Shown: one piece after another, positions 1 through 64,000 of the stretch
How positions within the stretch are numbered: position 1 is the first letter of the stretch
How the letters are laid out: every line of letters starts with the position of its first letter
Virus record (IMG/VR): IMGVR_UViG_3300020390_000003
Location: 8,458-72,457 of that record
Reading direction: 5' to 3' (one strand)
DNA from: a virus
Length of the DNA stretch: 64,000 nucleotides
Position numbers and translations under genes: made by a program
The notes under the pieces: model-generated
Database searches by the model: none
Told to the model about the DNA's origin: nothing
The model's input: only the letters and a program-made list of their open reading frames with translations

Positions 1-196
1 TTATAGAGACGCCTGATGCGTATTGGTACATATTAAATCCCAGGTATATCAATAAGTTGTGGAGTGTCAAGGAGTTTAAGGAGGTAAAGAAAAAAGGCGA
101 TGATAAAAATAAATCTGCCGAATGAGTTTTTTTGTTGCGTAGTTTATACTAAGTTTGTATTCAACTTATATTAATTAATACTAAAAACTCAGAATT

Positions 197-241
197 ATGA
201 CAGGTGTTATCATTAAGATTATCGAGACAATTTTCGGGTAA
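197..241 (+). CDS. Putative 14-aa hydrophobic peptide (MTGVIIKIIETIFG)
   Basis: ATG at 197 after an A-rich leader; TAAGTTTG (-7 like) at 150-157. Confidence 0.3.
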   Translation: MTGVIIKIIETIFG

Positions 242-375
242 TCGCAGAAAAGTTAAAGACGTAGTTAAAAACACTGTTCCCCGTTAATGGTAAGTATGGT
301 CGGGGCGGACGCAACAGAGCCAAACAAAAACCTTAAACATACTAGCTGAGATTAGTGACTCAGGTCTTTTAAAAC

Positions 376-448
376 ACTTCGGTAGCTCAGTTGGTAGAGC
401 AGCGGTCTCCAAAACCGTAGGTCGTAGGTTCGAGTCCTTCCCGTTGTG
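376..448 (+). tRNA. tRNA-Trp(CCA), with stem mismatches
   Basis: TAGCTCAGTTGGTAGAGC D arm; anticodon arm GCGGT-CTCCAAA-ACCGT; GGTTCGAGTCC T arm; two T-T mismatches in the acceptor stem and one in the T stem. Confidence 0.85.
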
Positions 449-585
449 CATACTTAGAGAGAGCGAAAGCGGATCATTGGCATAGATGCGATGAAGTAAG
501 TAGCGCAGAGAAAAGATACCGGGAATTATGCGCCCGGCATCACATTAAACAATCGGGAAACATAACAACTTTTATTACTTAACAA

Positions 586-2058
586 ATGGAAAAACAAACT
601 TTCATTACTACCCTAGGGGCTTTGGACGCCCAATTCAGATTTGACGAAACATATTGTGAAAAGGTTTCTGAAGCATTAGGCTATGAAGATGGCAAGATGT
701 ATAACAACGGTGTGCTGGTTGAAACCCTTATCAATCTTTTAGCAAGCGGCGTGGACCACGAGGTTGATCACGAAGATGCAGATGCGCTTATTCGCGAGTA
801 TATGTATGAGTGTGATTTTGGCAAGGCTCCCAATGCGCGTATTAGAAATGCTGAAGATTTGTGGAACATATTCCACGTTGGCGACAAAGTAGCAGAGCAG
901 AAACTAAAATCATCAATAGAAACCATTGGTGATTGGGAAGTGGCGCGAGTAGGTAAGCCATACTTGGAGCAAGCTAAACTTAGATGCCCGGATTTTAATG
1001 CTAATGAGCAAGTGCTTTTGGCCATTATTATCGAGTACCAAGACTGGTACAAAAGCTGCAAAGATGCTGATATACCTGGTGATTTTTTAGATTTCATTCC
1101 AGAATTGAGTAAGAAATATTTCTTAAGTAAAACTCACAGTGAAGAAAACCCTTCTCCCTATCCTGCTATTTATGCGGAGTTATCAAATGTGATTGAAAAG
1201 CATAAGCATTTGATCGAGAACAAAGCGCCTATGGAGGACGTTGAGCATTTAGAGGAATTGATATCCCATTATTTTGATGCGGCAAAATCGACTGCTTACG
1301 CAGATTATGACAAGATGTGGGAGTTTATTAAGCGTGGTATTAATGCTGATGTAGAAGCTATGCCGAAAAAATCTGCAGATGAGATTGCGCAGATGCTAAA
1401 GCCAAAATCAAAAACACCGATAGCAGATAGCTTAGATGATAAGAACCATCTTAAACAGGCTATTGAGGAATTTGAAAAGAAAAATCCACATTTTTTTATA
1501 GCTGAAAAATCAGTGAGAGAAAAGCTGTTTGATGCTTTTGAAGGTGAGACTGTAAGAGTTGTTTGCGATAGAGCTTTCCTAGATAAGATAAATACGTCAG
1601 GATTAGGAAAGTTAAAATCTATTGAAAAGTTTGAAACCAAAACTAAAATCCACTTCGCCTTATTCAACAAGACGTATCAAGAAGGTGCTTTAGAAGAATT
1701 TCCAAGCGTTAAAAAACCTCAATCTGAGTTTAATGGATTTGCTAAGAAGTTTGAAGGTGATAAGGAAGTGAAATCAGTCGAAGAATATCCTTTAATTGAC
1801 CTTTCAAACTATCCATTCTTAAAATGCAAAGATCAATCGTATAAACACGGGGATTACGCGACTATTTTCAAAGATGAAATCGACGGGAAAAAAGTTTTGA
1901 TTGAGTTCAACCTACACGGTTTTATAGCTTCAGATATTAGCAATGCAGTAAGTTTTATGAAAAATGATGTTATGCCTACTGCTTCCAGAGCAGCGCTTAA
2001 TCACTTTTTACGAAGATCAATAGTACGAATCAAAATCACACCCAATGAGCAATCCTAA
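586..2058 (+). CDS. Hypothetical phage protein (490 aa)
   Basis: Long ORF with A-rich start, no recognisable motif. Confidence 0.75.
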   Translation: MEKQTFITTLGALDAQFRFDETYCEKVSEALGYEDGKMYNNGVLVETLINLLASGVDHEVDHEDADALIREYMYECDFGKAPNARIRNAEDLWNIFHVGDKVAEQKLKSSIETIGDWEVARVGKPYLEQAKLRCPDFNANEQVLLAIIIEYQDWYKSCKDADIPGDFLDFIPELSKKYFLSKTHSEENPSPYPAIYAELSNVIEKHKHLIENKAPMEDVEHLEELISHYFDAAKSTAYADYDKMWEFIKRGINADVEAMPKKSADEIAQMLKPKSKTPIADSLDDKNHLKQAIEEFEKKNPHFFIAEKSVREKLFDAFEGETVRVVCDRAFLDKINTSGLGKLKSIEKFETKTKIHFALFNKTYQEGALEEFPSVKKPQSEFNGFAKKFEGDKEVKSVEEYPLIDLSNYPFLKCKDQSYKHGDYATIFKDEIDGKKVLIEFNLHGFIASDISNAVSFMKNDVMPTASRAALNHFLRRSIVRIKITPNEQS

Positions 2059-2314
2059 CACCCCATTATTAAAATTCATTCCGGTAAAGAGTTCGCAGCT
2101 TAAAGAAGTGGCTTATGATACTGCGAGTGAAACTTTGTATGTACGCTTTCATAACACGGGCAAAGTGTATAGTTATTCGCCGGTATCGCAAGAGAAATTT
2201 GACGGATTACTGGCTGCAGATAGCGTAGGTAAATATTATCACGCGCACATACGCAAGGCCGTTACCGGAAAACAAGAGAACCCGGAAAAATTCAAGACTA
2301 ATATCAAATACTAG
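2045..2314 (+). CDS. KTSC domain protein
   Basis: PVKSSQLKEVAYD...LYVRFH..G.VYSY..V....FDGLLAADSVGKYYHAHIR matches the KTSC pattern. Confidence 0.85.
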   Translation: MSNPNTPLLKFIPVKSSQLKEVAYDTASETLYVRFHNTGKVYSYSPVSQEKFDGLLAADSVGKYYHAHIRKAVTGKQENPEKFKTNIKY

Positions 2315-2318
2315 GATT

Positions 2319-2954
2319 ATGAACACAGAAACAGTAGGTACAGGAAAAGCAAGTTTTCAAGAATATAGAAGGTCAGCCATAGCTGAAATGAGGCCGGTTA
2401 CGAAAGAGGATAGAGAAAACTTTAATGGGAACGGTGAGCTTAAATTCATATCTGATTTAGGATGGTACACAGTATCTATTTCGGAACAGGATTTGAAAAA
2501 CGGCTCTCCTAAAATTGGCGATATGATTGCCCGAAACCCTAAAAACTACCTTGACCAATGGTTAGTATCTGAGCAATATTTCAAAGATAACTTTATTGGT
2601 AAAGAAGGTCCTTCTGAAAACCTTTCATTCGGTGCGGCCATCGAAGCATTAAAGCAAGGTAAGCGCGTACAACGCTCCGGATGGAATGGTAAAGGGCTAT
2701 TCATTTTTATGCAGGTGCCTAGCGAAGTGCCAATGGAAGTTGTTCCAAAAATGAGCAGTTTGCCTCAGTCAGTAAAAGACGAATTTGAACGCCGATTTAC
2801 TTCCGGAGAAAAAAGAGAAGGCGTAGATCCTATCGAAAACAATACCATCAAGTACAAAAATCAGCTTGCGATGGTATATCCTGATAACAAAATTTATGGT
2901 TGGGTAGCAAGTCCAAGTGATGTGCTAGAAGAAGATTGGGTAATCCTTGATTAA
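2319..2954 (+). CDS. DUF2829 / Tad2-like protein (putative anti-defence nucleotide sponge) with an extra N-terminal domain
   Basis: LSFGAAIEALKQGKRVQRSGWNGKG...GWVASPSDVLEEDW signature. Confidence 0.75.
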   Translation: MNTETVGTGKASFQEYRRSAIAEMRPVTKEDRENFNGNGELKFISDLGWYTVSISEQDLKNGSPKIGDMIARNPKNYLDQWLVSEQYFKDNFIGKEGPSENLSFGAAIEALKQGKRVQRSGWNGKGLFIFMQVPSEVPMEVVPKMSSLPQSVKDEFERRFTSGEKREGVDPIENNTIKYKNQLAMVYPDNKIYGWVASPSDVLEEDWVILD

Positions 2955-3667
2955 TGCAATGCCTGTATTGTGATACAGCCATTACTTCAGAGGATGAAGC
3001 GGTGCGCTTAGGAGAAAGCAATTTGCGCTTATGCGTACCGTGTAACAACAGATTTCAAATTATGAAAAAAGCAAAAGACACCATTACAGGAAATTTACCG
3101 GCCAAAGATCGCCTTGACAATTATGTGAAGCACGAGAATGGCGCCGTATTCCTATTAACCGAAAATACACGCGAGAAAGGCAAGGTCTTTTTAGTAAGCA
3201 GCAAGTACAAATTTCATAGCGTAAGCCTTCAAAGCATCAAGCAAGGACTTGTTGACGGCAAATGGCGCTATGTGAATGAGCACGAGGTTCGCAAGTTTGA
3301 TGATGAGTATATTGAAAACGTAAATGCTATTGTACAAAAGGTACTCAAACACGTGATCGCAGCCGAATTATTAATGTCGGTTGATGCAGATTTAGACGCG
3401 CAGGAAATAGGTGATCGTTATTTTAGAAGCTTGCTTGCGAAATCTAATAAGCACGCTGAGCGTATCGCTAACAAGCACGTAGATAATATCTATGAAGCAG
3501 ACCCCGAAATGTTTAATCACATTATGCGCACGCTAGAACAGCAGGTGACGTTGATCGCCGGCCTTCAGCTAGAGGATATTCCTTATTTCGCGCAGTACAC
3601 CAAGAAGTTTTTTGAAGATCCTAAAGCGTTTAGGACTGATGATGTAGAATTTAATACCGAAGTGTGA
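2954..3667 (+). CDS. Hypothetical protein with N-terminal CxxC..CxxC zinc ribbon
   Basis: CLYC...CVPC; translationally coupled to the upstream gene. Confidence 0.65.
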   Translation: MQCLYCDTAITSEDEAVRLGESNLRLCVPCNNRFQIMKKAKDTITGNLPAKDRLDNYVKHENGAVFLLTENTREKGKVFLVSSKYKFHSVSLQSIKQGLVDGKWRYVNEHEVRKFDDEYIENVNAIVQKVLKHVIAAELLMSVDADLDAQEIGDRYFRSLLAKSNKHAERIANKHVDNIYEADPEMFNHIMRTLEQQVTLIAGLQLEDIPYFAQYTKKFFEDPKAFRTDDVEFNTEV

Positions 3668-4122
3668 TGAACATACTTTCCCTTGATTTAGCAACGACAA
3701 CCGGATGGTCCTATAATCAACCTTCAATTAACGGAGGTGTTTGGGATTTAAGTCAGAAAAAAGGCAGCAGCGCCGGAATGAAACTCATCAAACTCAGATC
3801 ATTTCTACAAGACTTTTTGAACACCGTTGGTCAGATAGATTTGATTGTTTATGAAAAGCCGGCAGGTAGATTTATTAATGGCGTTATAAGCGTAGCCGAA
3901 TTGGTTGCTGTGGTTAAAACGTTCTGTGAGGATAATAAAATCGATTACACTTCTTACCGTCCTACCGAGGTTAAAAAGTGGGCTACCGGAAAAGGAAACG
4001 CCAATAAAGATAAAATGCTTGCTGAGGCGAAAAACCGATGGCCAAGTATTCATATCATCGACGATAACCAAGCAGATTCAATGCTTATGCTAGCAATGAC
4101 TCAAGAAGAATATTCATTATGA
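3664..4122 (+). CDS. RuvC-like Holliday junction resolvase
   Basis: ILSLDLATTTGW, IVYEK, PTEVKKWATGKGNANKDKM, DNQADS motifs. Confidence 0.85.
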   Translation: MMNILSLDLATTTGWSYNQPSINGGVWDLSQKKGSSAGMKLIKLRSFLQDFLNTVGQIDLIVYEKPAGRFINGVISVAELVAVVKTFCEDNKIDYTSYRPTEVKKWATGKGNANKDKMLAEAKNRWPSIHIIDDNQADSMLMLAMTQEEYSL

Positions 4123-4316
4123 AAATAGAAACGGAATATGATTTTGGTGATGAAGTTTATTTAACAACTGACCCTGATCAAGACAAGCATATAATTACCG
4201 GATTCACGGTGCGTAAAGGTCAAATTCTGTACGGATGCACATTTTGCAATAGAGAAAATTGGCATTATGATTTTGAATTGATCAGAGAACGAGATATGGT
4301 ATTAAAAACTTCTTAG
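4119..4316 (+). CDS. Hypothetical phage protein
   Basis: Coupled ORF in operon. Confidence 0.6.
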   Translation: MKIETEYDFGDEVYLTTDPDQDKHIITGFTVRKGQILYGCTFCNRENWHYDFELIRERDMVLKTS

Positions 4317-4652
4317 ATGATAGCACAAATTGCAATTATGATTTTAGGTTCTGCGGCTATATGGTTTGTAGGTCGCAAAGAACAATGGAAACGGTGGGGA
4401 TATATCTTAGGATTAATCGGGCAACCCTTTTGGTTTTACACCGCTTACACAAATGAGCAATGGGGAATTTTAATAATGTGCTTATTCTACACCTATTCTT
4501 GGGTTCAAGGCATTTACAATTACTGGATTAAAAAACCTGTATCGCGCATTTCAAATGAATTTGACAATCAAATTCATTGTACTTGTGAGGATATTGTAAA
4601 TGGCAAGTCAACTTCTGGCTATTGTGCTAAACATCACACTACTTGGATATGA
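4317..4652 (+). CDS. Small membrane protein (PnuC-like fragment)
   Basis: Three hydrophobic segments, WGYILGLIGQPFW...GIYNYW. Confidence 0.55.
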   Translation: MIAQIAIMILGSAAIWFVGRKEQWKRWGYILGLIGQPFWFYTAYTNEQWGILIMCLFYTYSWVQGIYNYWIKKPVSRISNEFDNQIHCTCEDIVNGKSTSGYCAKHHTTWI

Positions 4653-4876
4653 TCTACCACTACCACCCCATTTTAGGATTGCAGTATTATTGTGAAGATT
4701 TCATTGTGATTGATTTGAATGCAATACCTCAAAACCCTCCGATGAGTATTGAAGAAGCTTTGTATTTAGTAAAAGCACAAGGCATTCAAATTGTTAATTC
4801 AAGTTTGAAACCGGCAATTGATTTTTTTGTTTCAATCAAAACCAACGCAATATCAACTTTTAATAATCTATTTTGA
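4643..4876 (+). CDS. Hypothetical protein
   Basis: ORF in operon. Confidence 0.5.
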   Translation: MDMIYHYHPILGLQYYCEDFIVIDLNAIPQNPPMSIEEALYLVKAQGIQIVNSSLKPAIDFFVSIKTNAISTFNNLF

Positions 4877-5517
4877 TGGTAGTTTATCAAATAACAAACA
4901 AAATAAACTTAAAAATATATATAGGGTGTGCTGTGAATTATCAAGAAAGAATAAGGCAGCACAAAACTTGCAAATTTAAAGGCGCTTTACTTCTTCACAA
5001 GGCTTTTTTAAAATATGGAATAGAAAATTTTGAATTTAAAATCATTAAAAAATTTAGTTCTAAAGACGAAATGTTAGAAGGAGAAATTGAAGCTATAAAA
5101 AATAAAAATTCAATTTCTCCTAATGGCTACAATTTACATTATGGAGGAAAAGGAGGTAAAATAAAACTAACACCTGAACAACAACAAGCTAGAAGTATTC
5201 ATTATAAAAATTTGTCTAAAGGAAATATAGGAAACACCTATGGATTAGGTTATAAATGGACTAAAGAGCAACGAGATAACCTGAGCAAAGCCACTAAAGG
5301 AAAGACGATATCTGAATCTACTAAAAAGAAAATGTCAAAAGCTATGCTGGGAAACACTAGATCTAAAGGTGTTGTTAGAAGTGAAGAATATAAATCCAAG
5401 ATGTCTGAGTCTTTAAAGGGTAGAATTTTCACAGAAGAACATAAAAAAGCAATATCTGAGTCTGCAAAGAAAAGAGTCACTAAGTCAAAAAGAAATGAAA
5501 AAGGACAATTTATTTAA
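4876..5517 (+). CDS. GIY-YIG homing endonuclease with NUMOD3-like repeats
   Basis: VYQITNKINLKIYIG, ERIRQH, NGYNL, repeated SE.TKKKMS motifs. Confidence 0.9.
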   Translation: MVVYQITNKINLKIYIGCAVNYQERIRQHKTCKFKGALLLHKAFLKYGIENFEFKIIKKFSSKDEMLEGEIEAIKNKNSISPNGYNLHYGGKGGKIKLTPEQQQARSIHYKNLSKGNIGNTYGLGYKWTKEQRDNLSKATKGKTISESTKKKMSKAMLGNTRSKGVVRSEEYKSKMSESLKGRIFTEEHKKAISESAKKRVTKSKRNEKGQFI

Positions 5518-5550
5518 CAAACAACTTCACGAATTTTTAAAATCATTGTA

Positions 5551-5853
5551 ATGAACCTCTTAGGTAAAAAAATATTAGCAGAAGTACTTCCGTCTGAGTC
5601 TAAGACTGAAAACGGCGTGATCATTCCTGACAAGCTCAATTTAGAAAAACATCGTGCCGAAATTGTACAAGTTGGTCCTGATGTAAAATATTACCGTGTA
5701 GGCCAGGTGATACAATTCAATCAACATTCAGCGCATTATTATCCTGTGCGCGGTACTGAGTGTGTTTTTCTTAGAGAAGATCAAGATGTTATCGCTCTTG
5801 TTTCAGAGAGTCTAGCAGCGTATCGTTCCACAAGTGATGCCGGTACTTCTTAG
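5551..5853 (+). CDS. GroES/Cpn10-like co-chaperonin
   Basis: LLGKKILAE..SESKTENGVIIPD, VQVGPDV, FLREDQDVIA. Confidence 0.8.
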   Translation: MNLLGKKILAEVLPSESKTENGVIIPDKLNLEKHRAEIVQVGPDVKYYRVGQVIQFNQHSAHYYPVRGTECVFLREDQDVIALVSESLAAYRSTSDAGTS

Positions 5854-6454
5854 GCTGCGTTTTAGTTTGGCGCATCATTTTAGTCAATAGCTTGTTGCGC
5901 TCATTATCGGCTTTTGTAGCTTCGGGATCATTAAACGGATTGGTATAACTATTCGGGTTTACCGTTTTCTCACCGCCTAGATACTGGTAATATTCCTTAA
6001 CGATTTTCTGAGCACGGTCAGTAAGTTGGTAAATATTGCTAGAAGCATTATTGCGATGATGCACCGCCACTTCGATATAATCAAGATCCATTAACGTATT
6101 GAGATAATACCCCATAGACCGTATGGGCAGCGCTTTAAAATCTTTGATTGTAAAATACTGTATTGGGAACAAGTATAACAAGACGTCTAATTCGACGTCT
6201 TTTTTTATGCGGTACTTCCGCAAGATGTAAGGCCGTACCACAATATTAAACTGCAGCAAGTCTCGGCCGGCGGTAAAAATCAAATTCTGCGCTTTGTCTC
6301 GGCGCGAGTATTTCGCTTTAGCATACGCCGCATTTGTAGATGGCGTTACATTAACCCCGTGCTGCTGCGCCACTTTTTTAGTTTTATCACTCAATACTTC
6401 TTTAGCGGCACCTGTGATAGTGACCTTCTTAACTTTTGGACCACGTTTTCCCAT
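5789..6454 (-). CDS. Putative winged-helix DNA-binding protein
   Basis: ELDVLLYL...LMDLDYIEV....NIYQLTDRAQKIV resembles a MarR-type wHTH. Confidence 0.55.
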   Translation of the reverse strand: MGKRGPKVKKVTITGAAKEVLSDKTKKVAQQHGVNVTPSTNAAYAKAKYSRRDKAQNLIFTAGRDLLQFNIVVRPYILRKYRIKKDVELDVLLYLFPIQYFTIKDFKALPIRSMGYYLNTLMDLDYIEVAVHHRNNASSNIYQLTDRAQKIVKEYYQYLGGEKTVNPNSYTNPFNDPEATKADNERNKLLTKMMRQTKTQPKKYRHHLWNDTLLDSLKQER

Positions 6455-6469
6455 TACATAAAATTTATA

Positions 6470-6556
6470 CCAAATATAAGTTTAAGCAGCTAATCATATA
6501 AATTTAATTTATATTTTTGTTGTATTAAATAGAATTTAACTATTAATTACCGCGTT
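6470..6556. promoter_or_regulatory. Divergent promoter pair
   Basis: TATTTTTG (+) at 6512-6519 and TATATTTG (-) at 6470-6477, both matching the Bacteroidota -7 TAnnTTTG element. Confidence 0.6.
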
Positions 6557-9500
6557 ATGCCGCTAACACCAAATATTCCCGGAGGTCAACCAAAACTAGA
6601 ATCAACCGTTACCGGACTTACAGACGGAAAAGACCAGCAATTTGAGGTAGCCAAACTCATACAATTGATCAATGAAGCTAATGATGTAAAGCTGCTTAAC
6701 TTCAAATTTTCTAATGGAAGCATACCAGATGTAAACGCTACAACACCGGGATATATGTTTACTGATGCGGCATTAGCAACCGAAGTAACAGAAATTCGTT
6801 TGAATAAAATTAGCGCTCAAGATGAAAGCATATCTGAATTACTTGATTTCATTGAAGCTAATTTTGCAAGAATAGTGCTTAAGTTTTCTAAGCAAGATAA
6901 CAGCAATGTCATTTTTCAGTACAAAATTACTGCGGTAGCTGATTTTGAAAATTACAAAACCTTTACAGTAACTCCATTAAATGCCATCCCAGCAATTGAG
7001 TTTTTAAATGGAAGTATTTACAAGTTTACCGCAGACAGCGCTACCCTTCAAAAGTTAAGCGAATTAGAAGATGATGTTGAGTTATCTAATAGAACACTTT
7101 CAGGAGGGTATGAAGGCACTACACAAGACGTTGTTAATGAAGCGCAGCGCATTGACAGTGTAAAACTTGAAAAAGGAAATTATACTGGTACAGCAGCAAC
7201 TTTAAAAGAACAAATTGACGGAATTGTTTTTGAAAGCGCAAAAACCTACGACACCTTACAAGATGCCATTGACTTTTATGCAGCTGCAGATCCAAAACCT
7301 GCAGACGGCACCGGTTTTAAGGTCTCAAAATTGACAGACCCTGCAAATGTCGGTAACTATACGTTTCAAAGTGGTGAAGCTAATGGGGTTAGGTTTGAGA
7401 GTAGTTTTGGTTTGACTGAATCAGACACAACCAACGACATTAATGTTGATGCTGTTGCCAACACGAAAGCGGTAAGGGATGGAATAACTTCAAGAAATCT
7501 ACTAAAAGACCCATACTATGAGGATTATCAAGACCCAGGTGGCACTTGGTATGACCTTCAAAACGGAAATGGAGTAACAGTATCAAATGGAGTTCTAACC
7601 CTTGATTCTTTAGTTGCCTCAAATGCTCAAATCGCTCAGACGGTAGCTGATATTCAAGAGGCTATAATTACAGATAAATACTTTTTCACACTACCTATTT
7701 ATGTACCTTCTGGCTACACTGGAGATTTAAGGGTTGATATTAAAGTTTTTGATGCCTCCACAAATTCAGATATAAATCATTTTATTTCCGAATATAAGGT
7801 AGGGGCTTGGAATTTTATACCTATTACGGGATTATGGAGTGATTCGGGAATTACAGATACTATGACGCAATTTAGGATTGCGATTTATTTGTATGAAGAG
7901 GATTTTTCGTTAAGACCTATATCATTATTTAGTGGTAAGGATGCAACTAATACCATTTACGCAGACCCTGACACTAAAATAAACACTAGGGATTATTATA
8001 ATTTAATTCCTGACAATACCTTTCAGGATGATATAACATATTTTCAAGCCGTACCTGCTTTTGGTACTCAAAACGTATCATTATCAAGGGCTACTGACCA
8101 TCCACACCAATATGGGCGATATTCATTAAAAGCATTAGGTATCAATGCTGCATCCACGAATAACTATGCGGGGATTTATCAAGATATAACCTCGATTGCA
8201 GAAGAAGGTGATATCTTGCAGTTCTATGGTCTTATATACACTGAAGGCGCGAGTACTTACCTGCAAAGAAGATTTAGGAACGCTTCAAATACCACTATTC
8301 AAGAAGTTGGTAATATATCCATAGCGCAAAATCAATGGGTCGAAGTATCATTTGAAGTTACCGTGCCTGCTAACGGTGTATATGCAAATTTCTTTGTAAG
8401 GAACTTCAATCAAAACGATTCAATCTATATCGCAGCGTGGGATTTACACCTTAAAAATCCCAAAGGTAAGGCTAAGATAACTTCAAAAAGACCATTAAAA
8501 ACCAAAGAGGATTTAGCTTACGTTTCCCCTACTGGTGACGATGATAATGATGGTACACTAGCTTCGCCATTTGCAACATTTGCTAGAGCTGCAAGTGCTA
8601 CGGCAAACAGCGCTTTTCCTAAAATTATTTTGCGAGAAGGCGATTACAGGGAAAAATTAGACTTTGGAAATTTTAGCGTTTTCACAAAAAAGGTGACTGT
8701 TACCAATTATAGGCTCGAAAAAGTCCGTTTCATGGGGTCATTATCTATTACAGGCTGGACAAAAACAACAGGATATACAAACGTATATGAGGCCACTTTA
8801 AGCAACGCTTTAACCCTGCACGGCTCAAATCTTAATAAGTATGTGATTTTTGAAGATGGTAACCCGAGTAAGCCAATTACAGAAAGTGAAAGGCATCCAT
8901 TACAAGCGGGATTAACACACCGTTTGCCTTATACTGAGCTTCTTAATGAAGATTTCGACACGGATCTAGGAACTACTTTAACGGCTTTGGATGCTTCTGG
9001 TGGAGGTCATTATCATGATACGGGGAACAATAAGATTTTTCTAGTTACTAGTGATAATGACAATCCTGAAACAAATGATTACTCTTATGAATATGCCTAT
9101 ACTTCGGTAGTTGCAAGCCCTACGATTGACAAACATCTAGACCTTGACCTAATAGGTATTGAAAGTTGGTATGCAAAGGGTAACGGTATGACACTAAGTA
9201 ACTTTAATAATATTACAAGAAAAAATTGCAGGGTTTTTGGTTCTACGTCTGACGGTTTTAAGGATAGTGTTAATAGACTTGTCGCATACAGGGATGAAGC
9301 AGCAGGTGTAGGTAATGACGGGCAAAACGGACACGTTTATGATGTTTCTGGATGGGAAGATTCCGACTTAAGACAAGGTGTAAATCAAGCGTACTATTTC
9401 AATTCATGGTGCCACGATAATTATGATGACGGTATGAGCCACCACGAACGCGGAGAAGTATTTACCTATGGCGGATTGTACGAGTATAACGGAGATAGGG

Positions 9501-9892
9501 GTATTGCACCTTCTAACTCCTGTATAATGGAGTGTCACCAACCGTTTGTCAGAAAAAATGGACAGTTAGTTGGTGTAGATGGAGGTACGGTAGGTCATGG
9601 ACTTAGTATTGTAAATGCGCCAGATGCAGGCGATGGAAGATACAACTCTTCATTAATAGCTTACGGGGCGCAACTTATTGAAAACACAGTAGGCGCAGCT
9701 ATTCAGAACACAGCAGGACATAAGATGATACTTGTTGACTGTGTAGCCAGAGAGAATACTTCTTATAACTACTCAGCAGATGAGGGTGAGATAATAGCCT
9801 ATAACTGTAAGTCCACACAATCAAGTGGAAACCATAAGGAAGAAGTAAATGGTGGAGCTGTAACAGTTATAAATGATAATACATTAACATGA
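6557..9892 (+). CDS. Tail spike/fibre with carbohydrate-binding-like modules and C-terminal beta-helix (depolymerase-like)
   Basis: NLL.DP.F / NLIPDNTF CBM-like starts; YVSPTGDDDNDGTLASPFAT..A; HDNYDDGMSHH beta-helix repeats. Confidence 0.75.
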   Translation: MPLTPNIPGGQPKLESTVTGLTDGKDQQFEVAKLIQLINEANDVKLLNFKFSNGSIPDVNATTPGYMFTDAALATEVTEIRLNKISAQDESISELLDFIEANFARIVLKFSKQDNSNVIFQYKITAVADFENYKTFTVTPLNAIPAIEFLNGSIYKFTADSATLQKLSELEDDVELSNRTLSGGYEGTTQDVVNEAQRIDSVKLEKGNYTGTAATLKEQIDGIVFESAKTYDTLQDAIDFYAAADPKPADGTGFKVSKLTDPANVGNYTFQSGEANGVRFESSFGLTESDTTNDINVDAVANTKAVRDGITSRNLLKDPYYEDYQDPGGTWYDLQNGNGVTVSNGVLTLDSLVASNAQIAQTVADIQEAIITDKYFFTLPIYVPSGYTGDLRVDIKVFDASTNSDINHFISEYKVGAWNFIPITGLWSDSGITDTMTQFRIAIYLYEEDFSLRPISLFSGKDATNTIYADPDTKINTRDYYNLIPDNTFQDDITYFQAVPAFGTQNVSLSRATDHPHQYGRYSLKALGINAASTNNYAGIYQDITSIAEEGDILQFYGLIYTEGASTYLQRRFRNASNTTIQEVGNISIAQNQWVEVSFEVTVPANGVYANFFVRNFNQNDSIYIAAWDLHLKNPKGKAKITSKRPLKTKEDLAYVSPTGDDDNDGTLASPFATFARAASATANSAFPKIILREGDYREKLDFGNFSVFTKKVTVTNYRLEKVRFMGSLSITGWTKTTGYTNVYEATLSNALTLHGSNLNKYVIFEDGNPSKPITESERHPLQAGLTHRLPYTELLNEDFDTDLGTTLTALDASGGGHYHDTGNNKIFLVTSDNDNPETNDYSYEYAYTSVVASPTIDKHLDLDLIGIESWYAKGNGMTLSNFNNITRKNCRVFGSTSDGFKDSVNRLVAYRDEAAGVGNDGQNGHVYDVSGWEDSDLRQGVNQAYYFNSWCHDNYDDGMSHHERGEVFTYGGLYEYNGDRGIAPSNSCIMECHQPFVRKNGQLVGVDGGTVGHGLSIVNAPDAGDGRYNSSLIAYGAQLIENTVGAAIQNTAGHKMILVDCVARENTSYNYSADEGEIIAYNCKSTQSSGNHKEEVNGGAVTVINDNTLT

Positions 9893-9938
9893 ACGCCCTA
9901 TACACAAATAACGTATTGATTGCTTAAATACATAAGAC

Positions 9939-10394
9939 ATGATCTACCAAGATACAAATAGCGGTTTTTTAGTAGTGATCACATTGCTGGCAATTACTTT
10001 GGTTTGCTTCAATTTTAGTGCGTATTGCTTTATTTCTTATCGCATTATCAAGTCGCAACGCAACAATCCGCATTACAAAAAAACGCCTACGGTTATAGGA
10101 TTTAACTGGCTATTTATTTCAATCATATTACTGCTATTAGCTTTCATTATAAATTTCTTTTTCAATGCGTTTTGGATTTTGAATATCACTTCAATCATCG
10201 CTTGTGTGATATCGTCATACACCACGCATAAGTATTACAGCCAAACATCAGTTTTTGAAGAAAAGCAGATACCGGAAGATTTAGTGAAAAAAGAAACTGA
10301 AGATTTAAAAAAATCAGTTTTAAGGAAAATACAAAAGTATGAAGTCGATGATTCTATGTTGAATGAAATGACTACGTACATAAACAAGCATTAA
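9939..10394 (+). CDS. Membrane protein (3 TM), possible holin
   Basis: Three hydrophobic helices; upstream of endolysin. Confidence 0.55.
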   Translation: MIYQDTNSGFLVVITLLAITLVCFNFSAYCFISYRIIKSQRNNPHYKKTPTVIGFNWLFISIILLLLAFIINFFFNAFWILNITSIIACVISSYTTHKYYSQTSVFEEKQIPEDLVKKETEDLKKSVLRKIQKYEVDDSMLNEMTTYINKH

Positions 10395-10395
10395 T

Positions 10396-10752
10396 ATGAG
10401 TAACGAACTACTTATAGCACTTTTTGGCGGTGGTTCACTTGCTGCAATTATTGGTGCGTTAAAACTTCCAGAAACAATTAAAAACTGGAAAGAAGCCAGG
10501 CAAATAAAATATGATGGGCTTCAAAAAGAATTAGAAATAGAGCGCGAGAAAATTAGAGGTTTAGAACTTCAACTTTCATCTAAAAGTAAAGAGTTAGAAT
10601 TAGAAAAGATGAAAATGATTGAAATAAAAATTTGGTTAAGCGCTACTATACCAATGATGCGCACACAAAATTCTGACGATCCAAAAACTCTTGAGTTGAT
10701 CAAAATGATAGAAGATAATATAAAATTTGACGTAACCCCTTCAAGAACTTAA
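10396..10752 (+). CDS. Holin-like protein (N-terminal TM plus coiled coil)
   Basis: LLIALFGGGSLAAIIGAL then coiled coil; directly before endolysin. Confidence 0.55.
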   Translation: MSNELLIALFGGGSLAAIIGALKLPETIKNWKEARQIKYDGLQKELEIEREKIRGLELQLSSKSKELELEKMKMIEIKIWLSATIPMMRTQNSDDPKTLELIKMIEDNIKFDVTPSRT

Positions 10753-10754
10753 TT

Positions 10755-11351
10755 ATGATCACTGAAAAGCTATATGAAGAAATCGCCAAAGATTTAGGTG
10801 TAGAGGTTGCAGTAGTAAAAGCGGTTCACGAAGTAGAGGCTGCTGGAAAGGCGTTTAATGAAAATGGCACTATTGTAATTCTATTTGAAGGGCACAAGTT
10901 TTATCAGTTTTTAGAAGATAATGGTAAAGATGCAAAAGCTTTATCAAATGAATATCCTACACTTATTTATAAAGTTTGGACGAGAAAGCATTATGGTAAA
11001 GGAGACACTTTTGAACAACGACAGATAGAGGAACACAAGCGTTTTAGGAAAGCACTAGAGATAGATGCTGATGCTGCGTTTAGAGCCACAAGCTTTGGAG
11101 CCTTTCAAATTATGGGATTCAACGCAAAATCACTAGGATTTAAAACTGCTTCAGATTTGTACTACTACTTAAAATCAAGCGAAGCAAATCAATTAAAAGT
11201 GTTCGGTATTTTCTGCCAGGTAAACAATTTGGTGAGACACCTGCGGTCAAAAAATTGGGCTGCTTTTGCCAGAGGCTATAACGGCTCCGGTTACGCTGCT
11301 AACAAATACGATGTTAAACTGGCAAAAGCCTATAACAAATTTTCAAAATGA
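10755..11351 (+). CDS. Endolysin, N-acetylmuramidase (DUF3380 family)
   Basis: AVHEVEAAG, ILFEGHKF, TSFGAFQIMGFN, WAAFARGYNG..Y..NKYDVKL. Confidence 0.92.
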   Translation: MITEKLYEEIAKDLGVEVAVVKAVHEVEAAGKAFNENGTIVILFEGHKFYQFLEDNGKDAKALSNEYPTLIYKVWTRKHYGKGDTFEQRQIEEHKRFRKALEIDADAAFRATSFGAFQIMGFNAKSLGFKTASDLYYYLKSSEANQLKVFGIFCQVNNLVRHLRSKNWAAFARGYNGSGYAANKYDVKLAKAYNKFSK

Positions 11352-11962
11352 GATTAGTACGCAACATACTTTACTTACTTTTAGTTCTAGCGGTATTGGC
11401 CGCAGGAAGTAGTTGCGCCGGTACACGCCAGCGTGACAAATCCCGTGAGCAGGAAAAAACCAAAACAGAACTTCGCGAACAAATTGAACGTGAGACTTCT
11501 GAGCAAAAAGAAAAACTTGAAAACACTACCAAAATAACCAATGAACAAATCAAAGAGATCGTAAGCAATATTGATTTTGAAAGTATTGATCAAGATAAAT
11601 ATTTTGAACTAAACATTGGTGTAGATGGTAATGGTAATTTGAATATCAAAGGCAGAAATGTTCGTGGTTCCAAATCAGAAAAAGAAACCACAGGCAATAA
11701 AAGCGATACCACAACTACTACTAAAAAAGAAATATGGCACGCAGAGGCAAAAGAAGCTATTGACTTAGAACTTGATCAAGAAACCGAAACCGATAATCTG
11801 CAAGTGAGTGTTGAAAGCGAAAAAGAAGATTGGTTAGGCAGCTTGTCGTGGTCCTTGTTTTGGATTGTCGCATTAGTCGTATTGATCGGGATAGCCTATT
11901 ACAATCGCACATCATTAATAGCAAAAGCAAAAACCATAATTCAAAAAATCATCGGGAAATGA
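11348..11962 (+). CDS. Putative unimolecular spanin (lipoprotein with C-terminal TM)
   Basis: Lipoprotein-like signal ending AGSSC; C-terminal TM WSLFWIVALVVLIGIAYY; follows endolysin. Confidence 0.7.
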   Translation: MRLVRNILYLLLVLAVLAAGSSCAGTRQRDKSREQEKTKTELREQIERETSEQKEKLENTTKITNEQIKEIVSNIDFESIDQDKYFELNIGVDGNGNLNIKGRNVRGSKSEKETTGNKSDTTTTTKKEIWHAEAKEAIDLELDQETETDNLQVSVESEKEDWLGSLSWSLFWIVALVVLIGIAYYNRTSLIAKAKTIIQKIIGK

Positions 11963-12588
11963 GAGCACACAAAGATTTTATTGTACATATACCGGAGCGA
12001 TACCACAATGGCATCAAAACAGAAAACGGCACCAAAATTCATTTAGATAGTCGGTTTTCCGGTAAAGAGGTTGCCAATACTATTGTTGAAGTAGTTGCGG
12101 TACCAATGATCTATAACGGAGATATAAAACCGGGATGCCGATTGCTCATTGACCCAATTGTAGTCCATACGCAAGAGTTTCAGAAATGGGGTACAGAAGA
12201 AAATCACCACTTGGTTGATCGAGATAAAAAGCTGTACAAAATAGATCCTTCATTAGTGATTTGCTATTCTTTAGAAGGAAGCACACAGTGGCGCGGTTTT
12301 GAAGATAATGTGATTTGCGAATATATCAAGCCACCAAAGCAAGAAGAAAAAGAACTTGAGAAAATCGGTTCAATCTTCATTCCGGATATGACTAAGCCAA
12401 AACCTGCAGATGGGCCGGTGGTTAAAATCATTATTGCCAATGATGCCCTTAATGATCAAGGTATTTATGAAGATGATGTTGTTTTTTACAAACCTACCGG
12501 AGTTTATGAAGTATGGCTGCGTGATCAAAAAGTAGTTGGCTTAAAAAACAAATACTTACTTGGCAAACTACTAAAAGAGGCGGTATGA
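11959..12588 (+). CDS. GroES-like protein (tandem domains)
   Basis: ATG 11959 overlaps spanin stop; KTENGTKIHLD and KIGSIFIPD mobile-loop-like motifs. Confidence 0.55.
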   Translation: MRAHKDFIVHIPERYHNGIKTENGTKIHLDSRFSGKEVANTIVEVVAVPMIYNGDIKPGCRLLIDPIVVHTQEFQKWGTEENHHLVDRDKKLYKIDPSLVICYSLEGSTQWRGFEDNVICEYIKPPKQEEKELEKIGSIFIPDMTKPKPADGPVVKIIIANDALNDQGIYEDDVVFYKPTGVYEVWLRDQKVVGLKNKYLLGKLLKEAV

Positions 12589-12923
12589 AAACGGAGATAG
12601 ATGTAAAGAAATATCGTAAAGATCAAACTATTAAACTCATTGAAAAGTATAAGTCACTTATTGATGATGTTTTTGAGGTCTTTGAGGATAATGTTCCGGA
12701 AATTGAGGAAGATGAAAAAGAAGATAGCGAAGAAAAAAAACTCAATCGCATTAAAAAACGAAGCGCCGCTTTAGAACATGTAGATGGCTTCCTACTCAAA
12801 ATTGAAAACCTGGAACACCATTTAAAAGAAGCTGAAGAAAATAGTGATGATGAAACCGTCACCACCAAAAAAGAAGAACCCAAGGGTTTTCAACACCCTA
12901 CAAAAGCACGAGCTAAAAACTAA
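12585..12923 (+). CDS. Putative terminase small subunit
   Basis: Helical 112-aa ORF coupled directly upstream of terL. Confidence 0.4.
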   Translation: MKTEIDVKKYRKDQTIKLIEKYKSLIDDVFEVFEDNVPEIEEDEKEDSEEKKLNRIKKRSAALEHVDGFLLKIENLEHHLKEAEENSDDETVTTKKEEPKGFQHPTKARAKN

Positions 12924-15259
12924 TGATTTTCTACTTAGGAAATAAAGTCGAACTTAATTTAAGACCTTCCGCAAAACGGGATCTTAACCGCCTTGGCCAT
13001 TGGAAATATGGATACAACAAAGAGCACGATGTTGTAGTCATTTCTAAAGATGGCACTCTTGGTGATGTGTTTGAAATTATGGGCCTAAGAATTGGCTTGC
13101 CCGAAATGCCTAAAAAAGATCAAATCATTAATCATAATAAAATTCAGTCACAGCAAAAATTTATGCGTGAGCAAATGCCGGCTGAATTAGAATATGAGGC
13201 TATTGATGCGGTTACTTCTCAATTCACGGGAACAGCTCCTCAAAAACAAGAGCAAATTGACGAGTATTTACAAACGCTGTTTCAAAAGCATTCCAAATAT
13301 ATCAATGAGCAATATCGCAAACGCGAGCAAGGGGTATGGATTTACCTTAATGGGAACCCGGTGTATTTAACCGGTACATATTGGTTCGGTATTCAGTGGG
13401 TGCGTGAGATTAGCGAATATCCCAAGCTGCGAATCATTCAGAACGAGTTGATGATCTATTGGGAAGCTTGTAAAGCAGACTCGCGAAGCTTTGGGATGCA
13501 ATACGTTAAAAACAGACGTATGGGTGCTTCCCTTATGGCAATTATGGAAATGCTTGACGCAGCAACGCTTAATGAAGATAAGCTGCTGGGAATGATTTCT
13601 AAAAAAGGGGAAGATGCAAGTAAGATTTTCCGTAGATATATTGCAGCCTTTAAACGCCTTCCTTCATTTTTCAGACCGGTATGGGATGGTACCAATAACC
13701 CTAAAAAGAAACTGAACCTTGAAGAAGCTACCAAGCGTAAATCTGCAGGTAGTTCAATTTCTATGGGTAATGGTTTGGGTACTATGGTAGAGTGGCACAA
13801 TACCGATTTGAATGCGATGGATGGGGATGCGATTTTCAGATCGCTATTAGATGAGTCTGGTAAATATCCTAAAGAGGTGCCTTTCTCAAAATATTGGGGT
13901 ATTGTAAAAACTTCACATAGAAAAGGTATTATCATCACGGGCAAGTCAATGGTAGTATCAACGGTGAACGCCCTTAAAAAAGGTGGTGCCGAATACAAAA
14001 AAGTTTGGGATAATAGCGACTGCAATCAACGTGACCGCAACGGACAAACCAAATCGGGATTATACCGCATTTTCATTCCGGCAAAATATTGTCTTGAAGG
14101 TATGTTTGATGAATTTGGTTTTTCTATTGTAGAAGATCCTGACAAACCTATCAAAACAGATGAAGGCGTTTATGTAGAATACGGCTCAGAAACGCATTTA
14201 AAAAACTCTATTGAAGCCTTACAAGATGATCCCGAAGAACTCAACGAATTTATGCGCCAAAACCCCGAGACGATTAAAGATGCGTTTCGTAATGAAAGTG
14301 GCGATTGTGAGTTTAATGAGATCAAGCTAGATGAGCAAATTGAGCATAACAAATGGGAGCTCAACGACACTTATAATTCTGAAACCGGAACGTGGCGTGG
14401 CAATGACGATGTAGAACGCGGCAACTTCTCTTGGGAAAACGGTATTCGCTTTGGTACCGTGCGTTGGAACCCAGACTCGGAGAAAGGTCGTTTCTTTATT
14501 AAAAAAGGTTGCCATCCTCCGCTTGAGTTTAGAAACAAGTATGAGCAAAAGCGCACCAATGGCGGCGTGCTTGCTAACGCTCCTATTGCCGGGCACATTG
14601 GCACCATAGGCGTTGATCCCTATAACCGTAGTAAAAATGCCGATGGTCGTGGTTCAAAAGGTGCGATCATTATAAAAACCAAAACGCATACGTGCTCAGA
14701 GTTACCGAATAATGCGCAGATCGTAGAATACATAGACCGTCCTAAAAAGGTTGAGATATTTTTTGAAGATGCTTTAATGGTTGCGATCTATTATAGCCTT
14801 CCTATGAATATCGAACTTTCAAACGAGCGTTTTTTACACAAGCTTAAAGATTGGGGTTTCCGGCATTTTGTAATGAACAACCCGTTTAAGAAAAGCTGGA
14901 ACGAGTTGTCACCGCAGGAAAAAGAAACCGGTGGTTCGCCACAGCAGGACGCCAAGATTGGGGAAGCACAGTTTTATGCTACTGAAGCATATATAGAAGA
15001 TCACATAGGGGTAGCCCGAGACAACAAATATAGAATGCAAGGCGAAATGGGCGATAATCCATTTACACGAACTTTATATCAATATAAAGAAGTAGACACC
15101 TCAAATAGAGGTAAATTTGATGCGTATATTGGCGCCAGTTTAGCAGACGTAGGTAATCAGCCAAGACGCATACAACAACAAGAACAAGAGCAAAAACGTA
15201 TAACCGTACCTTTTACCAAGTATGATAATAGTGGTGCTGTTTCTCAAATAGCTGTATAA
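12923..15259 (+). CDS. terL: Terminase large subunit
   Basis: KNRRMGAS Walker A, LLDESGK Walker B, VST coupling motif, IGVDPY nuclease motif. Confidence 0.92.
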   Translation: MIFYLGNKVELNLRPSAKRDLNRLGHWKYGYNKEHDVVVISKDGTLGDVFEIMGLRIGLPEMPKKDQIINHNKIQSQQKFMREQMPAELEYEAIDAVTSQFTGTAPQKQEQIDEYLQTLFQKHSKYINEQYRKREQGVWIYLNGNPVYLTGTYWFGIQWVREISEYPKLRIIQNELMIYWEACKADSRSFGMQYVKNRRMGASLMAIMEMLDAATLNEDKLLGMISKKGEDASKIFRRYIAAFKRLPSFFRPVWDGTNNPKKKLNLEEATKRKSAGSSISMGNGLGTMVEWHNTDLNAMDGDAIFRSLLDESGKYPKEVPFSKYWGIVKTSHRKGIIITGKSMVVSTVNALKKGGAEYKKVWDNSDCNQRDRNGQTKSGLYRIFIPAKYCLEGMFDEFGFSIVEDPDKPIKTDEGVYVEYGSETHLKNSIEALQDDPEELNEFMRQNPETIKDAFRNESGDCEFNEIKLDEQIEHNKWELNDTYNSETGTWRGNDDVERGNFSWENGIRFGTVRWNPDSEKGRFFIKKGCHPPLEFRNKYEQKRTNGGVLANAPIAGHIGTIGVDPYNRSKNADGRGSKGAIIIKTKTHTCSELPNNAQIVEYIDRPKKVEIFFEDALMVAIYYSLPMNIELSNERFLHKLKDWGFRHFVMNNPFKKSWNELSPQEKETGGSPQQDAKIGEAQFYATEAYIEDHIGVARDNKYRMQGEMGDNPFTRTLYQYKEVDTSNRGKFDAYIGASLADVGNQPRRIQQQEQEQKRITVPFTKYDNSGAVSQIAV

Positions 15260-15260
15260 G

Positions 15261-17684
15261 ATGAACAACAATTTACAACCTAAAAACAAAATGGGAATCC
15301 CGGACCCATTGGCTCCCGAAAATGAAAAAAGGGATGCTGATTATGGATTAAAATGGGCAATGGCTATACAAGCAGAATGGTTTGGTGGCGGTTTGATCAA
15401 TGATAAATGTTTGTTTACCCAACGACACAAAGAAATTCGGGATTTACGTTTGTATGTGCGTGGTGAATATGATCTTGCCGGAGACAAGAACCATATCGCG
15501 CGCCAGCCTGATGATTTAAGTCTGCACAACCTGGACTTCACCCCAATTAATTACGCAGAAAAATTCACCAATAAAGTGCGTAACGGGATAAGTGATGATT
15601 TTTACCGTATTGATGTACGTTCAGTAGATCGTTTTGCTGCGCTTGCCAAAAAGAAAAACTACGAGCGCCACAAAACCAATATGGCTTCACGTGCGATGCT
15701 TGAGAAAGCGGCCGCAATGGGATTGCCAGACCTTACCGAAAAAGGTTTTATCCCGGAAGATGATGAGGAATTAAGCTTATACACACAGATCAAAGAACGT
15801 CCTATGCAAGAGATCGCAGAGGAAATTATGATCAATTTTGTGAAGCGCACAAACAACTGGACGCAGACCAAAAAGAAAACCAATAGCGATTTGGTTAATG
15901 TTGATTTGCAAGTAGCACAGTTGATTACAGATGATAATAATGGCGTAGTGCCTATTTATCGTGACCCCGAAGCTTTTGTACACAGCTTTGTAGAATTAGA
16001 CGATTTTAGCGATGCTTTTTATTATGGCTATGTAGATACTATTACTATCAACGAACTGCGCAGAGAGAGCGGCTATGATGATGTAAAGTGCCGTAAGATT
16101 GCCAAGTTATATGCCGGAGTCAATAAGATTAATGAATTAGGCTTCAACTTCTCACACGCGCCAATGCAGGATATTATCAATATTCAAGTACAAGTATTGC
16201 GTTTTGCATTCAAGAGCGATAAAGAAATTATTTGGAAAAAATATACTGATAAGCGTAATCGCACCAATAAAGTGGCGCGTAGAAGCGTAGATTGGAAGGT
16301 GCCGGAAGAAGCAGCACACAAACGTTTATCAAAACGTCTTGATACCTGGTATGAAGGCAGCTACATCATAGGTAGTAATGAGTTTATTTACAACTACCAA
16401 GAGACTGAGATATTGGCAAAAGACAATATGAATAAAGTGGTGCCGCCATTTATCGCGCAATCTACCAATATCTATCGCAATAAATTACGCAGTTTCTTGA
16501 GCAATATCATTCCGCTTTGTAAAGAGTTGCAGCGTATTCACTTAAAAATTCAGCATTTAATAGCCGAATTAAAACCTGACCTTATCGAGATCGATATTGA
16601 TCAAGTGGCCGAACTCATTCCGGACGCCAAAGGAGATCCCGAAGCCAATATCAAAAAAGCGCTTTCCTATCTTAACGTAAAAGGTGTGGTGTTGAAAAAG
16701 CGTGTGAATATGGGTGAAGATGGTATGAAAGACGGTAATGCTGCGCGGCCAATGCCTAACCAACAAGGTAGCGCACTAGGCGCATTGCTTAATTCGTGGC
16801 AATTTTATTACAAGCAGATACAAGATATTACCGGTCTTGACCCATTGCAAGCAGAATCGCTTGTGGGTACAAACCAGATGATACAATTGGCTAACAATAC
16901 CGCTACCAAGCACATTGTTGAAGCTGCAGTTGCTTTTGATAAGCGGGTATGCGAGGCTATTAGCGCACGCGTAAAAGGGGTTTTTAAATTCCCAAGATTA
17001 AAGCATCTTGCAAAGACCTATGCTGATGCTGTGGGTAAAGAAAATATTGATGCGTTAGAAGGTTTAGAAAACCGAAGCTTGCACGAGTTTGGATTTACGG
17101 TAGAAATGGTGCCGGCCAAAGAAGAACTTGACGAATTACGTGAGGATTTAGGTCTTGCTTTAAAAGATGGAAGCATTGATGTTTCTGATAAGTCTGAGAT
17201 TATGGTTATTGCGCGCAACAATATGAAGCAAGCACGCCAATATATGCACTTTGTACGCCGCCGAAACATTAAGCAACGTATGAAAGAAACTGAGTTTAAC
17301 AATAAAACTCAGGCGCAAAACAATATGCAAGCTGCACAAGCCAAGCAGCAAGGAGAAATCGCTTTGTATCAACAAAAGAAGATGATTGATTTAGAATATG
17401 AAGGTCAAAAATCGATGATTGATTTACGTAAACTTGCGCAGGAATTACAGATCAAAGAACCTACGGAGCAAAAACGTTTTGAAGAAAAAGCGTATATCGA
17501 GCAAATGAAAGCGGCAATGACGATAAACCTCACTAAGTACAAGGAGAATGAAAAAGAACGCCGTGAGGAAAAAACCGGAACCCGTCAAAGTAAGATGATC
17601 GAGCAACGTCAAAAAGATAAGCCTGCATTTGACTTTACAAAACCCGATATCGACTTGGATGCTATTTTAGGACAGGTTGGTTAA
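15261..17684 (+). CDS. Portal protein
   Basis: 807 aa directly after terL; LHNLDFTPINYAEKF; Q-rich coiled C-terminus typical of podoviral/crAss portals. Confidence 0.85.
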   Translation: MNNNLQPKNKMGIPDPLAPENEKRDADYGLKWAMAIQAEWFGGGLINDKCLFTQRHKEIRDLRLYVRGEYDLAGDKNHIARQPDDLSLHNLDFTPINYAEKFTNKVRNGISDDFYRIDVRSVDRFAALAKKKNYERHKTNMASRAMLEKAAAMGLPDLTEKGFIPEDDEELSLYTQIKERPMQEIAEEIMINFVKRTNNWTQTKKKTNSDLVNVDLQVAQLITDDNNGVVPIYRDPEAFVHSFVELDDFSDAFYYGYVDTITINELRRESGYDDVKCRKIAKLYAGVNKINELGFNFSHAPMQDIINIQVQVLRFAFKSDKEIIWKKYTDKRNRTNKVARRSVDWKVPEEAAHKRLSKRLDTWYEGSYIIGSNEFIYNYQETEILAKDNMNKVVPPFIAQSTNIYRNKLRSFLSNIIPLCKELQRIHLKIQHLIAELKPDLIEIDIDQVAELIPDAKGDPEANIKKALSYLNVKGVVLKKRVNMGEDGMKDGNAARPMPNQQGSALGALLNSWQFYYKQIQDITGLDPLQAESLVGTNQMIQLANNTATKHIVEAAVAFDKRVCEAISARVKGVFKFPRLKHLAKTYADAVGKENIDALEGLENRSLHEFGFTVEMVPAKEELDELREDLGLALKDGSIDVSDKSEIMVIARNNMKQARQYMHFVRRRNIKQRMKETEFNNKTQAQNNMQAAQAKQQGEIALYQQKKMIDLEYEGQKSMIDLRKLAQELQIKEPTEQKRFEEKAYIEQMKAAMTINLTKYKENEKERREEKTGTRQSKMIEQRQKDKPAFDFTKPDIDLDAILGQVG

Positions 17685-18475
17685 AAAGTAAGCGCTAATT
17701 GATCAGTATTTTTTAATCTTGAAACAGCACTATCAAAATAATCTTTTTCTTTTTCGCAAGCGGTAAGATGCAACTGTAATTTATCAATGCGGTTGCATTC
17801 TCTTACCACAAAAGCAATATTACCTGAGCCGAATCCCGAATCAAATATTGAATACCCTTTTAAGCAGTAATTCAGAATCATCCATCTGTACAATTTACGA
17901 GGCTTTTGGGTAGGATGATAGCGCTTTTCATTAAGCCTTTTGTTGCCTTCTTGTTTAGTAGGGTTCAGCAAACTGCCCTGCATCATCCCAGCCCACATAT
18001 ATTGATAAATAAAGCTTGGTCTATCAAAAGAAGTCCAAGCCAATTCACAATCATATTGATCAGAAGTGCCATTACACTTATCCCAAAGAATCCATCCTTT
18101 AGGGTTTTCCTTTAAAAACTTATCAAAATCCTTTCGCCTAGGTGGTTCAAATGGTTTTTCTACAATCCAATCAAAGAAATTAGCACCCCAAATTATTTGA
18201 TTTTTTGAAACTCGGAAGATTTCTTTGCCATATTCATCATTTGCCGGTAAAGCATCCCAATTTTTTTTGACGTAGTTGTTATTAGGTGATTTTAGAGTTG
18301 CACCATTTTTTTGTTTAATAGGTGTATTTCTGCTTTTATGATTTTTGGAGCTTTCACCAATACCATACTCAGGATCTAAAATTGCTATATCAAAGTAAGC
18401 ATCAGATAACTCACCCATCAACCTCATACGATCCTCACAAGTCAATTTAAAGTCAGAAGTTTCGTATAGCATCAT
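17681..18475 (-). CDS. DNA N6-adenine/N4-cytosine methyltransferase (beta class)
   Basis: DIAILDPEYG (motif IV variant), WILWDK, HPTQKP, IFDSGFGSG. Confidence 0.88.
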   Translation of the reverse strand: MMLYETSDFKLTCEDRMRLMGELSDAYFDIAILDPEYGIGESSKNHKSRNTPIKQKNGATLKSPNNNYVKKNWDALPANDEYGKEIFRVSKNQIIWGANFFDWIVEKPFEPPRRKDFDKFLKENPKGWILWDKCNGTSDQYDCELAWTSFDRPSFIYQYMWAGMMQGSLLNPTKQEGNKRLNEKRYHPTQKPRKLYRWMILNYCLKGYSIFDSGFGSGNIAFVVRECNRIDKLQLHLTACEKEKDYFDSAVSRLKNTDQLALTF

Positions 18476-18538
18476 TACACTAAAATTTACATTTTTTCAA
18501 ATTTAGTATAAGTAAAATATACTTTTAATATAAATTAA

Positions 18539-18599
18539 TTTGTATTTGAATACTTTATTTCTATACTTTTGCTTTAAACAATAAGTAAAGTTTATAGTT
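18539..18599 (+). promoter_or_regulatory. Promoter of the capsid operon
   Basis: TTTG 18539-18542, 21-nt spacer, TACTTTTG 18564-18571. Confidence 0.6.
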
Positions 18600-19847
18600 A
18601 TGACGATCGGGAAAAATATGTTAGGGTATATGAAGTTAGGTGGTGATCCTACACCTACACCTACACCTGCGCAACCACAACAACAGGCACAAGAACCTGC
18701 TCCGGCAGCACAACAACCTAAACAACCCGAACCCAAACCGGCTGAACCTGCACAACCTAGTCCTGAGCCAGCAGCACAGGAACCACAACCGGCTGCACAG
18801 CCAGACCCAAATAAAGGTGCTGATCCTAAACCGGCTGCACAACCTCAAGCAGCAGAACCAGCACAAGGACCTGAGCCAACCCCTGCACCACAACCCGAAT
18901 TGAACGAAGAAGCTTTTTTAAGCTATATCAAAGAGAAAAAAGGATTTAAAGGAGAAAGCCTTGACGAGTTGTTTAAAAAGCCCGAACCGGCAGCAGACCC
19001 ATTTGAGGGATTAAGTGATGAAGCGGTACAATTTGTTAAGTACAACAAAGAAACCCAACGTAGCTATAAAGAATTTGAAGCGCTTAACCGCGATTATTCA
19101 AAAGTGAGTCCGTTAGAAGCGGCACGTGAGAAAGCCCTTGCAATAGGTGGTGATTACATTGATCAAAGCAATGTAGATGAATACCTAGAAGCAGAATTAG
19201 GAATAGATGTTTCTGACTTTGAAAATCTTTCTGCAGTCGAGAAGATGCGTTTAAAGAATTTCGGTCAAGATTATATACAGTCTCAGATAGAGGCACAACA
19301 AAAATATAAGCAACCTATTGAGCGCCCCGGTCAGCCGGAAATGGTCACGTTAGAAAACGGCCAGACAATGCCAAAGGAAACTTATGACAAATTAGTAGAT
19401 CAACAATTAGCATATCAAAATAGCATCAAAGAGGCTTCGGATAAGATCAATGCGTCTGCTTATGATATTAAGATTGATGATAACGGTACTGAAAAAGTGA
19501 TGAATGTTGCTTATGAGTATTCAAAAGATGATAAGCAGGATATGGTATCATCAGCACTCAATATTGACGCGTTTTATCAAAAAGCATTCGGTACTGAAAA
19601 GGGATTAGACTACGCAAAACTTGAAGAAGGATTGCATTGGGCTGACCCTGCAAAACGGGAAAAATCAATCACAGCCATTGTTCACAAAGCCTTAGCACAG
19701 CAAGCCGAAGAATTTGCAGCTATTGAGCATAATGCAGAAGTAAAAACCAAGCAGATGCCTCACAGCGCTACGCAAACTTCAAATAACAACATCGCTAGTT
19801 GGCGAGGTGGCAATACAACTACAGGAAGGATTCCATTTAAAGTTTAA
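18600..19847 (+). CDS. Putative capsid scaffolding protein
   Basis: P/Q/A/E-rich disordered N-terminus; immediately upstream of the major capsid gene. Confidence 0.65.
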   Translation: MTIGKNMLGYMKLGGDPTPTPTPAQPQQQAQEPAPAAQQPKQPEPKPAEPAQPSPEPAAQEPQPAAQPDPNKGADPKPAAQPQAAEPAQGPEPTPAPQPELNEEAFLSYIKEKKGFKGESLDELFKKPEPAADPFEGLSDEAVQFVKYNKETQRSYKEFEALNRDYSKVSPLEAAREKALAIGGDYIDQSNVDEYLEAELGIDVSDFENLSAVEKMRLKNFGQDYIQSQIEAQQKYKQPIERPGQPEMVTLENGQTMPKETYDKLVDQQLAYQNSIKEASDKINASAYDIKIDDNGTEKVMNVAYEYSKDDKQDMVSSALNIDAFYQKAFGTEKGLDYAKLEEGLHWADPAKREKSITAIVHKALAQQAEEFAAIEHNAEVKTKQMPHSATQTSNNNIASWRGGNTTTGRIPFKV

Positions 19848-19865
19848 CAGAAAAAATTAGAACTA

Positions 19866-21203
19866 ATGGCTTTTGACCTTTTAGCAAACAACTTATCCGG
19901 AGGCCCAGCAGTAATTGATGCTCCCGGTGGTGTTCTCGCAACTGAAGCGAATTTCATCGACGATTATACTTATGCAAATAAGTATCAACCAGAACTTTTA
20001 AAAGATTTACACATGGCGTATGGCCGTGGTAAAATCTTAAAACTTACCGAACTTATTGGTAACACAAGAAGCTACGCTTCTGATCAAATGATTCACGCAG
20101 AAGAAGGGCGTTTACATAACAAGCTTACCAATGTAGCTGTTTCCGGCACAACCTTTACTTCGCCTACACCTCACAACGCTCGTGTAAATGACACGATCTT
20201 AGTAACTGATGGTGTTGTACAAGTACAAGCTACTGTTCAGTCAGTAACAAGTACTACTGTTTTTGTAGCAACTAAAGATGATGGCACTGCTTTCAACTTT
20301 ACCGATACCGTTGATATTATGGTGGATTTCTCTAACTCTTGGGGTAAAGGGGATGATACTTTTGATGAAGCGCGCGAGTGGGACCCTACTAAATTTTATG
20401 CGCATACGCATATCATTAAGGAAACCTACAAGAAAAACAACTCAGACCGTATTCACAGAACTTGGATTCAAACACCTGATGGTCCACGCTGGTATAACCA
20501 CGAAATGATGAATACTTCTACCTTGTTTGATAATAAAGTAGAATTTACTCACATTTTCCACGAGCGTAAGGCTACCGGCCGTAATCGAGGTATGAACGGT
20601 CTTGTTCCTACTGTTGAAACCTATGGTAACATCGCGAATGAGTACATCACAGATATTGAAGAATTGTCTGAGATCGTTCGCAGATTAAAGCAACAAGGTG
20701 GTGCTTGTAACTCATACAATGTATGGCACGATCACCAGCAAGGCGCTTATTTCCGTCAGATGTTATCTGGTGTAAACTCTGCTTATTCAGAAGGAAGTAA
20801 TTATGGTGCTTTTGACAACAGTAAGGATATGGCCTTATTCTTAGGTTTCAAATCAGTTTACATTGACGGAGTTACTTTCCATTTCCAATCATTGGATATT
20901 TTGGAAGATCCTTCACTAATGGGGAGTGATAAATTCCGTGCAACCGGTCTTGCATACTTAATGGTTCCTAACGGAAACATGAGTATTACTGAAGGTGGTA
21001 AAACGGTTAGCCGTCCATTCTACTCAGTAGGATATAGAGAGGATGAGCAATATAGCCGTAGACGTGAACTGAAATTGTTCGGTCCTGGTGGTACTGCTAT
21101 TTCTGGTGACTATTCTAAATGGGATTGGTTGTCTGAAACAATGGGCCAAATTGTAGGAGCTAATAACTACCTAGTAGGTAGAACAGGAGCATTCTACTCT
21201 TAG
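19866..21203 (+). CDS. Major capsid protein
   Basis: 445 aa, position after scaffold, biased codons, SDQMIHAEEGRLH motif, followed by terminator. Confidence 0.85.
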   Translation: MAFDLLANNLSGGPAVIDAPGGVLATEANFIDDYTYANKYQPELLKDLHMAYGRGKILKLTELIGNTRSYASDQMIHAEEGRLHNKLTNVAVSGTTFTSPTPHNARVNDTILVTDGVVQVQATVQSVTSTTVFVATKDDGTAFNFTDTVDIMVDFSNSWGKGDDTFDEAREWDPTKFYAHTHIIKETYKKNNSDRIHRTWIQTPDGPRWYNHEMMNTSTLFDNKVEFTHIFHERKATGRNRGMNGLVPTVETYGNIANEYITDIEELSEIVRRLKQQGGACNSYNVWHDHQQGAYFRQMLSGVNSAYSEGSNYGAFDNSKDMALFLGFKSVYIDGVTFHFQSLDILEDPSLMGSDKFRATGLAYLMVPNGNMSITEGGKTVSRPFYSVGYREDEQYSRRRELKLFGPGGTAISGDYSKWDWLSETMGQIVGANNYLVGRTGAFYS

Positions 21204-21218
21204 AATAAACTAAATAAT

Positions 21219-21246
21219 AAGCAGGGGTTTAGAGCCCCTGCTTTTA
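21219..21246 (+). terminator. Rho-independent terminator
   Basis: AAGCAGGGG/CCCCTGCTT stem followed by T tract. Confidence 0.75.
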
Positions 21247-21270
21247 TATAATAACTTAAAGCAAACGGAA

Positions 21271-22233
21271 ATGGCAAGTAAAACACACGTACAGTTTCAA
21301 TTGATGGGCAAAAAACGCCCACGAAATTGGCAATTACCAATTACAGGTATGATGTTACCACGATATGTTGATGGTAAATACAAAGGAAATAAACAAGTTG
21401 AATACATAAAAGGACACGATAGCATCTTTAAAGAAGATCATATTGGTGATGAAAAACCAAGTTGGGTATGGTTTACCGATGGTCTTTTAGATGTATCAAC
21501 GGGAGATTTAGCGCTATTGCAAATTCTTGAAAATCATAAAATGAAAGACCGTGTTTTTGAGAAAGTAGATGAAGATAAGCAAGCTAAAACTAACCTTGAG
21601 CTTATTGAGAAAAAGCAAAAAGCACTTGAAATGGTTGATATCGCAGACGAAGATAAAATGTATGCAATTGCTACAATTTTAGTAGGGCCACACGTGACTT
21701 CTTTTACACCTGCAATGGTAGAGCATAATCTTAAATCTATGGCATTAGAGCAGCCGGAAAAGATTATGGAAGAAATGGATAACCCTAATTACAATGCAAA
21801 AGTATTAGGTGCGTTGGCCGTGCGTAGAGGTGTTATTGTAATCAACCCTCAGCAAACCTTGATCAGTTGGAAAAATGGAAAAGCAATTTCTCCTGTTGCA
21901 GCAGGTCAAGATCCTATTGTGAAGCTTAGTGATTTCCTTTCTGGCAAGGATGAATTGACACGTAATACGATTCAAGCAATTCAAGAAGAAATCAAACGCA
22001 GTTATAATTTCAAAAAGGATTATACTGCAGAAGAAGAACTCGCTGAATTGTTAGGTGATAATGCTCCCGAAGCTGTAACTTTGCCGGACACAGACGTTGA
22101 TCCTACTGAGAAAGAATTGGAAGAAGCAAGAGCCTCTTACAAAGAAACGTTTGGCAAAGAAGTTTCAAACAACAAGAAAAACGACCTTGAGTGGATCAAG
22201 GAAAAAATAGCCGAAGGTCCTACTGAGGACTAG
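21271..22233 (+). CDS. Conserved post-capsid structural/assembly protein
   Basis: Position after MCP as in crAss-like and Flavobacterium podoviruses. Confidence 0.55.
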   Translation: MASKTHVQFQLMGKKRPRNWQLPITGMMLPRYVDGKYKGNKQVEYIKGHDSIFKEDHIGDEKPSWVWFTDGLLDVSTGDLALLQILENHKMKDRVFEKVDEDKQAKTNLELIEKKQKALEMVDIADEDKMYAIATILVGPHVTSFTPAMVEHNLKSMALEQPEKIMEEMDNPNYNAKVLGALAVRRGVIVINPQQTLISWKNGKAISPVAAGQDPIVKLSDFLSGKDELTRNTIQAIQEEIKRSYNFKKDYTAEEELAELLGDNAPEAVTLPDTDVDPTEKELEEARASYKETFGKEVSNNKKNDLEWIKEKIAEGPTED

Positions 22234-22284
22234 GATTAAAATACTTTCCAGTTGTAATACTGGTTGTGCGTTTCCCGGACGCTT

Positions 22285-22317
22285 CAATCCCCTCGATAAT
22301 GAGGGGATTGTCTTTTT
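22285..22317. terminator. Terminator between convergent genes
   Basis: CAATCCCCTC/GAGGGGATTG stem then TCTTTTT. Confidence 0.7.
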
Positions 22318-22831
22318 ATACTAATTCCTTTAAAGCTTTTTGATAAGCATTATGGGCATCAAGTTCAACATCAAACACACCTAGTGCTATTCTTTTATTG
22401 CCAATCTCGATGGCTGACGTCCATTTTTTTCTTTTCCTATTCCAATAAACGCCTGTATATTTTGAAGAACAGCCTTTTTTATCTTTTGATGAATTTTCTC
22501 TATTAGTAATAAGTTGAAGATTTTCTAAATGATTATTTAGTCTATTATTATCAATATGATCAACAACAATTTTGTTGGTTCCGTCTGACACATAATTTAA
22601 AAAAGCCATTGCTACTAGTCTGTGTACTTTGATATTTTGTTTTTTCCTATTAACACAGAGAATAACCATCAAATACCCCTTACCATCACTACCTGGCTTT
22701 AAAATTTTTTCATCATAATTGTACGTTCGACCGTCTTTGTAAGTTAATGTTTTGGCTAAACTTTTTACATTACCTTTATTACTCACTTGATAAAAGCCTT
22801 CATATCCTGGTATATCTTTGAAAATCTCCAT
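22316..22831 (-). CDS. NUMOD4-HNH homing endonuclease with AP2-like C-terminus
   Basis: FKDIPGYEGFYQVSNKGNVKS; VHRLVA; VDHIDNNRLNNHLENL; SKYTGVYW. Confidence 0.9.
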   Translation of the reverse strand: MEIFKDIPGYEGFYQVSNKGNVKSLAKTLTYKDGRTYNYDEKILKPGSDGKGYLMVILCVNRKKQNIKVHRLVAMAFLNYVSDGTNKIVVDHIDNNRLNNHLENLQLITNRENSSKDKKGCSSKYTGVYWNRKRKKWTSAIEIGNKRIALGVFDVELDAHNAYQKALKELV

Positions 22832-22843
22832 CTTTAGAATATT

Positions 22844-23170
22844 TTAATCTACTGTTTCGAGTTCGCGTGTTAATTCTTCAATATTGATATCGGGTATTCC
22901 GTTGAGTTGTGCGCATTCTTTGATGAGTGCGATGAGCTTTCCTAAATCTTCGGGTTTAAAAGCGAAGCGTGACAAGCGATAACAGTTGTAAGGCGCGTGC
23001 ATAGAAATATCAAATTCGCTCAATTCGCAGCCTTGTATGCCGTTTTGGTTAACCATTATAAACACGTGGTTGATATGGTATTTATCACCTTCTACCGGCC
23101 ATTTCTCTTGCGGTATTTCTTTTGGTTTGTTCTTGGCATCAATACAGATGCAGGGTACAGATTTACTCAT
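22844..23170 (-). CDS. Hypothetical protein
   Basis: ORF in minus-strand operon. Confidence 0.65.
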   Translation of the reverse strand: MSKSVPCICIDAKNKPKEIPQEKWPVEGDKYHINHVFIMVNQNGIQGCELSEFDISMHAPYNCYRLSRFAFKPEDLGKLIALIKECAQLNGIPDINIEELTRELETVD

Positions 23171-23181
23171 TGTTAATTTTA

Positions 23182-23664
23182 TTAAGCGTTTCGCTTTTTT
23201 ATCTCATTATTTTTATAGGTAAGTAGGCAGCTCCCAAGATATTTTCGTTCGCTTTTTACGCGGCAAAATTTGGTGAGTAGCTTTAAAATATCGTGCTTGT
23301 ATCGGTGAAGTATTTTGGCTTTTTTGATTATAGTGATCTCACCATCTTTGTAATACGCTAAACCGGCAAAGTCTTGGATTTCTGAAACATCAATCATACC
23401 TTCTGGGCACACATACCAAAAGTAGTTTGGTATTCCTTTTTCTATTCTCATGTCATAGTAGCGCCACTTTGATTTCTTTGCATCTGCTTTAAAATCTGAT
23501 CTGCTAATCTTAACTTCATATTCAACCACATAGCCGCTTTTTAAAATGCTTGCTACATCTGATTCACTACAAAAGAAAAAGTTGCTCAAATTCTCACAAG
23601 GTAGATTTCCTTTGAGTACTTCGGCTTTACAAATAGCGCTTTGTATTGCTTTGGTTTTTTTCAT
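23182..23664 (-). CDS. MmcB-like PD-(D/E)XK nuclease
   Basis: ESDV, EYEVKISRSDFKAD, NYFWYVCP, FAGL. Confidence 0.75.
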   Translation of the reverse strand: MKKTKAIQSAICKAEVLKGNLPCENLSNFFFCSESDVASILKSGYVVEYEVKISRSDFKADAKKSKWRYYDMRIEKGIPNYFWYVCPEGMIDVSEIQDFAGLAYYKDGEITIIKKAKILHRYKHDILKLLTKFCRVKSERKYLGSCLLTYKNNEIKKRNA

Positions 23665-23966
23665 TATTCAAATGAATTTAAATCGCCTTCAGCTCTAAAC
23701 TTAGTTAGCTGTGAAAGTTCTTTGAGAAGGATTTTGTTTTTTACTTCGCTATCCTCCAAGAATAATTCCATCAAGGCTTGAAGTATTGCAAAAGTTTCAA
23801 TACTGTACAGGTTATCAGTTTTTAAGATTTTACGTTCTTTAAAAGATGCAAGGGTCTTGGTTACTACTCGAAAAGCTTTATATCCTTCTTTATCTTGACA
23901 CAGGTAAATGCCTATTCGCTTATTATTTCCTTTTGCTTGGATAAATTTTAGTACTTTGTTACTCAT
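23664..23966 (-). CDS. Hypothetical protein
   Basis: Coupled ORF. Confidence 0.6.
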   Translation of the reverse strand: MSNKVLKFIQAKGNNKRIGIYLCQDKEGYKAFRVVTKTLASFKERKILKTDNLYSIETFAILQALMELFLEDSEVKNKILLKELSQLTKFRAEGDLNSFE

Positions 23967-24223
23967 TTCTCGGCTTCTATAATTCGTTGTTCTAGTTTTT
24001 GGTACAGATTCATTAAGGCTATCAAGTGATCACGTAATTGATCTTTATCAGCATTGTTTACTAAAGCGTGTTGTGCATCACGCACAGGTTTGATATCCTT
24101 TTTAAATTGCTTGTGGGAATAGCAGGTGCAGCAACTTTTATCTTCTTGATGTAATGAGCCGTAACAACCCGGAATTAAAATCTTTTCACCGGTATCAGGA
24201 TCTTTCACATAGTGGCACACCAT
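23963..24223 (-). CDS. Cys-rich hypothetical protein
   Basis: CHY...IPGCYG...CCTC. Confidence 0.6.
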   Translation of the reverse strand: MVCHYVKDPDTGEKILIPGCYGSLHQEDKSCCTCYSHKQFKKDIKPVRDAQHALVNNADKDQLRDHLIALMNLYQKLEQRIIEAEK

Positions 24224-24413
24224 TATTCTTACATTTACAGGTTTCGTTTTTCATCCAGCAATCACATTGGCGGCTGATTTCGGTATCGAGGTTAAGGCTT
24301 GTTTGGGTCATTTTTCAAATAGTGTTTTTCCGGTTAAAACTGTTTTACCGCAAGAAGTACACTTCATTAAAGTTCTTCCTTGAAGCGTAACACCTGTATT
24401 CTGTAAAGTATGC

Positions 24414-24758
24414 TTATGCGTGTAGATCAGTTTCATCGTTCTTGTTTTTAGCAATAGTCACATCTAACTGCGCAGCCATAAGCGCACCAGACTTTTCAAA
24501 TTCGCGTTGGCGGTTGTCCGGTGTTGGGTTCCAAAATTCTTGATGCCACGGCCAAAATTCTTCTCTACGCCAATCTGTATTATTCATTGCGTATGCTAAT
24601 GACGCGGAAGCCAATTCCTCATTTTCGTAATAGACTTGAAGATCGCGCTCAAAATCATAGCCTTTAACTTCTTTTTGTCTTGCGCGTTCTTTACAGATTG
24701 CAGCGCATCCGGCGCCAAATTCTTTTTCGATTGCTTCTAATAATTCTTGTCGTTTCAT
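24414..24758 (-). CDS. Conserved phage hypothetical protein
   Basis: ERARQ..KGY...D, ELASA...YA, WPW...W.P, R.REFEKSGALMAA pattern common in phages. Confidence 0.7.
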   Translation of the reverse strand: MKRQELLEAIEKEFGAGCAAICKERARQKEVKGYDFERDLQVYYENEELASASLAYAMNNTDWRREEFWPWHQEFWNPTPDNRQREFEKSGALMAAQLDVTIAKNKNDETDLHA

Positions 24759-24908
24759 CGTTTATATTGGTTTTAAATTACTTCTCTTGATCTCTGGCAT
24801 CCCATATAAAGTATAGCCTTAAGCTGATATCTTTATCGCAGCACGTGCACAAGTATTCTGCCCTTCCTAGTCTTTTGATTTCAGCATTGCAGCACGGGGA
24901 TTTTTCCA

Positions 24909-25100
24909 TTACGGTAGTATGTGAAATTCCTCACTTTTTTTGGCGTATCTGGCGACAAAGTGTTTTTGGGCTGCTTTAAAAGCTTCCATCGCTTTGTCTG
25001 GTGGAAACGTGTTAAACATTGTTTCGGCGAATGCTTCTCCTTTTAATTGCGCCTCAGACTTTAGCTGCATTGCGCTTTCTGCTTTTTTAAGTAGTGACAT
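24909..25100 (-). CDS. Hypothetical protein
   Basis: ORF in operon. Confidence 0.5.
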   Translation of the reverse strand: MSLLKKAESAMQLKSEAQLKGEAFAETMFNTFPPDKAMEAFKAAQKHFVARYAKKSEEFHILP

Positions 25101-25101
25101 A

Positions 25102-25308
25102 TTACTTTTTGATTAAATCCTTTACAATTTGCTTTACGCGCTCTGTGGGGTTGCATTTATCTACCCAAAAATCAAAGCTTTGCAGGGTGCTCATATTGAT
25201 CCCTAGCGTGATCTTATCTAGATTGACTTTTTTGCATATCATTGTCTTAGCGATATGCCCTAACCCATTAAAATACGGGCTGTTCTTTAAGGTGTGTTGT
25301 GTGATCAT
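25102..25308 (-). CDS. Hypothetical protein
   Basis: ORF in operon. Confidence 0.5.
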   Translation of the reverse strand: MITQHTLKNSPYFNGLGHIAKTMICKKVNLDKITLGINMSTLQSFDFWVDKCNPTERVKQIVKDLIKK

Positions 25309-25511
25309 TTCTTAAAAATTAAAATGTTGTTGATGCCTTCACGCACGGTAAAGACGTTGTTATCATTCAGATCATTGAGCGCATCGCGTATTTCTAAAAA
25401 GGTGGAGTTTAGATGTTGTGCAATTTGAATGGCACTTATACCGCATTTCCCTCCCGTTTTTTCGTGATAATCTTCAATCACTTTTATGATCTGCTGCTCC
25501 TGTTCTGTCAT
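25305..25511 (-). CDS. Small winged-helix protein
   Basis: First gene of block; ISAIQIAQHL...IRDALNDL...VREG wHTH-like. Confidence 0.55.
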   Translation of the reverse strand: MTEQEQQIIKVIEDYHEKTGGKCGISAIQIAQHLNSTFLEIRDALNDLNDNNVFTVREGINNILIFKK

Positions 25512-25555
25512 TTACACCAAATATATATCTGATTTACATTAAATATAAACTTATT

Positions 25556-25604
25556 TAATACTATAATTCTATTATTTTTGTATTAGATATAATTTTTATT
25601 TATA
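25556..25604 (+). promoter_or_regulatory. Late promoter, copy 1 of a 49-bp perfect repeat
   Basis: TAATACTATAATTCTATTATTTTTGTATTAGATATAATTTTTATTTATA, identical to 42328-42376; contains TATTTTTG. Confidence 0.75.
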
Positions 25605-25609
25605 CCGGA

Positions 25610-26299
25610 ATGATTAATCGTATAAAAAAGAAGGTGGAGTTTTTCTTGAATACTGAGGCGCGAGGCAACTTTACACCGCAGTCTTTTGAAGAAGCATTGC
25701 ACGATGCTATACAAGGCCGTAATGAAGAATATTTTTACGACTTAAACCGATTGATCGTTAGAGAAAACCGCGCGATGATCACCGGCGGTATTGCAAACAT
25801 CACTGATAAATACAGTGAGAAGATTTTGCACTACTTAGAAGAAACAAGTCCTATTCCTGTGGTGAATAAGCGTATTACTTTGCCTGATGATTGGCGCTAT
25901 TTAGACGTTTCAGAATTTTCAGATGGTAGTATGATTGAGTTTTGCAAGGATAAGCGCGAGTTTAATATTCTAAAGACTGAAGCTACCAAGCAATATCCTG
26001 TGTGTATGCTGGCCGGGAATGTATTGTCAATCGCTCCGGCTACCGACACCGATACGGTAACGCTATCCTACCTGAGACAAGTAAAATATCCTAAATGGAC
26101 CTACACTACGATTGATGATGTAGAACTTTTTAATCCGGATGCCGCCGATTTTCAAGATGCAGATATTCACCCGAGCGAAGAAAATGAAATGGTGCGCCGC
26201 GTGTTGATGGCTTTTGGCGTAAATCTTAGCCAAACAGATATTTTGAATTTCACTGTAAACGAAGAAAGAACGGATAATCAACAAGAAAACCAAACATAA
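25610..26299 (+). CDS. Tail ring / head-tail adaptor protein
   Basis: RGNFTPQSF, LSYLRQVKYPKW, DADIHPSEE; position before tail genes. Confidence 0.6.
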   Translation: MINRIKKKVEFFLNTEARGNFTPQSFEEALHDAIQGRNEEYFYDLNRLIVRENRAMITGGIANITDKYSEKILHYLEETSPIPVVNKRITLPDDWRYLDVSEFSDGSMIEFCKDKREFNILKTEATKQYPVCMLAGNVLSIAPATDTDTVTLSYLRQVKYPKWTYTTIDDVELFNPDAADFQDADIHPSEENEMVRRVLMAFGVNLSQTDILNFTVNEERTDNQQENQT

Positions 26300-26865
26300 T
26301 GGAAGAGTGGAAAGATGTTAATGGGTATGAGGGAATGTACCAAATATCTAACAAAGGGAACGTACGCTCTTTGGATAGAATTTCCTATCACAAGAGAGGA
26401 GTGAGTAGATACAAAGGGAAACCTAAAAAAAAACGTATGTCGACTTTTGGTTATTGGATGGTTAGTTTTTCTAAAGAAAATAAAAGCAAGAATTTCTACG
26501 TACACAAATTAATGGGGATTGCATTCATTCCTAATCCAAAAAATAAAAAGTTTATTAATCATAAAAATGGCATTAAAACCGATAATCAATTAGAAAATTT
26601 AGAATGGGTTACTCATAGTGAAAATATGAATCACGCACTTGACACAGGTCTTAGAGTTATGCCTAAAGGTGTTAAAGTCTACAATTCAAAATTAAACCCA
26701 GAAATTATTATATCCGCTAGAAAGGAATACAGCAGAGGTGGTATAACTTATCAAGAAATAGCAGATAAAAACGGTGTATGTAAAAGAGTTATGATGAATG
26801 CAATGAAAGGAAAACACTGGCAGCATGTTACAGAATGTTTGGACTATGAATCTAAAAAATATTAA
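26299..26865 (+). CDS. NUMOD4-HNH homing endonuclease
   Basis: EEWKDVNGYEGMYQISNKGNVRS; INHKNGIKTDNQLENLEWVT. Confidence 0.9.
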   Translation: MEEWKDVNGYEGMYQISNKGNVRSLDRISYHKRGVSRYKGKPKKKRMSTFGYWMVSFSKENKSKNFYVHKLMGIAFIPNPKNKKFINHKNGIKTDNQLENLEWVTHSENMNHALDTGLRVMPKGVKVYNSKLNPEIIISARKEYSRGGITYQEIADKNGVCKRVMMNAMKGKHWQHVTECLDYESKKY

Positions 26866-26867
26866 TT

Positions 26868-27683
26868 ATGGCAGCACAAACACCGTCAGAATATTATGCA
26901 GATGATGCAAGTTGGGGAAACTACCAGTTTATCACGCTGAAAGAATTGGTAGATGAAATGCTTGCCGATAGTACTGATAGTGATAGTTACCTTGCTAATA
27001 CCAAGCGATCACAAATTGTACGCAATCTTAAACGCGGTATTAAAGAACTCAATAGAGATACTAAAAAAACCGTGTATGCTGCACAGCTTACGCTAGGTCC
27101 TAAATTATATTTTGCCTTACCTCAAAGCTATATTGATTGGGTGCGTGTTTCGGTAATTGACGAGCACGGCCGTATGCAGCCGCTTAACATCAATAACAAG
27201 ATCAACACCGCCGCAGGATATCTTCAGAATTATAAGCACGAGCTTTTATTTGATTATCAAGGCCAATTGCTTACTACCGATATGGCCAATGCGTTTCAAA
27301 AACCTTTTATACGCCATACGGTTTGCACCACCAATGATACTTCGTTGCTTTCCAAATTTGGGGAGTTTAAGGTAAGTGATGATCGTAGCACTATTCATTT
27401 CAGTTCTAATCTGCAGGGTAAAGATATTGTGATCGAGTACTTGTCTGATGGTTTAGAAATGGAGAAGATTAAAGAAACTGAAATCAAGGTGAACAAAAGC
27501 TTAACCCAAGCTATACGTTGGTTTGCAATTTCAGAAATTCTTGCATTACGCCGCAATGCTACGCAGTATGATAAAACCACCACACGCAATCGCTATTTAA
27601 AAGAACGTCACAAAGCTTTAATAGATGCTTTGAATTTAGATTTTAATGAGATTGCCCGTGTAATCCCTTCAATGCCCAACTAA
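26868..27683 (+). CDS. Tail ring / tubular protein
   Basis: LPQSYIDWVRVS, IVIEYLSDG; adjacent to tail stabilisation gene. Confidence 0.6.
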   Translation: MAAQTPSEYYADDASWGNYQFITLKELVDEMLADSTDSDSYLANTKRSQIVRNLKRGIKELNRDTKKTVYAAQLTLGPKLYFALPQSYIDWVRVSVIDEHGRMQPLNINNKINTAAGYLQNYKHELLFDYQGQLLTTDMANAFQKPFIRHTVCTTNDTSLLSKFGEFKVSDDRSTIHFSSNLQGKDIVIEYLSDGLEMEKIKETEIKVNKSLTQAIRWFAISEILALRRNATQYDKTTTRNRYLKERHKALIDALNLDFNEIARVIPSMPN

Positions 27684-30600
27684 TGCTTAGACAAAATTTC
27701 ATATCAGGTAGAATGAACAAGGATGCAGATATACGTTTGCTTCCTAAAGGTGAATATCGCGATGCTTTTGGTATTGAAGTGATCAACAGTGAAGGTGATG
27801 ATGTAGGCGCTATTGAACCGATGTTATCAAATAAGCAACTCACGAGTTACGATGTAGGTGCCAATCCTTACGATATGGGGGATTATGCTGATGAGTTTCG
27901 CAAGAAGATTTATTGGCTTGTCGTTTCTGATTCCGGAAGTTTTCTATTTGAATGGGATGATACAAACAAAGTACAATCTTTAGTACTTGGCGATACCCGG
28001 CCAGAGACTACACGCGTATTTAATCTACACAAAGACTATATGGTGACCGGTATGGTAAAAGTCACCACCCAGAATGTAGAAGATGATTTGCTTTTGTTTA
28101 CCGATGATAATATGCAACCTATTTGCATTAACATCGAGCGCGCAAAATCTTGGGGAGTTAATGGTTTTGTTGAAGAAGATATTTTACTCATTAAAAAGCC
28201 ACCGCGTTACGCACCAAGTATTACACCTACCTATACCAATGACGGCAGCAATAACATTGAAGAACGCTTTTTACTATTTGCTTATCGCTATCGCTATTTA
28301 GATGGGGAATATAGTGCCCCGTCAGATTTCAGCAATTACAATTTTAATCCTAAGCCTTTTGATCTTGATTATTTCAGCTTAGACAACTTGGGGATGATCA
28401 ATGCGTTTAACGCAGTAAAGATTGACTTTAATACCGGTGAACGCCAGGTGACGGAAATACAGCTTTTGGTAAAAGAAAGTCTAAGTAACAACCTAAGTAT
28501 CATTGAAACCTTTAGCAAAGAGAAAGAAGGATGGGGAGACAACTTGATCAAGAGTTTTGTTTTTGCCAATGATAAATCGGTTACAGATTTACCCAGCGAT
28601 CAATTGTTGCGCAGCTTTGACAATGTGCCTTTAAAAGCAAAAGCCTTATCCCTTATAGAAAACTTGCCGGTATTCTCAAACTACCTTGAAGGCTACGATA
28701 TCAAGGACCAAGACGGCAACGAAATAAATATCGATTATAATATCGCGCTTCAAAACAACATCATTGAAAGCGGTGATGATTTAACGATCGCTATTTCGCC
28801 GGATACAAAACTTGCAGTCACCAATCCTAATAATTATCCACTTACCGAAGGCCGTCGAATAGTGATTGATTTATCTATGGAGATCAACGGGCTACCGGGA
28901 TATGATAATTCTTTTTTTCATACGCTTGATAGCGATTATCCTACGCTTCACAATGTATTTAATAGCCTTGAGTTTAGAAACTTGCTTGAAGTGATCAATA
29001 GTGATTTTCAGAAAAATTACAATCAGCAAGGCGAATACAGCGTTCCTCCTTCTTACACTTTATCCCAAGATCCTGAGATCACCTATGCCCAAGAAGTTGG
29101 CGTTCCTACTTTTACCGTAAGTCCGGTAACATTTACCGATTCTGACAATGGCGGTGCCACGGTAGAAGTGCCTATCACCTTTGCAGAAAGCAGCAACTTT
29201 GGTGTAGTGGATAATATCAATAGCGGCACTTGTAAAACCAACCGTAATTATGAGGTTGGTCCTGTGTATATGGATAAGTATGGTAGGCGCTCTACTGTGC
29301 TCACTTCAAAAAACAATACGCTTTTTATTCCGCAAGAATATTCTGTGTTTCAGAATAAGTTGATTGCTACAATCAATAGCCCGGCACCGTATTGGGCAGA
29401 CCGCTATAAGCTTGTGGTAAAAGCCACACCATTAGCATATCAAACCATTTACATCACAGAGTTTTATTCTGAGGACTTTTTCACATGGTGCAAGCTAGAA
29501 GGTAAGAATAAAGATAAAGTTGTGATTGGTGACTTCCTGATCGTGAAAAAGGCCGGTGATCAGATTGTTGCTGAGCCTATCAAAGTCAAGGTGCTTGACA
29601 TTAAAGAATTTGACGAGGACTTTATCAAGAACAATACAGATCAAGAAGGTGAAGATATTATTGAGCGAGCTGGACTTTATATGAAAATTAGACCATTGGG
29701 CTTTTCAATGGATAATGATGATTTTGATGTTGAAACAAGAAAATCTCCGATAGGAGCAAATAAAAGTGGTTATCCTAGAACTGTACTTGATTTATTTACA
29801 TCAGGAACAGACCCCGATTTGCAAGAGTTGGCTATACCTGCAGGAACTTCAATTACATTACGCTTAAATAGTTCACGTAATTATGATGATGGTTGGGTAA
29901 ATATAGATTATGATAATGAGTTTTATGCTCAAAGGGATTATGATACAATAGAAGATTGGTTTGACGAAATAATCTTTGGGCGCACTTCTTTAAAAGCAGA
30001 TGATGGAAGCGGTGAGTTTGATTATGATTATTTAGATAGTCCTGACCCTAATCGTGAAAATATGGAACTTATTCGCGATGAAAATGGTTATTTAAAGCTA
30101 ATTGTATGGGGGCTTTTATCTGGAGGAACGCGCAATCGTAGAGGCCGAGTAAGTGCAGAAATTATTGTGCGCACCGGTAGCGGTGTTTATGCTTTTGAAA
30201 CCTTACCCAAGCAAGCAGAAAGTGAACGTTTCTATGAGACAGCACAATGCTTTGATATCGTTAATGGCAATCACTTAGGAAACACCCAAGATCAAGATTT
30301 TGAAAATGGAGCTCCGGCGATTGTAGAAATGGACTTTTTTAATTGCTATACACAAGGCAATGGTATAGAAAGTTTTCGGGTGCGCGATGAATTTAATACC
30401 AACTATCTAAGCATCGACACCAGACCATCATCAACAAGCGTTGAGCAGTATAGAGCCGTGCGTAGATTCGCCGATATGACTTACGGTAAGCCTTATATTG
30501 AAAGCACCAATATTAATGGCTTAAACGAGTTTAATTTAAGTAATGCCAATTTCAAAGAGTTAGACAAGCAGTATGGTAGCATTCAGAAAACTTTAAATCG

Positions 30601-32344
30601 AGAAGGCAATATCCTTGTGCTTCAAGAAGAAAAAGCCGGTTATGTGCTGTTTGGTAAAGATTTGCTTACCACCGCAAACGGCGAAAGCGTACTAAGTAAA
30701 ATTCCGGAGGTCCTTGGGAGTTATAGAACTTATGCCGGTAATAATGGTGTAGGCAATAATCCGGAGAGTGTTGCGGTTGACGGTGATCGTGTCTATTGGG
30801 CAAATGCCAGACGCGGCACACCAGTAAGATTATCTATTGACGGCACCACCGAAATCAATTACGGGATGGTTGCGCATTTTAGAAACCTGTTCATTCAAAA
30901 TCCTACTTCGCGCAAGATTGGCGGTTATGACCCGTATTTTAAAAAATACACTTTGACCATTGAAGATGAAGTAGCACAAACCTTAAATGCGTATTGTGGC
31001 AACGTAATTCACAAAACTATAACGGAACCATTCACCTACATTCTAAACCTCAATTATTTACTAGGCGATACCGTGCTTAACTTTAATGTTTCTGATGGAG
31101 AAGCAAACATTGTTGCAACGTATGCCGGAAGCCCATATACTGCCAATGGAGTGACCGGCCTTGCAACTTTGACTATACCGCGCACAGATTTAGAAGAACG
31201 ACAAGTGGTGATCACTATAACGCCGGTAACGGCCAGCGCTCAAGTACAAGTAACCCATACGTGCCCGGTAGGATTACCAATGAAAGTGATAAGCATTGTA
31301 CTTGCCGATGAAGATGATCTAGGCAGAACGATGATCAACCGCTACCGATGGGGAGCGAGTTCGTTCTTTAGCGAGGACCACTTATTCCAAAACTCAGAAT
31401 TGAGTCAGTTTGTTATTGAAAGCGGACTTGAAGGTACAAGCAAATTCCCTAAACGCGGTACTTCTGTGAATATTCAAGCATATAAAGACGGCAGCAATAC
31501 CGGAAGTTTTAAAGTAGATCGCGAGAATAAATTAGGGTATTTGATAAGCAGCGCTAATTACACCGATGCTGATTTAGAAACGATCCTTACTGAAGCAACA
31601 TTTTTAGAAACTACCAATACGCAGATATCGTTAACCAACTTTATTGATCAAGCAAGCTTTGCTTTTGACCGTCCTAATGGGGATGAAAACCTGTATTTAA
31701 TTTGGGATTATCGCGATAACGAATTGGCTATTAATGTCGATACTAAAATCATATTTGCTTTTGATGCTTCTGGAAGTATGGATGCGACATTGGCACCGCT
31801 TCAAACAATGAAAGATACAATTCTCAAAGATCGATTATTGCCTTTGTATGACAATGATTCTGATTTATATGATGAAAGTGTAGAGATCATTGCTTGGGGA
31901 AGCGGCTCAGGTGATCAATATCCTGAGTATAATGAGCAGACCTTACAAGCGCTGAATATGTTTGGCGATACACCAGAAGGTAATGTGATTGTAATGGTAT
32001 TCCAAGATGAGGCGAGCAATATTTACGAAGATGGAACCTTTGACCCTGTTGATCCACGTACTGCCACGTATGACGCTGATATGACCACGTTACGCACCAG
32101 ACTTAATTCATTTCCTAATAATTATTATCGCGGTGTGATTTTCCAGGTAGAGCCAGCAAGCGGCACCAGCTTCAAAGATTTTATACAAGCAATACAAAAC
32201 GGTACAGGCAACTACTCAGGCAATAACGGGCTAAGCAACCGTGGAGAGTTCAACTACAAATATGATATTGCTGATGGAGAGACACCGCAATACTACTTAG
32301 ACAAGATTGTAGAAGCATTAACCGAATTAGGATATACACTTTAA
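27683..32344 (+). CDS. Tail stabilisation / muzzle protein (P22 gp10-like) with C-terminal vWA-like domain
   Basis: GRMNKDADIRLLPKGEYRDA, FAYRYRYLDGEYSA, DNVPLKAKA, GNNPES; FAFDASGSM MIDAS-like motif near the end. Confidence 0.78.
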   Translation: MLRQNFISGRMNKDADIRLLPKGEYRDAFGIEVINSEGDDVGAIEPMLSNKQLTSYDVGANPYDMGDYADEFRKKIYWLVVSDSGSFLFEWDDTNKVQSLVLGDTRPETTRVFNLHKDYMVTGMVKVTTQNVEDDLLLFTDDNMQPICINIERAKSWGVNGFVEEDILLIKKPPRYAPSITPTYTNDGSNNIEERFLLFAYRYRYLDGEYSAPSDFSNYNFNPKPFDLDYFSLDNLGMINAFNAVKIDFNTGERQVTEIQLLVKESLSNNLSIIETFSKEKEGWGDNLIKSFVFANDKSVTDLPSDQLLRSFDNVPLKAKALSLIENLPVFSNYLEGYDIKDQDGNEINIDYNIALQNNIIESGDDLTIAISPDTKLAVTNPNNYPLTEGRRIVIDLSMEINGLPGYDNSFFHTLDSDYPTLHNVFNSLEFRNLLEVINSDFQKNYNQQGEYSVPPSYTLSQDPEITYAQEVGVPTFTVSPVTFTDSDNGGATVEVPITFAESSNFGVVDNINSGTCKTNRNYEVGPVYMDKYGRRSTVLTSKNNTLFIPQEYSVFQNKLIATINSPAPYWADRYKLVVKATPLAYQTIYITEFYSEDFFTWCKLEGKNKDKVVIGDFLIVKKAGDQIVAEPIKVKVLDIKEFDEDFIKNNTDQEGEDIIERAGLYMKIRPLGFSMDNDDFDVETRKSPIGANKSGYPRTVLDLFTSGTDPDLQELAIPAGTSITLRLNSSRNYDDGWVNIDYDNEFYAQRDYDTIEDWFDEIIFGRTSLKADDGSGEFDYDYLDSPDPNRENMELIRDENGYLKLIVWGLLSGGTRNRRGRVSAEIIVRTGSGVYAFETLPKQAESERFYETAQCFDIVNGNHLGNTQDQDFENGAPAIVEMDFFNCYTQGNGIESFRVRDEFNTNYLSIDTRPSSTSVEQYRAVRRFADMTYGKPYIESTNINGLNEFNLSNANFKELDKQYGSIQKTLNREGNILVLQEEKAGYVLFGKDLLTTANGESVLSKIPEVLGSYRTYAGNNGVGNNPESVAVDGDRVYWANARRGTPVRLSIDGTTEINYGMVAHFRNLFIQNPTSRKIGGYDPYFKKYTLTIEDEVAQTLNAYCGNVIHKTITEPFTYILNLNYLLGDTVLNFNVSDGEANIVATYAGSPYTANGVTGLATLTIPRTDLEERQVVITITPVTASAQVQVTHTCPVGLPMKVISIVLADEDDLGRTMINRYRWGASSFFSEDHLFQNSELSQFVIESGLEGTSKFPKRGTSVNIQAYKDGSNTGSFKVDRENKLGYLISSANYTDADLETILTEATFLETTNTQISLTNFIDQASFAFDRPNGDENLYLIWDYRDNELAINVDTKIIFAFDASGSMDATLAPLQTMKDTILKDRLLPLYDNDSDLYDESVEIIAWGSGSGDQYPEYNEQTLQALNMFGDTPEGNVIVMVFQDEASNIYEDGTFDPVDPRTATYDADMTTLRTRLNSFPNNYYRGVIFQVEPASGTSFKDFIQAIQNGTGNYSGNNGLSNRGEFNYKYDIADGETPQYYLDKIVEALTELGYTL

Positions 32345-32355
32345 ATCATAATACA

Positions 32356-32646
32356 ATGGCAAAATTTAGAAAAAAACCGGTAGTTATTGAAGCAATTACA
32401 TTTAATGAGTTTGTAGAGTATGGAAAAACTCAAATGCCGTCAGAGCATTTAAATGATGGGATGCCTTGGAGTTTCAACTATGGAGGACATCAAGTAACAC
32501 ACGAAAATGACGAATGTTACTTAATACCGACATTAGAAGGAACACACAATTTTACCCCTAAAGATGTTCTTATTACAGGGGTTAATGGAGAAATATATCC
32601 TTGTAAAATAGAGATATTCGAAAAAACCTATGAACCTGCAGACTAA
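32356..32646 (+). CDS. Conserved phage protein (KFRKKPVVIEA family)
   Basis: MAKFRKKPVVIEA...IPTLEG...GVNGEIYPCK..IFEKTYE. Confidence 0.75.
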   Translation: MAKFRKKPVVIEAITFNEFVEYGKTQMPSEHLNDGMPWSFNYGGHQVTHENDECYLIPTLEGTHNFTPKDVLITGVNGEIYPCKIEIFEKTYEPAD

Positions 32647-33374
32647 TGGCTGAGACACTAACATTTTCTGAACAGAATAAGGGATGGACGGGCGAAAGTC
32701 CGTTTAAGCCCGGTGGTATGACCTTGCTCAATAACAGGTTTTATACCTTTAAAAACGGGCAACTCTACTTGCATAATGACGCCGATAATCCCGTGCGCTG
32801 CAATTTTTATAGGGAGCAATTTTACCCACGAGTAAAAACGGTGTTTAATGATAATCCGGAGACCGACAAGATTTTTAAGAACCTTGTGACCGAAGGAGAT
32901 AGCAAATGGAAGGTGTTAGTAGAAACCAACTTTGTACAGTCTAGCATTCGCACCAATGAGTTTGTGACTAAGGAAAGTAGAGAATTTGCATACCTAAGAC
33001 AAGCGGAGTCAGAAACATCGTTACGCGGCGGCGCTGCACAAGGCATAGGAAACATCAAAACCATTGACAACCTCACGATCACGGTGACTAAAACGCCAGA
33101 CAATTTAAATAATGGTGACGCGCTGTTTCAAGTTAATGGTAGTGGTGATCAAGAATTGATAGGTGTAATTACAGACCATACTTCGAGCAGTATTACAGTA
33201 GCCTCCGCAGCCGTGGTTCCCGAGGAAAATGCGTATTGCTTTATCAAGAAAGTAAGCAGAATAGAAGGTGCCGAAATACGTGGGTATTATATGGAAGTCA
33301 CTCTTGAGTTAGAAAGTACAGGACCGGCCGAGTTGTTTGCAATAAGCACCAATGCAGTTAAAAGCGGATTATGA
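32646..33374 (+). CDS. Tail structural protein, probable C-terminal part of the stabilisation propeller
   Basis: TLTFSE..KGW, FYTFKNGQLYLH, NFY, IRGYYMEV, ELFAI. Confidence 0.6.
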   Translation: MAETLTFSEQNKGWTGESPFKPGGMTLLNNRFYTFKNGQLYLHNDADNPVRCNFYREQFYPRVKTVFNDNPETDKIFKNLVTEGDSKWKVLVETNFVQSSIRTNEFVTKESREFAYLRQAESETSLRGGAAQGIGNIKTIDNLTITVTKTPDNLNNGDALFQVNGSGDQELIGVITDHTSSSITVASAAVVPEENAYCFIKKVSRIEGAEIRGYYMEVTLELESTGPAELFAISTNAVKSGL

Positions 33375-33784
33375 TGCAAGCACGCCTTTTAGAAAACAGC
33401 GATTATCCTACGCTTGTAAAATGGTGGACCGACAACCGGTTTACACCGATAAGATTTGATTATCTACCGCAGGTTAATGGCGAGTTGCAAGGTATTATGG
33501 TTTTTAATGAAACCGACTTAATCTGCGCCGGATTTATAATAGATACCACCATAAAAAAAGGCGCAATGTTAGAATACATTGTCGCCAATTTTGATATTAA
33601 AGATCGAGACTTACGCAAGAAAGCAATCAACCTGCTTATTGATACGATGTGCGCCACGTGTAAAGCAATGGGGAAAACTTTTGTATTCACCAGCCTTAAA
33701 AACCACGGACTACAAGCGCGATTTAAAGATTGCGATTTTGTTGTAGGAAGCAATAATACGTGTGAAATGATTAGGTCGCTTTAA
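33371..33784 (+). CDS. GNAT-like protein
   Basis: RLLENSDYPTLVKWW...ICAGFI; position before ejection proteins as in podoviruses. Confidence 0.55.
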   Translation: MMQARLLENSDYPTLVKWWTDNRFTPIRFDYLPQVNGELQGIMVFNETDLICAGFIIDTTIKKGAMLEYIVANFDIKDRDLRKKAINLLIDTMCATCKAMGKTFVFTSLKNHGLQARFKDCDFVVGSNNTCEMIRSL

Positions 33785-34223
33785 AAGTTAACTCTTGACC
33801 ACTTAATGAATGAAATATATTTTGTAGGTTATGCAGAAAATGAGCTCTTGGATATCCAGATTTATTACCTAGTTCTATTTCAGCAAACTCACCTTTTAAG
33901 TAAATATTTATTCTGCCTCTAGGAATTACATCAATAATGTAGTGACTATCAGAATCTTTTCGACACTCTTGTATTTTATCTAATATTTCTCGGGTTAGTT
34001 GGATTGGTTTTAAATATTCAATCCATTGACCTGTTGAGTCTTTAAACTTATCTTCTTTAGCATAGACCGTTATGCTTGCTGAGGGTTCATTTGCTAATCC
34101 GGGCTTAACTCTATCGGTATTAATTCCAGAAACCACCATAACCTTATCCTTCAAATCTGGTCTGTGTTTCTTATTTTCTACTAACACCAAATTTCCAATT
34201 CTTAATTCGTTTGATTGTATCAT
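33771..34223 (-). CDS. Conserved phage hypothetical protein
   Basis: NELRIGNLV...PIQLT.E.L...HNLQNIFHSLSGQEL, common in Bacteroidota phages. Confidence 0.7.
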   Translation of the reverse strand: MIQSNELRIGNLVLVENKKHRPDLKDKVMVVSGINTDRVKPGLANEPSASITVYAKEDKFKDSTGQWIEYLKPIQLTREILDKIQECRKDSDSHYIIDVIPRGRINIYLKGEFAEIELGNKSGYPRAHFLHNLQNIFHSLSGQELTFKAT

Positions 34224-34230
34224 TTCCCGG

Positions 34231-34413
34231 TTATTTTTGACTTGTTAAGTGCCACTCTTTACACTTAGAACATTGGTAGGCGTTCATACGTGATCTTTTG
34301 CGCAGTTTTCCTTTTACGTATAAGTGTTGGTATTCGGGAAGTTTACGCATTAGTTTAGCGGCAAGTTCTGCATCCTCTTTGCTTACATAAGATTTTTTAA
34401 AGCATAAAGGCAT
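34231..34413 (-). CDS. Small zinc-binding protein
   Basis: CFKKSY...AYQCSKCKEWHLTS. Confidence 0.6.
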   Translation of the reverse strand: MPLCFKKSYVSKEDAELAAKLMRKLPEYQHLYVKGKLRKRSRMNAYQCSKCKEWHLTSQK

Positions 34414-34433
34414 TGTTTTGAGTTTAGTGATTA

Positions 34434-34465
34434 AAAAAGCCTCAAGAGTTGCATTGAGGCTTTTT
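34434..34465 (-). terminator. Rho-independent terminator
   Basis: AAAAAGCCTCAA/TTGAGGCTTTTT. Confidence 0.7.
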
Positions 34466-34485
34466 GTATTTTCGGCTAGGGTATT

Positions 34486-34884
34486 CTATATGTTGCCAGT
34501 GAAATTGAGTCCGTCACGCGCATTGCGATAATTCAAGGGGTAAAAGACGGTAGCTTCAAGAGTAGTAGATTTATTATAATGTTTTTGGCCAGCCCTATAT
34601 AAATCAGGTTCTAGTACGCGCCCCACATTACTAAATTGCGAAGTAATTTTATCTACTTCTACTCCCGTTTTGATATCGTCAGCAGCAGATACCGGAAGCA
34701 CCACAGCATTAATATCAAGTACTGCAACATCAGCCACAGCAACAATTACATTTTGAGAAACCATATCGTCAATAGACAATACGACATTCTCTTTTTGATC
34801 TTCGGCACGGACAGATGTAGAACTGTAACCGCTGCTTACCCCTACTAAAAGCATAAGCATCAAAGCCATAAACATTCGTTTCAT
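34486..34884 (-). CDS. Secreted protein with signal peptide
   Basis: MKRMFMALMLMLLVGVSSGYS signal peptide; own promoter (TATATTTG) and terminator. Confidence 0.65.
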   Translation of the reverse strand: MKRMFMALMLMLLVGVSSGYSSTSVRAEDQKENVVLSIDDMVSQNVIVAVADVAVLDINAVVLPVSAADDIKTGVEVDKITSQFSNVGRVLEPDLYRAGQKHYNKSTTLEATVFYPLNYRNARDGLNFTGNI

Positions 34885-34888
34885 ACCT

Positions 34889-34980
34889 CAAATATAAAAA
34901 TTAATTATACTTAGTTTATATTTAAACTATACTTTTATTCTATTAAATTTGCAATAAGTATAATTTTAATAGATACTACA
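34889..34980. promoter_or_regulatory. Divergent promoter pair
   Basis: TTCTAT-TAAATTTG (+, -7 at 34944-34951); TATATTTG (-) at 34889-34896. Confidence 0.6.
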
Positions 34981-35700
34981 ATGGCCATCGCAACTTCGGC
35001 TGCTATTATGGGCGGCGCAGCATTAGCAGGATCAGGACTACAAATAGCGCAGGGAGCAAAGCAAACACGTGATGCTAAACGCGCTATGAATAACTTTGAG
35101 CGTCAAACCTTAGAGAATGTGTATGAAGATATGCCTATCTCGTTATTAGGATCTAATTTACGTAGGCAAGATGCGAGTCAGACTACTGCAGATTTAACCA
35201 ATGCCGCACAAGGAGCCGGAATACGCGGTGTATTTGGAGCGCTTCCTAGAATACAAGCCGGTGCCAATGATGCTGCACGTCAAAACCAACTTGATGTAGA
35301 TAACCAAGTGTCACGCCGTAACTATGCTATTGCCGGTGATAATGCGCGTATTCAAAACATACAAGAAAACCGCGATAATCAAGAACTTGCCGGAATAGGC
35401 CAGCAGCTTGCCGTAGGTCAACAAAACACGTGGTCTGGTATTCAAGGTGCTTTTAATGGTATAGGAATGGCTGCATCCGGATTATCGGGTACTATTGGCG
35501 GTGATGGAGCCACTGCTGCAGCAGGAGGAAGTCAAACCCCTATGATGCTACCTACTATACCGGCAATGCAATTAGGAAGTGGTATTCCTTCTATGCCAGG
35601 TTACATGTCACCTGTAAGTCAAGCTTCACCAATAGACGATTATTATAGACGTCAAGAAGAACGCCGAATGTATGAAGAAGCGGCTCCTAAACGTTTTTAG
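34981..35700 (+). CDS. Internal virion / ejection protein 1
   Basis: G/A-rich hydrophobic N-terminus with Q/N/A-rich helices, typical of podoviral pilot proteins. Confidence 0.65.
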   Translation: MAIATSAAIMGGAALAGSGLQIAQGAKQTRDAKRAMNNFERQTLENVYEDMPISLLGSNLRRQDASQTTADLTNAAQGAGIRGVFGALPRIQAGANDAARQNQLDVDNQVSRRNYAIAGDNARIQNIQENRDNQELAGIGQQLAVGQQNTWSGIQGAFNGIGMAASGLSGTIGGDGATAAAGGSQTPMMLPTIPAMQLGSGIPSMPGYMSPVSQASPIDDYYRRQEERRMYEEAAPKRF

Positions 35701-35743
35701 AAAAAACTTACTATCTTAGCTTCATAATCAACACCGGGAACTT

Positions 35744-36232
35744 ATGAAGCTTTTTTTATACTCAATCCTCAGTATATTTTTACTTAGCGCTTGCTCAAGC
35801 ACAGATGATACCGCTATTGATCAAAAAACAGAAATAGAAGGTAATAACGAATTGCAAGGGGTTTGGATTCTTGAAAATAAAATAAATAAAAATTCTAAAG
35901 CCGAAATAACTACTGATTGTGATTTACAACACGGTAAAATTATTTTTACAGAAAGAGGTAGTGAAGCTGAAATAACAATAGGGTCTATAAATACAGTGGG
36001 TGATTGTGAAAAATCGATAACATCATTTAATCAAGTTTTTATTAATCCAAGGTTAAGGCTGAGGATATTGACTCCTTATGATGTAAATAAACCTGATTTA
36101 GAATACGAGTATGAAGCTTATTTTTTAGGAGATAAATTATCTATAACTTTTATTGGAAAAGGAGAGATAGGATACCCTAAAGATTACATTACTGTTTCTG
36201 AACAAGAAACTTTCATATATAGAAAACAATAA
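35744..36232 (+). CDS. Lipoprotein (lipocalin-like), possible superinfection-exclusion moron
   Basis: Lipobox LLSAC; LQGVWILE; AT-rich; own TATCTTAG-like promoter and terminator. Confidence 0.65.
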   Translation: MKLFLYSILSIFLLSACSSTDDTAIDQKTEIEGNNELQGVWILENKINKNSKAEITTDCDLQHGKIIFTERGSEAEITIGSINTVGDCEKSITSFNQVFINPRLRLRILTPYDVNKPDLEYEYEAYFLGDKLSITFIGKGEIGYPKDYITVSEQETFIYRKQ

Positions 36233-36254
36233 AGGGGCCGAAGCCCCTATTTTT
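36229..36254. terminator. Bidirectional terminator
   Basis: AGGGGC-CGAA-GCCCCT flanked by A/T tracts. Confidence 0.75.
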
Positions 36255-36867
36255 ATAATCTTACTTGCGTAAATACCTGTTCTAATATTTGAGCAGGGTA
36301 CATCTTGACTTTACCAAAACGAGGATCCGGTATTTCATCAGTTAGCAATCCTTTCTCTTTACATAATTTTGAAGCTGCACGTCCTAGACGGCTTGCTAGT
36401 TTAATGTTTACAGACACCCCGTTAAGATTGCCATATCCTACTACTGTAAAATATTCCGGGCGTGTACTTGTTTTAGCTTTAAGTTCCCCTACTTCACGTC
36501 TTACTTCTGCTAAAGCCTCCTGATTTTCACGCATCATACGTATGGATTGTTCCATAATATCAAGGGTGCTCATAGGTTTACTTTGTGCTTTTTCAAGTTC
36601 TTCCCATCGCAATATCAACTTTGCACGAGCTTCATCATTAAACTTTGTAGCAATATATAAACTTTCGGTTTTTGAAAGTTGATACATTGGTTTTGCACGA
36701 TTCTGAGAATCAATATAAGAGGTCAATCCAAATTTGGATTGACCTAAATTAACCCAAGTTTCTTCCATCTTGCGAATATCACGCATTAAATGACCGTGAT
36801 TTTTACCTGTTACTTCTGAAATTTGTAAACTGGTTATTTTACCGTTGTCTAAAACTAAATTTCTCAT
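36253..36867 (-). CDS. Rha-family phage regulatory protein / antirepressor
   Basis: ITSLQISEVTGKNHGHLMRDIRKM...YIDSQNRAKPMYQL...KFNDEARAKLILRWEELE. Confidence 0.88.
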   Translation of the reverse strand: MRNLVLDNGKITSLQISEVTGKNHGHLMRDIRKMEETWVNLGQSKFGLTSYIDSQNRAKPMYQLSKTESLYIATKFNDEARAKLILRWEELEKAQSKPMSTLDIMEQSIRMMRENQEALAEVRREVGELKAKTSTRPEYFTVVGYGNLNGVSVNIKLASRLGRAASKLCKEKGLLTDEIPDPRFGKVKMYPAQILEQVFTQVRL

Positions 36868-37172
36868 AGCGCATTTGTATTAAGATTAGACAATGTAGTT
36901 TGGTGAGTCAACAACTCTTTTAAAGAAGCAATGAGCGTGATTTGTTGTTGTAGGCTATTGACAATTTGAGAAGCAGTTTTCGGCTTAAAACTGCTTTGTT
37001 TAGAAAGCACATAATTAACTAGTTGATGATGCGCTTTTAAATGATCACTAATATCTGCTTGCTCATAAAATTCAGAAAGCTTGTCATGTAAAACTTGCGA
37101 ATTGGCTTTAACAAATAATTGATTTGCAATTTGAGAATTGCGTTTACTGGTTTTCTTTTCTGTGTTTCGCAT
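36864..37172 (-). CDS. Hypothetical protein, leader gene of the Rha operon
   Basis: Coupled to rha; its start codon lies within a repeated motif. Confidence 0.6.
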   Translation of the reverse strand: MRNTEKKTSKRNSQIANQLFVKANSQVLHDKLSEFYEQADISDHLKAHHQLVNYVLSKQSSFKPKTASQIVNSLQQQITLIASLKELLTHQTTLSNLNTNAL

Positions 37173-37343
37173 TAGAAAAAAATTAAATTAAACAATAAGA
37201 GCGTAGCTCCCTCTAAGTTGCGAAACACACCAGTTGACGAGCAAATGGAATCGAGAGAGACTACGCCTGTATTGTAGCCTAAATATTCGGTAAAAAAAAG
37301 ATTGAAATACTCAATCAACTGTATGTTTCGCATTTCAAACATA
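37162..37343 (-). promoter_or_regulatory. Structured leader with complementary repeats (antisense/attenuator-like)
   Basis: TGTTTCGCA at 37163-37171 and 37324-37332; complement TGCGAAACAC at 37219-37228 inside a hairpin; promoter TATGTTTG (-) 37336-37343. Confidence 0.55.
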
Positions 37344-37433
37344 CAAAAGAAATTTTAATCTACACCATTAGTACTTAAAAAAAATAAATGTTACAGTATT
37401 GTTCAATCAAATAACGGTGTATTATAGTAAAGG

Positions 37434-37606
37434 TTAGATAGGTGGATTTACCTGAGCTAAGAATTGATAGCCTTTGGTTCAACCTCATTTTTAAAATGCA
37501 CAAGAAACTTTTTCACACAAGCTGTGTAAGTCTTACGGGTGCTTGGTGAGTTGTATTTTAACTCACAATCTCTCGAATACTTAGTTAACCATTTTCGAGT
37601 ATTCAT
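37434..37606 (-). pseudogene. Internally deleted integron-like tyrosine recombinase
   Basis: 49 aa MNTRKWLTKYSRDCELKYNSPSTRKTYTACVKKFL resembles the integrase SAM-like N-terminus; joined out of frame to QFLAQVNPPI-stop, resembling an IntI/Xer C-terminal tail. Confidence 0.6.
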
Positions 37607-37645
37607 AATTGACGTGTTAATTTTATTGGTGTTAGTGATGGGTTT

Positions 37646-37669
37646 GCATATATAGTAGTTGTGTGCAAT
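37646..37669 (+). promoter_or_regulatory. attI-like recombination site
   Basis: GCATATATAGTA-GTTGTGTGCAAT: unpaired GTT core about 50 bp upstream of the recombinase start, with no palindromic left arm. Confidence 0.5.
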
Positions 37670-37859
37670 AAAAAATTGATGCAGCCCACTTAACCGATAT
37701 TCCGTTCGGGTTGCTTTCACACCTCGGTGGGAAGTATTAACGAGCTTTGGACACTCTTACTTTTTAAGGTTTCTAATACATTAGTGGTAATCCCGCTGGT
37801 TTCTGCATCAATTCAATTTTTTACTGTTCACTTCGCCATACAACAACGTATAACAAAAA

Positions 37860-38006
37860 TTACTTACTATTCGTTTCTTGATGAAGTTTGTTTATCATAT
37901 AGCTTATCAGCCCACTAAAGTTCTCAACTCCAAGCACCAAAACAGATAAGTCATTACCCTTTTGGTGCATTTCGTCAGTTATTGTAATTGTTACTTTTTT
38001 AGTCAT
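37860..38006 (-). CDS. 48-aa ribbon-helix-helix-like protein
   Basis: MTKKVTITITDEMHQKGNDLSVLVLGVENFSGLISYMINKLHQETNSK, translated by hand. Confidence 0.55.
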   Translation of the reverse strand: MTKKVTITITDEMHQKGNDLSVLVLGVENFSGLISYMINKLHQETNSK

Positions 38007-38007
38007 T

Positions 38008-38187
38008 TTAAAAAATTAGTTTAGCGTTTAATATTCCTTTTTCAGTAAAGTCAACTTTTTTTAATTCCTTATAATCACATTCAGGATAAAAAGAAAGTAA
38101 ATCTTTTGCGCATTCTCTATTGCTAATAGTCCAACCTATTTGTTTAGTTATTAAATCAACTAATTTTTTAAAATTTTGTAAGTACAT
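38008..38187 (-). CDS. 59-aa hypothetical protein
   Basis: ATG 38187 downstream of a consensus promoter TTTG-19nt-TATCTTTG (38245-38215). Confidence 0.6.
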   Translation of the reverse strand: MYLQNFKKLVDLITKQIGWTISNRECAKDLLSFYPECDYKELKKVDFTEKGILNAKLIF

Positions 38188-38337
38188 AATATCTGTTTTT
38201 AATTGTTTACTTGTCAAAGATAGTAAATACTTTATACATACCAAACAAATACAATAATTTTTTTCACGTAACTTTTGTTATACAATTCCGTTAGCCTACA
38301 ATAGCCCATCGAGGGCACGCAATCAAACCAGTAAAAA

Positions 38338-38505
38338 TCAATTCTCCACCAAAGGTTTTAAGCAAAGTCTGGCTTCATTTGCATACTGCTTTAACGTATC
38401 AATTTGATAGTCTGTAATTGGTTTCTTTTGGTTGAGAATACGCCACATATAGGTATTGTAACAATGTGCATTATGTATTCTTTGTTCTTTCTCTGAAGCA
38501 TCCAT
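38338..38505 (-). CDS. Cassette gene, 55-aa hypothetical protein
   Basis: MDASEKEQ... fits between inverted repeats 38290-38303 and 38538-38551. Confidence 0.6.
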   Translation of the reverse strand: MDASEKEQRIHNAHCYNTYMWRILNQKKPITDYQIDTLKQYANEARLCLKPLVEN

Positions 38506-38548
38506 AGTGATGATTTTTAATAGTTTAAAAGATTGCTTATTGTAGGCT

Positions 38549-38717
38549 AACGGGCGGTGTATGGCCACGCATCGGCAATCGTCGGTTAATATTTGTTCAA
38601 TTCATTTATAATTCGATTGGCTACAGATAGCTAACAAAATGTAAAGCTTATAGATGCGTAGCTCAATCGGCTTTTACGTGTATGCTACGCATCCACAAGC
38701 CTTACACACCGCCCGTT
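38549..38717. repeat. attC-like site 2
   Basis: AAC-GGGCGGTGT...ACACCGCCC-GTT with 2-nt bulge; inner hairpin GATGCGTAGC/GCTACGCATC. Confidence 0.75.
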
Positions 38718-38727
38718 GTGCATAATA

Positions 38728-39147
38728 CTACAACTCGATTTGTAAATTGATATTACCAGACAAAACGCTTTCAATATCAATGGTGTATCTTAATTCGTGC
38801 CATATTGCAACCTTGTAGTTATTCCATTCCATATACTTTTTTTCTTTGTACTTGTCTTTAACCTCTTTAAGCCTTTCTCTTTTTGCTTTTGGTAGTTTAG
38901 AAGTGCAGAAGTATGCTAATCTCAAATCAACCTTATCCAAGGTTAAAGAATCTCGCCAATGAGATAGTTGTGCGTTTACATCACCTAATTCAAATTCTAA
39001 TCCATCGGCAAAAAGTATATTATCTTTGTACTTTTTTAAAGTGGTTTGTTCAGCTATTTCCGTTATTTGCTTTTCAATAGCTTTAACAGTTGCGTTTGCA
39101 CTAAAGCGTTTTTGTAGTGCTTCTATTAAAAATTTTTGTAATTCCAT
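38728..39147 (-). CDS. Cassette gene, 139-aa hypothetical protein
   Basis: ORF fills the space between inverted repeats 38715-38728 and 39151-39164. Confidence 0.7.
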   Translation of the reverse strand: MELQKFLIEALQKRFSANATVKAIEKQITEIAEQTTLKKYKDNILFADGLEFELGDVNAQLSHWRDSLTLDKVDLRLAYFCTSKLPKAKRERLKEVKDKYKEKKYMEWNNYKVAIWHELRYTIDIESVLSGNINLQIEL

Positions 39148-39161
39148 ACCGTACTATGCAC

Positions 39162-39285
39162 AACACTATATATAATTAATAGCCTGTGTTGTGCTTAATT
39201 TAAAGGCTATTAAGTGTTTAATAATTCAGTTTTAATTCGATAGGCAATCGCTTATTTACGTCTACTAATCATATATTTTAACGTT
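39162..39285. repeat. attC-like site 3
   Basis: AAC-3nt-ATATATAATTAATAG...CTACTAATCATATAT-6nt-GTT; 13/15 complementary. Confidence 0.65.
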
Positions 39286-39313
39286 AGGAAAAATGTCCTA
39301 AAGGCACGTATTG

Positions 39314-39496
39314 CTACGCTTTTAAAATTTGGTCAACCTCATTGTCCGTTAATTGTCCGGTGTGTTCATAGCCTTGCTTTAACCCATATTCTAAAACCTT
39401 TTTAACTTGTAATTTAGTCATAGGCTTACCTTTATGAGTAAAGGCTTTATAACTTCTGTCTAATTGGGTTAAAGCACCCTCAATATCTGCATTCAT
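39314..39496 (-). CDS. Cassette gene, 60-aa hypothetical protein
   Basis: Single ORF between sites 3 and 4. Confidence 0.65.
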   Translation of the reverse strand: MNADIEGALTQLDRSYKAFTHKGKPMTKLQVKKVLEYGLKQGYEHTGQLTDNEVDQILKA

Positions 39497-39536
39497 ATTA
39501 TTAATTTTAAATTCCTTCGCTTGCTCGATTGCCTCT

Positions 39537-39699
39537 AACGGTCAGGGTATGTCTACACATCGACAATCAATATGTGTATTTGCTATTTAAAGACTTACGC
39601 TAAGTCAACTACATCTAACAAAATATATACTCCATAGATGCGTAGCCAATGCTTCTCCTGTGTAGGCTACGCCTCCACGAAGCATATACCCTGACCGTT
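39537..39699. repeat. attC-like site 4
   Basis: AAC-GGTCAGGGTAT...ATACCCTGACC-GTT; internal sequence homologous to site 2. Confidence 0.75.
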
Positions 39700-39720
39700 A
39701 AACCGCCACTAAACTAATCT

Positions 39721-39799
39721 TTAATTTATACTAGATATAATTATAATGCTATTAATTTTCTATTAAATTTGTATTTAGTATAGATTTTGATTATAGAAA
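39721..39799 (+). promoter_or_regulatory. Late promoter
   Basis: TTCTAT-TAAATTTG (-7 at 39764-39771), same motif as 34938-34951. Confidence 0.6.
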
Positions 39800-41323
39800 A
39801 TGGCACAGCAAGGTAATTTTGCAGCATTGCAGCGTTTACAGCCTACTCAGGGCTTATCGCGTGATGTTCAGTATTGGAATAGTGATGCGGCAAGACGCCG
39901 AACTGAGAATCGTATTGATGAAAATATTCAGTATCAACGGGAGCAAGCGCGTAAAAAAGCACAATCAGAACTTTATGATAAATGGGTAAAACCCGGGCAA
40001 ATGTATGATACGGGTAGTGCGTCTTTAAATGAAGTGCTTGCCCGTGGATTAAGCCAAGCGCGTGAACAATATTTGCCTAACCTTCAGATTTTAGAAAACC
40101 CCAATGCTTCGCAAGAAGAAAAGATCAAAGCACGCCTTCGCTTAGATAATCTTAATCAACTTCCTGAGCGTTTTAAAACCGTTACAGATAAATACACCGC
40201 AGAATGGAATGCCTATCAAGAAGCCAAGCAAAATGGCAATGCGTATGATCAGCCGGAACTTGATAAAGCATTTCAAGGTGGTTTTAAAAGCTATGAAATT
40301 GGCCTTGATGATATGGCTAATCCTGTTATTGCTTTTGTAGATAAGAATGGGGATGGCCAAAACGATTTGATAGGTGCACAAACCTTTGATCAAATTAGTC
40401 AAGGTATGCCGCTTTTTGACTGGCAGAAAAAATACAATATTGATACGATGGCAGAAGATGTTGCCAAGCGTATAGGCACCACAGATAAGACCGAAGTAAC
40501 TAATGGCGGTTTTGGTAGCATTCAAGAAAAATCTGCAAACCTTGATGGTATTCGCACAGCCGCACAAAAACTGTTTTATGATGCTAATGGTGGCGCTACC
40601 GAAGTAGCAAAAAGCGCGCTAAGAGAATCCGGATTGAATTATCAAAACCCCACTGCACAAGACTTGCTGCAGGTTGAAGATAGTTTTGTCAAACAAGCAA
40701 TGTCTTATACTGATTATATGCGCAAGGAAACCCTTGATGCTAGTGGGCAAACATCGCGTATGCGTGAGAATCGACTTGCTAGTGGTGATAATCCTAATGC
40801 TGTGATCACCGAGCCGGTAAATCCTTCACAAGAAGTTTGGGGTGATGCTTATAGTACAATTGCGCCTAATGCAAAAAGTGTAGGTGTAAACGGCGTTAAG
40901 TTAAGCGCCATACGTGACGGAGAAAATACCATTACCGATGCCAATGTGCAAAACGTGACTTATGATGCCAATGGCAATATGCTTGTAGATGTGGTTTATC
41001 AAGACATAAAAAGCTCTACGTATAAAGCGAAAGAAGCAAGCATACTAGAACAGCTCGCACAAGCGCAAAAATCTCAGGACGTATTAGAAGAAGCCGGGAA
41101 TACCGAAGAAGCTAAAAAATTTGACGATAAGATACAAGGCTATAATATGGAATTAAATCGACTTTCTACCGGAGCTCAAAACAAGCGTAAAGTAGTACGC
41201 ATACCTAAAGAAGATGAAGCAAGTGTTGCACAACAACTAGGCGGTATTGAAGCGATAAAACAGCGCGTAGGAGTTCAAAATAACACTACCCAAACTAATG
41301 ATCCACTAGGAATATTTGAATAA
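39800..41323 (+). CDS. Internal virion / ejection protein 2
   Basis: Helical Q/A/D-rich 507 aa ending NDPLGIFE; lies between pilot and giant protein. Confidence 0.6.
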   Translation: MAQQGNFAALQRLQPTQGLSRDVQYWNSDAARRRTENRIDENIQYQREQARKKAQSELYDKWVKPGQMYDTGSASLNEVLARGLSQAREQYLPNLQILENPNASQEEKIKARLRLDNLNQLPERFKTVTDKYTAEWNAYQEAKQNGNAYDQPELDKAFQGGFKSYEIGLDDMANPVIAFVDKNGDGQNDLIGAQTFDQISQGMPLFDWQKKYNIDTMAEDVAKRIGTTDKTEVTNGGFGSIQEKSANLDGIRTAAQKLFYDANGGATEVAKSALRESGLNYQNPTAQDLLQVEDSFVKQAMSYTDYMRKETLDASGQTSRMRENRLASGDNPNAVITEPVNPSQEVWGDAYSTIAPNAKSVGVNGVKLSAIRDGENTITDANVQNVTYDANGNMLVDVVYQDIKSSTYKAKEASILEQLAQAQKSQDVLEEAGNTEEAKKFDDKIQGYNMELNRLSTGAQNKRKVVRIPKEDEASVAQQLGGIEAIKQRVGVQNNTTQTNDPLGIFE

Positions 41324-41340
41324 AACAGATTAGCACTTTT

Positions 41341-41574
41341 TTATAAGTTTGTCTTTTCTTCAAAAAACGATAAATCTTTTTTATGCTTTGTTATTTTTTT
41401 ATACTCCAAATCATTTACGTTATTCTTGTTAATTTTATCAGCAATTAAAGTTATACTTTTTACTGTATCGTGATCTAGATTACCACGTCTTACATCCATT
41501 AAAACACCTGTAAGCATTTGGTTTAATTGCTTAGAGTTATTTACTTCAAAATTCAAATCTCTTTTAGCTTCCAT
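41341..41574 (-). CDS. Hypothetical protein
   Basis: Coupled ORF. Confidence 0.6.
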   Translation of the reverse strand: MEAKRDLNFEVNNSKQLNQMLTGVLMDVRRGNLDHDTVKSITLIADKINKNNVNDLEYKKITKHKKDLSFFEEKTNL

Positions 41575-41989
41575 TTTTTAATTCTCTTTTAAGTTTTATT
41601 ATTAATCTTTTTGTTTCAATCATCCCTTTTGGAATTGAATTTTTATTCTTTCTCAATAAATTCGATATGTAATAGTCTGTTAAGTTTCTAGAATGAAATT
41701 TTGAAACGGTATCTTTATCTGATTTCAGTTTGATTTTAGTTCTGGTTTTAGAATATTGATCTTTCCATTTTTGACGATATTCTGAAATATCACATTCCAA
41801 TTCTATACATCTTTTTTTTATTCTATTTAACTCTCCTGTTTTTATGAGGCAAGATTTACAAAAGCTTCTGAAAGAATTATATATTTTCAATTCGCCTTTA
41901 GCGTTTTCTTGCTTTATCTTCTTTATATAAAAAAATTCTTTTGTCTTTGGATAAGACAGATTACACTTTCCACATTTTTTATATTCCAT
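41564..41989 (-). CDS. Zinc-binding basic protein
   Basis: KKCGKC...FF...CKSC; very K-rich. Confidence 0.6.
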   Translation of the reverse strand: MEYKKCGKCNLSYPKTKEFFYIKKIKQENAKGELKIYNSFRSFCKSCLIKTGELNRIKKRCIELECDISEYRQKWKDQYSKTRTKIKLKSDKDTVSKFHSRNLTDYYISNLLRKNKNSIPKGMIETKRLIIKLKRELKNGS

Positions 41990-42260
41990 TTTTTAATGGG
42001 GTTAATGATTCAAGTACCTCGCTACGTTTATAATACACTCGCCTTCCTTGTCCGTAAGCCTTAAGCTTACCGCTTTTCGTACGTTTCCAAAGGGTTGACT
42101 TTGTAATCTGTAATAAATCACAAACCTCATCCCTAGTCATTATCTGCTCAGCTGGCTTGTCTGAATTTTTGGGTTGATGCTGTATGCAAGCTTTTACACA
42201 ATCAACTATGATTGCTTGGAATTCAGACATAGGCAATGAAATCAATACAATTTTTTCCAT
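41979..42260 (-). CDS. HTH_17 / excisionase-like DNA-binding protein
   Basis: MTRDEVCDLLQITKSTLWKRTKSGKLKAYGQGRRVYYKRSEV. Confidence 0.85.
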   Translation of the reverse strand: MEKIVLISLPMSEFQAIIVDCVKACIQHQPKNSDKPAEQIMTRDEVCDLLQITKSTLWKRTKSGKLKAYGQGRRVYYKRSEVLESLTPLKNGI

Positions 42261-42327
42261 AATTATAATTCATTTTTTAAATAGTTTATCAAAACTAATC
42301 TTTAGTTTATACTAATTATAGTAATAG

Positions 42328-42376
42328 TAATACTATAATTCTATTATTTTTGTATTAGATATAATTTTTATTTATA
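42328..42376 (+). promoter_or_regulatory. Late promoter, copy 2 of the 49-bp perfect repeat
   Basis: Identical to 25556-25604. Confidence 0.75.
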
Positions 42377-42380
42377 TAAA

Positions 42381-45300
42381 ATGCAAAATCAAAATACAGA
42401 CCCTGGCAAAAAATTAAGCCCTGCAGATTTTGCGGCTAAAATTAAAACGAAATATCCTCAATACGCAGATATTGAAGATGGTCAACTTATTGATAAAATC
42501 ACGGCTAAATATCCTCAATACAAAGAGCAAATAGATTTTAGTGTAAAAAAAAAAGAACCTTACAAAACTACTGCTACTGCTCCAAAACCTGTATCGGGTT
42601 TGGAAACCACGACCCAAGAACCGGCGAAAAAGGATGGTTCATTGGCTACTACACCACCGGTAGAAATTCAGCAAAATGAAAAGCTTCAAACGCTATTATC
42701 AGAATATGATGCCGCGAAGCAACTCACCCCGGAAGATGAGCAAGAAATAGCACAGACAGTTGAGCAAGAAAGCACTATGAATTTTGGCTTTTTTGACCGT
42801 ATGAAGCAAGCGTATTCCGTAGCTTCTCAAGCCAATCCTTTTTTACCTACTTACAATTATCAAGATCCTAATGCAAAACTGCGCCGTAAATCTGCAGAGG
42901 CCATCGCGCGGGATCAAGAAATTGATGTAAATGAGGTGAGCCCAGAGCAAGTAAATGAGCGTGTGATGCAAGAGCGCACCCGTGAATTGGCACAGCAAAA
43001 GATCGATAATAAAACCGAAGAATTTATCGAATCGCGCAGCGCAGAAACGCAGCAGATATTGAATGAACATTTCAATATTAAAAGTGAAAAACTTACCAAT
43101 CAGTCAAAACGTATTCTTTTAGAGAATGAAGATGCTTATAAGCAAGTTGAAGCCTTAGACGCGCAATTAGAAAGCATCAAAGCAAATCATAGTAAAGACC
43201 AAGAATATACTGAGGAATACTACGCTAATAATCAAAAGTTGGTAGCACAGCGTAATGCCTTAGTTGATCAAATCATCAAGCGCAATGAAACGCTGAATGA
43301 AACGAATGAGGATTTACTTTCAACGCAGAATGAGATCGACTTGTTTAAGCGTAATTATGGCAAGGTTTATAATATGCTTAGCAAGTTTGGAAATGCAACA
43401 GAGGAAATGTCTGCAAACCTTATTGAATTTGGATATCGATTTTCTACGCTTCCTTTACTTGATAATGTACTTCCGGAAGGCACAGAAACCAGTATTGCTT
43501 TTGACGCAATGATGAAGAATATACGTGAAGGTATTGCTGCTGAAAAGGAAACTCTACGACGGCCAAGAGATTTAAGCAACTTGCAAAGCGCTGAAGATTT
43601 TACGGAATGGGCAATGGATCTTGTTGCAGAGCAGACACCTAACACTATTGTTATGGCTTCAACCGGCGGCAGTAGTTCGCTTGCAGTTTTAGGAGCAAGT
43701 GCCGGAGGTGCCAAGTTTAATGAAATGACCGAGGAAGAAAAGAATAGCCTAGGCGCCGTTAACTATACCGAAGCACAAAAATATTTATCGGCAATGGGTG
43801 CATTTGTATTTGAGGCCGGTAGTGAGCGTATTTCATTAGGTCAGATCAGGCAAGCCAAGCGTGTATTTCAAACCATTGGTAGAGATCAACTTAAAGAATC
43901 TGCTTCAAAATATCTTAAAAGGCAGGTTCCAGAATATATACAGCGTGTTACAGAAGAAGGAGGAACAGAAGCAATTGCGCAATTCTCGCAAAATTTAGCT
44001 GATAAATATTATTTAGGTAAGGATATTGATTTAATGCAAGGCGTTGGGGAATCGTTTATAAGTGGTGCGTTTATGAGTGGTGTAATTTATCAAGCACCTG
44101 GTATTTTTAGCGGTATTGCAAAGTCGTTTTCTACTAAAGACAACAATCAGAAAATAGGTGAAAATCTTGCTAAGATCAAGCAGTTTAATGAGCAGTTGAA
44201 CTCAGAATTGTCACCGGAAGTTGCTACTAAAATCGCAGCCAAGCGCGATGCGTTAATCCTGCAAAACAAGAATATCCTTGACAAGTCGATTGCAGATATA
44301 GACGAACTCACTTATGAGCAAAAACAGGAAATCCTTGATATTGAAAATCAAAAGTACAAACTACGCCAAGAGACACAGCGCTTAAACGAAGAATCAAATT
44401 TAAGTGATGATGTACGCAAGCAATTGATTGAAGAAAATGCTGCTAAAATCGAGAAACTAGATGAGCAACGTCAAGGTATTTTATTAGAGCGTGAGCAAAA
44501 CTTTTTGAGCGTACTTCCTGCGGAAGAACAACAAGCCTTAAAAGATCAAGCACAACGTGAGTTGATGGCCGAGTATGAAGCCCAAGGCGTTGAAGAATAC
44601 GAGATCAGCGATCAAGAAATTACCGCGCGCGCAGTAAGCCTATTTGAAAATCAAAATACAGAAACCAATGCCGAAACCCAAGAGACAACCACAGAAGAAA
44701 CGCAGCCAGAGGTATTACCTGCGCAAGATCAAAAAAGTAAAAAAATAAAAGTATACCACGGCACATCAGGCGACTTTGATAGGTTTGATTTCAACAGTGA
44801 ATCTAAAGGATTTGGGCAGCAAGATTTAGGAAAAGGTGTTTACTTCACAGAGTCTAAAGAACGTGCTGACGGCTACCGAAAGAATGCAAATATTAATAAT
44901 AATCTTCCTGCTGAATCAGGTAGAGTAATGGAGGTTTCTATCACGGTAAACAACCCTATTGATATTGCCTCAGAAGAATATGGAAACTTAGAAGAAACTT
45001 ATTCTGATAAAGGTGAACTTAGTCAAGCTATTCAAGATGCAGGATATGATGGTATTGTTTACACAGTAAACGGCAAGAAAAATTATGTTGTTTTTAATGA
45101 AAATCAAATAGAATATTCTAATGAAAGTACACCGGCACAAGATCCTGCAATTGATGAAGATGTTCGACCTGAGCCTTCACAAGACAATAACACCACAGAA
45201 AACCAAGACGTACAACCCACCGTTGAGTCTGAGCCAAGTACAACAGAAGCTCAAACCACTACCAAACGCGTCAACCCAAAAGGTGTAAAAGGGGAATTTG

Positions 45301-48300
45301 ATGTAGAACTTGACACTGATGGTGAAGTTACCCGAGTGATCAGCGTAAAAGACGGTAGAGAAATTCCAAAATTCACCGAGCGTACTAATAAGCGTACTGG
45401 CAAAAAAACAATGGTTCGAAATGCAAACTACTCGCGTATCGCTAATGAGGCCATAGGCCAAAAGACCGAAAACCAATTGCGCGAAGAAGCAAAAGCAAAG
45501 ACCAATGTCGCAATTGACAATTACACACCTACCAATGCGTATGAAGCCGCTTTAGATTACTTTGCTCGTGGCGGTAACATAAGCCTTGCTTCCGCGACTA
45601 AAGAAACAGGATATACCCAAGTAGAAGTTAAATGGGCAGCAGGTTTTAATAAAGACACAGACTTACCAAGCATAGAACGTGCTGCAGAAGGTATTGTTGC
45701 AGAGTCTGATCTTGACCTTGATGTAAATGAAGTACGTAATGAAATCATTGCTATACTTCAAGCCAAGCAAAGTGTTTCTGAGGTACAAAATGAAATTGTA
45801 GCTTTACAAGAAGAAGCAAATGCACGTCAAAATGAAGAAGAACTTTATCAATATTTAGGCACGCTATCAGAGGCACAACTTACTGCATATGAATCACAAG
45901 TAGCAGAAGATACCTATTTAGAACAACTCACTTACGAAGAACAAATCGAATATTATGAAGGACAATACGGCACCCAAGACCAGCGCATTGAAGCAGAAAT
46001 TGAAGGAAACAGGCAAACTAAGCCAGAATCAGAGAGCAGCCCTGCAAGCATTCAAGAACGTTCAAGACCGCAAGGAGAAGAAGAATCCGGGCAGTCAGAC
46101 GATGCCTTCCTAAAATGGCTTAATAAACAAAGTCAGGATCTTGATGATTTTAGCAAAGGCACTTTAGGAATCAACCTTCCGGTGGCCGTTGCGCAAGGAG
46201 CCATTAAAATTGTACGCACCGCATACACCGCCGGTAAAAGTGCAAGCCAAGCCATTAAAGAAGCGCTTGATTATATCAAAGCTACTGATTGGTACAAAGG
46301 TTTATCTAAAAAAGAACAGCGCGAGGTAAATGCTGATCTTGTAAAACGTGCCGTTGTTCAAGAAAATATGAGCGATGAGCAAACCTTTGACTATATAGAA
46401 AAGGAATTTGAAGAAGCTGATAAAGCTTTGGAGAATAAACAACCTGCTAAGAAAAAGCGCCAATCCCTCATTCGTAAATTCATTCAAAAAGTAAGTGATC
46501 GCCAATTCATTTCTAAAAAGTTGGTTGATGAAGTGGGTGCCCAGCAGACTAAAGATGCAATGATCAATAGCCACGGGGCTTCCGGAAAGGCTAAACGCAT
46601 CTTTGATAAGGCATTTTATCAGATATATTCAGACAACCTTTACTACAATCAACAAGGTTTACAAGGTTATAAGTACACTTGGAAACCTATGAGCAATGCA
46701 GATCGTGCAATGCTTGATAAAATCATTCAGCTTAAACGCTTTATTGCTATTGATAAGAACCGTACAGAAAAAGGACTTCCACCGGTAACACACCCGGGAT
46801 TTATTAACGGTAAAATGGCGCAAAAATATTTGAACCACGTTAAGGTAAAACTAGGTGATGAGAAATTTGCAGATATTGAGAAGCGCGCAGCTATTTACTT
46901 CAAAACTTACCACACTTTACTTGAAGAAATGCGTAAGAACGGTTTGATTAGCGATGCTGTTTTTGAAAGTCTTGACGGTCTTGATTATCAACCGCGATTA
47001 TTCTTGCAGCATATTACTGATTTTGAAGGCAATGTTTCATTAGGAGCAGCGCAAAGCGAGAAAAGCGATACCGGCGGTTTATCACAAGACCAGATCAAAG
47101 CGCTGGGAGAAGGAAGCAGCGGCGTTTTGGTACGTAATTCTGAATGGTTGCTTGCAACTTCTATTGTAGCAAGACAACGCGCAATGGCAATGAATACCGT
47201 AAACAAGGTATTTATGACTAAGGAATTTCCTGCTGCAAAAAAACGCTATCAAGAATTAAAAAAGGATATCAAAAACCGCAAGAAGTGGAGCCGCGAAGAT
47301 GAGCGCTTTTACACGTATTTTACGGAGCTCAATAGTAAGATCAAGGATAATCCTATTATCAAGCAGAAAAAGAATACGGAGCAAGAGGTAATTGACGGGA
47401 TGGAGCCTGAATACATCTATACGCGTAAATATGACAAGACACCGGCCAATTTTAAAAAGGCGTATTATTATGAAAACGGTGTGCGTCACGAGTTCTTTAT
47501 TGAAGAAAACTTACATGATGCGTGGTTTGACAATATACCTGGATTTTTAAATGCTAAAGCTAAAGAGTTTCTTGGATATGCTATGGGCGCTTCATTACTT
47601 AAAGGTATAGCGACCGGTAATAACCCGGCATTTGCTTTAGTCAACACACCGCGTGACTACATTTTCAACGTAGTTTTCAGCGATCAATACAGTTCGATCG
47701 TTCCAAAAGCGATGTATCAAGTGGCTAAAGATACGTTTAAAGCAATACGCGAAATCAAGCGTTCTAATGGCAGTTTTGGTGCAGATGGCAGTTTGCTAGA
47801 TAAATACATTTATTATGGCGGTGATATGGCGTTTTTAAGCACACAAGGCCGCTTAAAGCAAAATACCAGACTTGCTAAGACTATTGACAAGCTACTTACG
47901 CCACGGGTGAAAAACATCGCCGGAACCATTTTTAAAGCGGTTACGCTAAGAAAGCTTTCAGAATATAGTGAGGTGATGTTTAGAATGGCGTTGTTTCAAC
48001 GTACTATTAAGAACGAATTAGATGCGCGCGGACTCAAATCTATGAATGCGGTTAAAACCCAAGCAGAAAAAGACCAAATCTATATGCGTGCGGTTGCTGA
48101 GGCACGTAGCTTGCTTGACTTTAATCAAGGCGGTAGTTATACTAAAGATGCCGAAGCTTTTATTCCGTATATCAATACGGCGGTACAAGGTACGCGTGTT
48201 GCTGCAGATGCCTTTCAGAAAAACCCTGATAAAATATTCTTTAAAGTAATGCAATCAGCGGTAATGTTAAGCGGTGCATCTGTATTAGGTTCGCTTGCTT

Positions 48301-49418
48301 TGATTAAAGCTAACAAAGATGATGAGGAAGAAAAATCTGCTTACGAGATTTGGTTAGAAGCAATGGAAGGTGTTAGTCAATACCAACGCATACAGTATTT
48401 TAATATTGTAGATGGTACCAAAGATGAGAATGGGGAATATCGCGTATGGAAAATTGCAAAAAACCAGCAGCTTGCACCGGTGCTCAACATAGCTGATAAT
48501 GTGTACACGCAATGGGTTTCTGATATCGCCGGTGTAAAACGTAAGGATAGCAATGTGAATTATGCCGAAGCCTGGACCGCTATTCAAAACAACATTATTC
48601 CTTTTGATCTTGAAAAACCGATCACGGGGAATTTAACTAAGACGCCTGTTATTAAAGCTGGATTTACTTATGGTACTGGTCACGATTTTTACCGAGATCA
48701 ACCTTTAACCTTTGATCAAAATCAAGATAATCCGGTAATGGAAGGCGCTCAGGATAAAAATGTAGACGATTTTTATAAAGAGATTGGCCGCGAATACCGT
48801 TTATCTCCGGCACGCTTAAAAGGCGCTGTGGAATCTTTGATCACTACACCACGTACCAATCCTTTTATTGGCGTGCTATATGCCGGTGCAGATGGTATTG
48901 CTTCAGAAGATAAGACCTTGAAGGATATGGCCGGCAAAGTAGGAAAAGATATGTTGAGTTCGTTTGATAAACGCGTGATAAGCCATACCAGCGATTTTAA
49001 TAGACAAATAAACCGACTGCGGCCGGTAGAAGATGATCTTAAAGAGATTAAAACAGTGAATGATTATCGTGAGGTGGATTTAGAAGAATTGACCAAGGAC
49101 CTTTACAACAACAAAGTAAGCATACCTGTTTTCTTGGAGAAATTACAGGAAATGAAACCTACTGAGAAGGAAGCCAAAAAGATTGAAAGCAAGCTAAAAA
49201 GCTTATTCAAGTACAAAGATGTAGATCGCTATGTAATAGGACTTGCTTTTGAGTCTGATCGTGAAGCACGCGCGCTTAAAATCGCTAGGTACTACGGCAA
49301 TGTATTTGACGGAAGCCCTGAGAATGATCGCGTATTCTCGCAAATGGTAGATATGAATGTGCTAGATCCCGAGACGATTGTAGAGTACCAAAAATTGGTT
49401 AACAAAATGAACCAATAA
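42381..49418 (+). CDS. Giant ejection / polyvalent protein with ART-like domain and LPD38-like C-terminus
   Basis: 2345 aa; VYHGT..GKGVYFT..AGYDGIV..YVVFNENQI (about 44743-45117); NPAFALVNTPRD, LLDFNQGG, FIPYINTAVQG, LSPARL. Confidence 0.75.
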   Translation: MQNQNTDPGKKLSPADFAAKIKTKYPQYADIEDGQLIDKITAKYPQYKEQIDFSVKKKEPYKTTATAPKPVSGLETTTQEPAKKDGSLATTPPVEIQQNEKLQTLLSEYDAAKQLTPEDEQEIAQTVEQESTMNFGFFDRMKQAYSVASQANPFLPTYNYQDPNAKLRRKSAEAIARDQEIDVNEVSPEQVNERVMQERTRELAQQKIDNKTEEFIESRSAETQQILNEHFNIKSEKLTNQSKRILLENEDAYKQVEALDAQLESIKANHSKDQEYTEEYYANNQKLVAQRNALVDQIIKRNETLNETNEDLLSTQNEIDLFKRNYGKVYNMLSKFGNATEEMSANLIEFGYRFSTLPLLDNVLPEGTETSIAFDAMMKNIREGIAAEKETLRRPRDLSNLQSAEDFTEWAMDLVAEQTPNTIVMASTGGSSSLAVLGASAGGAKFNEMTEEEKNSLGAVNYTEAQKYLSAMGAFVFEAGSERISLGQIRQAKRVFQTIGRDQLKESASKYLKRQVPEYIQRVTEEGGTEAIAQFSQNLADKYYLGKDIDLMQGVGESFISGAFMSGVIYQAPGIFSGIAKSFSTKDNNQKIGENLAKIKQFNEQLNSELSPEVATKIAAKRDALILQNKNILDKSIADIDELTYEQKQEILDIENQKYKLRQETQRLNEESNLSDDVRKQLIEENAAKIEKLDEQRQGILLEREQNFLSVLPAEEQQALKDQAQRELMAEYEAQGVEEYEISDQEITARAVSLFENQNTETNAETQETTTEETQPEVLPAQDQKSKKIKVYHGTSGDFDRFDFNSESKGFGQQDLGKGVYFTESKERADGYRKNANINNNLPAESGRVMEVSITVNNPIDIASEEYGNLEETYSDKGELSQAIQDAGYDGIVYTVNGKKNYVVFNENQIEYSNESTPAQDPAIDEDVRPEPSQDNNTTENQDVQPTVESEPSTTEAQTTTKRVNPKGVKGEFDVELDTDGEVTRVISVKDGREIPKFTERTNKRTGKKTMVRNANYSRIANEAIGQKTENQLREEAKAKTNVAIDNYTPTNAYEAALDYFARGGNISLASATKETGYTQVEVKWAAGFNKDTDLPSIERAAEGIVAESDLDLDVNEVRNEIIAILQAKQSVSEVQNEIVALQEEANARQNEEELYQYLGTLSEAQLTAYESQVAEDTYLEQLTYEEQIEYYEGQYGTQDQRIEAEIEGNRQTKPESESSPASIQERSRPQGEEESGQSDDAFLKWLNKQSQDLDDFSKGTLGINLPVAVAQGAIKIVRTAYTAGKSASQAIKEALDYIKATDWYKGLSKKEQREVNADLVKRAVVQENMSDEQTFDYIEKEFEEADKALENKQPAKKKRQSLIRKFIQKVSDRQFISKKLVDEVGAQQTKDAMINSHGASGKAKRIFDKAFYQIYSDNLYYNQQGLQGYKYTWKPMSNADRAMLDKIIQLKRFIAIDKNRTEKGLPPVTHPGFINGKMAQKYLNHVKVKLGDEKFADIEKRAAIYFKTYHTLLEEMRKNGLISDAVFESLDGLDYQPRLFLQHITDFEGNVSLGAAQSEKSDTGGLSQDQIKALGEGSSGVLVRNSEWLLATSIVARQRAMAMNTVNKVFMTKEFPAAKKRYQELKKDIKNRKKWSREDERFYTYFTELNSKIKDNPIIKQKKNTEQEVIDGMEPEYIYTRKYDKTPANFKKAYYYENGVRHEFFIEENLHDAWFDNIPGFLNAKAKEFLGYAMGASLLKGIATGNNPAFALVNTPRDYIFNVVFSDQYSSIVPKAMYQVAKDTFKAIREIKRSNGSFGADGSLLDKYIYYGGDMAFLSTQGRLKQNTRLAKTIDKLLTPRVKNIAGTIFKAVTLRKLSEYSEVMFRMALFQRTIKNELDARGLKSMNAVKTQAEKDQIYMRAVAEARSLLDFNQGGSYTKDAEAFIPYINTAVQGTRVAADAFQKNPDKIFFKVMQSAVMLSGASVLGSLALIKANKDDEEEKSAYEIWLEAMEGVSQYQRIQYFNIVDGTKDENGEYRVWKIAKNQQLAPVLNIADNVYTQWVSDIAGVKRKDSNVNYAEAWTAIQNNIIPFDLEKPITGNLTKTPVIKAGFTYGTGHDFYRDQPLTFDQNQDNPVMEGAQDKNVDDFYKEIGREYRLSPARLKGAVESLITTPRTNPFIGVLYAGADGIASEDKTLKDMAGKVGKDMLSSFDKRVISHTSDFNRQINRLRPVEDDLKEIKTVNDYREVDLEELTKDLYNNKVSIPVFLEKLQEMKPTEKEAKKIESKLKSLFKYKDVDRYVIGLAFESDREARALKIARYYGNVFDGSPENDRVFSQMVDMNVLDPETIVEYQKLVNKMNQ

Positions 49419-49427
49419 TATATACTA

Positions 49428-49456
49428 AAAAGGCGATAATTAGTTTTATCGCCTAT
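49428..49456. terminator. Terminator between convergent operons
   Basis: AGGCGATAA/TTATCGCCT stem. Confidence 0.6.
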
Positions 49457-49484
49457 TGGTGTTATAATTCGTATGAGGGTGCAT

Positions 49485-49688
49485 TTACATAAAACAAGGT
49501 TTAGATTCTTGCAAGAATAATATTAGATTTTCAACATCTTTTTTGCTTTTAATAGTCGCTTGTAATTGGATTTCGTCAAGTTTTAAACCATTAAAAACGT
49601 GTTCAAGTCCACTAGAATTAACTGTGCTTTTTTCAATCTCTCTTTTTCCTTTTAAAAATCCTTGAACTTTAAAGTCTTGATTTCTCAT
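49485..49688 (-). CDS. Hypothetical protein
   Basis: ORF in early operon. Confidence 0.55.
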   Translation of the reverse strand: MRNQDFKVQGFLKGKREIEKSTVNSSGLEHVFNGLKLDEIQLQATIKSKKDVENLILFLQESKPCFM

Positions 49689-49691
49689 AAG

Positions 49692-49919
49692 TTATTGCTT
49701 TTCAATATAATTTACTCTAAGGAATTTATGTATAATGCCAGCATCAATGGCGTTAAAATCAAAACTTTGAGAAGAAGTGCCGTCACTATAATAAATTGAC
49801 CATCTAGGGAATTTAAGAACGACTAAATCACTTACCACATTATCATTAAGTGCAGACGCTATCGCTTTTTTCACATCTTCAATATCTTTTTGCCGTTTGA
49901 TTGAATATTGTAAACTCAT
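49692..49919 (-). CDS. Hypothetical protein
   Basis: ORF in early operon. Confidence 0.55.
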   Translation of the reverse strand: MSLQYSIKRQKDIEDVKKAIASALNDNVVSDLVVLKFPRWSIYYSDGTSSQSFDFNAIDAGIIHKFLRVNYIEKQ

Positions 49920-49927
49920 AATTTTCT

Positions 49928-50464
49928 TTATTTAATCCCGGCACAAATCGCACCGTAGTCGGTTAGTTTAATTGGTTGATAAGCATTTTGAAGTAGGTGT
50001 TCTATATTAAACCAATCTTGACCAAATAAAGCAGTTTCAAAATGTACTTGATTAGGATAGTACAATTCGCCGTGATGGATATAAAACCCTTTAAACAACA
50101 CTTTTTCTTCTGCTTGTTGGTAGATTTCATAATATTTATTGTGAAGTTCAAATTCTTGGTAATCATAACCATCGTCATAAGTGGCTCCTGTTTCAGTATT
50201 AAATCTTTCGATTTTGTAATCTGCTAATACAGGCTCGCCTGAAAAAGAATCATCTAAAACATTCCCTTCATCATCACAAGGCACAAACATTCCAAGGGTT
50301 AAAGGTTGTTTTAGAAAGTTGTTGTAACCTGCTATTGATTCTAAAGCGCCTGCTTCACACATACCATATTTATACTTCTGATAGTCGCATTCCACTCTCT
50401 CGCTTAATGATGTTAGTTTATTACTCATTGCATTTCCCTTTAGAGCAATCTGAATATGCGCCAT
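49928..50464 (-). CDS. Conserved Flavobacterium-phage-like hypothetical protein
   Basis: YNNFLKQPLTLGMFVPCDDEGNVL...YQQAEEKVLFKGF; true start probably at MSNKL. Confidence 0.65.
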   Translation of the reverse strand: MAHIQIALKGNAMSNKLTSLSERVECDYQKYKYGMCEAGALESIAGYNNFLKQPLTLGMFVPCDDEGNVLDDSFSGEPVLADYKIERFNTETGATYDDGYDYQEFELHNKYYEIYQQAEEKVLFKGFYIHHGELYYPNQVHFETALFGQDWFNIEHLLQNAYQPIKLTDYGAICAGIK

Positions 50465-50639
50465 ATTCTCTTGCTTGCGTTTCTTTAATCGTTTCTAATT
50501 TCACCTCAAAACCTTCATTGGTTAAGTCGGTAAATTCTTTTTCGGTTTCCTCGTCTAAGCAATCTACGTGACAAGCTAAAGTAAAGCCCTTGCATTTGGG
50601 GCAAATTGCTACTTTAGATACGTTTCCCTCGGTTCTCAT
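50421..50639 (-). CDS. Small zinc-binding protein
   Basis: CPKC...C. Confidence 0.55.
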   Translation of the reverse strand: MRTEGNVSKVAICPKCKGFTLACHVDCLDEETEKEFTDLTNEGFEVKLETIKETQAREYGAYSDCSKGKCNE

Positions 50640-50649
50640 AAATTATCTG

Positions 50650-50916
50650 TTATTTAATAGTGTCTATTTGTAATATTTTAAAATCTCTCACGCCACATTT
50701 TAAGGTATTTACGCTACCAGTAACAAATGTTTGTTTGAGACAACCATCTTTATTATAAAAAATGTTTGGGTAAGCTGGATAAGAATAAAGTACAGTGTCT
50801 TTTTCACCATTAAAATATTCTACACTGATTCTATATTTTACCACGTGCATCGGTCTATTTTCACACGCCAAAAGCATACTTAATGCCATAATATAAAAGA
50901 CAAAATATTTTACCAT
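50650..50916 (-). CDS. Small lipoprotein
   Basis: Lipobox LLAC. Confidence 0.6.
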   Translation of the reverse strand: MVKYFVFYIMALSMLLACENRPMHVVKYRISVEYFNGEKDTVLYSYPAYPNIFYNKDGCLKQTFVTGSVNTLKCGVRDFKILQIDTIK

Positions 50917-50918
50917 TA

Positions 50919-51254
50919 CTATCTGTTTTTACGTTTTTTGGCGCGTCTCTCGCGTCTTGTTTCTTTAATTCTTGTAGGTCTAAATTCACGCGGTATGGTC
51001 ATTAAAGTAGGAGTCAAATCTTCTAAAAAACTAGGTATCGGTGGTGGTTGATCTTTAAGTTTGTTAAACATATCTTGTAAAGCATCAACATCTAAGTCGT
51101 TAATATTTTCTGCGGTGACAATACTTAAACCACGCTTAGCAGCCAGTGCATGTAATGCAGCTAAATTACCGTGATTTCCGCAGCCCACAACAAGGATATC
51201 TTTTGGCTTATCTTCCGGAGCGACTGGTTCGGTGTTTTTAAATTCTGAGGCCAT
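50919..51254 (-). CDS. Hypothetical protein
   Basis: ORF in operon. Confidence 0.6.
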   Translation of the reverse strand: MASEFKNTEPVAPEDKPKDILVVGCGNHGNLAALHALAAKRGLSIVTAENINDLDVDALQDMFNKLKDQPPPIPSFLEDLTPTLMTIPREFRPTRIKETRRERRAKKRKNR

Positions 51255-51829
51255 TATTCAAGTGATTTTAATTCGTTAGTAAGATGTTGTACTCGGTCCT
51301 CATACATTTTCATTCGGTCTTTTGCTTTTTGCAAATCACGTTTTCTATCCTCAACAATTTCTTTCATATTTTCAACACCTCCCTTACTGTCACTCAGCCC
51401 TTTTTCTAACGCTTCTTTTGCCGTAGGAAAGTGTGTGTTTTCATACATACAAATTCCGTTATCATCAGTATTTGGCCATCCATATTCATCGGTCACACTC
51501 TCAACTAACTTTCCTTGATATACTGTAAAAACAGGAAGTGGATTTTCTATATGATCGCGACCTTCTATGATTTCTTTAATCGCTCCTGATACAATCAATT
51601 CGTGCAGCTTATCCCAAATAAATAGCAGTTCTTCATTTCCTCTTTGCTCTAAATACGCACGGCCTTTATTCCACGTATCAAGCGAGTATTTCACTTTTAA
51701 AGTTTCCTTATCTACCTTGATTAAATCGTGGCACATTGGAGATCCTACCGCGATATACCCCTCGTTATTAGATATTGAATAGCCGGTGTCGTTGAGCAGT
51801 TTTCTTAATAGTCTGGCTTTCATAAGCAC
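51254..51829 (-). CDS. Hypothetical protein
   Basis: ORF in operon. Confidence 0.65.
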   Translation of the reverse strand: MLMKARLLRKLLNDTGYSISNNEGYIAVGSPMCHDLIKVDKETLKVKYSLDTWNKGRAYLEQRGNEELLFIWDKLHELIVSGAIKEIIEGRDHIENPLPVFTVYQGKLVESVTDEYGWPNTDDNGICMYENTHFPTAKEALEKGLSDSKGGVENMKEIVEDRKRDLQKAKDRMKMYEDRVQHLTNELKSLE

Positions 51830-52176
51830 TACTTGATTATTAAATGATCAAAATGATATTTTTCTTGAATGTAAGATTTGAGAATTTTCAATTGCCTTTC
51901 TGATAAAAACACATCTTCATTGATTGTCACTTCGCATATTTTACCTTCTCGCATTTCGCTCCACGGGGCAGAACGACCATCACCACCTAGAATAAATTCA
52001 TAATCTCCTATATGTTCATAGACCGTAAAAAATGAAGCAGGTGTTGCAAACAAATCATCTATATCTGGCTGGGTTTTATTGCATAAAACAGCTATTTCAT
52101 CGGTTATTTCAGAAAGCTTAGTAGCATATTCTTCACGCTGTTTTTTATAGTATTGTATTGTCTCTTTTAAGTTCAT
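51829..52176 (-). CDS. Hypothetical protein
   Basis: ORF in operon. Confidence 0.6.
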   Translation of the reverse strand: MNLKETIQYYKKQREEYATKLSEITDEIAVLCNKTQPDIDDLFATPASFFTVYEHIGDYEFILGGDGRSAPWSEMREGKICEVTINEDVFLSERQLKILKSYIQEKYHFDHLIIK

Positions 52177-52177
52177 C

Positions 52178-52987
52178 CTACTTGATTTTATTAATGATTT
52201 GATCTACATTTTTGTACTCTTTGAATAAGCGTTCAAGGCTTATTTCTTTACAAGCAAGCACTACTTTTTTTGAAGGTTTACCGTTAACCGTGATATCATA
52301 CAAGGCACGTTCTACCTGTGTTAACGCTGCTTTTTGACGTTCAAGCAAGCGTTTTTCAGCAAGTGCTTTAACACGCTCTTTCACTTTTAGGTCTGTGGGC
52401 ATAATCCCGTGCTCGTCTAAAAAATCGTAGAGGTAAATGCGTCCGGGAGCAATGCTTTGTGTGTCTTGATATTCTTGATGCGCAGCACGAAGTCCGTTTA
52501 AAATGATTTCACGCTTTTGGCTTTCGGTTAATTCCGGAAGTTGGTTGGTTACAGGTTTTGAAATGGAAATATTATTATCCTGACGGGTTTTTAGTAGCCA
52601 TTTTTTATATTGATCCAATACTTTTGAAACGTATTCTGCATTAAAAAGCTGAAAGTGTTGTATGCGTTCACCATAAACACCGTATCGCTCAAGCTTAAAA
52701 GCATAATCAATTTCTTCAATGGAAATGTTTTTAAAACGAACCAAAATCATTTCCTTGATATCTTGTTTGTTGATATCGCTAATAGGGTCTTTCAAACCGG
52801 TAAGGTTTGCGGCTTTTACAAAAACCATCCCGAGCAGACCTCCTAACTGATCAAGAGGTATATTCTTGACTTTATCAAAATCAATAACTTTTCTAGCAAA
52901 AGCCACTTCAGTCAAACTACCAGCCTTGGCTATTCTGTTTGATAGTTTCTGCTGACTGACGGTTAATTGTTGGTTCTGATTTTCCAT
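52178..52987 (-). CDS. Replication-associated protein (possible helicase loader)
   Basis: Overlaps initiator gene; ISIEEIDYAFKL...FNAEYVSKVL..Y. Confidence 0.5.
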   Translation of the reverse strand: MENQNQQLTVSQQKLSNRIAKAGSLTEVAFARKVIDFDKVKNIPLDQLGGLLGMVFVKAANLTGLKDPISDINKQDIKEMILVRFKNISIEEIDYAFKLERYGVYGERIQHFQLFNAEYVSKVLDQYKKWLLKTRQDNNISISKPVTNQLPELTESQKREIILNGLRAAHQEYQDTQSIAPGRIYLYDFLDEHGIMPTDLKVKERVKALAEKRLLERQKAALTQVERALYDITVNGKPSKKVVLACKEISLERLFKEYKNVDQIINKIK

Positions 52988-53639
52988 TGCGATCTGATTT
53001 TAAATAAGGCAAAGTGTTGAGTAAGGTTGTTTTCCAGTTTTTAATCGGGGTTAGCTTTTTACCAGACTTCCATCCTGCTTCTTGCCAAGCCCGGTATTTA
53101 AGTCTGACTTTTGATTCATCTGCTTGCACTTCGTTAGCGAAGGCATACTCTATAAATTCTTCTTCGGTTGGTATTTTAATTTTTTTTGGTTTTGATTTTT
53201 CTGTTTTTTCCCCCACACCCCCTTTTTCTTTATCTTCTACTTCTACTCCAACCACAACTCCTACCACAAGCTTCAGTGAAGCTTGATTCAAGCTTGGATT
53301 AAGCTTAACATCGTTTTTTAATAATGCTCTAAAAACAGGCTTATGAGGGTTATAATCGCTGTTCAATTTTTGAAGGTCGCATTGATTGATGGCAATAAAA
53401 TCTTTAATCAAAATCAATTCTTTTTCGTGCGAAATTTCTAAAAGATCACCGAGGTTTTTTTCAAGATTTTCTAAGTCTAAATCAAAGCCATTTTCAAACT
53501 CAAACAAGTCCTCATCAATTTCCCAAACTCCTGCAGGATCACAATTGTTCCAGATGTAATACCAAGCTAGCTTTAAGCTTGGATTAAGCTTGCGGAAAGA
53601 TTTAGGAAGTATGCTGTTATCAATAAATCTTTTACTCAT
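52917..53639 (-). CDS. Replication initiator protein
   Basis: KRFIDNSI..., CDPAGVWEID N-terminus; K-rich linker; PTEEE...GWKSGK..IKNWKT C-terminus. Confidence 0.7.
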   Translation of the reverse strand: MSKRFIDNSILPKSFRKLNPSLKLAWYYIWNNCDPAGVWEIDEDLFEFENGFDLDLENLEKNLGDLLEISHEKELILIKDFIAINQCDLQKLNSDYNPHKPVFRALLKNDVKLNPSLNQASLKLVVGVVVGVEVEDKEKGGVGEKTEKSKPKKIKIPTEEEFIEYAFANEVQADESKVRLKYRAWQEAGWKSGKKLTPIKNWKTTLLNTLPYLKSDRNGKSEPTINRQSAETIKQNSQGW

Positions 53640-53989
53640 AATCGTTTATATAAATCGTTTCGATCTGCGGCATCCCAGGCGCGTTCTGCAAGTATTTTTT
53701 GGGTGCGTAATTGATCTTGTAGGGTGTTATCTTCTTCGGTGCATTTATCTATCATTTGCAGCCTTGTATTGGCGTCAAAATGTTTTGATAACAGGAGCCA
53801 TCCTTTTTTTGTGACGCGATACATAATACACCGTACACCGGCCGCATTTTTATACCGGCTTATGTTCCATAAATGGTTGTATTTACGCCCGGGAATAGCC
53901 TCTTGTGCTTCCCGTAGATAGCGCAATACTTCTGCGTGGGTTTTATTACCCAGCCGCGCGATTTCTAATGTGGTGGTGAGGGTGTTCAT
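53636..53989 (-). CDS. Rha-like regulatory protein
   Basis: TTLEIARLGNKTHAEVLR..R...SRYKNAAG...MYRVTKKG. Confidence 0.7.
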   Translation of the reverse strand: MNTLTTTLEIARLGNKTHAEVLRYLREAQEAIPGRKYNHLWNISRYKNAAGVRCIMYRVTKKGWLLLSKHFDANTRLQMIDKCTEEDNTLQDQLRTQKILAERAWDAADRNDLYKRL

Positions 53990-54036
53990 AAGTGTAGAAA
54001 TAAATAAGGCCCTGCTAGGGGTACAGGACCTTGATT

Positions 54037-54759
54037 TTAGTGATAGATTACTGTCACAAATTCTTTGATCTTATCTACTTCTTCTTCAACTCGCTGAGCA
54101 AAAAGTTCTTCGATCATTTCTGAAGCATCAATGCTTTCTAAGTAGCAAACAATTTGGTTAGAGCCATTTGCTTCGAGAATAACATTAACTTCAAATTCTA
54201 CAGGATCTTCCCCTTCAAGTAGTGGTAACTTTAAAGTGATTGCATCCGGCATATTACTTTCAACGGTCTGTTTGAAATTATCACTCACATTGCCACGTCT
54301 ATCATCTAATTGCTCTATGGTTCTATTGATATCCGCTTTTAGATTACGAAGTGTAGCGCAAATGGTGGCGTGTTCCATTTTTTTTGCGAAAATTGAACGT
54401 AAAAGCTTCAGCTTATTAGCAAGTTCTTCCGGATTGTAACCTTTTTCAGAATTGATACCTAAAGCTTCAAACTTTTTACCTATTTCAATCTTACCGGAAA
54501 CAGTGTATTTATCTACCACTGATTGTTCATTAAGATGCAGGACTATGGTTCCGTCTGTTTTGGAAACCATACAATGGCGCTGGCTATTAGCAAAATCATT
54601 TTTACGTCCTTCAATAAATAGACTTGGAGCATCAATATTACCTGATATTGAAACCGGTTGAGGATTATGCTGTTTTGGGGCATCACCTCTTAGAATTGTT
54701 AAATGTGCAATTTCATTTTCAACTGCAGCTTTTTCTAAATGTTTGTTTTCGTCCGACAT
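54037..54759 (-). CDS. Conserved phage protein (YfdQ/DUF2303-like)
   Basis: VSISGNIDAP..F, ESNMPDAITLKLPLLEG. Confidence 0.5.
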   Translation of the reverse strand: MSDENKHLEKAAVENEIAHLTILRGDAPKQHNPQPVSISGNIDAPSLFIEGRKNDFANSQRHCMVSKTDGTIVLHLNEQSVVDKYTVSGKIEIGKKFEALGINSEKGYNPEELANKLKLLRSIFAKKMEHATICATLRNLKADINRTIEQLDDRRGNVSDNFKQTVESNMPDAITLKLPLLEGEDPVEFEVNVILEANGSNQIVCYLESIDASEMIEELFAQRVEEEVDKIKEFVTVIYH

Positions 54760-54764
54760 GGTGT

Positions 54765-55199
54765 TTACGAGTTAATGGTTTTTAATCGGGTTTGTCTTTC
54801 CTCACGGGTAAGTGCTCGTGCATCTACGCATACGCCGGTTTCGTCAAATATGTACATCATACCAGCTTCTTGATCATCTACGCCGTAGAGCATTCCGTAA
54901 CGTTGTTCTGAACGGAATTTAATAGCCGTCATAAGTTGCTTAGCGTGTTCTTCTTTTGGCTTTAAGCGCAGTTTGATTTCATCCAAAAAATCCTTTTTTT
55001 CATCTTTGATTTCTGAAATCTCTAAACCTACTTCTGCATATTCTTCCTTTCGATCAAGGAGTTCATCTTCAGTAAGTGTTTTGGTGTAATTTTTTTCCTT
55101 GCCTTCATAGCAAATACCGGCGAGGTTGTCTTTTCTTTCTTGAGGTGTAAGCTTCGCAAAGGAAGGGTCATACAGTTCTCCAATTTTAAATCCTGACAT
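54765..55199 (-). CDS. Conserved phage protein (coiled coil)
   Basis: Paired with the previous gene; ends DARALTREERQ. Confidence 0.6.
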   Translation of the reverse strand: MSGFKIGELYDPSFAKLTPQERKDNLAGICYEGKEKNYTKTLTEDELLDRKEEYAEVGLEISEIKDEKKDFLDEIKLRLKPKEEHAKQLMTAIKFRSEQRYGMLYGVDDQEAGMMYIFDETGVCVDARALTREERQTRLKTINS

Positions 55200-55251
55200 A
55201 ATAAAGATTAGCGATTAACCTGTTATCGCGAGGTTTCGTTACTAAAGCGGT

Positions 55252-55364
55252 AAAAAAAAAGCCCGTACTTATTGAATCGGCTAGAGACAAGGAAAGAGTA
55301 CGGGCAATTTTTCGGGTGTTATCCCTAAATATCGTTATGTAATTCTCTAGCCGCATCAAATATA
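55252..55364 (-). promoter_or_regulatory. Promoter plus attenuator-like leader
   Basis: TATATTTG (-) 55357-55364; terminator stem GCCCGTACT/AGTACGGGC with U9; loop complementary to the 5' leader. Confidence 0.6.
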
Positions 55365-55402
55365 TAAATAAAATATAAATTAGTATATACTTGATATAAT
55401 AT

Positions 55403-55630
55403 TTAAGGCAAATTTTTTTCTATGAATTTGCGTTCGCTTGGGGTGAGGTTAACAAGTGAATGAATATGATTGTTTTTGAGTTCGATCTTTATTTCTTGAT
55501 ACGCAGTAGGGCTCAACTCTCTAAATATGAAGTACACGCGCGGAAGCGTTAAATGCTCCACGATATAAAAATCAGGATCTACTTCCCAATTAAATTTGTA
55601 TTCTTGTTCTTGTTTTGAGCTTAACGGCAT
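55403..55630 (-). CDS. Hypothetical protein
   Basis: ORF in operon. Confidence 0.55.
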   Translation of the reverse strand: MPLSSKQEQEYKFNWEVDPDFYIVEHLTLPRVYFIFRELSPTAYQEIKIELKNNHIHSLVNLTPSERKFIEKNLP

Positions 55631-55640
55631 TATACTATTG

Positions 55641-56213
55641 TTATATTAATTCTGGGTTTTCGTGAATGTTTCCGATTATTTTTACTCCCGATAAATCCTC
55701 AAACATCTCATCTAAGTTTTCATACTTGGATTCAGACAGCAAGTAATCTAAATCTTCTTTAGCTTGTGAATATTCAAAATCAAAAATGTCCCTATTTTTT
55801 TTTAGGTCCAAAGCGTGTAAAGCAGATTCTTCATCCCAAATATTTTCAATATTCCTATTTAAAGGGGCTAAATGATCACCAAAATCAATTTGAAACATTG
55901 CATCTTGCAAAACAATAATACCTTGATTGTAGTTAAGTGTGCATCCAATAGGTTCTGTGTATGACCCATTAGGTATGTTGTCTCCTGTATGAGTTTGATA
56001 TTCTATTTCAATAGAAGGTATTACAACTACATCCCCCTCATAAACAGCAACACGGTTTTTGTCTGGAAAGCCTGTAAACTGTTCCGCGACAATTTGACTA
56101 TCCTCACCACTGAATATTTTAGATATTAAAACGCTAGGATTTTTACTCAGTGCGTCAATATCATAAATGAATTTTTTGCTTGGTTTTTCCCAAAATCTAA
56201 ACTTAATATTCAT
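55641..56213 (-). CDS. YopX family protein
   Basis: IKFRFW...QFTGFPDKNRVAVYEGDVV...IIGNIHENPELI. Confidence 0.88.
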   Translation of the reverse strand: MNIKFRFWEKPSKKFIYDIDALSKNPSVLISKIFSGEDSQIVAEQFTGFPDKNRVAVYEGDVVVIPSIEIEYQTHTGDNIPNGSYTEPIGCTLNYNQGIIVLQDAMFQIDFGDHLAPLNRNIENIWDEESALHALDLKKNRDIFDFEYSQAKEDLDYLLSESKYENLDEMFEDLSGVKIIGNIHENPELI

Positions 56214-56237
56214 AACTTATTGGTTTTTAGTTAATTA

Positions 56238-56618
56238 TCAGAAGGGCAAATCATCGTGATCATCATCCTCAAAATCTTCGGCCGGTGGTTCGGGAGCGTT
56301 GTTTTGCTGCGCTTGGTAATTATCAACTGCAGATTGTGATTGTGGCTGCTCGTCTGATAGGTTTATTTTCCAACCTTGAGCGTTTAGATAATACTTGCCG
56401 TTGTACTCATTCCCTCTAAGATTTATACCAATTGTTACATCTTGGCCTTCCATATAGCCATTTAGGATTTCGCATTTGTCTTTAATGAAGTCTATGGGTA
56501 TTTTCTGAGGGTATTGCTCACTCGTCTCAACGACTACCGTTCGTTTTTTAAATCCGCTTGCGAAAGTCTGTGTCTCGTCAATAAGGATTATTGTGCCTTG
56601 AATGTTTGTTGATTCCAT
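56238..56618 (-). CDS. DUF3127 family single-stranded DNA-binding protein
   Basis: FASGFKKR.VV..SEQYPQ...INLRGNEYNGKYY...GWKI; acidic DDLPF tail. Confidence 0.88.
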   Translation of the reverse strand: MESTNIQGTIILIDETQTFASGFKKRTVVVETSEQYPQKIPIDFIKDKCEILNGYMEGQDVTIGINLRGNEYNGKYYLNAQGWKINLSDEQPQSQSAVDNYQAQQNNAPEPPAEDFEDDDHDDLPF

Positions 56619-56722
56619 TTTAATCTTTATTAAAAATTATGTCTAAAACGCACAGAATAAAAAATGATATTGCTGCGGCCGTCCACGGGTGATTTTCAAT
56701 TGCTGTAAAAAAATCGCACATA

Positions 56723-56974
56723 TTAAGAAAGTGTTATGGTGGCATCTACTTTAACAATCGATTGGTCATACTGGCTTTTGATCTGCTTTTCGGATTGCAC
56801 AAAACAAGGCTCATCTACCATCCAATAATTTTTATTTTCGGTGTCAATAATGAGGCGATCTGCAGTATTGTTTTCGTCAGCGACACAATCCGGAAGCTTG
56901 GTGTAACCTTGCGTCACCAAGTCTCGCTTGGTATTGTTAAGGCCCTCATTAGTGGTTAAAAATCTATTCTTCAT
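56723..56974 (-). CDS. Hypothetical protein
   Basis: ORF in operon. Confidence 0.55.
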   Translation of the reverse strand: MKNRFLTTNEGLNNTKRDLVTQGYTKLPDCVADENNTADRLIIDTENKNYWMVDEPCFVQSEKQIKSQYDQSIVKVDATITLS

Positions 56975-57272
56975 CGTATTGTGGGTTTTTGGGATTTTTA
57001 ATGAACTCTTGAAAATCCTTCTTCAGAATATGGAAGGCGTTACCAATCTTCACCGCTTTTAATTTTGGGGTGCTGGGATATTTGTTAGGATATAAATATG
57101 AATTGATATAGCGTATTACCGTTTGACGGTGATTTCCTAGCAATTTTGCTGCTTCAATAACGCTGATCAATTCGGTATCATCGTTTTTCTTTAAGTCTTG
57201 TAATCGCTTAGATAAATTTTCTACAAATTCATCATCAATCTCGATAAGATCGCTTGCTTTATACTTAGTCAT
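56964..57272 (-). CDS. HTH_17 / excisionase-like protein
   Basis: LISVIEAAKLLGNHRQTVIRYI...LKAVKIGNAFHI. Confidence 0.78.
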   Translation of the reverse strand: MTKYKASDLIEIDDEFVENLSKRLQDLKKNDDTELISVIEAAKLLGNHRQTVIRYINSYLYPNKYPSTPKLKAVKIGNAFHILKKDFQEFIKNPKNPQYDEE

Positions 57273-57274
57273 AA

Positions 57275-58009
57275 TTAAAAGGGTCTGAGGTTGAAATCTA
57301 TTTTAAGTCCGGTGCGTGCTACGTGCACTGTTTTACCGGTTTGGTTTTCTGTTAATCGTTTGAATTTTTTCTCGTCGCTATTACGGTCTGATAAATGCGT
57401 GAGCACAATATTATTAGTCTGCGTGAGGTTGTTTTTTCTGAGTAGATCAAGGCAATTTTCTATGCTTAAGTGACTACTCATAACGCGGTTGCGCAGCATC
57501 ATATTCACATCGTCATAGGTTTGCTTACCGTCTATGATCTCCTGGCTATAATTGGCTTCAATAATCCAGTTGTTTACGCCGGCGAAACGCCAAGGGGAAT
57601 AGAACGTATCTGTAATGAAAACAACTTTACCGCATTCTGGGTGTTTGATTAAAAAACCTAAGCAGGGCACATCGTGACGCAATTCAAACGGCATAATTTT
57701 AAAACTGCCTACTTGATACGGTTTTTTAGGTTCAACAATTTTGAAGCGGTGGCTTGTAAGGCCTGTTGCTTTAAAAGTATCGGCTCCGGAATAGACGTTG
57801 ATGCCACACTCAATTGCATCTTTAATTGCTTTAGCGTGATCCCCGTGTGAATGCGAGACTAAAGCGCCATTTATTTTAGACAAATCATAATCTAACGCTT
57901 TTTTGATGCGCTTAAATTGAACTCCTAACTCAATTAAGAGCACATCTGTATCGTTACTTAATAAATAGCTGTTGCCTTGACTTCCTGAGCCGATAACTTG
58001 TAACTGCAT
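57275..58009 (-). CDS. MBL-fold metallo-hydrolase (recombination nuclease)
   Basis: GSGSQGNSY, SHSHGDH, HDV, TDT, IEANY, HLS. Confidence 0.9.
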   Translation of the reverse strand: MQLQVIGSGSQGNSYLLSNDTDVLLIELGVQFKRIKKALDYDLSKINGALVSHSHGDHAKAIKDAIECGINVYSGADTFKATGLTSHRFKIVEPKKPYQVGSFKIMPFELRHDVPCLGFLIKHPECGKVVFITDTFYSPWRFAGVNNWIIEANYSQEIIDGKQTYDDVNMMLRNRVMSSHLSIENCLDLLRKNNLTQTNNIVLTHLSDRNSDEKKFKRLTENQTGKTVHVARTGLKIDFNLRPF

Positions 58010-58012
58010 ACT

Positions 58013-58900
58013 TTAAAAGGTTCTTTTGGGTTCTGCGGTATCTTCTGCCTTGGCTTGTGGTTCGGGTTTTGCTTCTTCTTGAACCTCTGGTTCGTGAACT
58101 TCTTCAGCATCAATATCAAGGATCTCACCATTGGCGTTTTCGTCAATCTCGTGCTGCACATTCTCTTTGGTGTAATCCAAGTTTTTATCCTCATCATCAT
58201 AAAGGATTTTATCATCAGATGAGCGAATGAGTAATTTACACGCGCGATTGATCACGGTTTTTATTGCCATTTGATCAGGGAATTTCTTATGCGCCGGACT
58301 TTTTCCATTGGTTGCGCCTTGCTCCCAAGATGCTTGTATTTGGCTCATATTCATAATCTCTGTGTCAACCGTGCCGTCATTCAATTCATAAATAGCATAG
58401 GCACCAAGAATGGTGTCTGCACCAATACTTTCTAAAGTTTGCTTGTGCTTGGTTACTTTACGGCGACCGGTAGCGGCATCAATTTCAAACTCAAAATCAT
58501 CACCTTTCATAATACAAACGGCTTTGATTGATTTTAAACCGCCATAGCGTTTTGCAATTGCGATATTACCGGTGTAAGCAACACTTGCTTCAAGAGTAGC
58601 ACCATAAGGAATGTAATAGACTTGACCTTTTAAGGGTGAAAGGCCCCATACAACTGTTTTAAGTAAAGCATTTGCAATACTTGCTTGAGAACAAGATTGT
58701 AATATAGGGTTGCCATTCTTGTCTTTTTGCTCCCCTAAAATAAGTTGAGCCGACTTTAAGGCGTTTTCCGGACTATAATCTGCAGGAAGTTTTAATTCAC
58801 CTGACTTTTGAAAGGCATCTACTTTTTTAAGGACCAGCGCCGTGATCTCTGACTGTTTAGCAACTGCTGTTGACTGTTTTTTTTGATCTTGGGTACTCAT
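58013..58900 (-). CDS. recT: RecT-family single-strand annealing recombinase
   Basis: CSQASIANALL...GLSP..Q.YYIPYG; FPDQMAIKTVINRACK. Confidence 0.9.
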   Translation of the reverse strand: MSTQDQKKQSTAVAKQSEITALVLKKVDAFQKSGELKLPADYSPENALKSAQLILGEQKDKNGNPILQSCSQASIANALLKTVVWGLSPLKGQVYYIPYGATLEASVAYTGNIAIAKRYGGLKSIKAVCIMKGDDFEFEIDAATGRRKVTKHKQTLESIGADTILGAYAIYELNDGTVDTEIMNMSQIQASWEQGATNGKSPAHKKFPDQMAIKTVINRACKLLIRSSDDKILYDDEDKNLDYTKENVQHEIDENANGEILDIDAEEVHEPEVQEEAKPEPQAKAEDTAEPKRTF

Positions 58901-59214
58901 AACTATTAGTCTGTTTTTCCGTTAATAATAAATTCATAGGCCATATCTGCTTCTTTAATTGCAGTTTCCATAGTTTTATCACTTCCATCGGAATTTTTAC
59001 TCCTTATGGCTAGTGATAGGCAATCTTTTCTAATCGATGCTTTTTCTTCCTCTGTGAATTTGTTGGTACTCATAACTACTGTTTAAAAATTATTGGTTCT
59101 TGATTTACCTGTTTACCGTCTTGATAGAGGTATAATTTGGCTTTCTTTTTTGCTCTCGATATGGGAGCGAATTGCGAGTTTTTACGTGCGTTGCTCATTG
59201 CTGTTTGTTAAGGG

Positions 59215-59586
59215 TTAAAATTTTGGACCGCCGTTTAACTCAAGTGCGATTTTTTCATCACACTCTCGAATAGCAGAATTAGTTTCTTTGATTTTCTGGT
59301 AGAAGTCTTGTTGTTTTTCAAATATGGCCTTCATTTTAGCATCAAGACTTTTTCTTTGCGCTTCTAAAGCATCAAGCTTGTTGAGAAAAAATGTGTATTT
59401 CCATCTTGTTGATTCAAATGTCCATCGCGTATCATCCCCTTGTTCTAAAGTGAAGTAATCAGTATCTCCCCACCGTATTTTTTCTTTAGACAAATCAGAT
59501 ATCGTAAATAGCTCAGGATCTGATTCTAATCGGTGCTTGTAAATTGTATCACCTATTCTAAGGTCTTTAATTACTTTTCTAGCCAT
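59215..59586 (-). CDS. Hypothetical protein
   Basis: ORF in operon. Confidence 0.6.
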   Translation of the reverse strand: MARKVIKDLRIGDTIYKHRLESDPELFTISDLSKEKIRWGDTDYFTLEQGDDTRWTFESTRWKYTFFLNKLDALEAQRKSLDAKMKAIFEKQQDFYQKIKETNSAIRECDEKIALELNGGPKF

Positions 59587-59588
59587 AA

Positions 59589-61604
59589 CTATTCTACTTT
59601 AAATGGGGTGGTGCCTTTTTCTACGATAAGCTGTACTTGCTGGCTATCGGTGGTTGGGATCTCGGTGATCGATTCAGCACCGTCAATGAAAATAGGCGCG
59701 TTTACCTCATAGAATTTGCATAAGGTGTTGATGATGTCAAGCCCTGCTTTGATCTTTCCGGCGGTGTTCACATCGTTAAAGGGAACGCCTTTATACGTAC
59801 AAATACACGCAGGAATTTGTGTACCGTCAACGAGTTCGCTAAACATTTTAAACTTCACATGTTCAAAATGAGTATTTACCAGGTCCTCAACGCGGCTGTA
59901 TTTTGCAGTCTCAAACTCTTTAATACGGTCTTGCTCACGCTCAGTATCAGCGAGTTCTTGCGCATTCTCTTTTTCTTCCTGCTCTAATTCGGCTACGCGC
60001 GTGTCAATAGCTTCAATCTTTGCTTTGTCTGCCAATTGCGTTTTTAAAGCATCAATCTTGGTCTGAATGTCTCTGCGTTCTTCCTTATATTTTTCGGTAT
60101 CTACGCCTTTTTGATTGTTCAACGCTTCATCTAGTTCTTCAATGCGTTTAAGATTCGCTTGGTAGGTTTTATTACCGGCTAAAGCCTTTTTCACTTCCTC
60201 ATCAGCATCGGGCTTGTGAATCGGTTGTTCTTTAGCAGCATCTAGTTCGGTTTTTAAGGAAGCAACGCGGTCCTGCTCTTTTTTAAGATGTTCTTCTCCT
60301 TCAGTTACACGCTTTTGCAAATCTGCAACTGCCTTTTCAAGTTGGATTTGCTGTTCTTTAAGTGCGCTGCCTTCTTTATTAATGGCATCTAGTGCGGTTT
60401 TCTTGTCCTTGATAAAATCAGCACGCATTTTTTCTTTCTGCGCTTCCTCATCATCTGCTTTGATAGGCTGGCCGCAAGTAGGGCAATCAAAATCACCATC
60501 TTTAAATTCTAACTCCTTAGCATTCTCCTTATCCCATTCTTCACCTTTAGCTTTACGCTTTTGCTTTACGGACTCAAGCGTGGCTTCATTTGTCTTGATC
60601 TCAGACTGTAAACCTTCAATGCCACGGGTGAATTTTAAAACTTTGCTTTCTGCTTCTGTTAGGTTTTCTTTAATTGCTGCGGTAGGATCTACAATTTTTG
60701 AAAGTTGGGTTTGTACTTCTTGCTTGGTGTCAAACTCAATATCTTGGTTCGCGCTGCGCAGTTTTGATTTTTCGCTGCGGAAACCTTCATACTTTTTATG
60801 AAGCTCGTTTGCAGTCTTATTTACATCAGCAATTTTATCATCTACTTTGGTAAGCAATTCTTGGTTATGCTCAATATCTTTCTGAATTGCATCAAAATCT
60901 TTGCTTTCCGGCTTTTGGCGCAATTGCTCATCTATACGCTGCGGAATACCGGCCTTATCATTTTTCAGCTTATTGATGCTGTGCTTGATCTGACTCTTAT
61001 ATTCTTCTAGCGACTTTGATTTTAGCTGAAGCATCAATTCTTCAAAAGCAGGATTGCCTTTTGCTACGCTTTCATTAGTCACCTCGCCTTCAAGCTGAAT
61101 AAGCATTTCGCGTTGTTTTTCCCAATGTAGATTGTTGAAGGCATATGGGTCTGTGATGCGTTTAAAAACGTCCTCGGGAATGATCTGGCTTATTTTAGCA
61201 TCAAAATCTTTCTTTTTGAGTGGCACATCATTAAAATAGTACTCCGTTTTATTGCCTTCATAGGTACGCTCTGTGGCGCCGCTTTTCTTCACCCATTTTT
61301 CAACGAGCACGCGCTTAACGCTTGTAGGTTCGTCATTAATAAGCAACTGAGCTTCTACACTGTGCTCAACGCGGCTAATGATCTCGCCGGTGCCTTCAAT
61401 ATCTATGGTTTTTATAGCGAAGTTGTTATCGCTGTTGCCGTGGCTGTCTTTGCCAAAAAACAACCACGTGAAGGCGTCAAATAAGGTGGACTTTCCGGTC
61501 CCATTATCACCTTTGATTAAAACTATGTCTTTTTTAAACTCAATAGAGCGATTTCTTATTCCTTTAAAATAATTTAAGTTTAGTTTTTCTAGTACAATTT
61601 TCAT
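59589..61604 (-). CDS. SMC/Rad50-like ATPase
   Basis: LNYFKG, GDNGTGKST Walker A, coiled coil with CPTC hook, PIFIDGAES. Confidence 0.9.
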   Translation of the reverse strand: MKIVLEKLNLNYFKGIRNRSIEFKKDIVLIKGDNGTGKSTLFDAFTWLFFGKDSHGNSDNNFAIKTIDIEGTGEIISRVEHSVEAQLLINDEPTSVKRVLVEKWVKKSGATERTYEGNKTEYYFNDVPLKKKDFDAKISQIIPEDVFKRITDPYAFNNLHWEKQREMLIQLEGEVTNESVAKGNPAFEELMLQLKSKSLEEYKSQIKHSINKLKNDKAGIPQRIDEQLRQKPESKDFDAIQKDIEHNQELLTKVDDKIADVNKTANELHKKYEGFRSEKSKLRSANQDIEFDTKQEVQTQLSKIVDPTAAIKENLTEAESKVLKFTRGIEGLQSEIKTNEATLESVKQKRKAKGEEWDKENAKELEFKDGDFDCPTCGQPIKADDEEAQKEKMRADFIKDKKTALDAINKEGSALKEQQIQLEKAVADLQKRVTEGEEHLKKEQDRVASLKTELDAAKEQPIHKPDADEEVKKALAGNKTYQANLKRIEELDEALNNQKGVDTEKYKEERRDIQTKIDALKTQLADKAKIEAIDTRVAELEQEEKENAQELADTEREQDRIKEFETAKYSRVEDLVNTHFEHVKFKMFSELVDGTQIPACICTYKGVPFNDVNTAGKIKAGLDIINTLCKFYEVNAPIFIDGAESITEIPTTDSQQVQLIVEKGTTPFKVE

Positions 61605-62239
61605 TTTCTAAAATCTTTATTAGTGAATGCTTTTTTTAAAGGCCATCCTGCTTTTAGCCTGTATTTTAGTTTTGAATATTCAACCCCTGTAAGCCTAGAC
61701 CATTCTGCTAAAGTTTTTCTTTGACCTAAGTATGTTATATGTCTATTGTTAATTTTGTTATTAGCTTGAGAAATATCACTAGCCCATTTACAATTATTTG
61801 GTTCATAGTTGCCATTGTTATCAATTCGTTCGATTGACAGTGTTTTATGGTAATGGTTTTTTAAGGCCCAATCTCTAAATGCTTTAAAAGAGTTCCATTC
61901 GGCGCAGACACGTATCCCTCTACCGCCATACCTATCATAGCTTTTATGTTTTGGATTGCTGCATCTTTGACGCATTGCAATCCATATATTGTACAGTCTG
62001 GTTTTTTTACCTCTATTAGCATAGCCGTGTTTCTTGTTCCTTTTCTTTGTAGATTCTCTTTTTTTACAGCCACAACTTTTTGAGTTACCTGATCTTAAAG
62101 AACAACCGATGACTATAAGTTTTGTGCCGCAGTCACAAACACAATTCCAAGTGACTTGCTTTCGAGGTGTTCTTCCAGCAATATCTATTACAGATAATTT
62201 TCCATATTTTTTACCTGATATATCTACTATTTTAGACAT
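61601..62239 (-). CDS. HNH-type homing endonuclease-like protein
   Basis: WNCVCDCG, SKSCGC, W.AMRQRC, YGGRGIRVC, SIERIDNNGNYEPNNCKW. Confidence 0.85.
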   Translation of the reverse strand: MSKIVDISGKKYGKLSVIDIAGRTPRKQVTWNCVCDCGTKLIVIGCSLRSGNSKSCGCKKRESTKKRNKKHGYANRGKKTRLYNIWIAMRQRCSNPKHKSYDRYGGRGIRVCAEWNSFKAFRDWALKNHYHKTLSIERIDNNGNYEPNNCKWASDISQANNKINNRHITYLGQRKTLAEWSRLTGVEYSKLKYRLKAGWPLKKAFTNKDFRK

Positions 62240-62296
62240 AGCGCAATTGTAAGCTTTGTAAAATGATTGTGGTATTTCCCATTGTGGTATGCGGTT

Positions 62297-62593
62297 TTAA
62301 GTGGTTTGATTTTCTCGTGCTTTAAGCATTGCATCTGCTAGTTTATAACTATGCTTTGCTTGGTTATTCAAGGAATGATCAGATAGAAGCATTGGGTTGC
62401 CACTTCCAGGATTAGCACAGGAGGCTAATATTCCTTGCATAGCCTTAGCAGCGAAATAGTCTCTAAGTGTCATTCCTTCTTGTAAAAAGTCGTCATCTGC
62501 AGCACATGCAAAAGCTTGTGGATTTTGTGGTTTTTTTGAAGGTGAAGGGTAGCTAGGTTTTTTACTCCCTTCGGGTGGCCTTTCGTTTTTCAT
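62297..62593 (-). CDS. Conserved phage protein (GMTLRDYFAAKAMQG family)
   Basis: GMTLRDYFAAKAMQG...SYKLADAMLKAR. Confidence 0.75.
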   Translation of the reverse strand: MKNERPPEGSKKPSYPSPSKKPQNPQAFACAADDDFLQEGMTLRDYFAAKAMQGILASCANPGSGNPMLLSDHSLNNQAKHSYKLADAMLKARENQTT

Positions 62594-62844
62594 TACTTCA
62601 AGAGTGTTATGTTAAACTGGTTTTCGATTTTCTCGATCTCTGCGGCGAGTTCCTGCGTGTACGTGGGGCTTTTGACAAATACAGGCTTTGTCTCTGCAAC
62701 CGTTACCCAACCGCCTGATTTGAGGCGTATAGAAAACTTTACGATTGTTGCTAGATTAGGCTTGGTTAAATACTCGTGATGATATTCTCTACCATCAGGA
62801 AGGTTGCCAAATTGATTAGTGGCTTTTGTTCTGAGTTGTGCCAT
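62593..62844 (-). CDS. Hypothetical protein
   Basis: ORF in operon. Confidence 0.55.
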   Translation of the reverse strand: MAQLRTKATNQFGNLPDGREYHHEYLTKPNLATIVKFSIRLKSGGWVTVAETKPVFVKSPTYTQELAAEIEKIENQFNITLLK

Positions 62845-62864
62845 AGAATTAAAATGTTTCCCGG

Positions 62865-62999
62865 TTAATGTTTAAATGTTCTGTTTTGCACGTAAAGCGA
62901 GTAGATTACAGCGATTTGCCCAATAATTAGGACTGCCCAAAGAACGATAAACCATAGCGGTAGGTCGATATTGAGTATTAAATTACCGTCTTGTACCAT
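62865..62999 (-). CDS. 44-aa single-TM membrane peptide
   Basis: MVQDGNLILNIDLPLWFIVLWAVLIIGQIAVIYSLYVQNRTFKH, translated by hand. Confidence 0.5.
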   Translation of the reverse strand: MVQDGNLILNIDLPLWFIVLWAVLIIGQIAVIYSLYVQNRTFKH

Positions 63000-63163
63000 T
63001 ATTTATAAGGTTTTTGAATTGTGTTGTAACGTTTCTGTGTAATTTTGCACTAATGTGTAAAACAGGATATAATTGAATAACAAATTTAGTCAAATATTGG
63101 ACTTTCTGTATTTAAAAAGTACAAAATGTTACTCTTTTTGATTATTTAAAACCATTCCAAATA

Positions 63164-63847
63164 ATGAATGCGAATACTGTAAAACATCTACGTAAAGCAC
63201 TAGGCCTTAGTCAGACTGAATTTGCTGCTAAATTAGGGGTGTCAAAGAATACGATTATTAATTACGAGAAGGGTGGTACAATTCCGGCAACTAAAAGTGC
63301 AATATTGGAAGATTTGTACCAAAAAACGTTTAATCCGGAGCAAGGTGTAAATGAAGTTGGTGATGCTTATGCGGTTAAAATGCTTAATGCAGACGAAATG
63401 CGTTTTAAAATGGTTCCGTTGCTAGGCCATCGCGCACAAGCAGGTTTTCTTTCCGGTTGGGGTGATGCAGAATATATTGAGGACCTACCGAAAATTCCGT
63501 GGGAAGTAGATCGTGAGTACAAGGGAAATTATTTGTGCTTTGAAGTTGATGGGGATAGTATGGATAACAATAATCCGGTAGAGGCTATTCTTGAGAAAGA
63601 TATTTTATTGTGTAGGGAAGTGCAAAAGCAGCATTGGCGAAATAAGCTGCATATTAATAAGTGGGATTTTGTGATCGCGCACCGTGAGCGTGGGGTAGTA
63701 GTAAAAAGAATTACTGAGCACAATGTAGAAACGGGAGAATTGACACTTCACAGCTTAAATGACCTCTATGCTGACTACACAGTGAATCTGGATGATGTGG
63801 TCGCCTTGTTTAATGTGGTTGATTTAAAGCGATCTAGGAGACGATAA
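63164..63847 (+). CDS. CI-like repressor (XRE HTH plus S24 peptidase)
   Basis: LRKALGLSQTEFAAKLGVSKNTIINYEKG; AQAG cleavage site; VDGDSM catalytic Ser; VVKR catalytic Lys. Confidence 0.92.
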   Translation: MNANTVKHLRKALGLSQTEFAAKLGVSKNTIINYEKGGTIPATKSAILEDLYQKTFNPEQGVNEVGDAYAVKMLNADEMRFKMVPLLGHRAQAGFLSGWGDAEYIEDLPKIPWEVDREYKGNYLCFEVDGDSMDNNNPVEAILEKDILLCREVQKQHWRNKLHINKWDFVIAHRERGVVVKRITEHNVETGELTLHSLNDLYADYTVNLDDVVALFNVVDLKRSRRR

Positions 63848-63849
63848 GA

Positions 63850-63927
63850 TGTTGGGAAAGTGTCGGGAAAATAGAGGTGTAAAACTAAAAAACCCCTGCG
63901 TTAACAGGGGTTTAGGTGAAATGTTAG
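63850..63927. promoter_or_regulatory. Prophage attachment junction / terminator
   Basis: Tandem TGTYGGGAAA (63850-63859, 63861-63870); inverted repeat AAACCCCTG/CAGGGGTTT (63890-63913) next to tRNA 3' end. Confidence 0.55.
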
Positions 63928-64000
63928 TGACCTCGGCAGGATTCAAACCTGCAACCTTCTGAGCCGTAATCAGATGCGCTATTCAGTTGCGCCACGAGGC
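63928..64000 (-). tRNA. tRNA-Arg(ACG), first base cut off by window edge; probable integration target
   Basis: Reverse complement GCCTCGTGGCGCAACTGAATAGCGCATCTGATTACGGCTCAGAAGGTTGCAGGTTTGAATCCTGCCGAGGTCA. Confidence 0.95.

Follow-up and report, generated by a model that had tools for sequence, protein, structure and literature searches.

The region from 37420 to 39699 is probably an orphan (recombinase-less) array of integron-like gene cassettes, with the mechanism proposed below. The window is the whole stretch of DNA that was analysed (64,000 nt, positions 8,458 to 72,457 of the IMG/VR virus record IMGVR_UViG_3300020390_000003); coordinates refer to it unless another source is named. As the initial annotation had claimed, the array lies beside a tyrosine recombinase remnant, and the ends of a cassette appear to be the split halves of its own, putatively folded, site. 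The same annotation proposed a phage-borne system of capture and shuffling. The integron-like array stands; a working capture system does not, because the recombinase gene is internally deleted and the array is thus an orphan. The features are given below in order of position. The strand is given only when one was assigned.

35701-39799: accessory insertion of 4.1 kb in the virion structural module, delimited by the homology of the flanking genes.
37420-37606, minus strand: internally deleted XerA-like tyrosine recombinase gene; the N-terminus and the 3′ tail are left.
37607-37657, minus strand, 51 nt: junction region separating the recombinase ATG from the AAC of cassette 1; candidate attI-like site.
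37658-37844, 187 nt: cassette 1; no credible ORF; 7 of the first 8 positions of the ends complementary.
37842-38292, 451 nt: site 1; 16-nt arms (37848-37863 and 38268-38283), 94% complementary.
38290-38551, minus strand, 262 nt: cassette 2; ends complementary at 14/14 positions; ORF 38338-38505, 55 aa.
38549-38717, 169 nt: site A; predicted to be structured; covarying outer stem next to AAC/GTT; conserved core.
38715-39164, minus strand, 450 nt: cassette 3; ends complementary at 13/14 positions; ORF 38728-39147, 139 aa.
39162-39285, 124 nt: site 3; class of site seen in P12002S and JQ; weak fold.
39283-39539, minus strand, 257 nt: cassette 4; ends complementary at 8/12 positions; ORF 39314-39496, 60 aa.
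39537-39699, 163 nt: site B; predicted to be structured; homologous to site A; distal end of the array.

Every junction of the array is AAC or GTT. The end complementarities first reported (14/14, 13/14, 8/12 and 7/8) were all recovered by direct reading and by script. The arms of cassette 2 are GTTAGCCTACAATA (38290-38303) and TATTGTAGGCTAAC (38538-38551). In cassette 3 (38715-38728 and 39151-39164), the lone odd pair is G·T on the ORF strand. Cassettes 2 and 3 share their AAC/GTT with two homologous hairpin sites (A and B, 163-169 nt). The end complementarity of cassettes 1 and 4 is individually not above chance. Tenacibaculum phage JQ carries a counterpart of cassette 1, with similar GTTGTGTG...CACACAAC ends and in the same position with respect to the following module; the right end of cassette 4 has a perfect partner in L013 (8902-9159). 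Cassettes 2-4 each hold one small minus-strand ORF, described from the start as apparently promoterless; the search for promoter boxes found no TAnnTTTG box in these three cassettes. The ORFs of the array all point toward the recombinase, as had been noted, and the same orientation was found in G001 and L015. The hairpin site that would travel with an ORF therefore lies 5′ of that ORF. The cargo consists of small proteins for which no annotation was obtainable.

The four hairpin sites lie within 1.9 kb, and the 72-kb record holds no small recombinase beyond the remnant. Sites A and B are 79% identical. Their predicted folds as single strands reach z-scores of -5.1 to -7.5 (0/200 shuffles as good), and compensatory changes are found at 12/36 predicted pairs over five copies of the site. 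Site B is 98% identical to L013 9141-9319; the homology ends exactly at GTT. The fold of site 3 has z-scores of -2.5 (plus strand) and -1.8 (minus strand) against shuffles; positions 39139-39239 are 79% identical to P12002S. No Bacteroidota-type -7 box was found on the ORF strand of sites A, B and 3. At the Rfam gathering score, the 64-kb window gave two tRNAs and no other match.

The sites had been described as long (124-451 bp). These lengths are correct; the 451-nt site 1 is a hairpin site whose loop bears a promoter-containing two-gene module also present in Danklef and JQ. The loop (404 nt) includes two minus-strand ORFs, 38008-38244 (78 aa) and 37860-38006 (48 aa), and a promoter-like Bacteroidota-type -7 box at 38215-38222. 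The site 1 region shows 73-86% DNA identity to Polaribacter phages Danklef_1-5 and to JQ. This identity begins and ends at AAC/GTT. JQ has an empty 46-nt form of the site (L006 4145-4190).

The recombinase remnant keeps 48-49 N-terminal codons (37463-37606; the ORF stops at 37457). They are fused to a stretch (37420-37471) made up of the final ~36 nt of the gene and the DNA that follows it, a tail recognized by the alignment of 37471-37420 to L014 8763-8814. About 628 bp are gone, all catalytic residues among them. The remnant is 87% and 83% identical to the N-termini of the intact 266-aa proteins P0001 and P0002. With tblastn, the intact P0001 matched at residues 1-48 (88% identity) and nowhere else in the 72-kb record. 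The domain match of the remnant is weak (Phage_int_SAM_4, E 7e-4); its identity over 48 aa to intact 266-aa recombinases heading like arrays upholds its first description as a tyrosine recombinase remnant.

The intact relatives are small tyrosine recombinases (266-271 aa). R132, K160, H216, R219, H242 and Y251 are invariant in six of them, as is K157; the first six columns are read here as the probable catalytic residues. The best structural-sequence match is PDB 4a8e (Pyrococcus abyssi XerA, E 9e-37). The NCBIfam XerA model gives 167-194 bits, TIGR02249 126-166 bits in two stretches (cut-off 265) and NF011946 81-117 bits (cut-off 435); none of the family scores reaches its curated cut-off. 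The IntI4 structure 2a3v aligns to residues 15-179 only. The relatives are devoid of the IntI-specific insertion and do not classify as integron integrases. In G001, an intact 271-aa recombinase heads ~15 small ORFs, all pointing toward it. In the window phage and in Danklef_1, which are unrelated, decayed copies lie at the ends of arrays. A PF00589 search of G000-G003 and JQ returned two small recombinases (open frames of 271 and 280 aa), four large integrases (432-452 aa) and no IntI-sized relative. The arrays of JQ and P12002S/L gave no recombinase match.

The AAC of the first cassette is the GTT at 37658-37660 of the plus strand; on the recombinase strand, the junction starts with AAC-TAC-TATATAT. 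An AAC located 51-52 nt upstream of the ATG, with the motif AAC-NNN-YATAT, was found in 10/10 loci (L012, L014, L015, L016, L018, L021-L024 and the window). Intact relatives are encoded at five viral loci, four of which include upstream DNA; cassettes or sites lie immediately upstream in 4/4, with the AAC 51-52 nt before the ATG. A detected cassette ends at that AAC in L014, L015 and L018. The same arrangement was found in G002 and in 3/4 of the closest relatives in genome_contigs. Among the more distant genome_contigs relatives (at most 42% identity; 53 examined of 80 returned), most have no cassette within ~100 nt upstream, a point against the proposed explanation. The sites accompany intact tyrosine recombinases, a link whose absence the initial annotation would have held against its own proposal.

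The array had been placed in a Bacteroidota prophage. Prophage status is not borne out: the record is a virus contig of 72,457 bp, 99% complete and classed as linear. The phage is flavobacterial and marine, looks temperate and is akin to the group of Cellulophaga phage phi18:3. A 432-aa integrase lies outside the window (C1:1600-2139 of the 72-kb record). Besides the array and the recombinase remnant, the insertion carries a lipoprotein-like ORF, a Rha/anti-repressor gene and a 102-aa ORF. It is flanked by genes (34981-35700 and 39800-41323) homologous to gp120 and gp121 of phi18:3, where the two are adjacent (L020 5316-5999 and 6001-7500).

Forty-two cassettes with perfect 10-nt GTT-led arms were found; they come from 14 sources, among which are the isolated phages JQ, Danklef_1 and P12002S; the grammar of the cassettes is shared by JQ and by Polaribacter phages Danklef and P12002S/L. 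When the 42 cassette ends are aligned, GTT and positions 11-12 are constant; the seven bases between them vary by cassette. Position 11 forms a G·T pair on the ORF strand in 23/42 cassettes. The reverse assignment occurs in three more, in which the direction of the ORF is ambiguous; there are no clear opposite cases. Methyltransferase cassettes are present in relatives.

Homology breakpoints between phages fall at AAC/GTT junctions. The Danklef/JQ module matches the window from 37837/37842 to 38294/38297; homology to L013 ends at 39699 and homology to L014 at 37653. P12002S, which shares DNA with the window, and its sister P12002L have backbones that are 99.6-100% identical, and cassette blocks that differ and are cut at sites. 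The first of the blocks to be replaced begins immediately after a GTT and runs to ACGTT. Indels bounded at GTT cores, the lack of which had also been named as adverse, are thus seen between these two phages. In a three-cassette indel between them, the joint lies inside a shared ATACA, 9 nt 5′ of GTT, so that short-homology recombination fits as well. Two further results count against the proposed explanation: gene order in the array is identical in Danklef_1 and Danklef_5, and no joints in the window array were seen in contigs of four marine runs.

Cassette ends and the adjacent site are shared around different ORF bodies in window/L010, in window/L013 and in three GTTGGCAGTAAT cassettes. Breakpoints therefore also occur within cassettes, a pattern not expected if whole cassettes simply moved. 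Cassette 2 and L010 6129-6386 have both ends in common and differ in the ORF body; the identity of leader, trailer, arms and site is 87-100%. The end sequences of cassette 3 also surround another ORF in Polaribacter phage P12002S. The part common to cassette 4 and L013 is limited to the last 19 nt and site B.

The mechanism proposed is as follows. The cassette unit would be TT-private arm-ORF-private arm′-AAC-hairpin site-G. In the free circle, the two private arms and the site would form a single long hairpin. The XerA-like recombinase (266-271 aa) would join this folded site either to the conserved site that precedes its own gene by 51-52 nt or to the site of another cassette. Crossover in or beside the invariant GTT would split the hairpin, and the ends of the integrated cassette would then match each other and not the neighbour. 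Read from the recombinase gene, the order of the elements (recombinase, junction site, cassettes) is the one known from classical integrons, with the ORFs on the opposite strand. The recurrent G·T wobble may mark the ORF strand as the folding strand; such a wobble would be equally useful to an RNA stem, so that this argument also fits an RNA reading. With ~628 internal bp lost, the four cassettes would be frozen unless a related enzyme acts in trans.

The least unlikely of the alternatives, though still improbable, is an ordinary CALIN: the cassettes would have been made and moved by the bacterial IntI of the hosts and acquired by phages, and the small Xer-like recombinase would do another job (dimer resolution, phage integration). 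The core consensus of classical integrons is RYYYAAC/GTTRRRY, and cassette ends such as GGCTAAC and GTTAGCC fit it in part; the arrays of JQ and P12002S/L that have no recombinase match agree with this origin. Qi et al. 2023 (PMC9892861) report integrase-less attC clusters, found with HattCI and Infernal, in P12002L, whose array they call a CALIN; one P12002L attC recombined with attI1 under IntI1, the junction being G|TT. That these programs detected attC sites in the related P12002L weakens the suggestion of the initial annotation that standard attC models may miss the array. The present array is, in the light of that report, an orphan variant of an integron-like system. Host IntI does not account for a small recombinase fixed 51-52 nt from the AAC of the last cassette, with a conserved motif, in 10/10 loci, nor for its decayed copies at array ends in two unrelated phages. 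No IntI-sized relative was found by PF00589 in G000-G003 and JQ, and the only complete integron named in Bacteroidetes proper, in the portion of the IntegronFinder 2.0 article (PMC9024848) used here, is that of Salinibacter ruber.

The RNA reading is given little probability. The stems closing each ORF and the structured spacers would be processing, stability or termination signals of transcripts, and shuffling would proceed by homologous or short-homology recombination between intergenic repeats. Gene shuffling has been proposed to occur through such conserved intergenic repeats in the promoter-stem-loop modules of T4-type phages. The G·T (G·U) wobble on the coding strand in 23/42 cassettes, the leaders and trailers conserved beside the arms, the identical ends around different ORFs, the 5-nt shared stretch at the P12002 indel and the RecT- or NinG-type recombination proteins that these phages encode according to annotations all suit it. 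It leaves unexplained the invariant AAC/GTT at every junction, the private arm pairs abutting a separate covarying hairpin, and the fixed link to a tyrosine recombinase with its conserved proximal motif; the missing -7 box in sites A, B and 3 also weighs against it. Nor does it explain that IntI1 recombined a related site at G|TT in vivo (Qi et al. 2023). Chance inverted repeats, or the terminal inverted repeats of miniature transposons, are very improbable. When GTT-led inverted repeats are counted loosely (arms of 13 nt with 12 or more matches, span no greater than 2500), their number is at chance level (2 observed, mean 3.2), and cassettes 1 and 4 are weak. By the strict count (arms of 14 nt with 13 or more matches, span no greater than 600), 2 are observed against a mean of 0.235 in 200 Markov-1 simulations, with at least 2 in 3/200, and the cassette-site-cassette chain occurs in 0/200 simulated windows. 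Unlike those of a transposon family, the arms differ between cassettes except for GTT and positions 11-12; there is no transposase, and many other phages show the same grammar.

Integrons are the textbook means of gene capture and shuffling. They are defined by IntI and considered rare in Bacteroidota. Beyond the orphan array itself, a broader claim is made, for and against which the balance is judged even: Bacteroidota phages and some bacteria would have their own IntI-independent, integron-like gene exchange, performed by a minimal XerA-like recombinase on folded single-stranded sites at GTT. A 7-base private "address" stem and a fixed G·T wobble selecting the coding strand, inverted ORFs and gene-bearing loops would characterize this system, a second way of capturing cassettes that either converged on the first or diverged deeply from it. 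Such a system, if real, would explain a large part of the mosaicism in small genes among marine flavobacterial phages. Judging by this array and its relatives, phages that infect marine Flavobacteriia seem to swap small accessory genes by a hairpin-cassette logic; the genes exchanged in relatives include DNA methyltransferases countering host restriction. If the enzyme acts on the sites, the definition of integron-like elements broadens, phage mosaicism in plastic regions gains a mechanism, and a compact recombinase/site pair becomes available for study. In the window, the array sits inside a module of structural genes and has survived its recombinase.

Known systems share some of these features. 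The XerA/XerC/XerD dimer resolvases give the best sequence match to the recombinase and have the same simple two-domain architecture; the gene found here is phage-borne and adjoins cassette arrays. An Xer/dif site is one conserved ~28-bp double-stranded sequence with two arms and a 6-8-bp spacer; no constant dif-like 28-bp site was seen at the junctions. The pdif modules of Acinetobacter plasmids are gene modules bracketed, as here, by inversely oriented recombination sites of an Xer-type enzyme, whereas the present arms vary per cassette and only their complementarity is kept. Modules of Xer/dif type were rejected, as the 42 aligned cassette ends contain no single conserved site. T4-type promoter-stem-loop modules also place small accessory ORFs beside repeated stem-loops in plastic regions; here the arms are private, AAC/GTT is invariant, a tyrosine recombinase is linked and the sites contain no promoter box. 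Sedentary chromosomal integrons have uniform attC sites (e.g. the Vibrio cholerae repeats), and in both cases site sequences that are almost identical surround a wide variety of ORFs; the present array is phage-borne, short and linked to another recombinase family.

Integrons and CALINs are the closest. In both, single-gene cassettes are parted by imperfect hairpin sites that start with ...AAC and end with GTT..., the initial bases of each cassette are complementary to those that precede its own AAC, and a recombinase gene and a proximal site, here a candidate one, are located at one end. Transcription of the recombinase, like that of intI, leads away from the array, and cassettes without ORF occur. 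The differences are as follows. Promoterless ORFs reading away from the integrase and driven by a promoter on the integrase side, with attC 3′ of the ORF, are replaced here by ORFs that point to the recombinase, the hairpin site of the unit being upstream of the ORF. The sites are up to 163-169 nt long and contain a conserved core, or have loops that hold genes. The private arms are 10-15 nt long (GTT, seven variable bases, R-T), versus a 7-nt core. The linked recombinase is a XerA-like protein of 266-271 aa without the IntI insertion, and it is deleted in the window. Compared with known CALINs, the array is set apart by the linked non-IntI recombinase, the extended private arms and the ORFs facing the recombinase.

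The array lies in a record (72,457 bp, IMG/VR) that is 99% complete and classed as linear; the window spans its bases 8458-72457. From 37658 to 39699, units running from GTT to AAC (cassettes 1 to 4) alternate with units running from AAC to GTT (sites 1, A, 3 and B), and neighbouring units have the AAC or GTT in common. The two ends (arms) of a cassette are private: they are complementary to each other, not to those of the neighbouring cassette.

Main units of the array (window coordinates; fractions give complementary positions at cassette ends)
37658-37844: cassette 1; ends 7/8
37842-38292: site 1, 451 nt; hairpin site with two ORFs and a promoter-like box in its loop
38290-38551: cassette 2; ORF of 55 aa, minus strand; ends 14/14
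38549-38717: site A; homologous to site B
38715-39164: cassette 3; ORF of 139 aa, minus strand; ends 13/14
39283-39539: cassette 4; ORF of 60 aa, minus strand; ends 8/12
39537-39699: site B; homologous to site A

Cassettes 2, 3 and 4 carry one minus-strand ORF apiece. The weakness of the ends of cassettes 1 (7/8) and 4 (8/12), which the initial annotation had stated, was found again. Sites A and B are 79% identical, fold much better than shuffled sequences on both strands (z -5.1 to -7.5) and have no further copy in the whole record. The promoter-like box in the loop of site 1 reads TTTG...TATCTTTG; Tenacibaculum phage JQ has an empty 46-nt counterpart of this site. Cassettes with differing ORFs keep a leader of ~23 nt that separates the private arm from the start of the ORF (window 38518-38540; comparison loci L007, ~5455-5478, and L008, ~1640); at their opposite, 3′ end these cassettes bear a small G+C hairpin.

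The region is flanked by homologues of two genes of Cellulophaga phage phi18:3, gp120 (34981-35700, 45% identity) and gp121 (39800-41323, 35%). These two genes touch in phi18:3, which makes 35701-39799 an insertion of 4.1 kb into the structural module; a Rha/anti-repressor gene lies inside it. The record encodes a 432-aa integrase outside the window, and a temperate lifestyle of the phage is plausible. No relatives were found in viral contigs through the 507-aa virion protein. A tblastn search against isolated phages gave eight Cellulophaga phage records at 31-35% identity, which showed that the locus is an insertion and are too distant for a comparison of cassette content here. Two other features of the surroundings were recorded. 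In phi18:3 a single plus-strand gene separates gp121 from gp123; the homologues of these two in the window enclose, at 41341-42260, three small minus-strand ORFs (77, 141 and 93 aa), apparently a second accessory islet of the structural module. The 93-aa product resembles, by eye, a helix-turn-helix or excisionase-type protein. The segment 37150-37360 shares 72% identity with Polaribacter phage Leef_1. An imperfect inverted repeat of 27 nt (37152-37178, 37326-37352) brackets this segment, which contains a Bacteroidota-type -7 box (37336-37343) upstream of the 102-aa/Rha operon.

Several other readings of the repeats were considered. Counted loosely, GTT-led inverted repeats are no more frequent than expected by chance (2 observed, simulated mean 3.2). 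This count was replaced by a stricter statistic (short span, 14-nt repeats), for which 2 were observed against a mean of 0.235; 3 of 200 simulations reach 2, and none of the 200 yields the cassette-site-cassette chain. The recurrence of the arrangement in other phages is stronger evidence against chance than these simulations. Transposon terminal repeats were rejected because arm sequence differs from cassette to cassette. A Bacteroidota promoter in sites A and B was also rejected: TAnnTTTG is absent from the ORF strand of sites A, B and 3, and such boxes were found only at 38215-38222 (site 1 loop) and 37336-37343. At the gathering threshold, Rfam recognises only two tRNAs in the whole window; tRNA-Trp and tRNA-Arg genes lie near its ends (376-449 and 63927-64000).

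A search pattern for the core conserved in both A and B matched three further viral contigs. The resulting 5-copy alignment has compensatory changes in 12 of 36 predicted pairs, and both sides of the stem that adjoins AAC/GTT change together. One of the matched contigs, G002, is a complete 70-kb phage with cassettes that have private ends of 15/15, 14/14 and 13/13; it also has a minimal hairpin site of 32 nt. The same cassette grammar is found in isolated phages (Tenacibaculum phage JQ, Polaribacter phages Danklef_1 and P12002S), where the bracketed genes include DNA methyltransferase genes. In total, 42 cassettes with perfect 10-nt arms were collected from 14 sources: GTT and positions 11-12 alone are invariant across them, and each cassette has its own 7 bases in between. 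One G002 cassette (916-1580; GTT...AAC ends complementary at 12/14) carries its ORF on the strand opposite to its neighbours, so either cassette orientation is possible; at one of its junctions AAC is followed directly by GTT, with no hairpin between. In sequencing run X4, a 185-nt contig at window 38673-38704 carries a long site of the G002 type together with flanks of its own; the same marine sample thus contains a second phage with that site class.

In 23 of the 42 cassettes, arm position 11 pairs as G.T when the ORF strand folds and as A.C when the other strand does; for three more the ORF direction is ambiguous, and no cassette clearly shows the opposite. The coding strand therefore folds best. 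The bottom strand is the recombinogenic strand of classical integrons, and by analogy we infer that the coding strand, seen from the recombinase gene, would correspond to it. A stem that acts as RNA would be suited equally by the G.T wobble.

The recombinase next to the array is a remnant. Its ORF (37457-37606) has only a weak Phage_int_SAM_4 match; a search for longer proteins gave two intact tyrosine recombinases of 266 aa that are 87% and 83% identical to it. With one of these (P0001) as a tblastn query against the whole record, residues 1-48 match at 88% and nothing else is significant; 37471-37420, just downstream of the remnant ORF, aligns to the 3′ end of the gene in locus L014 (last ~36 nt plus flanking DNA). 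The gene has thus lost ~628 bp internally, and with them all catalytic residues. For the intact proteins, the best scores come from the XerA model and the P. abyssi XerA structure; no curated cut-off is reached, and integron-integrase models match in two pieces only. The residues R, K, H, R, H and Y, read here as catalytic, are invariant in six relatives. In Danklef_1, P0001 residues 120-266 match at 40% just downstream of the array of that phage, which is a second decayed copy of the small recombinase gene. At 41039-41491 of Danklef_1 (MT732458.1), a 43-aa CDS annotated "integrase" is the tail of a 5′-truncated small XerA-like recombinase gene; an HNH endonuclease gene follows.

Relatives of the recombinase occur in five viral loci. 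One is cut at the contig start; the other four have cassettes or sites directly upstream, with AAC 51-52 nt before the ATG. The intact G002 copy has the same layout, as do three of the four closest relatives in genome contigs (L021, L022, L024); at the fourth (L023), the motif is present and no arm pair was detected. This AAC is followed by NNN-YATAT in 10/10 loci, window included, and the junction region is a candidate attI-like site. Among relatives with 42% identity or less, most have no such array (53 of the 80 genome-contig loci were examined). The recombinase of contig G001 is intact, has 271 aa and 32% identity to P0001, and heads ~15 small ORFs, all pointing toward it; two sites in this array are long and of the A/B class. 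In L014, an A/B-class site lies 330 nt from the intact recombinase.

Homology between phages begins and ends at junctions. From AAC to GTT, the unit 37842-38292 (451 nt) shares 73-86% identity with Danklef_1-5 and JQ, and its neighbours differ among these phages and the window. Site B is 98% identical to locus L013, with a match that ends exactly at 39699; the match of the recombinase region to L014 ends 5 nt short of the first GTT. P12002S and P12002L, sister phages with a 99.6-100% identical backbone, differ by one replaced block, which starts right after GTT and ends at ACGTT, and by a three-cassette block that is absent from P12002L, with a junction in a shared ATACA, 9 nt 5′ of GTT. Between P12002S 3677-6033 plus 6530-7623 and P12002L 4267-6213, whole cassette blocks differ, cut at hairpin sites, and include different methyltransferase or Mom-like genes. 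The annotated gene order of the array is identical in Danklef_1 and Danklef_5, and this pair is therefore uninformative. Of 24 sequencing runs, 8 cover half or more of the stretch; contigs from four of these eight (X4, X5, X7, X8; ~5x, fragmentary coverage) revealed no joints and no cassette-level variants.

Several phage pairs have arms, leader, trailer and neighbouring site in common and ORF bodies that differ, which argues against simple whole-cassette exchange. Homologues of the cassette ORFs of the window were found at one locus (139-aa ORF) and five loci (60-aa ORF), among which only L104 has a hairpin site within 110 nt upstream. The families of these genes thus occur outside cassettes as well, and the location of the homologues mostly outside recognisable cassettes likewise speaks against such exchange. 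The five array ORFs have no match better than E 0.02 in Pfam, PHROGs and NCBIfam, and an Atlas search with the 139-aa protein gave no usable match.

Clusters of attC sites without integrase (CALINs) are described in virulent phages by Qi et al. 2023 (PMC9892861), including P12002L with two methyltransferase cassettes, and one P12002L site was recombined by IntI1 at G|TT (same source). "Xer" does not occur, and no Xer-like recombinase is mentioned, in the accessible text of that paper; the accessible parts of Smyshlyaev et al. 2021 link no Xer-like recombinase to Bacteroidota phage cassette arrays, and this link was not found in the openly readable full-text literature. For Bacteroidetes proper, the IntegronFinder 2.0 paper (PMC9024848), in its accessible parts, names one complete integron only. 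The phage system fits the definition of integrons in the form of its sites and in its split-core signature, but not in its integrase and ORF orientation; it is therefore classed as a variant of integron-like systems, of which the array of the window is an orphan member with a decayed recombinase.

What the first reader, a model, noticed from the sequence alone, without database searches (positions are those of the whole stretch)
38549..39699. Two classes of site; sites 2 and 4 are homologous with compensatory arms
Seen: sites 2 (169 bp) and 4 (163 bp) have different but self-complementary outer arms (GGGCGGTGT/ACACCGCCC and GGTCAGGGTAT/ATACCCTGACC), each followed by a 2-nt bulge on the right arm. 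They share internal blocks GTATG..AC.CATCG.CAATC, TATTTG, CTAACAAAAT and ATAGATGCGTAGC...GTGTA.GCTACGC.TCCAC. Sites 1 and 3 form a second class with 3/6-nt spacers. Inference: covariation points to selection on a folded single-stranded structure with extrahelical bases, as in attC. The conserved interior may have an additional role such as a transcription signal or small RNA.
Basis: partly seen in the sequence, partly recalled or inferred. Interest (0 to 1): 0.7.

Follow-up and report, generated by a model that had tools for sequence, protein, structure and literature searches.

The report
Long hairpin recombination sites bounding gene cassettes
Two related 165-base DNA hairpin elements in a marine flavobacterial phage look like the joints of an integron-like gene-cassette system, and the same elements occur in other phages and in bacterial chromosomes.

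Summary
Sites 2 (38549-38717) and 4 (39537-39699) are homologous (79% identity), each closed by AAC...GTT and a different, perfectly complementary arm.

A covariance model found the family in 4 more virus records, in cultured Tenacibaculum phage JQ, in metagenome contigs and in 6 of 151 flavobacterial-family genomes. In 22 sequences the closing helix is Watson-Crick in 239 of 241 cells, and 8 of 11 pairs show compensated changes.

The sites mark cassette borders:
- Near-identical sites share left flanks and diverge directly after GTT.
- The signature GTT-x...x'-AAC occurs 62 times against 7.8 expected.
- One genome has a canonical array beside a 272-aa Xer/IntI-clade recombinase.
- Another genome has at least 10 scattered copies of a 318-nt ORF-less unit ending at G|TT. 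The window keeps only a 49-codon recombinase remnant.

Best reading: attC-like folded-strand recombination sites. They look like a short "3/6-spacer" site extended by about 90 nt.

A.C mismatches on the plus strand outnumber G.T 64 to 8, so the minus strand is the likelier folded strand. The interior holds two mutually exclusive, covarying folds. I found no extrahelical bases in the closing helix and no promoter or known RNA family.

Sibling notes of this scan cover the same array. I class this as a new variant of a known kind.

The parts
38549..38717 (+). Site 2, long-class site (AAC ... GTT, 169 nt)
   Evidence: model R1 173 bits
38552..38560 (+). Site 2 left arm of closing helix P1 (pairs with 38706-38714)
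38706..38714 (+). Site 2 right arm of P1
38564..38573 (+). Site 2 box B1 (direct copy of B3; pairs with B2 in fold II)
38631..38635 (+). Inner CTAAC, read as the relic AAC box of a short-class site
   Evidence: comparison with short-class sites
38640..38662 (+). Site 2 5' strand of helix P2a plus box B2 (pairs with 38684-38706 in fold I)
   Evidence: I3
38669..38673 (+). Site 2 5' strand of helix P2b (pairs with 38697-38701 in fold II)
38684..38706 (+). Site 2 box B3 plus 3' strand of P2
39537..39699 (+). Site 4, long-class site (163 nt), last site of the array
   Evidence: R1 174.8 bits
39540..39550 (+). Site 4 left arm of P1 (pairs with 39686-39696)
   Evidence: I25
39686..39696 (+). Site 4 right arm of P1
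   Evidence: I25
39552..39561 (+). Site 4 box B1
39637..39646 (+). Site 4 box B2
39649..39655 (+). Site 4 5' strand of P2b (pairs with 39679-39685)
39666..39675 (+). Site 4 box B3
37842..38292 (+). Site 1, short class (3-nt/6-nt spacers) with a two-gene unit in its loop
   Evidence: homologous unit in phages JQ and Danklef
39162..39285 (+). Site 3, short class (spacers ACT / TTTAAC), 124 nt
   Evidence: 79% match to a site of phage P12002S (H12)
38326..38525 (+). Further AAC...GTT hairpin (3/3 spacers) that encloses the small ORF of the site-2 cassette
   Evidence: joints
38338..38505 (-). Cassette ORF (55 aa) whose start lies about 45 nt from site 2
   Evidence: no Pfam or PHROG family
38728..39147 (-). 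Cassette ORF (139 aa) between sites 2 and 3
39314..39496 (-). Cassette ORF (60 aa) whose start lies about 40 nt from site 4
37457..37606 (-). 49-codon N-terminal remnant of the small cassette recombinase
   Evidence: 50% identity over 48 aa to the 266-aa recombinase of G002

Best explanation
Sites 2 and 4 are two members of a 160-175-nt family of attC-like recombination sites. These sites join gene cassettes in an integron-like system of marine Flavobacteriaceae and their phages. A small (266-272 aa) tyrosine recombinase of the Xer/IntI clade is inferred to act on one folded DNA strand, most likely the minus ('bottom') strand, and to cross over at the G|TT on the right end of each site. In this window the recombinase is reduced to a remnant, so the array is frozen unless a host or co-infecting enzyme acts in trans.

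In anatomy, a long site is a short-class site (YAAC + 3 nt + arm ... arm + 5-6 nt + GTT) that carries about 90 extra nucleotides on its 5' side. That extension has a second AAC and an arm that pairs perfectly with the former right-hand spacer, which gives an 11-14-bp closing helix (P1) next to the crossover triplets.

The interior can adopt two folds. Fold I is a long coaxial hairpin (P1+P2a+P3), closed by G.T pairs on the minus strand only. Fold II is a three-way junction (P1, B1:B2, P2b).

Shown: homology, covariation, cassette-border signature, association with the recombinase, dispersal of an ORF-less unit. Inferred: single-strand folding, the strand, the crossover point, and any role of the two folds.
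For: Family: model R1 finds full-length sites in virus records G000-G005, in phage JQ at 109.8 bits, and in metagenome contigs. It also finds them in 6 of 151 genomes of the family of G006, the genome that holds a Lacinutrix iliipiscaria contig.

Helix P1: 121 of 121 cells paired in 11 sequences, with 8 of 11 pairs changed on both sides. No shuffle of 500 reached the observed percentage paired or covariation score for the whole structure, and the slid controls gave 25-39% paired. In 22 sequences, 239 of 241 cells are Watson-Crick. The arms change faster than the interior: site 2 against L062a is 8/16 in the arms and 89% in the interior.

Cassette borders: site 4, L063a and L067a are 98-99% identical with the same left flank, but they continue as GTTAAAC, GTTGTGC and GTTAGCT. 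The pattern GTT-x...x'-AAC occurs 62 times in 11 array regions against 7.84 in shuffles. AAC...GTT hairpins number 56 against 8.2.

Recombinase: 266-271-aa genes sit beside the arrays in G001, G002 and G003, and a remnant is present here.

Chromosomal array: G007 has a 272-aa homologue (41% identity), followed by 4 identical long sites in 7 kb. Of 9 ORFs that do not overlap a site, 8 lie on the plus strand and diverge from the recombinase.

Dispersal: G045 has at least 10 copies. In 8 of 10 both ends were located, giving a 318-320-nt ORF-less unit that begins GTT-x and ends ...G, with unrelated flanks. The unit is followed by TT in 7 of 10 copies, AT in 2 and CT in 1.

Strand: A.C outnumbers G.T 64 to 8 in P2a+P3, and 20 of 22 rows have more A.C than G.T. 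Fold I is more stable on the minus strand in 11 of 11 sequences.

Independent experiment, read as passages only: a Polaribacter phage P12002L attC was recombined by IntI1 at G|TT, bottom strand only (PMC9892861).
Against: No recombination was observed here. Only assembled contigs could be laid, and they show variants, not excision.

Features that define canonical attC, as I recall them, are missing. The long class has no unpaired central spacer and no extrahelical bases, and at 163-169 nt it exceeds the usual range.

The recombinases lack the integron-integrase insertion and score below TIGR02249's cut-off (92-197 bits against 265).

Phages JQ and P12002S carry arrays but no tyrosine recombinase (0 of 2). 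G005 has none either.

One of the two breakpoints between the sibling phages P12002S and P12002L lies 6-8 nt before GTT, in a 5-nt microhomology. That fits homologous or illegitimate recombination.

I could not confirm that the P12002L site tested in the paper belongs to this family, because its sequence is in a closed supplement.

In the phage arrays the inferred folded strand is also the coding strand, so an RNA-level reading is not excluded there.
Confidence: 0.72

Rival explanations
1. The elements are structured RNAs in the cassette transcripts: a leader, attenuator or processing signal just upstream of each small ORF. The two alternative folds would act as a switch. The hairpin of fold I is followed on the minus strand by a U-rich tract.
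For: In the phage arrays an ORF start lies 35-45 nt beyond the site on the minus strand in most of the 14 sites examined. The wobble bias (A.C on plus, which is G.U on minus) matches the coding strand there. Two mutually exclusive helices both covary. UUUUGUUAG follows the fold I hairpin in sites 2 and 4.
Against: In the chromosomal array of G007 the genes are on the plus strand, yet the wobble polarity is unchanged at 3 A.C against 1 G.T per site. P1 is strictly Watson-Crick with almost no G.U (1 T.G in 241 cells), which is unusual for an RNA helix that varies this much. There is no Rfam family and no terminator excess. The U-tract is weak in most members (CAUUGUUAG). The RNA contigs laid did not bear on it.
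Confidence: 0.15
2. They are PeSL-like regulatory cassettes. These are conserved intergenic promoter/stem-loop motifs, as in T4-type phages, that shuffle small genes by homologous recombination between copies rather than by a site-specific enzyme.
For: Conserved intergenic motifs flank many small ORFs of unknown function in phage plastic regions. The non-coding 'frames' are conserved while the ORF between them is replaced. One P12002S/P12002L breakpoint lies in a microhomology. Arrays exist in phages without a recombinase. For the PeSL papers I saw only the search listing and the start of the abstracts (PMC2839356, PMC4122927).
Against: There is no promoter signal. Breakpoints between near-identical sites fall directly after GTT, at the edge of the variable arm and not inside conserved blocks. 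The complementarity of x and x' (62 against 7.84) and the G|TT ends of the dispersed units are not expected from homologous exchange. A dedicated recombinase sits beside arrays in 4 records or genomes.
Confidence: 0.07
3. They are miniature transposable elements (MITE-like, or an end or guide RNA of an IS) moved by a transposase. The cassette-like context would be secondary.
For: At least 10 near-identical 318-nt copies are scattered over at least 9 contigs of G045. The unit has inverted ends.
Against: The arms differ between family members, so they are not conserved terminal repeats for a transposase. The 318-nt unit holds no ORF and has the GTT-x...x'-AAC cassette layout. No target-site duplication beyond the shared GTT is seen. 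In G007 and the phages the sites are arrayed beside a tyrosine recombinase. An IS110-type guide RNA was considered (recalled), but no recombinase gene follows the element.
Confidence: 0.05

Closest known systems
attC sites of sedentary chromosomal integrons (for example Vibrio VCRs)
   Same: Imperfect palindromes bounded by ...AAC and GTT.... Cassette borders lie at G|TT. The start of each cassette is complementary to the bases before its own AAC. Sites within a lineage resemble each other while the cassette genes do not. One strand appears to be favoured for folding.
   Different: The closing helix is continuous, with no unpaired central spacer or extrahelical bases. The length is 163-175 nt. 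The interior has triplicated boxes and two alternative folds. The associated recombinase is 266-272 aa and lacks the integron-integrase insertion. In the phage arrays the genes are inverted relative to the sites. The canonical features are recalled, not tested against an attC model.
Clusters of attC sites lacking an integrase (CALIN) in phages, including Polaribacter phage P12002L (Qi et al. 2023, PMC9892861; passages read)
   Same: Arrays of small ORFs and methyltransferase genes separated by attC-type hairpins in flavobacterial phages. The sibling phage P12002S and P12002L itself carry short-class sites of the kind seen here.
   Different: In the passages I read, the paper describes two predicted sites and does not describe a long class, its covariation, a small recombinase or chromosomal counterparts. 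Its site sequences are in a supplement I could not open.
PeSL promoter/stem-loop cassettes of T4-type phages (PMC2839356, PMC4122927; listing and abstract starts only)
   Same: Conserved intergenic motifs that flank and shuffle small accessory genes in phage genomes.
   Different: No promoter motif was found. The borders are precise at GTT, and a tyrosine recombinase is associated.
Xer/dif-type recombination (XerA, XerC/D)
   Same: The recombinase's best family and structure matches are XerA-type (NF040815 at 140-225 bits; PDB 4a8e, 5hxy).
   Different: The sites are long hairpins in arrays, not a single 28-bp double-stranded dif-like core.

Membership tests
integron attC site | Inverted core boxes ending in AAC and beginning with GTT at the base of the stem | tested here: met
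   21 of 22 aligned sites have AAC/GTT and 1 has AAT/ATT, still paired.
integron attC site | Paired inner arms maintained by structure, not by sequence | tested here: met
   P1 is paired in 121 of 121 cells, with 8 of 11 pairs showing compensated changes. No shuffle of 500 reached the whole-structure percentage paired or covariation score. In 22 sequences 239 of 241 cells are Watson-Crick.
integron attC site | Unpaired central spacer and extrahelical bases (feature recalled) | tested here: not met
   Long class: 0/0 spacers and a continuous helix. The 2-nt bulge is not supported. The short class has 3-nt/5-6-nt asymmetric spacers (11 sites).
integron attC site | Length about 57-141 nt (range recalled) | tested here: not met
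   163 and 169 nt here; 159-186 nt in relatives.
integron attC site | Cassette border at G|TT, with the cassette start complementary to the bases before its own AAC | tested here: met
   62 occurrences against 7.84 expected. Flanks diverge right after GTT in three contexts of one site. The ends of the G045 units agree.
integron attC site | Served by an integron integrase (IntI with its extra domain; TIGR02249 above cut-off) | tested here: not met
   Neighbouring recombinases score 92-197 bits against the cut-off of 265, in two stretches that skip the middle of the model. The G007 protein passes NF040815 (225.4 against 220). The window holds only a 49-codon remnant.
integron attC site | Recognised by the attC covariance models (IntegronFinder, HattCI) | not testable with these tools
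integron attC site | Recombines as a folded bottom strand | not testable with these tools
   Indirect only: wobble bias 64 against 8 and fold energies.
PeSL regulatory cassette | An early promoter in the motif | tested here: not met
   Sigma-70-like sites: 9 against 10.8 expected. TAnnTTTG (recalled Bacteroidetes motif) in 0 of 14 sites.
Known RNA families (Rfam 15) | Match to a curated covariance model | tested here: not met
   No match on the sites at E up to 10.
MITE / IS end | Conserved terminal inverted repeats and a target-site duplication | tested here: not met
   The arms vary between members. No duplication beyond the shared GTT.

The most novel reading that the evidence does not exclude
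The long sites are bistable, strand-coded recombination sites. Conserved A.C/G.T positions would let only the bottom strand form the long recombinogenic hairpin. The duplicated boxes (B1:B2, P2b) would trap the top strand in a three-way junction. This would replace the extrahelical-base mechanism of canonical attC. The same site also drives a selfish, ORF-less 318-nt cassette that has spread to at least 10 GNT sites in one chromosome, using a Xer-like enzyme that lacks the integron-integrase domain.
Probability: 0.22. Interest if true: 0.8.

Novelty: new variant of a known kind. Interest (0 to 1): 0.66.

Why it matters
Integrons are a main route by which bacteria collect accessory genes. They are reported as rare in Bacteroidetes (PMC9024848, passages), although the phylum is listed among carriers (PMC8618304, passages).

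Following these two sites led to a coherent family shared by marine flavobacterial chromosomes, temperate and cultured phages, and free-standing ORF-less units. It has a compact recombinase and a site architecture that departs from textbook attC.

If the sites recombine, phages of bloom-associated Flavobacteriia would exchange small genes with their hosts through a defined, testable mechanism. The bistable, wobble-coded fold would also offer a new answer to how a hairpin site selects its strand. Phage JQ and its host are in culture, so this can be tested directly.

Tried and rejected
Retron RNA, a twister- or hammerhead-type ribozyme, Y RNA and an IS110-type guide RNA were considered from memory. 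They were dropped because no partner gene is present and no Rfam match was found.

An H-type pseudoknot combining B2:B3 with P2b was rejected by reasoning. The connecting loop is only 3 nt and would have to span a 10-bp helix.

A helix P0 between the left flank and the segment after B1 (GATTGC/GCAATC; AATGACCTT/AAGGTCATT; TCAATTA/TAATTGA) has some support. I left it out because it is absent in several members.

The 2-nt bulge was not supported.

Several searches gave nothing useful:
- The search for related loci with the 507-aa virion protein found no relative.
- The 17-nt pattern gave 39 stretches, of which 5 were real and 34 were coding or chance matches.
- The pattern for the divergent subfamily gave 5 stretches. 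Two were known and 3 were chance matches with no model hit.
- blastn of 36000-42000 against cultured phages gave 13 records, none covering sites 2 or 4. The model later found the JQ site.
- tblastn of the five small cassette ORFs against the loci held at that time found nothing.

Read laying used contigs only. Run X7 had no contig over 38214-39148, and the RNA run X12 had none over the long sites. I draw nothing from either. The holders were marine or aquatic metagenomes, and small shares were not interpreted.

The alignment of B1 in the model-based alignment A7 is poor for divergent rows, so its B1:B2 count (158 Watson-Crick cells) understates the pairing. The concerted box changes in L033b, L062b, L067b, G045, G058 and G063 were read by eye.

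Genome counts are lower bounds, because only 18 candidates were scored per genome.

Full report
**What is there.** The window is most of a 72,457-nt, 99%-complete virus record. It has Rha, virion and integrase genes, and DNA matches to Polaribacter and Tenacibaculum phages. Between a decayed recombinase gene (37457-37606, minus strand) and a virion gene (from 39800) lie five small minus-strand ORFs separated by hairpin sites.

- Both begin with AAC and end with GTT.
- They have different but perfectly complementary arms.
- They are 79% identical overall and share the listed blocks.

Both strands of both sites fold better than all 200 shuffles. No Rfam family matches them.

**Homologues.** Exact-pattern scans gave relatives in IMG/VR, in metagenome contigs and in one Lacinutrix iliipiscaria contig. 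I built a covariance model from seven sequences. It then found:
- further members, including divergent ones, in the same virus records;
- a site in cultured Tenacibaculum phage JQ at 109.8 bits;
- hits in 6 of 151 genomes of the family of the Lacinutrix genome.

**Covariation.** In 11 distinct sequences the closing helix P1 (AAC plus 8 further pairs) is paired in 121 of 121 cells. Eight of its 11 pairs changed on both sides and none changed on one side only. For the whole structure, no shuffle of 500 reached the observed percentage paired or covariation score, and the slid controls gave 25-39% paired. In 22 sequences 239 of 241 cells are Watson-Crick.

The arms evolve faster than the interior. 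Site 2 against L062a is 8/16 in the arms and 89% in the interior. L033a against L069a is 10/16 and 81%.

**The interior supports two incompatible folds.**
- Fold I stacks P2a and P3 (box B2 with box B3) on P1.
- Fold II pairs B2 with the upstream box B1, and pairs a loop segment with the 3' strand of P2 (helix P2b).

The P2b core is paired in 55 of 55 cells, with 4 of 5 pairs compensated. B1:B2 shows two compensated changes in phage JQ. Boxes B1, B2 and B3 change together between subfamilies; I read this by eye.

**Which strand folds.** In P2a, the small internal loop and P3, plus-strand A.C mismatches number 64 against 8 G.T. In 20 of 22 rows A.C outnumbers G.T. These positions are G.T pairs on the minus strand. 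With both RNA and DNA parameters:
- fold I is more stable on the minus strand in 11 of 11 sequences;
- fold I beats fold II on the minus strand in 11 of 11;
- fold I beats fold II on the plus strand in only 5 of 11.

**What the sites do.**
- Near-identical sites (site 4, L063a, L067a) share their left flank and diverge directly after GTT.
- Across 11 array regions the pattern GTT-x...x'-AAC, with x' complementary to x, occurs 62 times against 7.84 in shuffles.
- AAC...GTT hairpins occur 56 times against 8.2.
- Small tyrosine recombinases of 266-271 aa sit beside the arrays in G001, G002 and G003. They score best with XerA-type models and below the integron-integrase cut-off. Their nearest solved relatives are XerA, then VchIntIA, then XerD.
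- The window keeps 49 codons that are 50% identical to the start of the G002 enzyme.

Two bacterial genomes add further evidence.
- G007 has a 272-aa homologue, followed by four identical long sites in 7 kb. Of 9 ORFs that do not overlap a site, 8 lie on the plus strand and diverge from the recombinase, which is the textbook integron layout.
- G045 has at least 10 copies of a unit scattered over many contigs. In 8 of 10 copies both ends were located, giving a 318-320-nt ORF-less unit. It begins GTT-x, ends x'-AAC-site-G, and is followed by TT (7 copies), AT (2) or CT (1).

In G007 the genes are on the plus strand, yet the wobble polarity is unchanged. I therefore read the structure as a property of the DNA site rather than of the mRNA.

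**Two classes.** The census separates sites with no spacers (18, the P1 type) from sites with 3 nt on the left and 5-6 nt on the right (11), plus minor forms. Site 1 (37842-38292, with a two-gene unit in its loop) and site 3 (39162-39285) belong to the second class. So do sites of phages JQ, P12002S and P12002L.

The inner part of a long site (CTAAC-AAA-ATGTAAAG ... CTTACA) matches the left box, spacer and arms of a short site. The right arm of P1 occupies the place of the right spacer. The left arm, B1 and an AT-rich motif form a 5' extension of about 90 nt. That AT-rich motif is also found in the loop of short sites. A 32-nt site in G002 consists of P1 alone.

**Literature.**
- Qi et al. 2023 (PMC9892861; passages) reported attC clusters in phages, including Polaribacter phage P12002L. 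They showed IntI1-dependent, bottom-strand recombination of one of its sites at G|TT. The site sequences are in a supplement I could not open.
- The IntegronFinder 2.0 paper (PMC9024848; passages) names one complete integron in Bacteroidetes.
- A review lists Bacteroidota among integron-bearing phyla (PMC8618304; passages).
- The phage JQ paper has no occurrence of 'integrase' or 'lysogen' (PMC11267871; term search).
- Searches with attC, integron and Flavobacteri* or Bacteroidota, and with gene cassette, tyrosine recombinase, phage and attC, listed no paper that describes this site family. I did not read those papers in full.

**Against my reading.**
- No recombination event was observed.
- The long class lacks the unpaired features of canonical attC, and its enzyme lacks the IntI insertion.
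- Three phages with arrays have no tyrosine recombinase.
- One P12002S/P12002L breakpoint lies in a microhomology before GTT.
- In the phage arrays the folded strand is also the coding strand.

**Verdict.** The sites are best read as a new structural variant of attC-type recombination sites, in an integron-like system shared by flavobacterial chromosomes and phages. Other notes of this scan cover the same array.

Noticed in passing
window 38326-38525; also L062 and L065: The small ORF of the site-2 cassette sits inside a further AAC-CAG-arm ... arm-ATA-GTT hairpin. The arms differ but stay complementary in four instances (window, G001 twice, G002). The surrounding non-coding 'frame' is conserved while the ORF differs. 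Contig joints at 38327-38337 to 38514-38524 match this.
   Followed up: partly
L081 (P12002S) 1150-2350 against L083 (P12002L) 1632-1742: The sibling phages differ by about 1080 nt of cassettes. The left end of homology falls at ACGTT. The right junction lies in a 5-nt microhomology 6-8 nt before GTT.
   Followed up: partly
G045, ten loci (L090-L110): A 318-nt ORF-less cassette-like unit is scattered over many contigs of one flavobacterial-family genome, like a MITE. Copies L094 and L104 share their left flank, and the right flank of L104 resembles the left flank of L102.
   Followed up: partly
window 38587-38605; loops of short sites in L081, L062, L080: An AT-rich motif close to GTTAATAnTATTTATTTAATTC recurs in the 5' extension of long sites and in the loop of short sites. 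Its function is unknown.
   Followed up: no
L062 (G001), L080 (phage JQ), L063 (G004): The same cassette frame GTTGGCAGTA ... TACTGCCAAC recurs in three different phages.
   Followed up: no
window 37842-38294: The two-gene unit in the loop of site 1 is 86% identical to part of Tenacibaculum phage JQ and 73% identical to Polaribacter Danklef phages. It is bounded there by the same arms.
   Followed up: partly
window 376-449 and 63927-64000: tRNA-Trp and tRNA-Arg genes lie near the two ends of the window. A 428-aa integrase lies upstream of the window at G000:C1:904-2190.
   Followed up: no
L062 7290-7392 and L064 2787-2868: Truncated long sites (left arm, B1 and AT-rich motif only) occur, one of them at the far end of the G001 array.
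   Followed up: no
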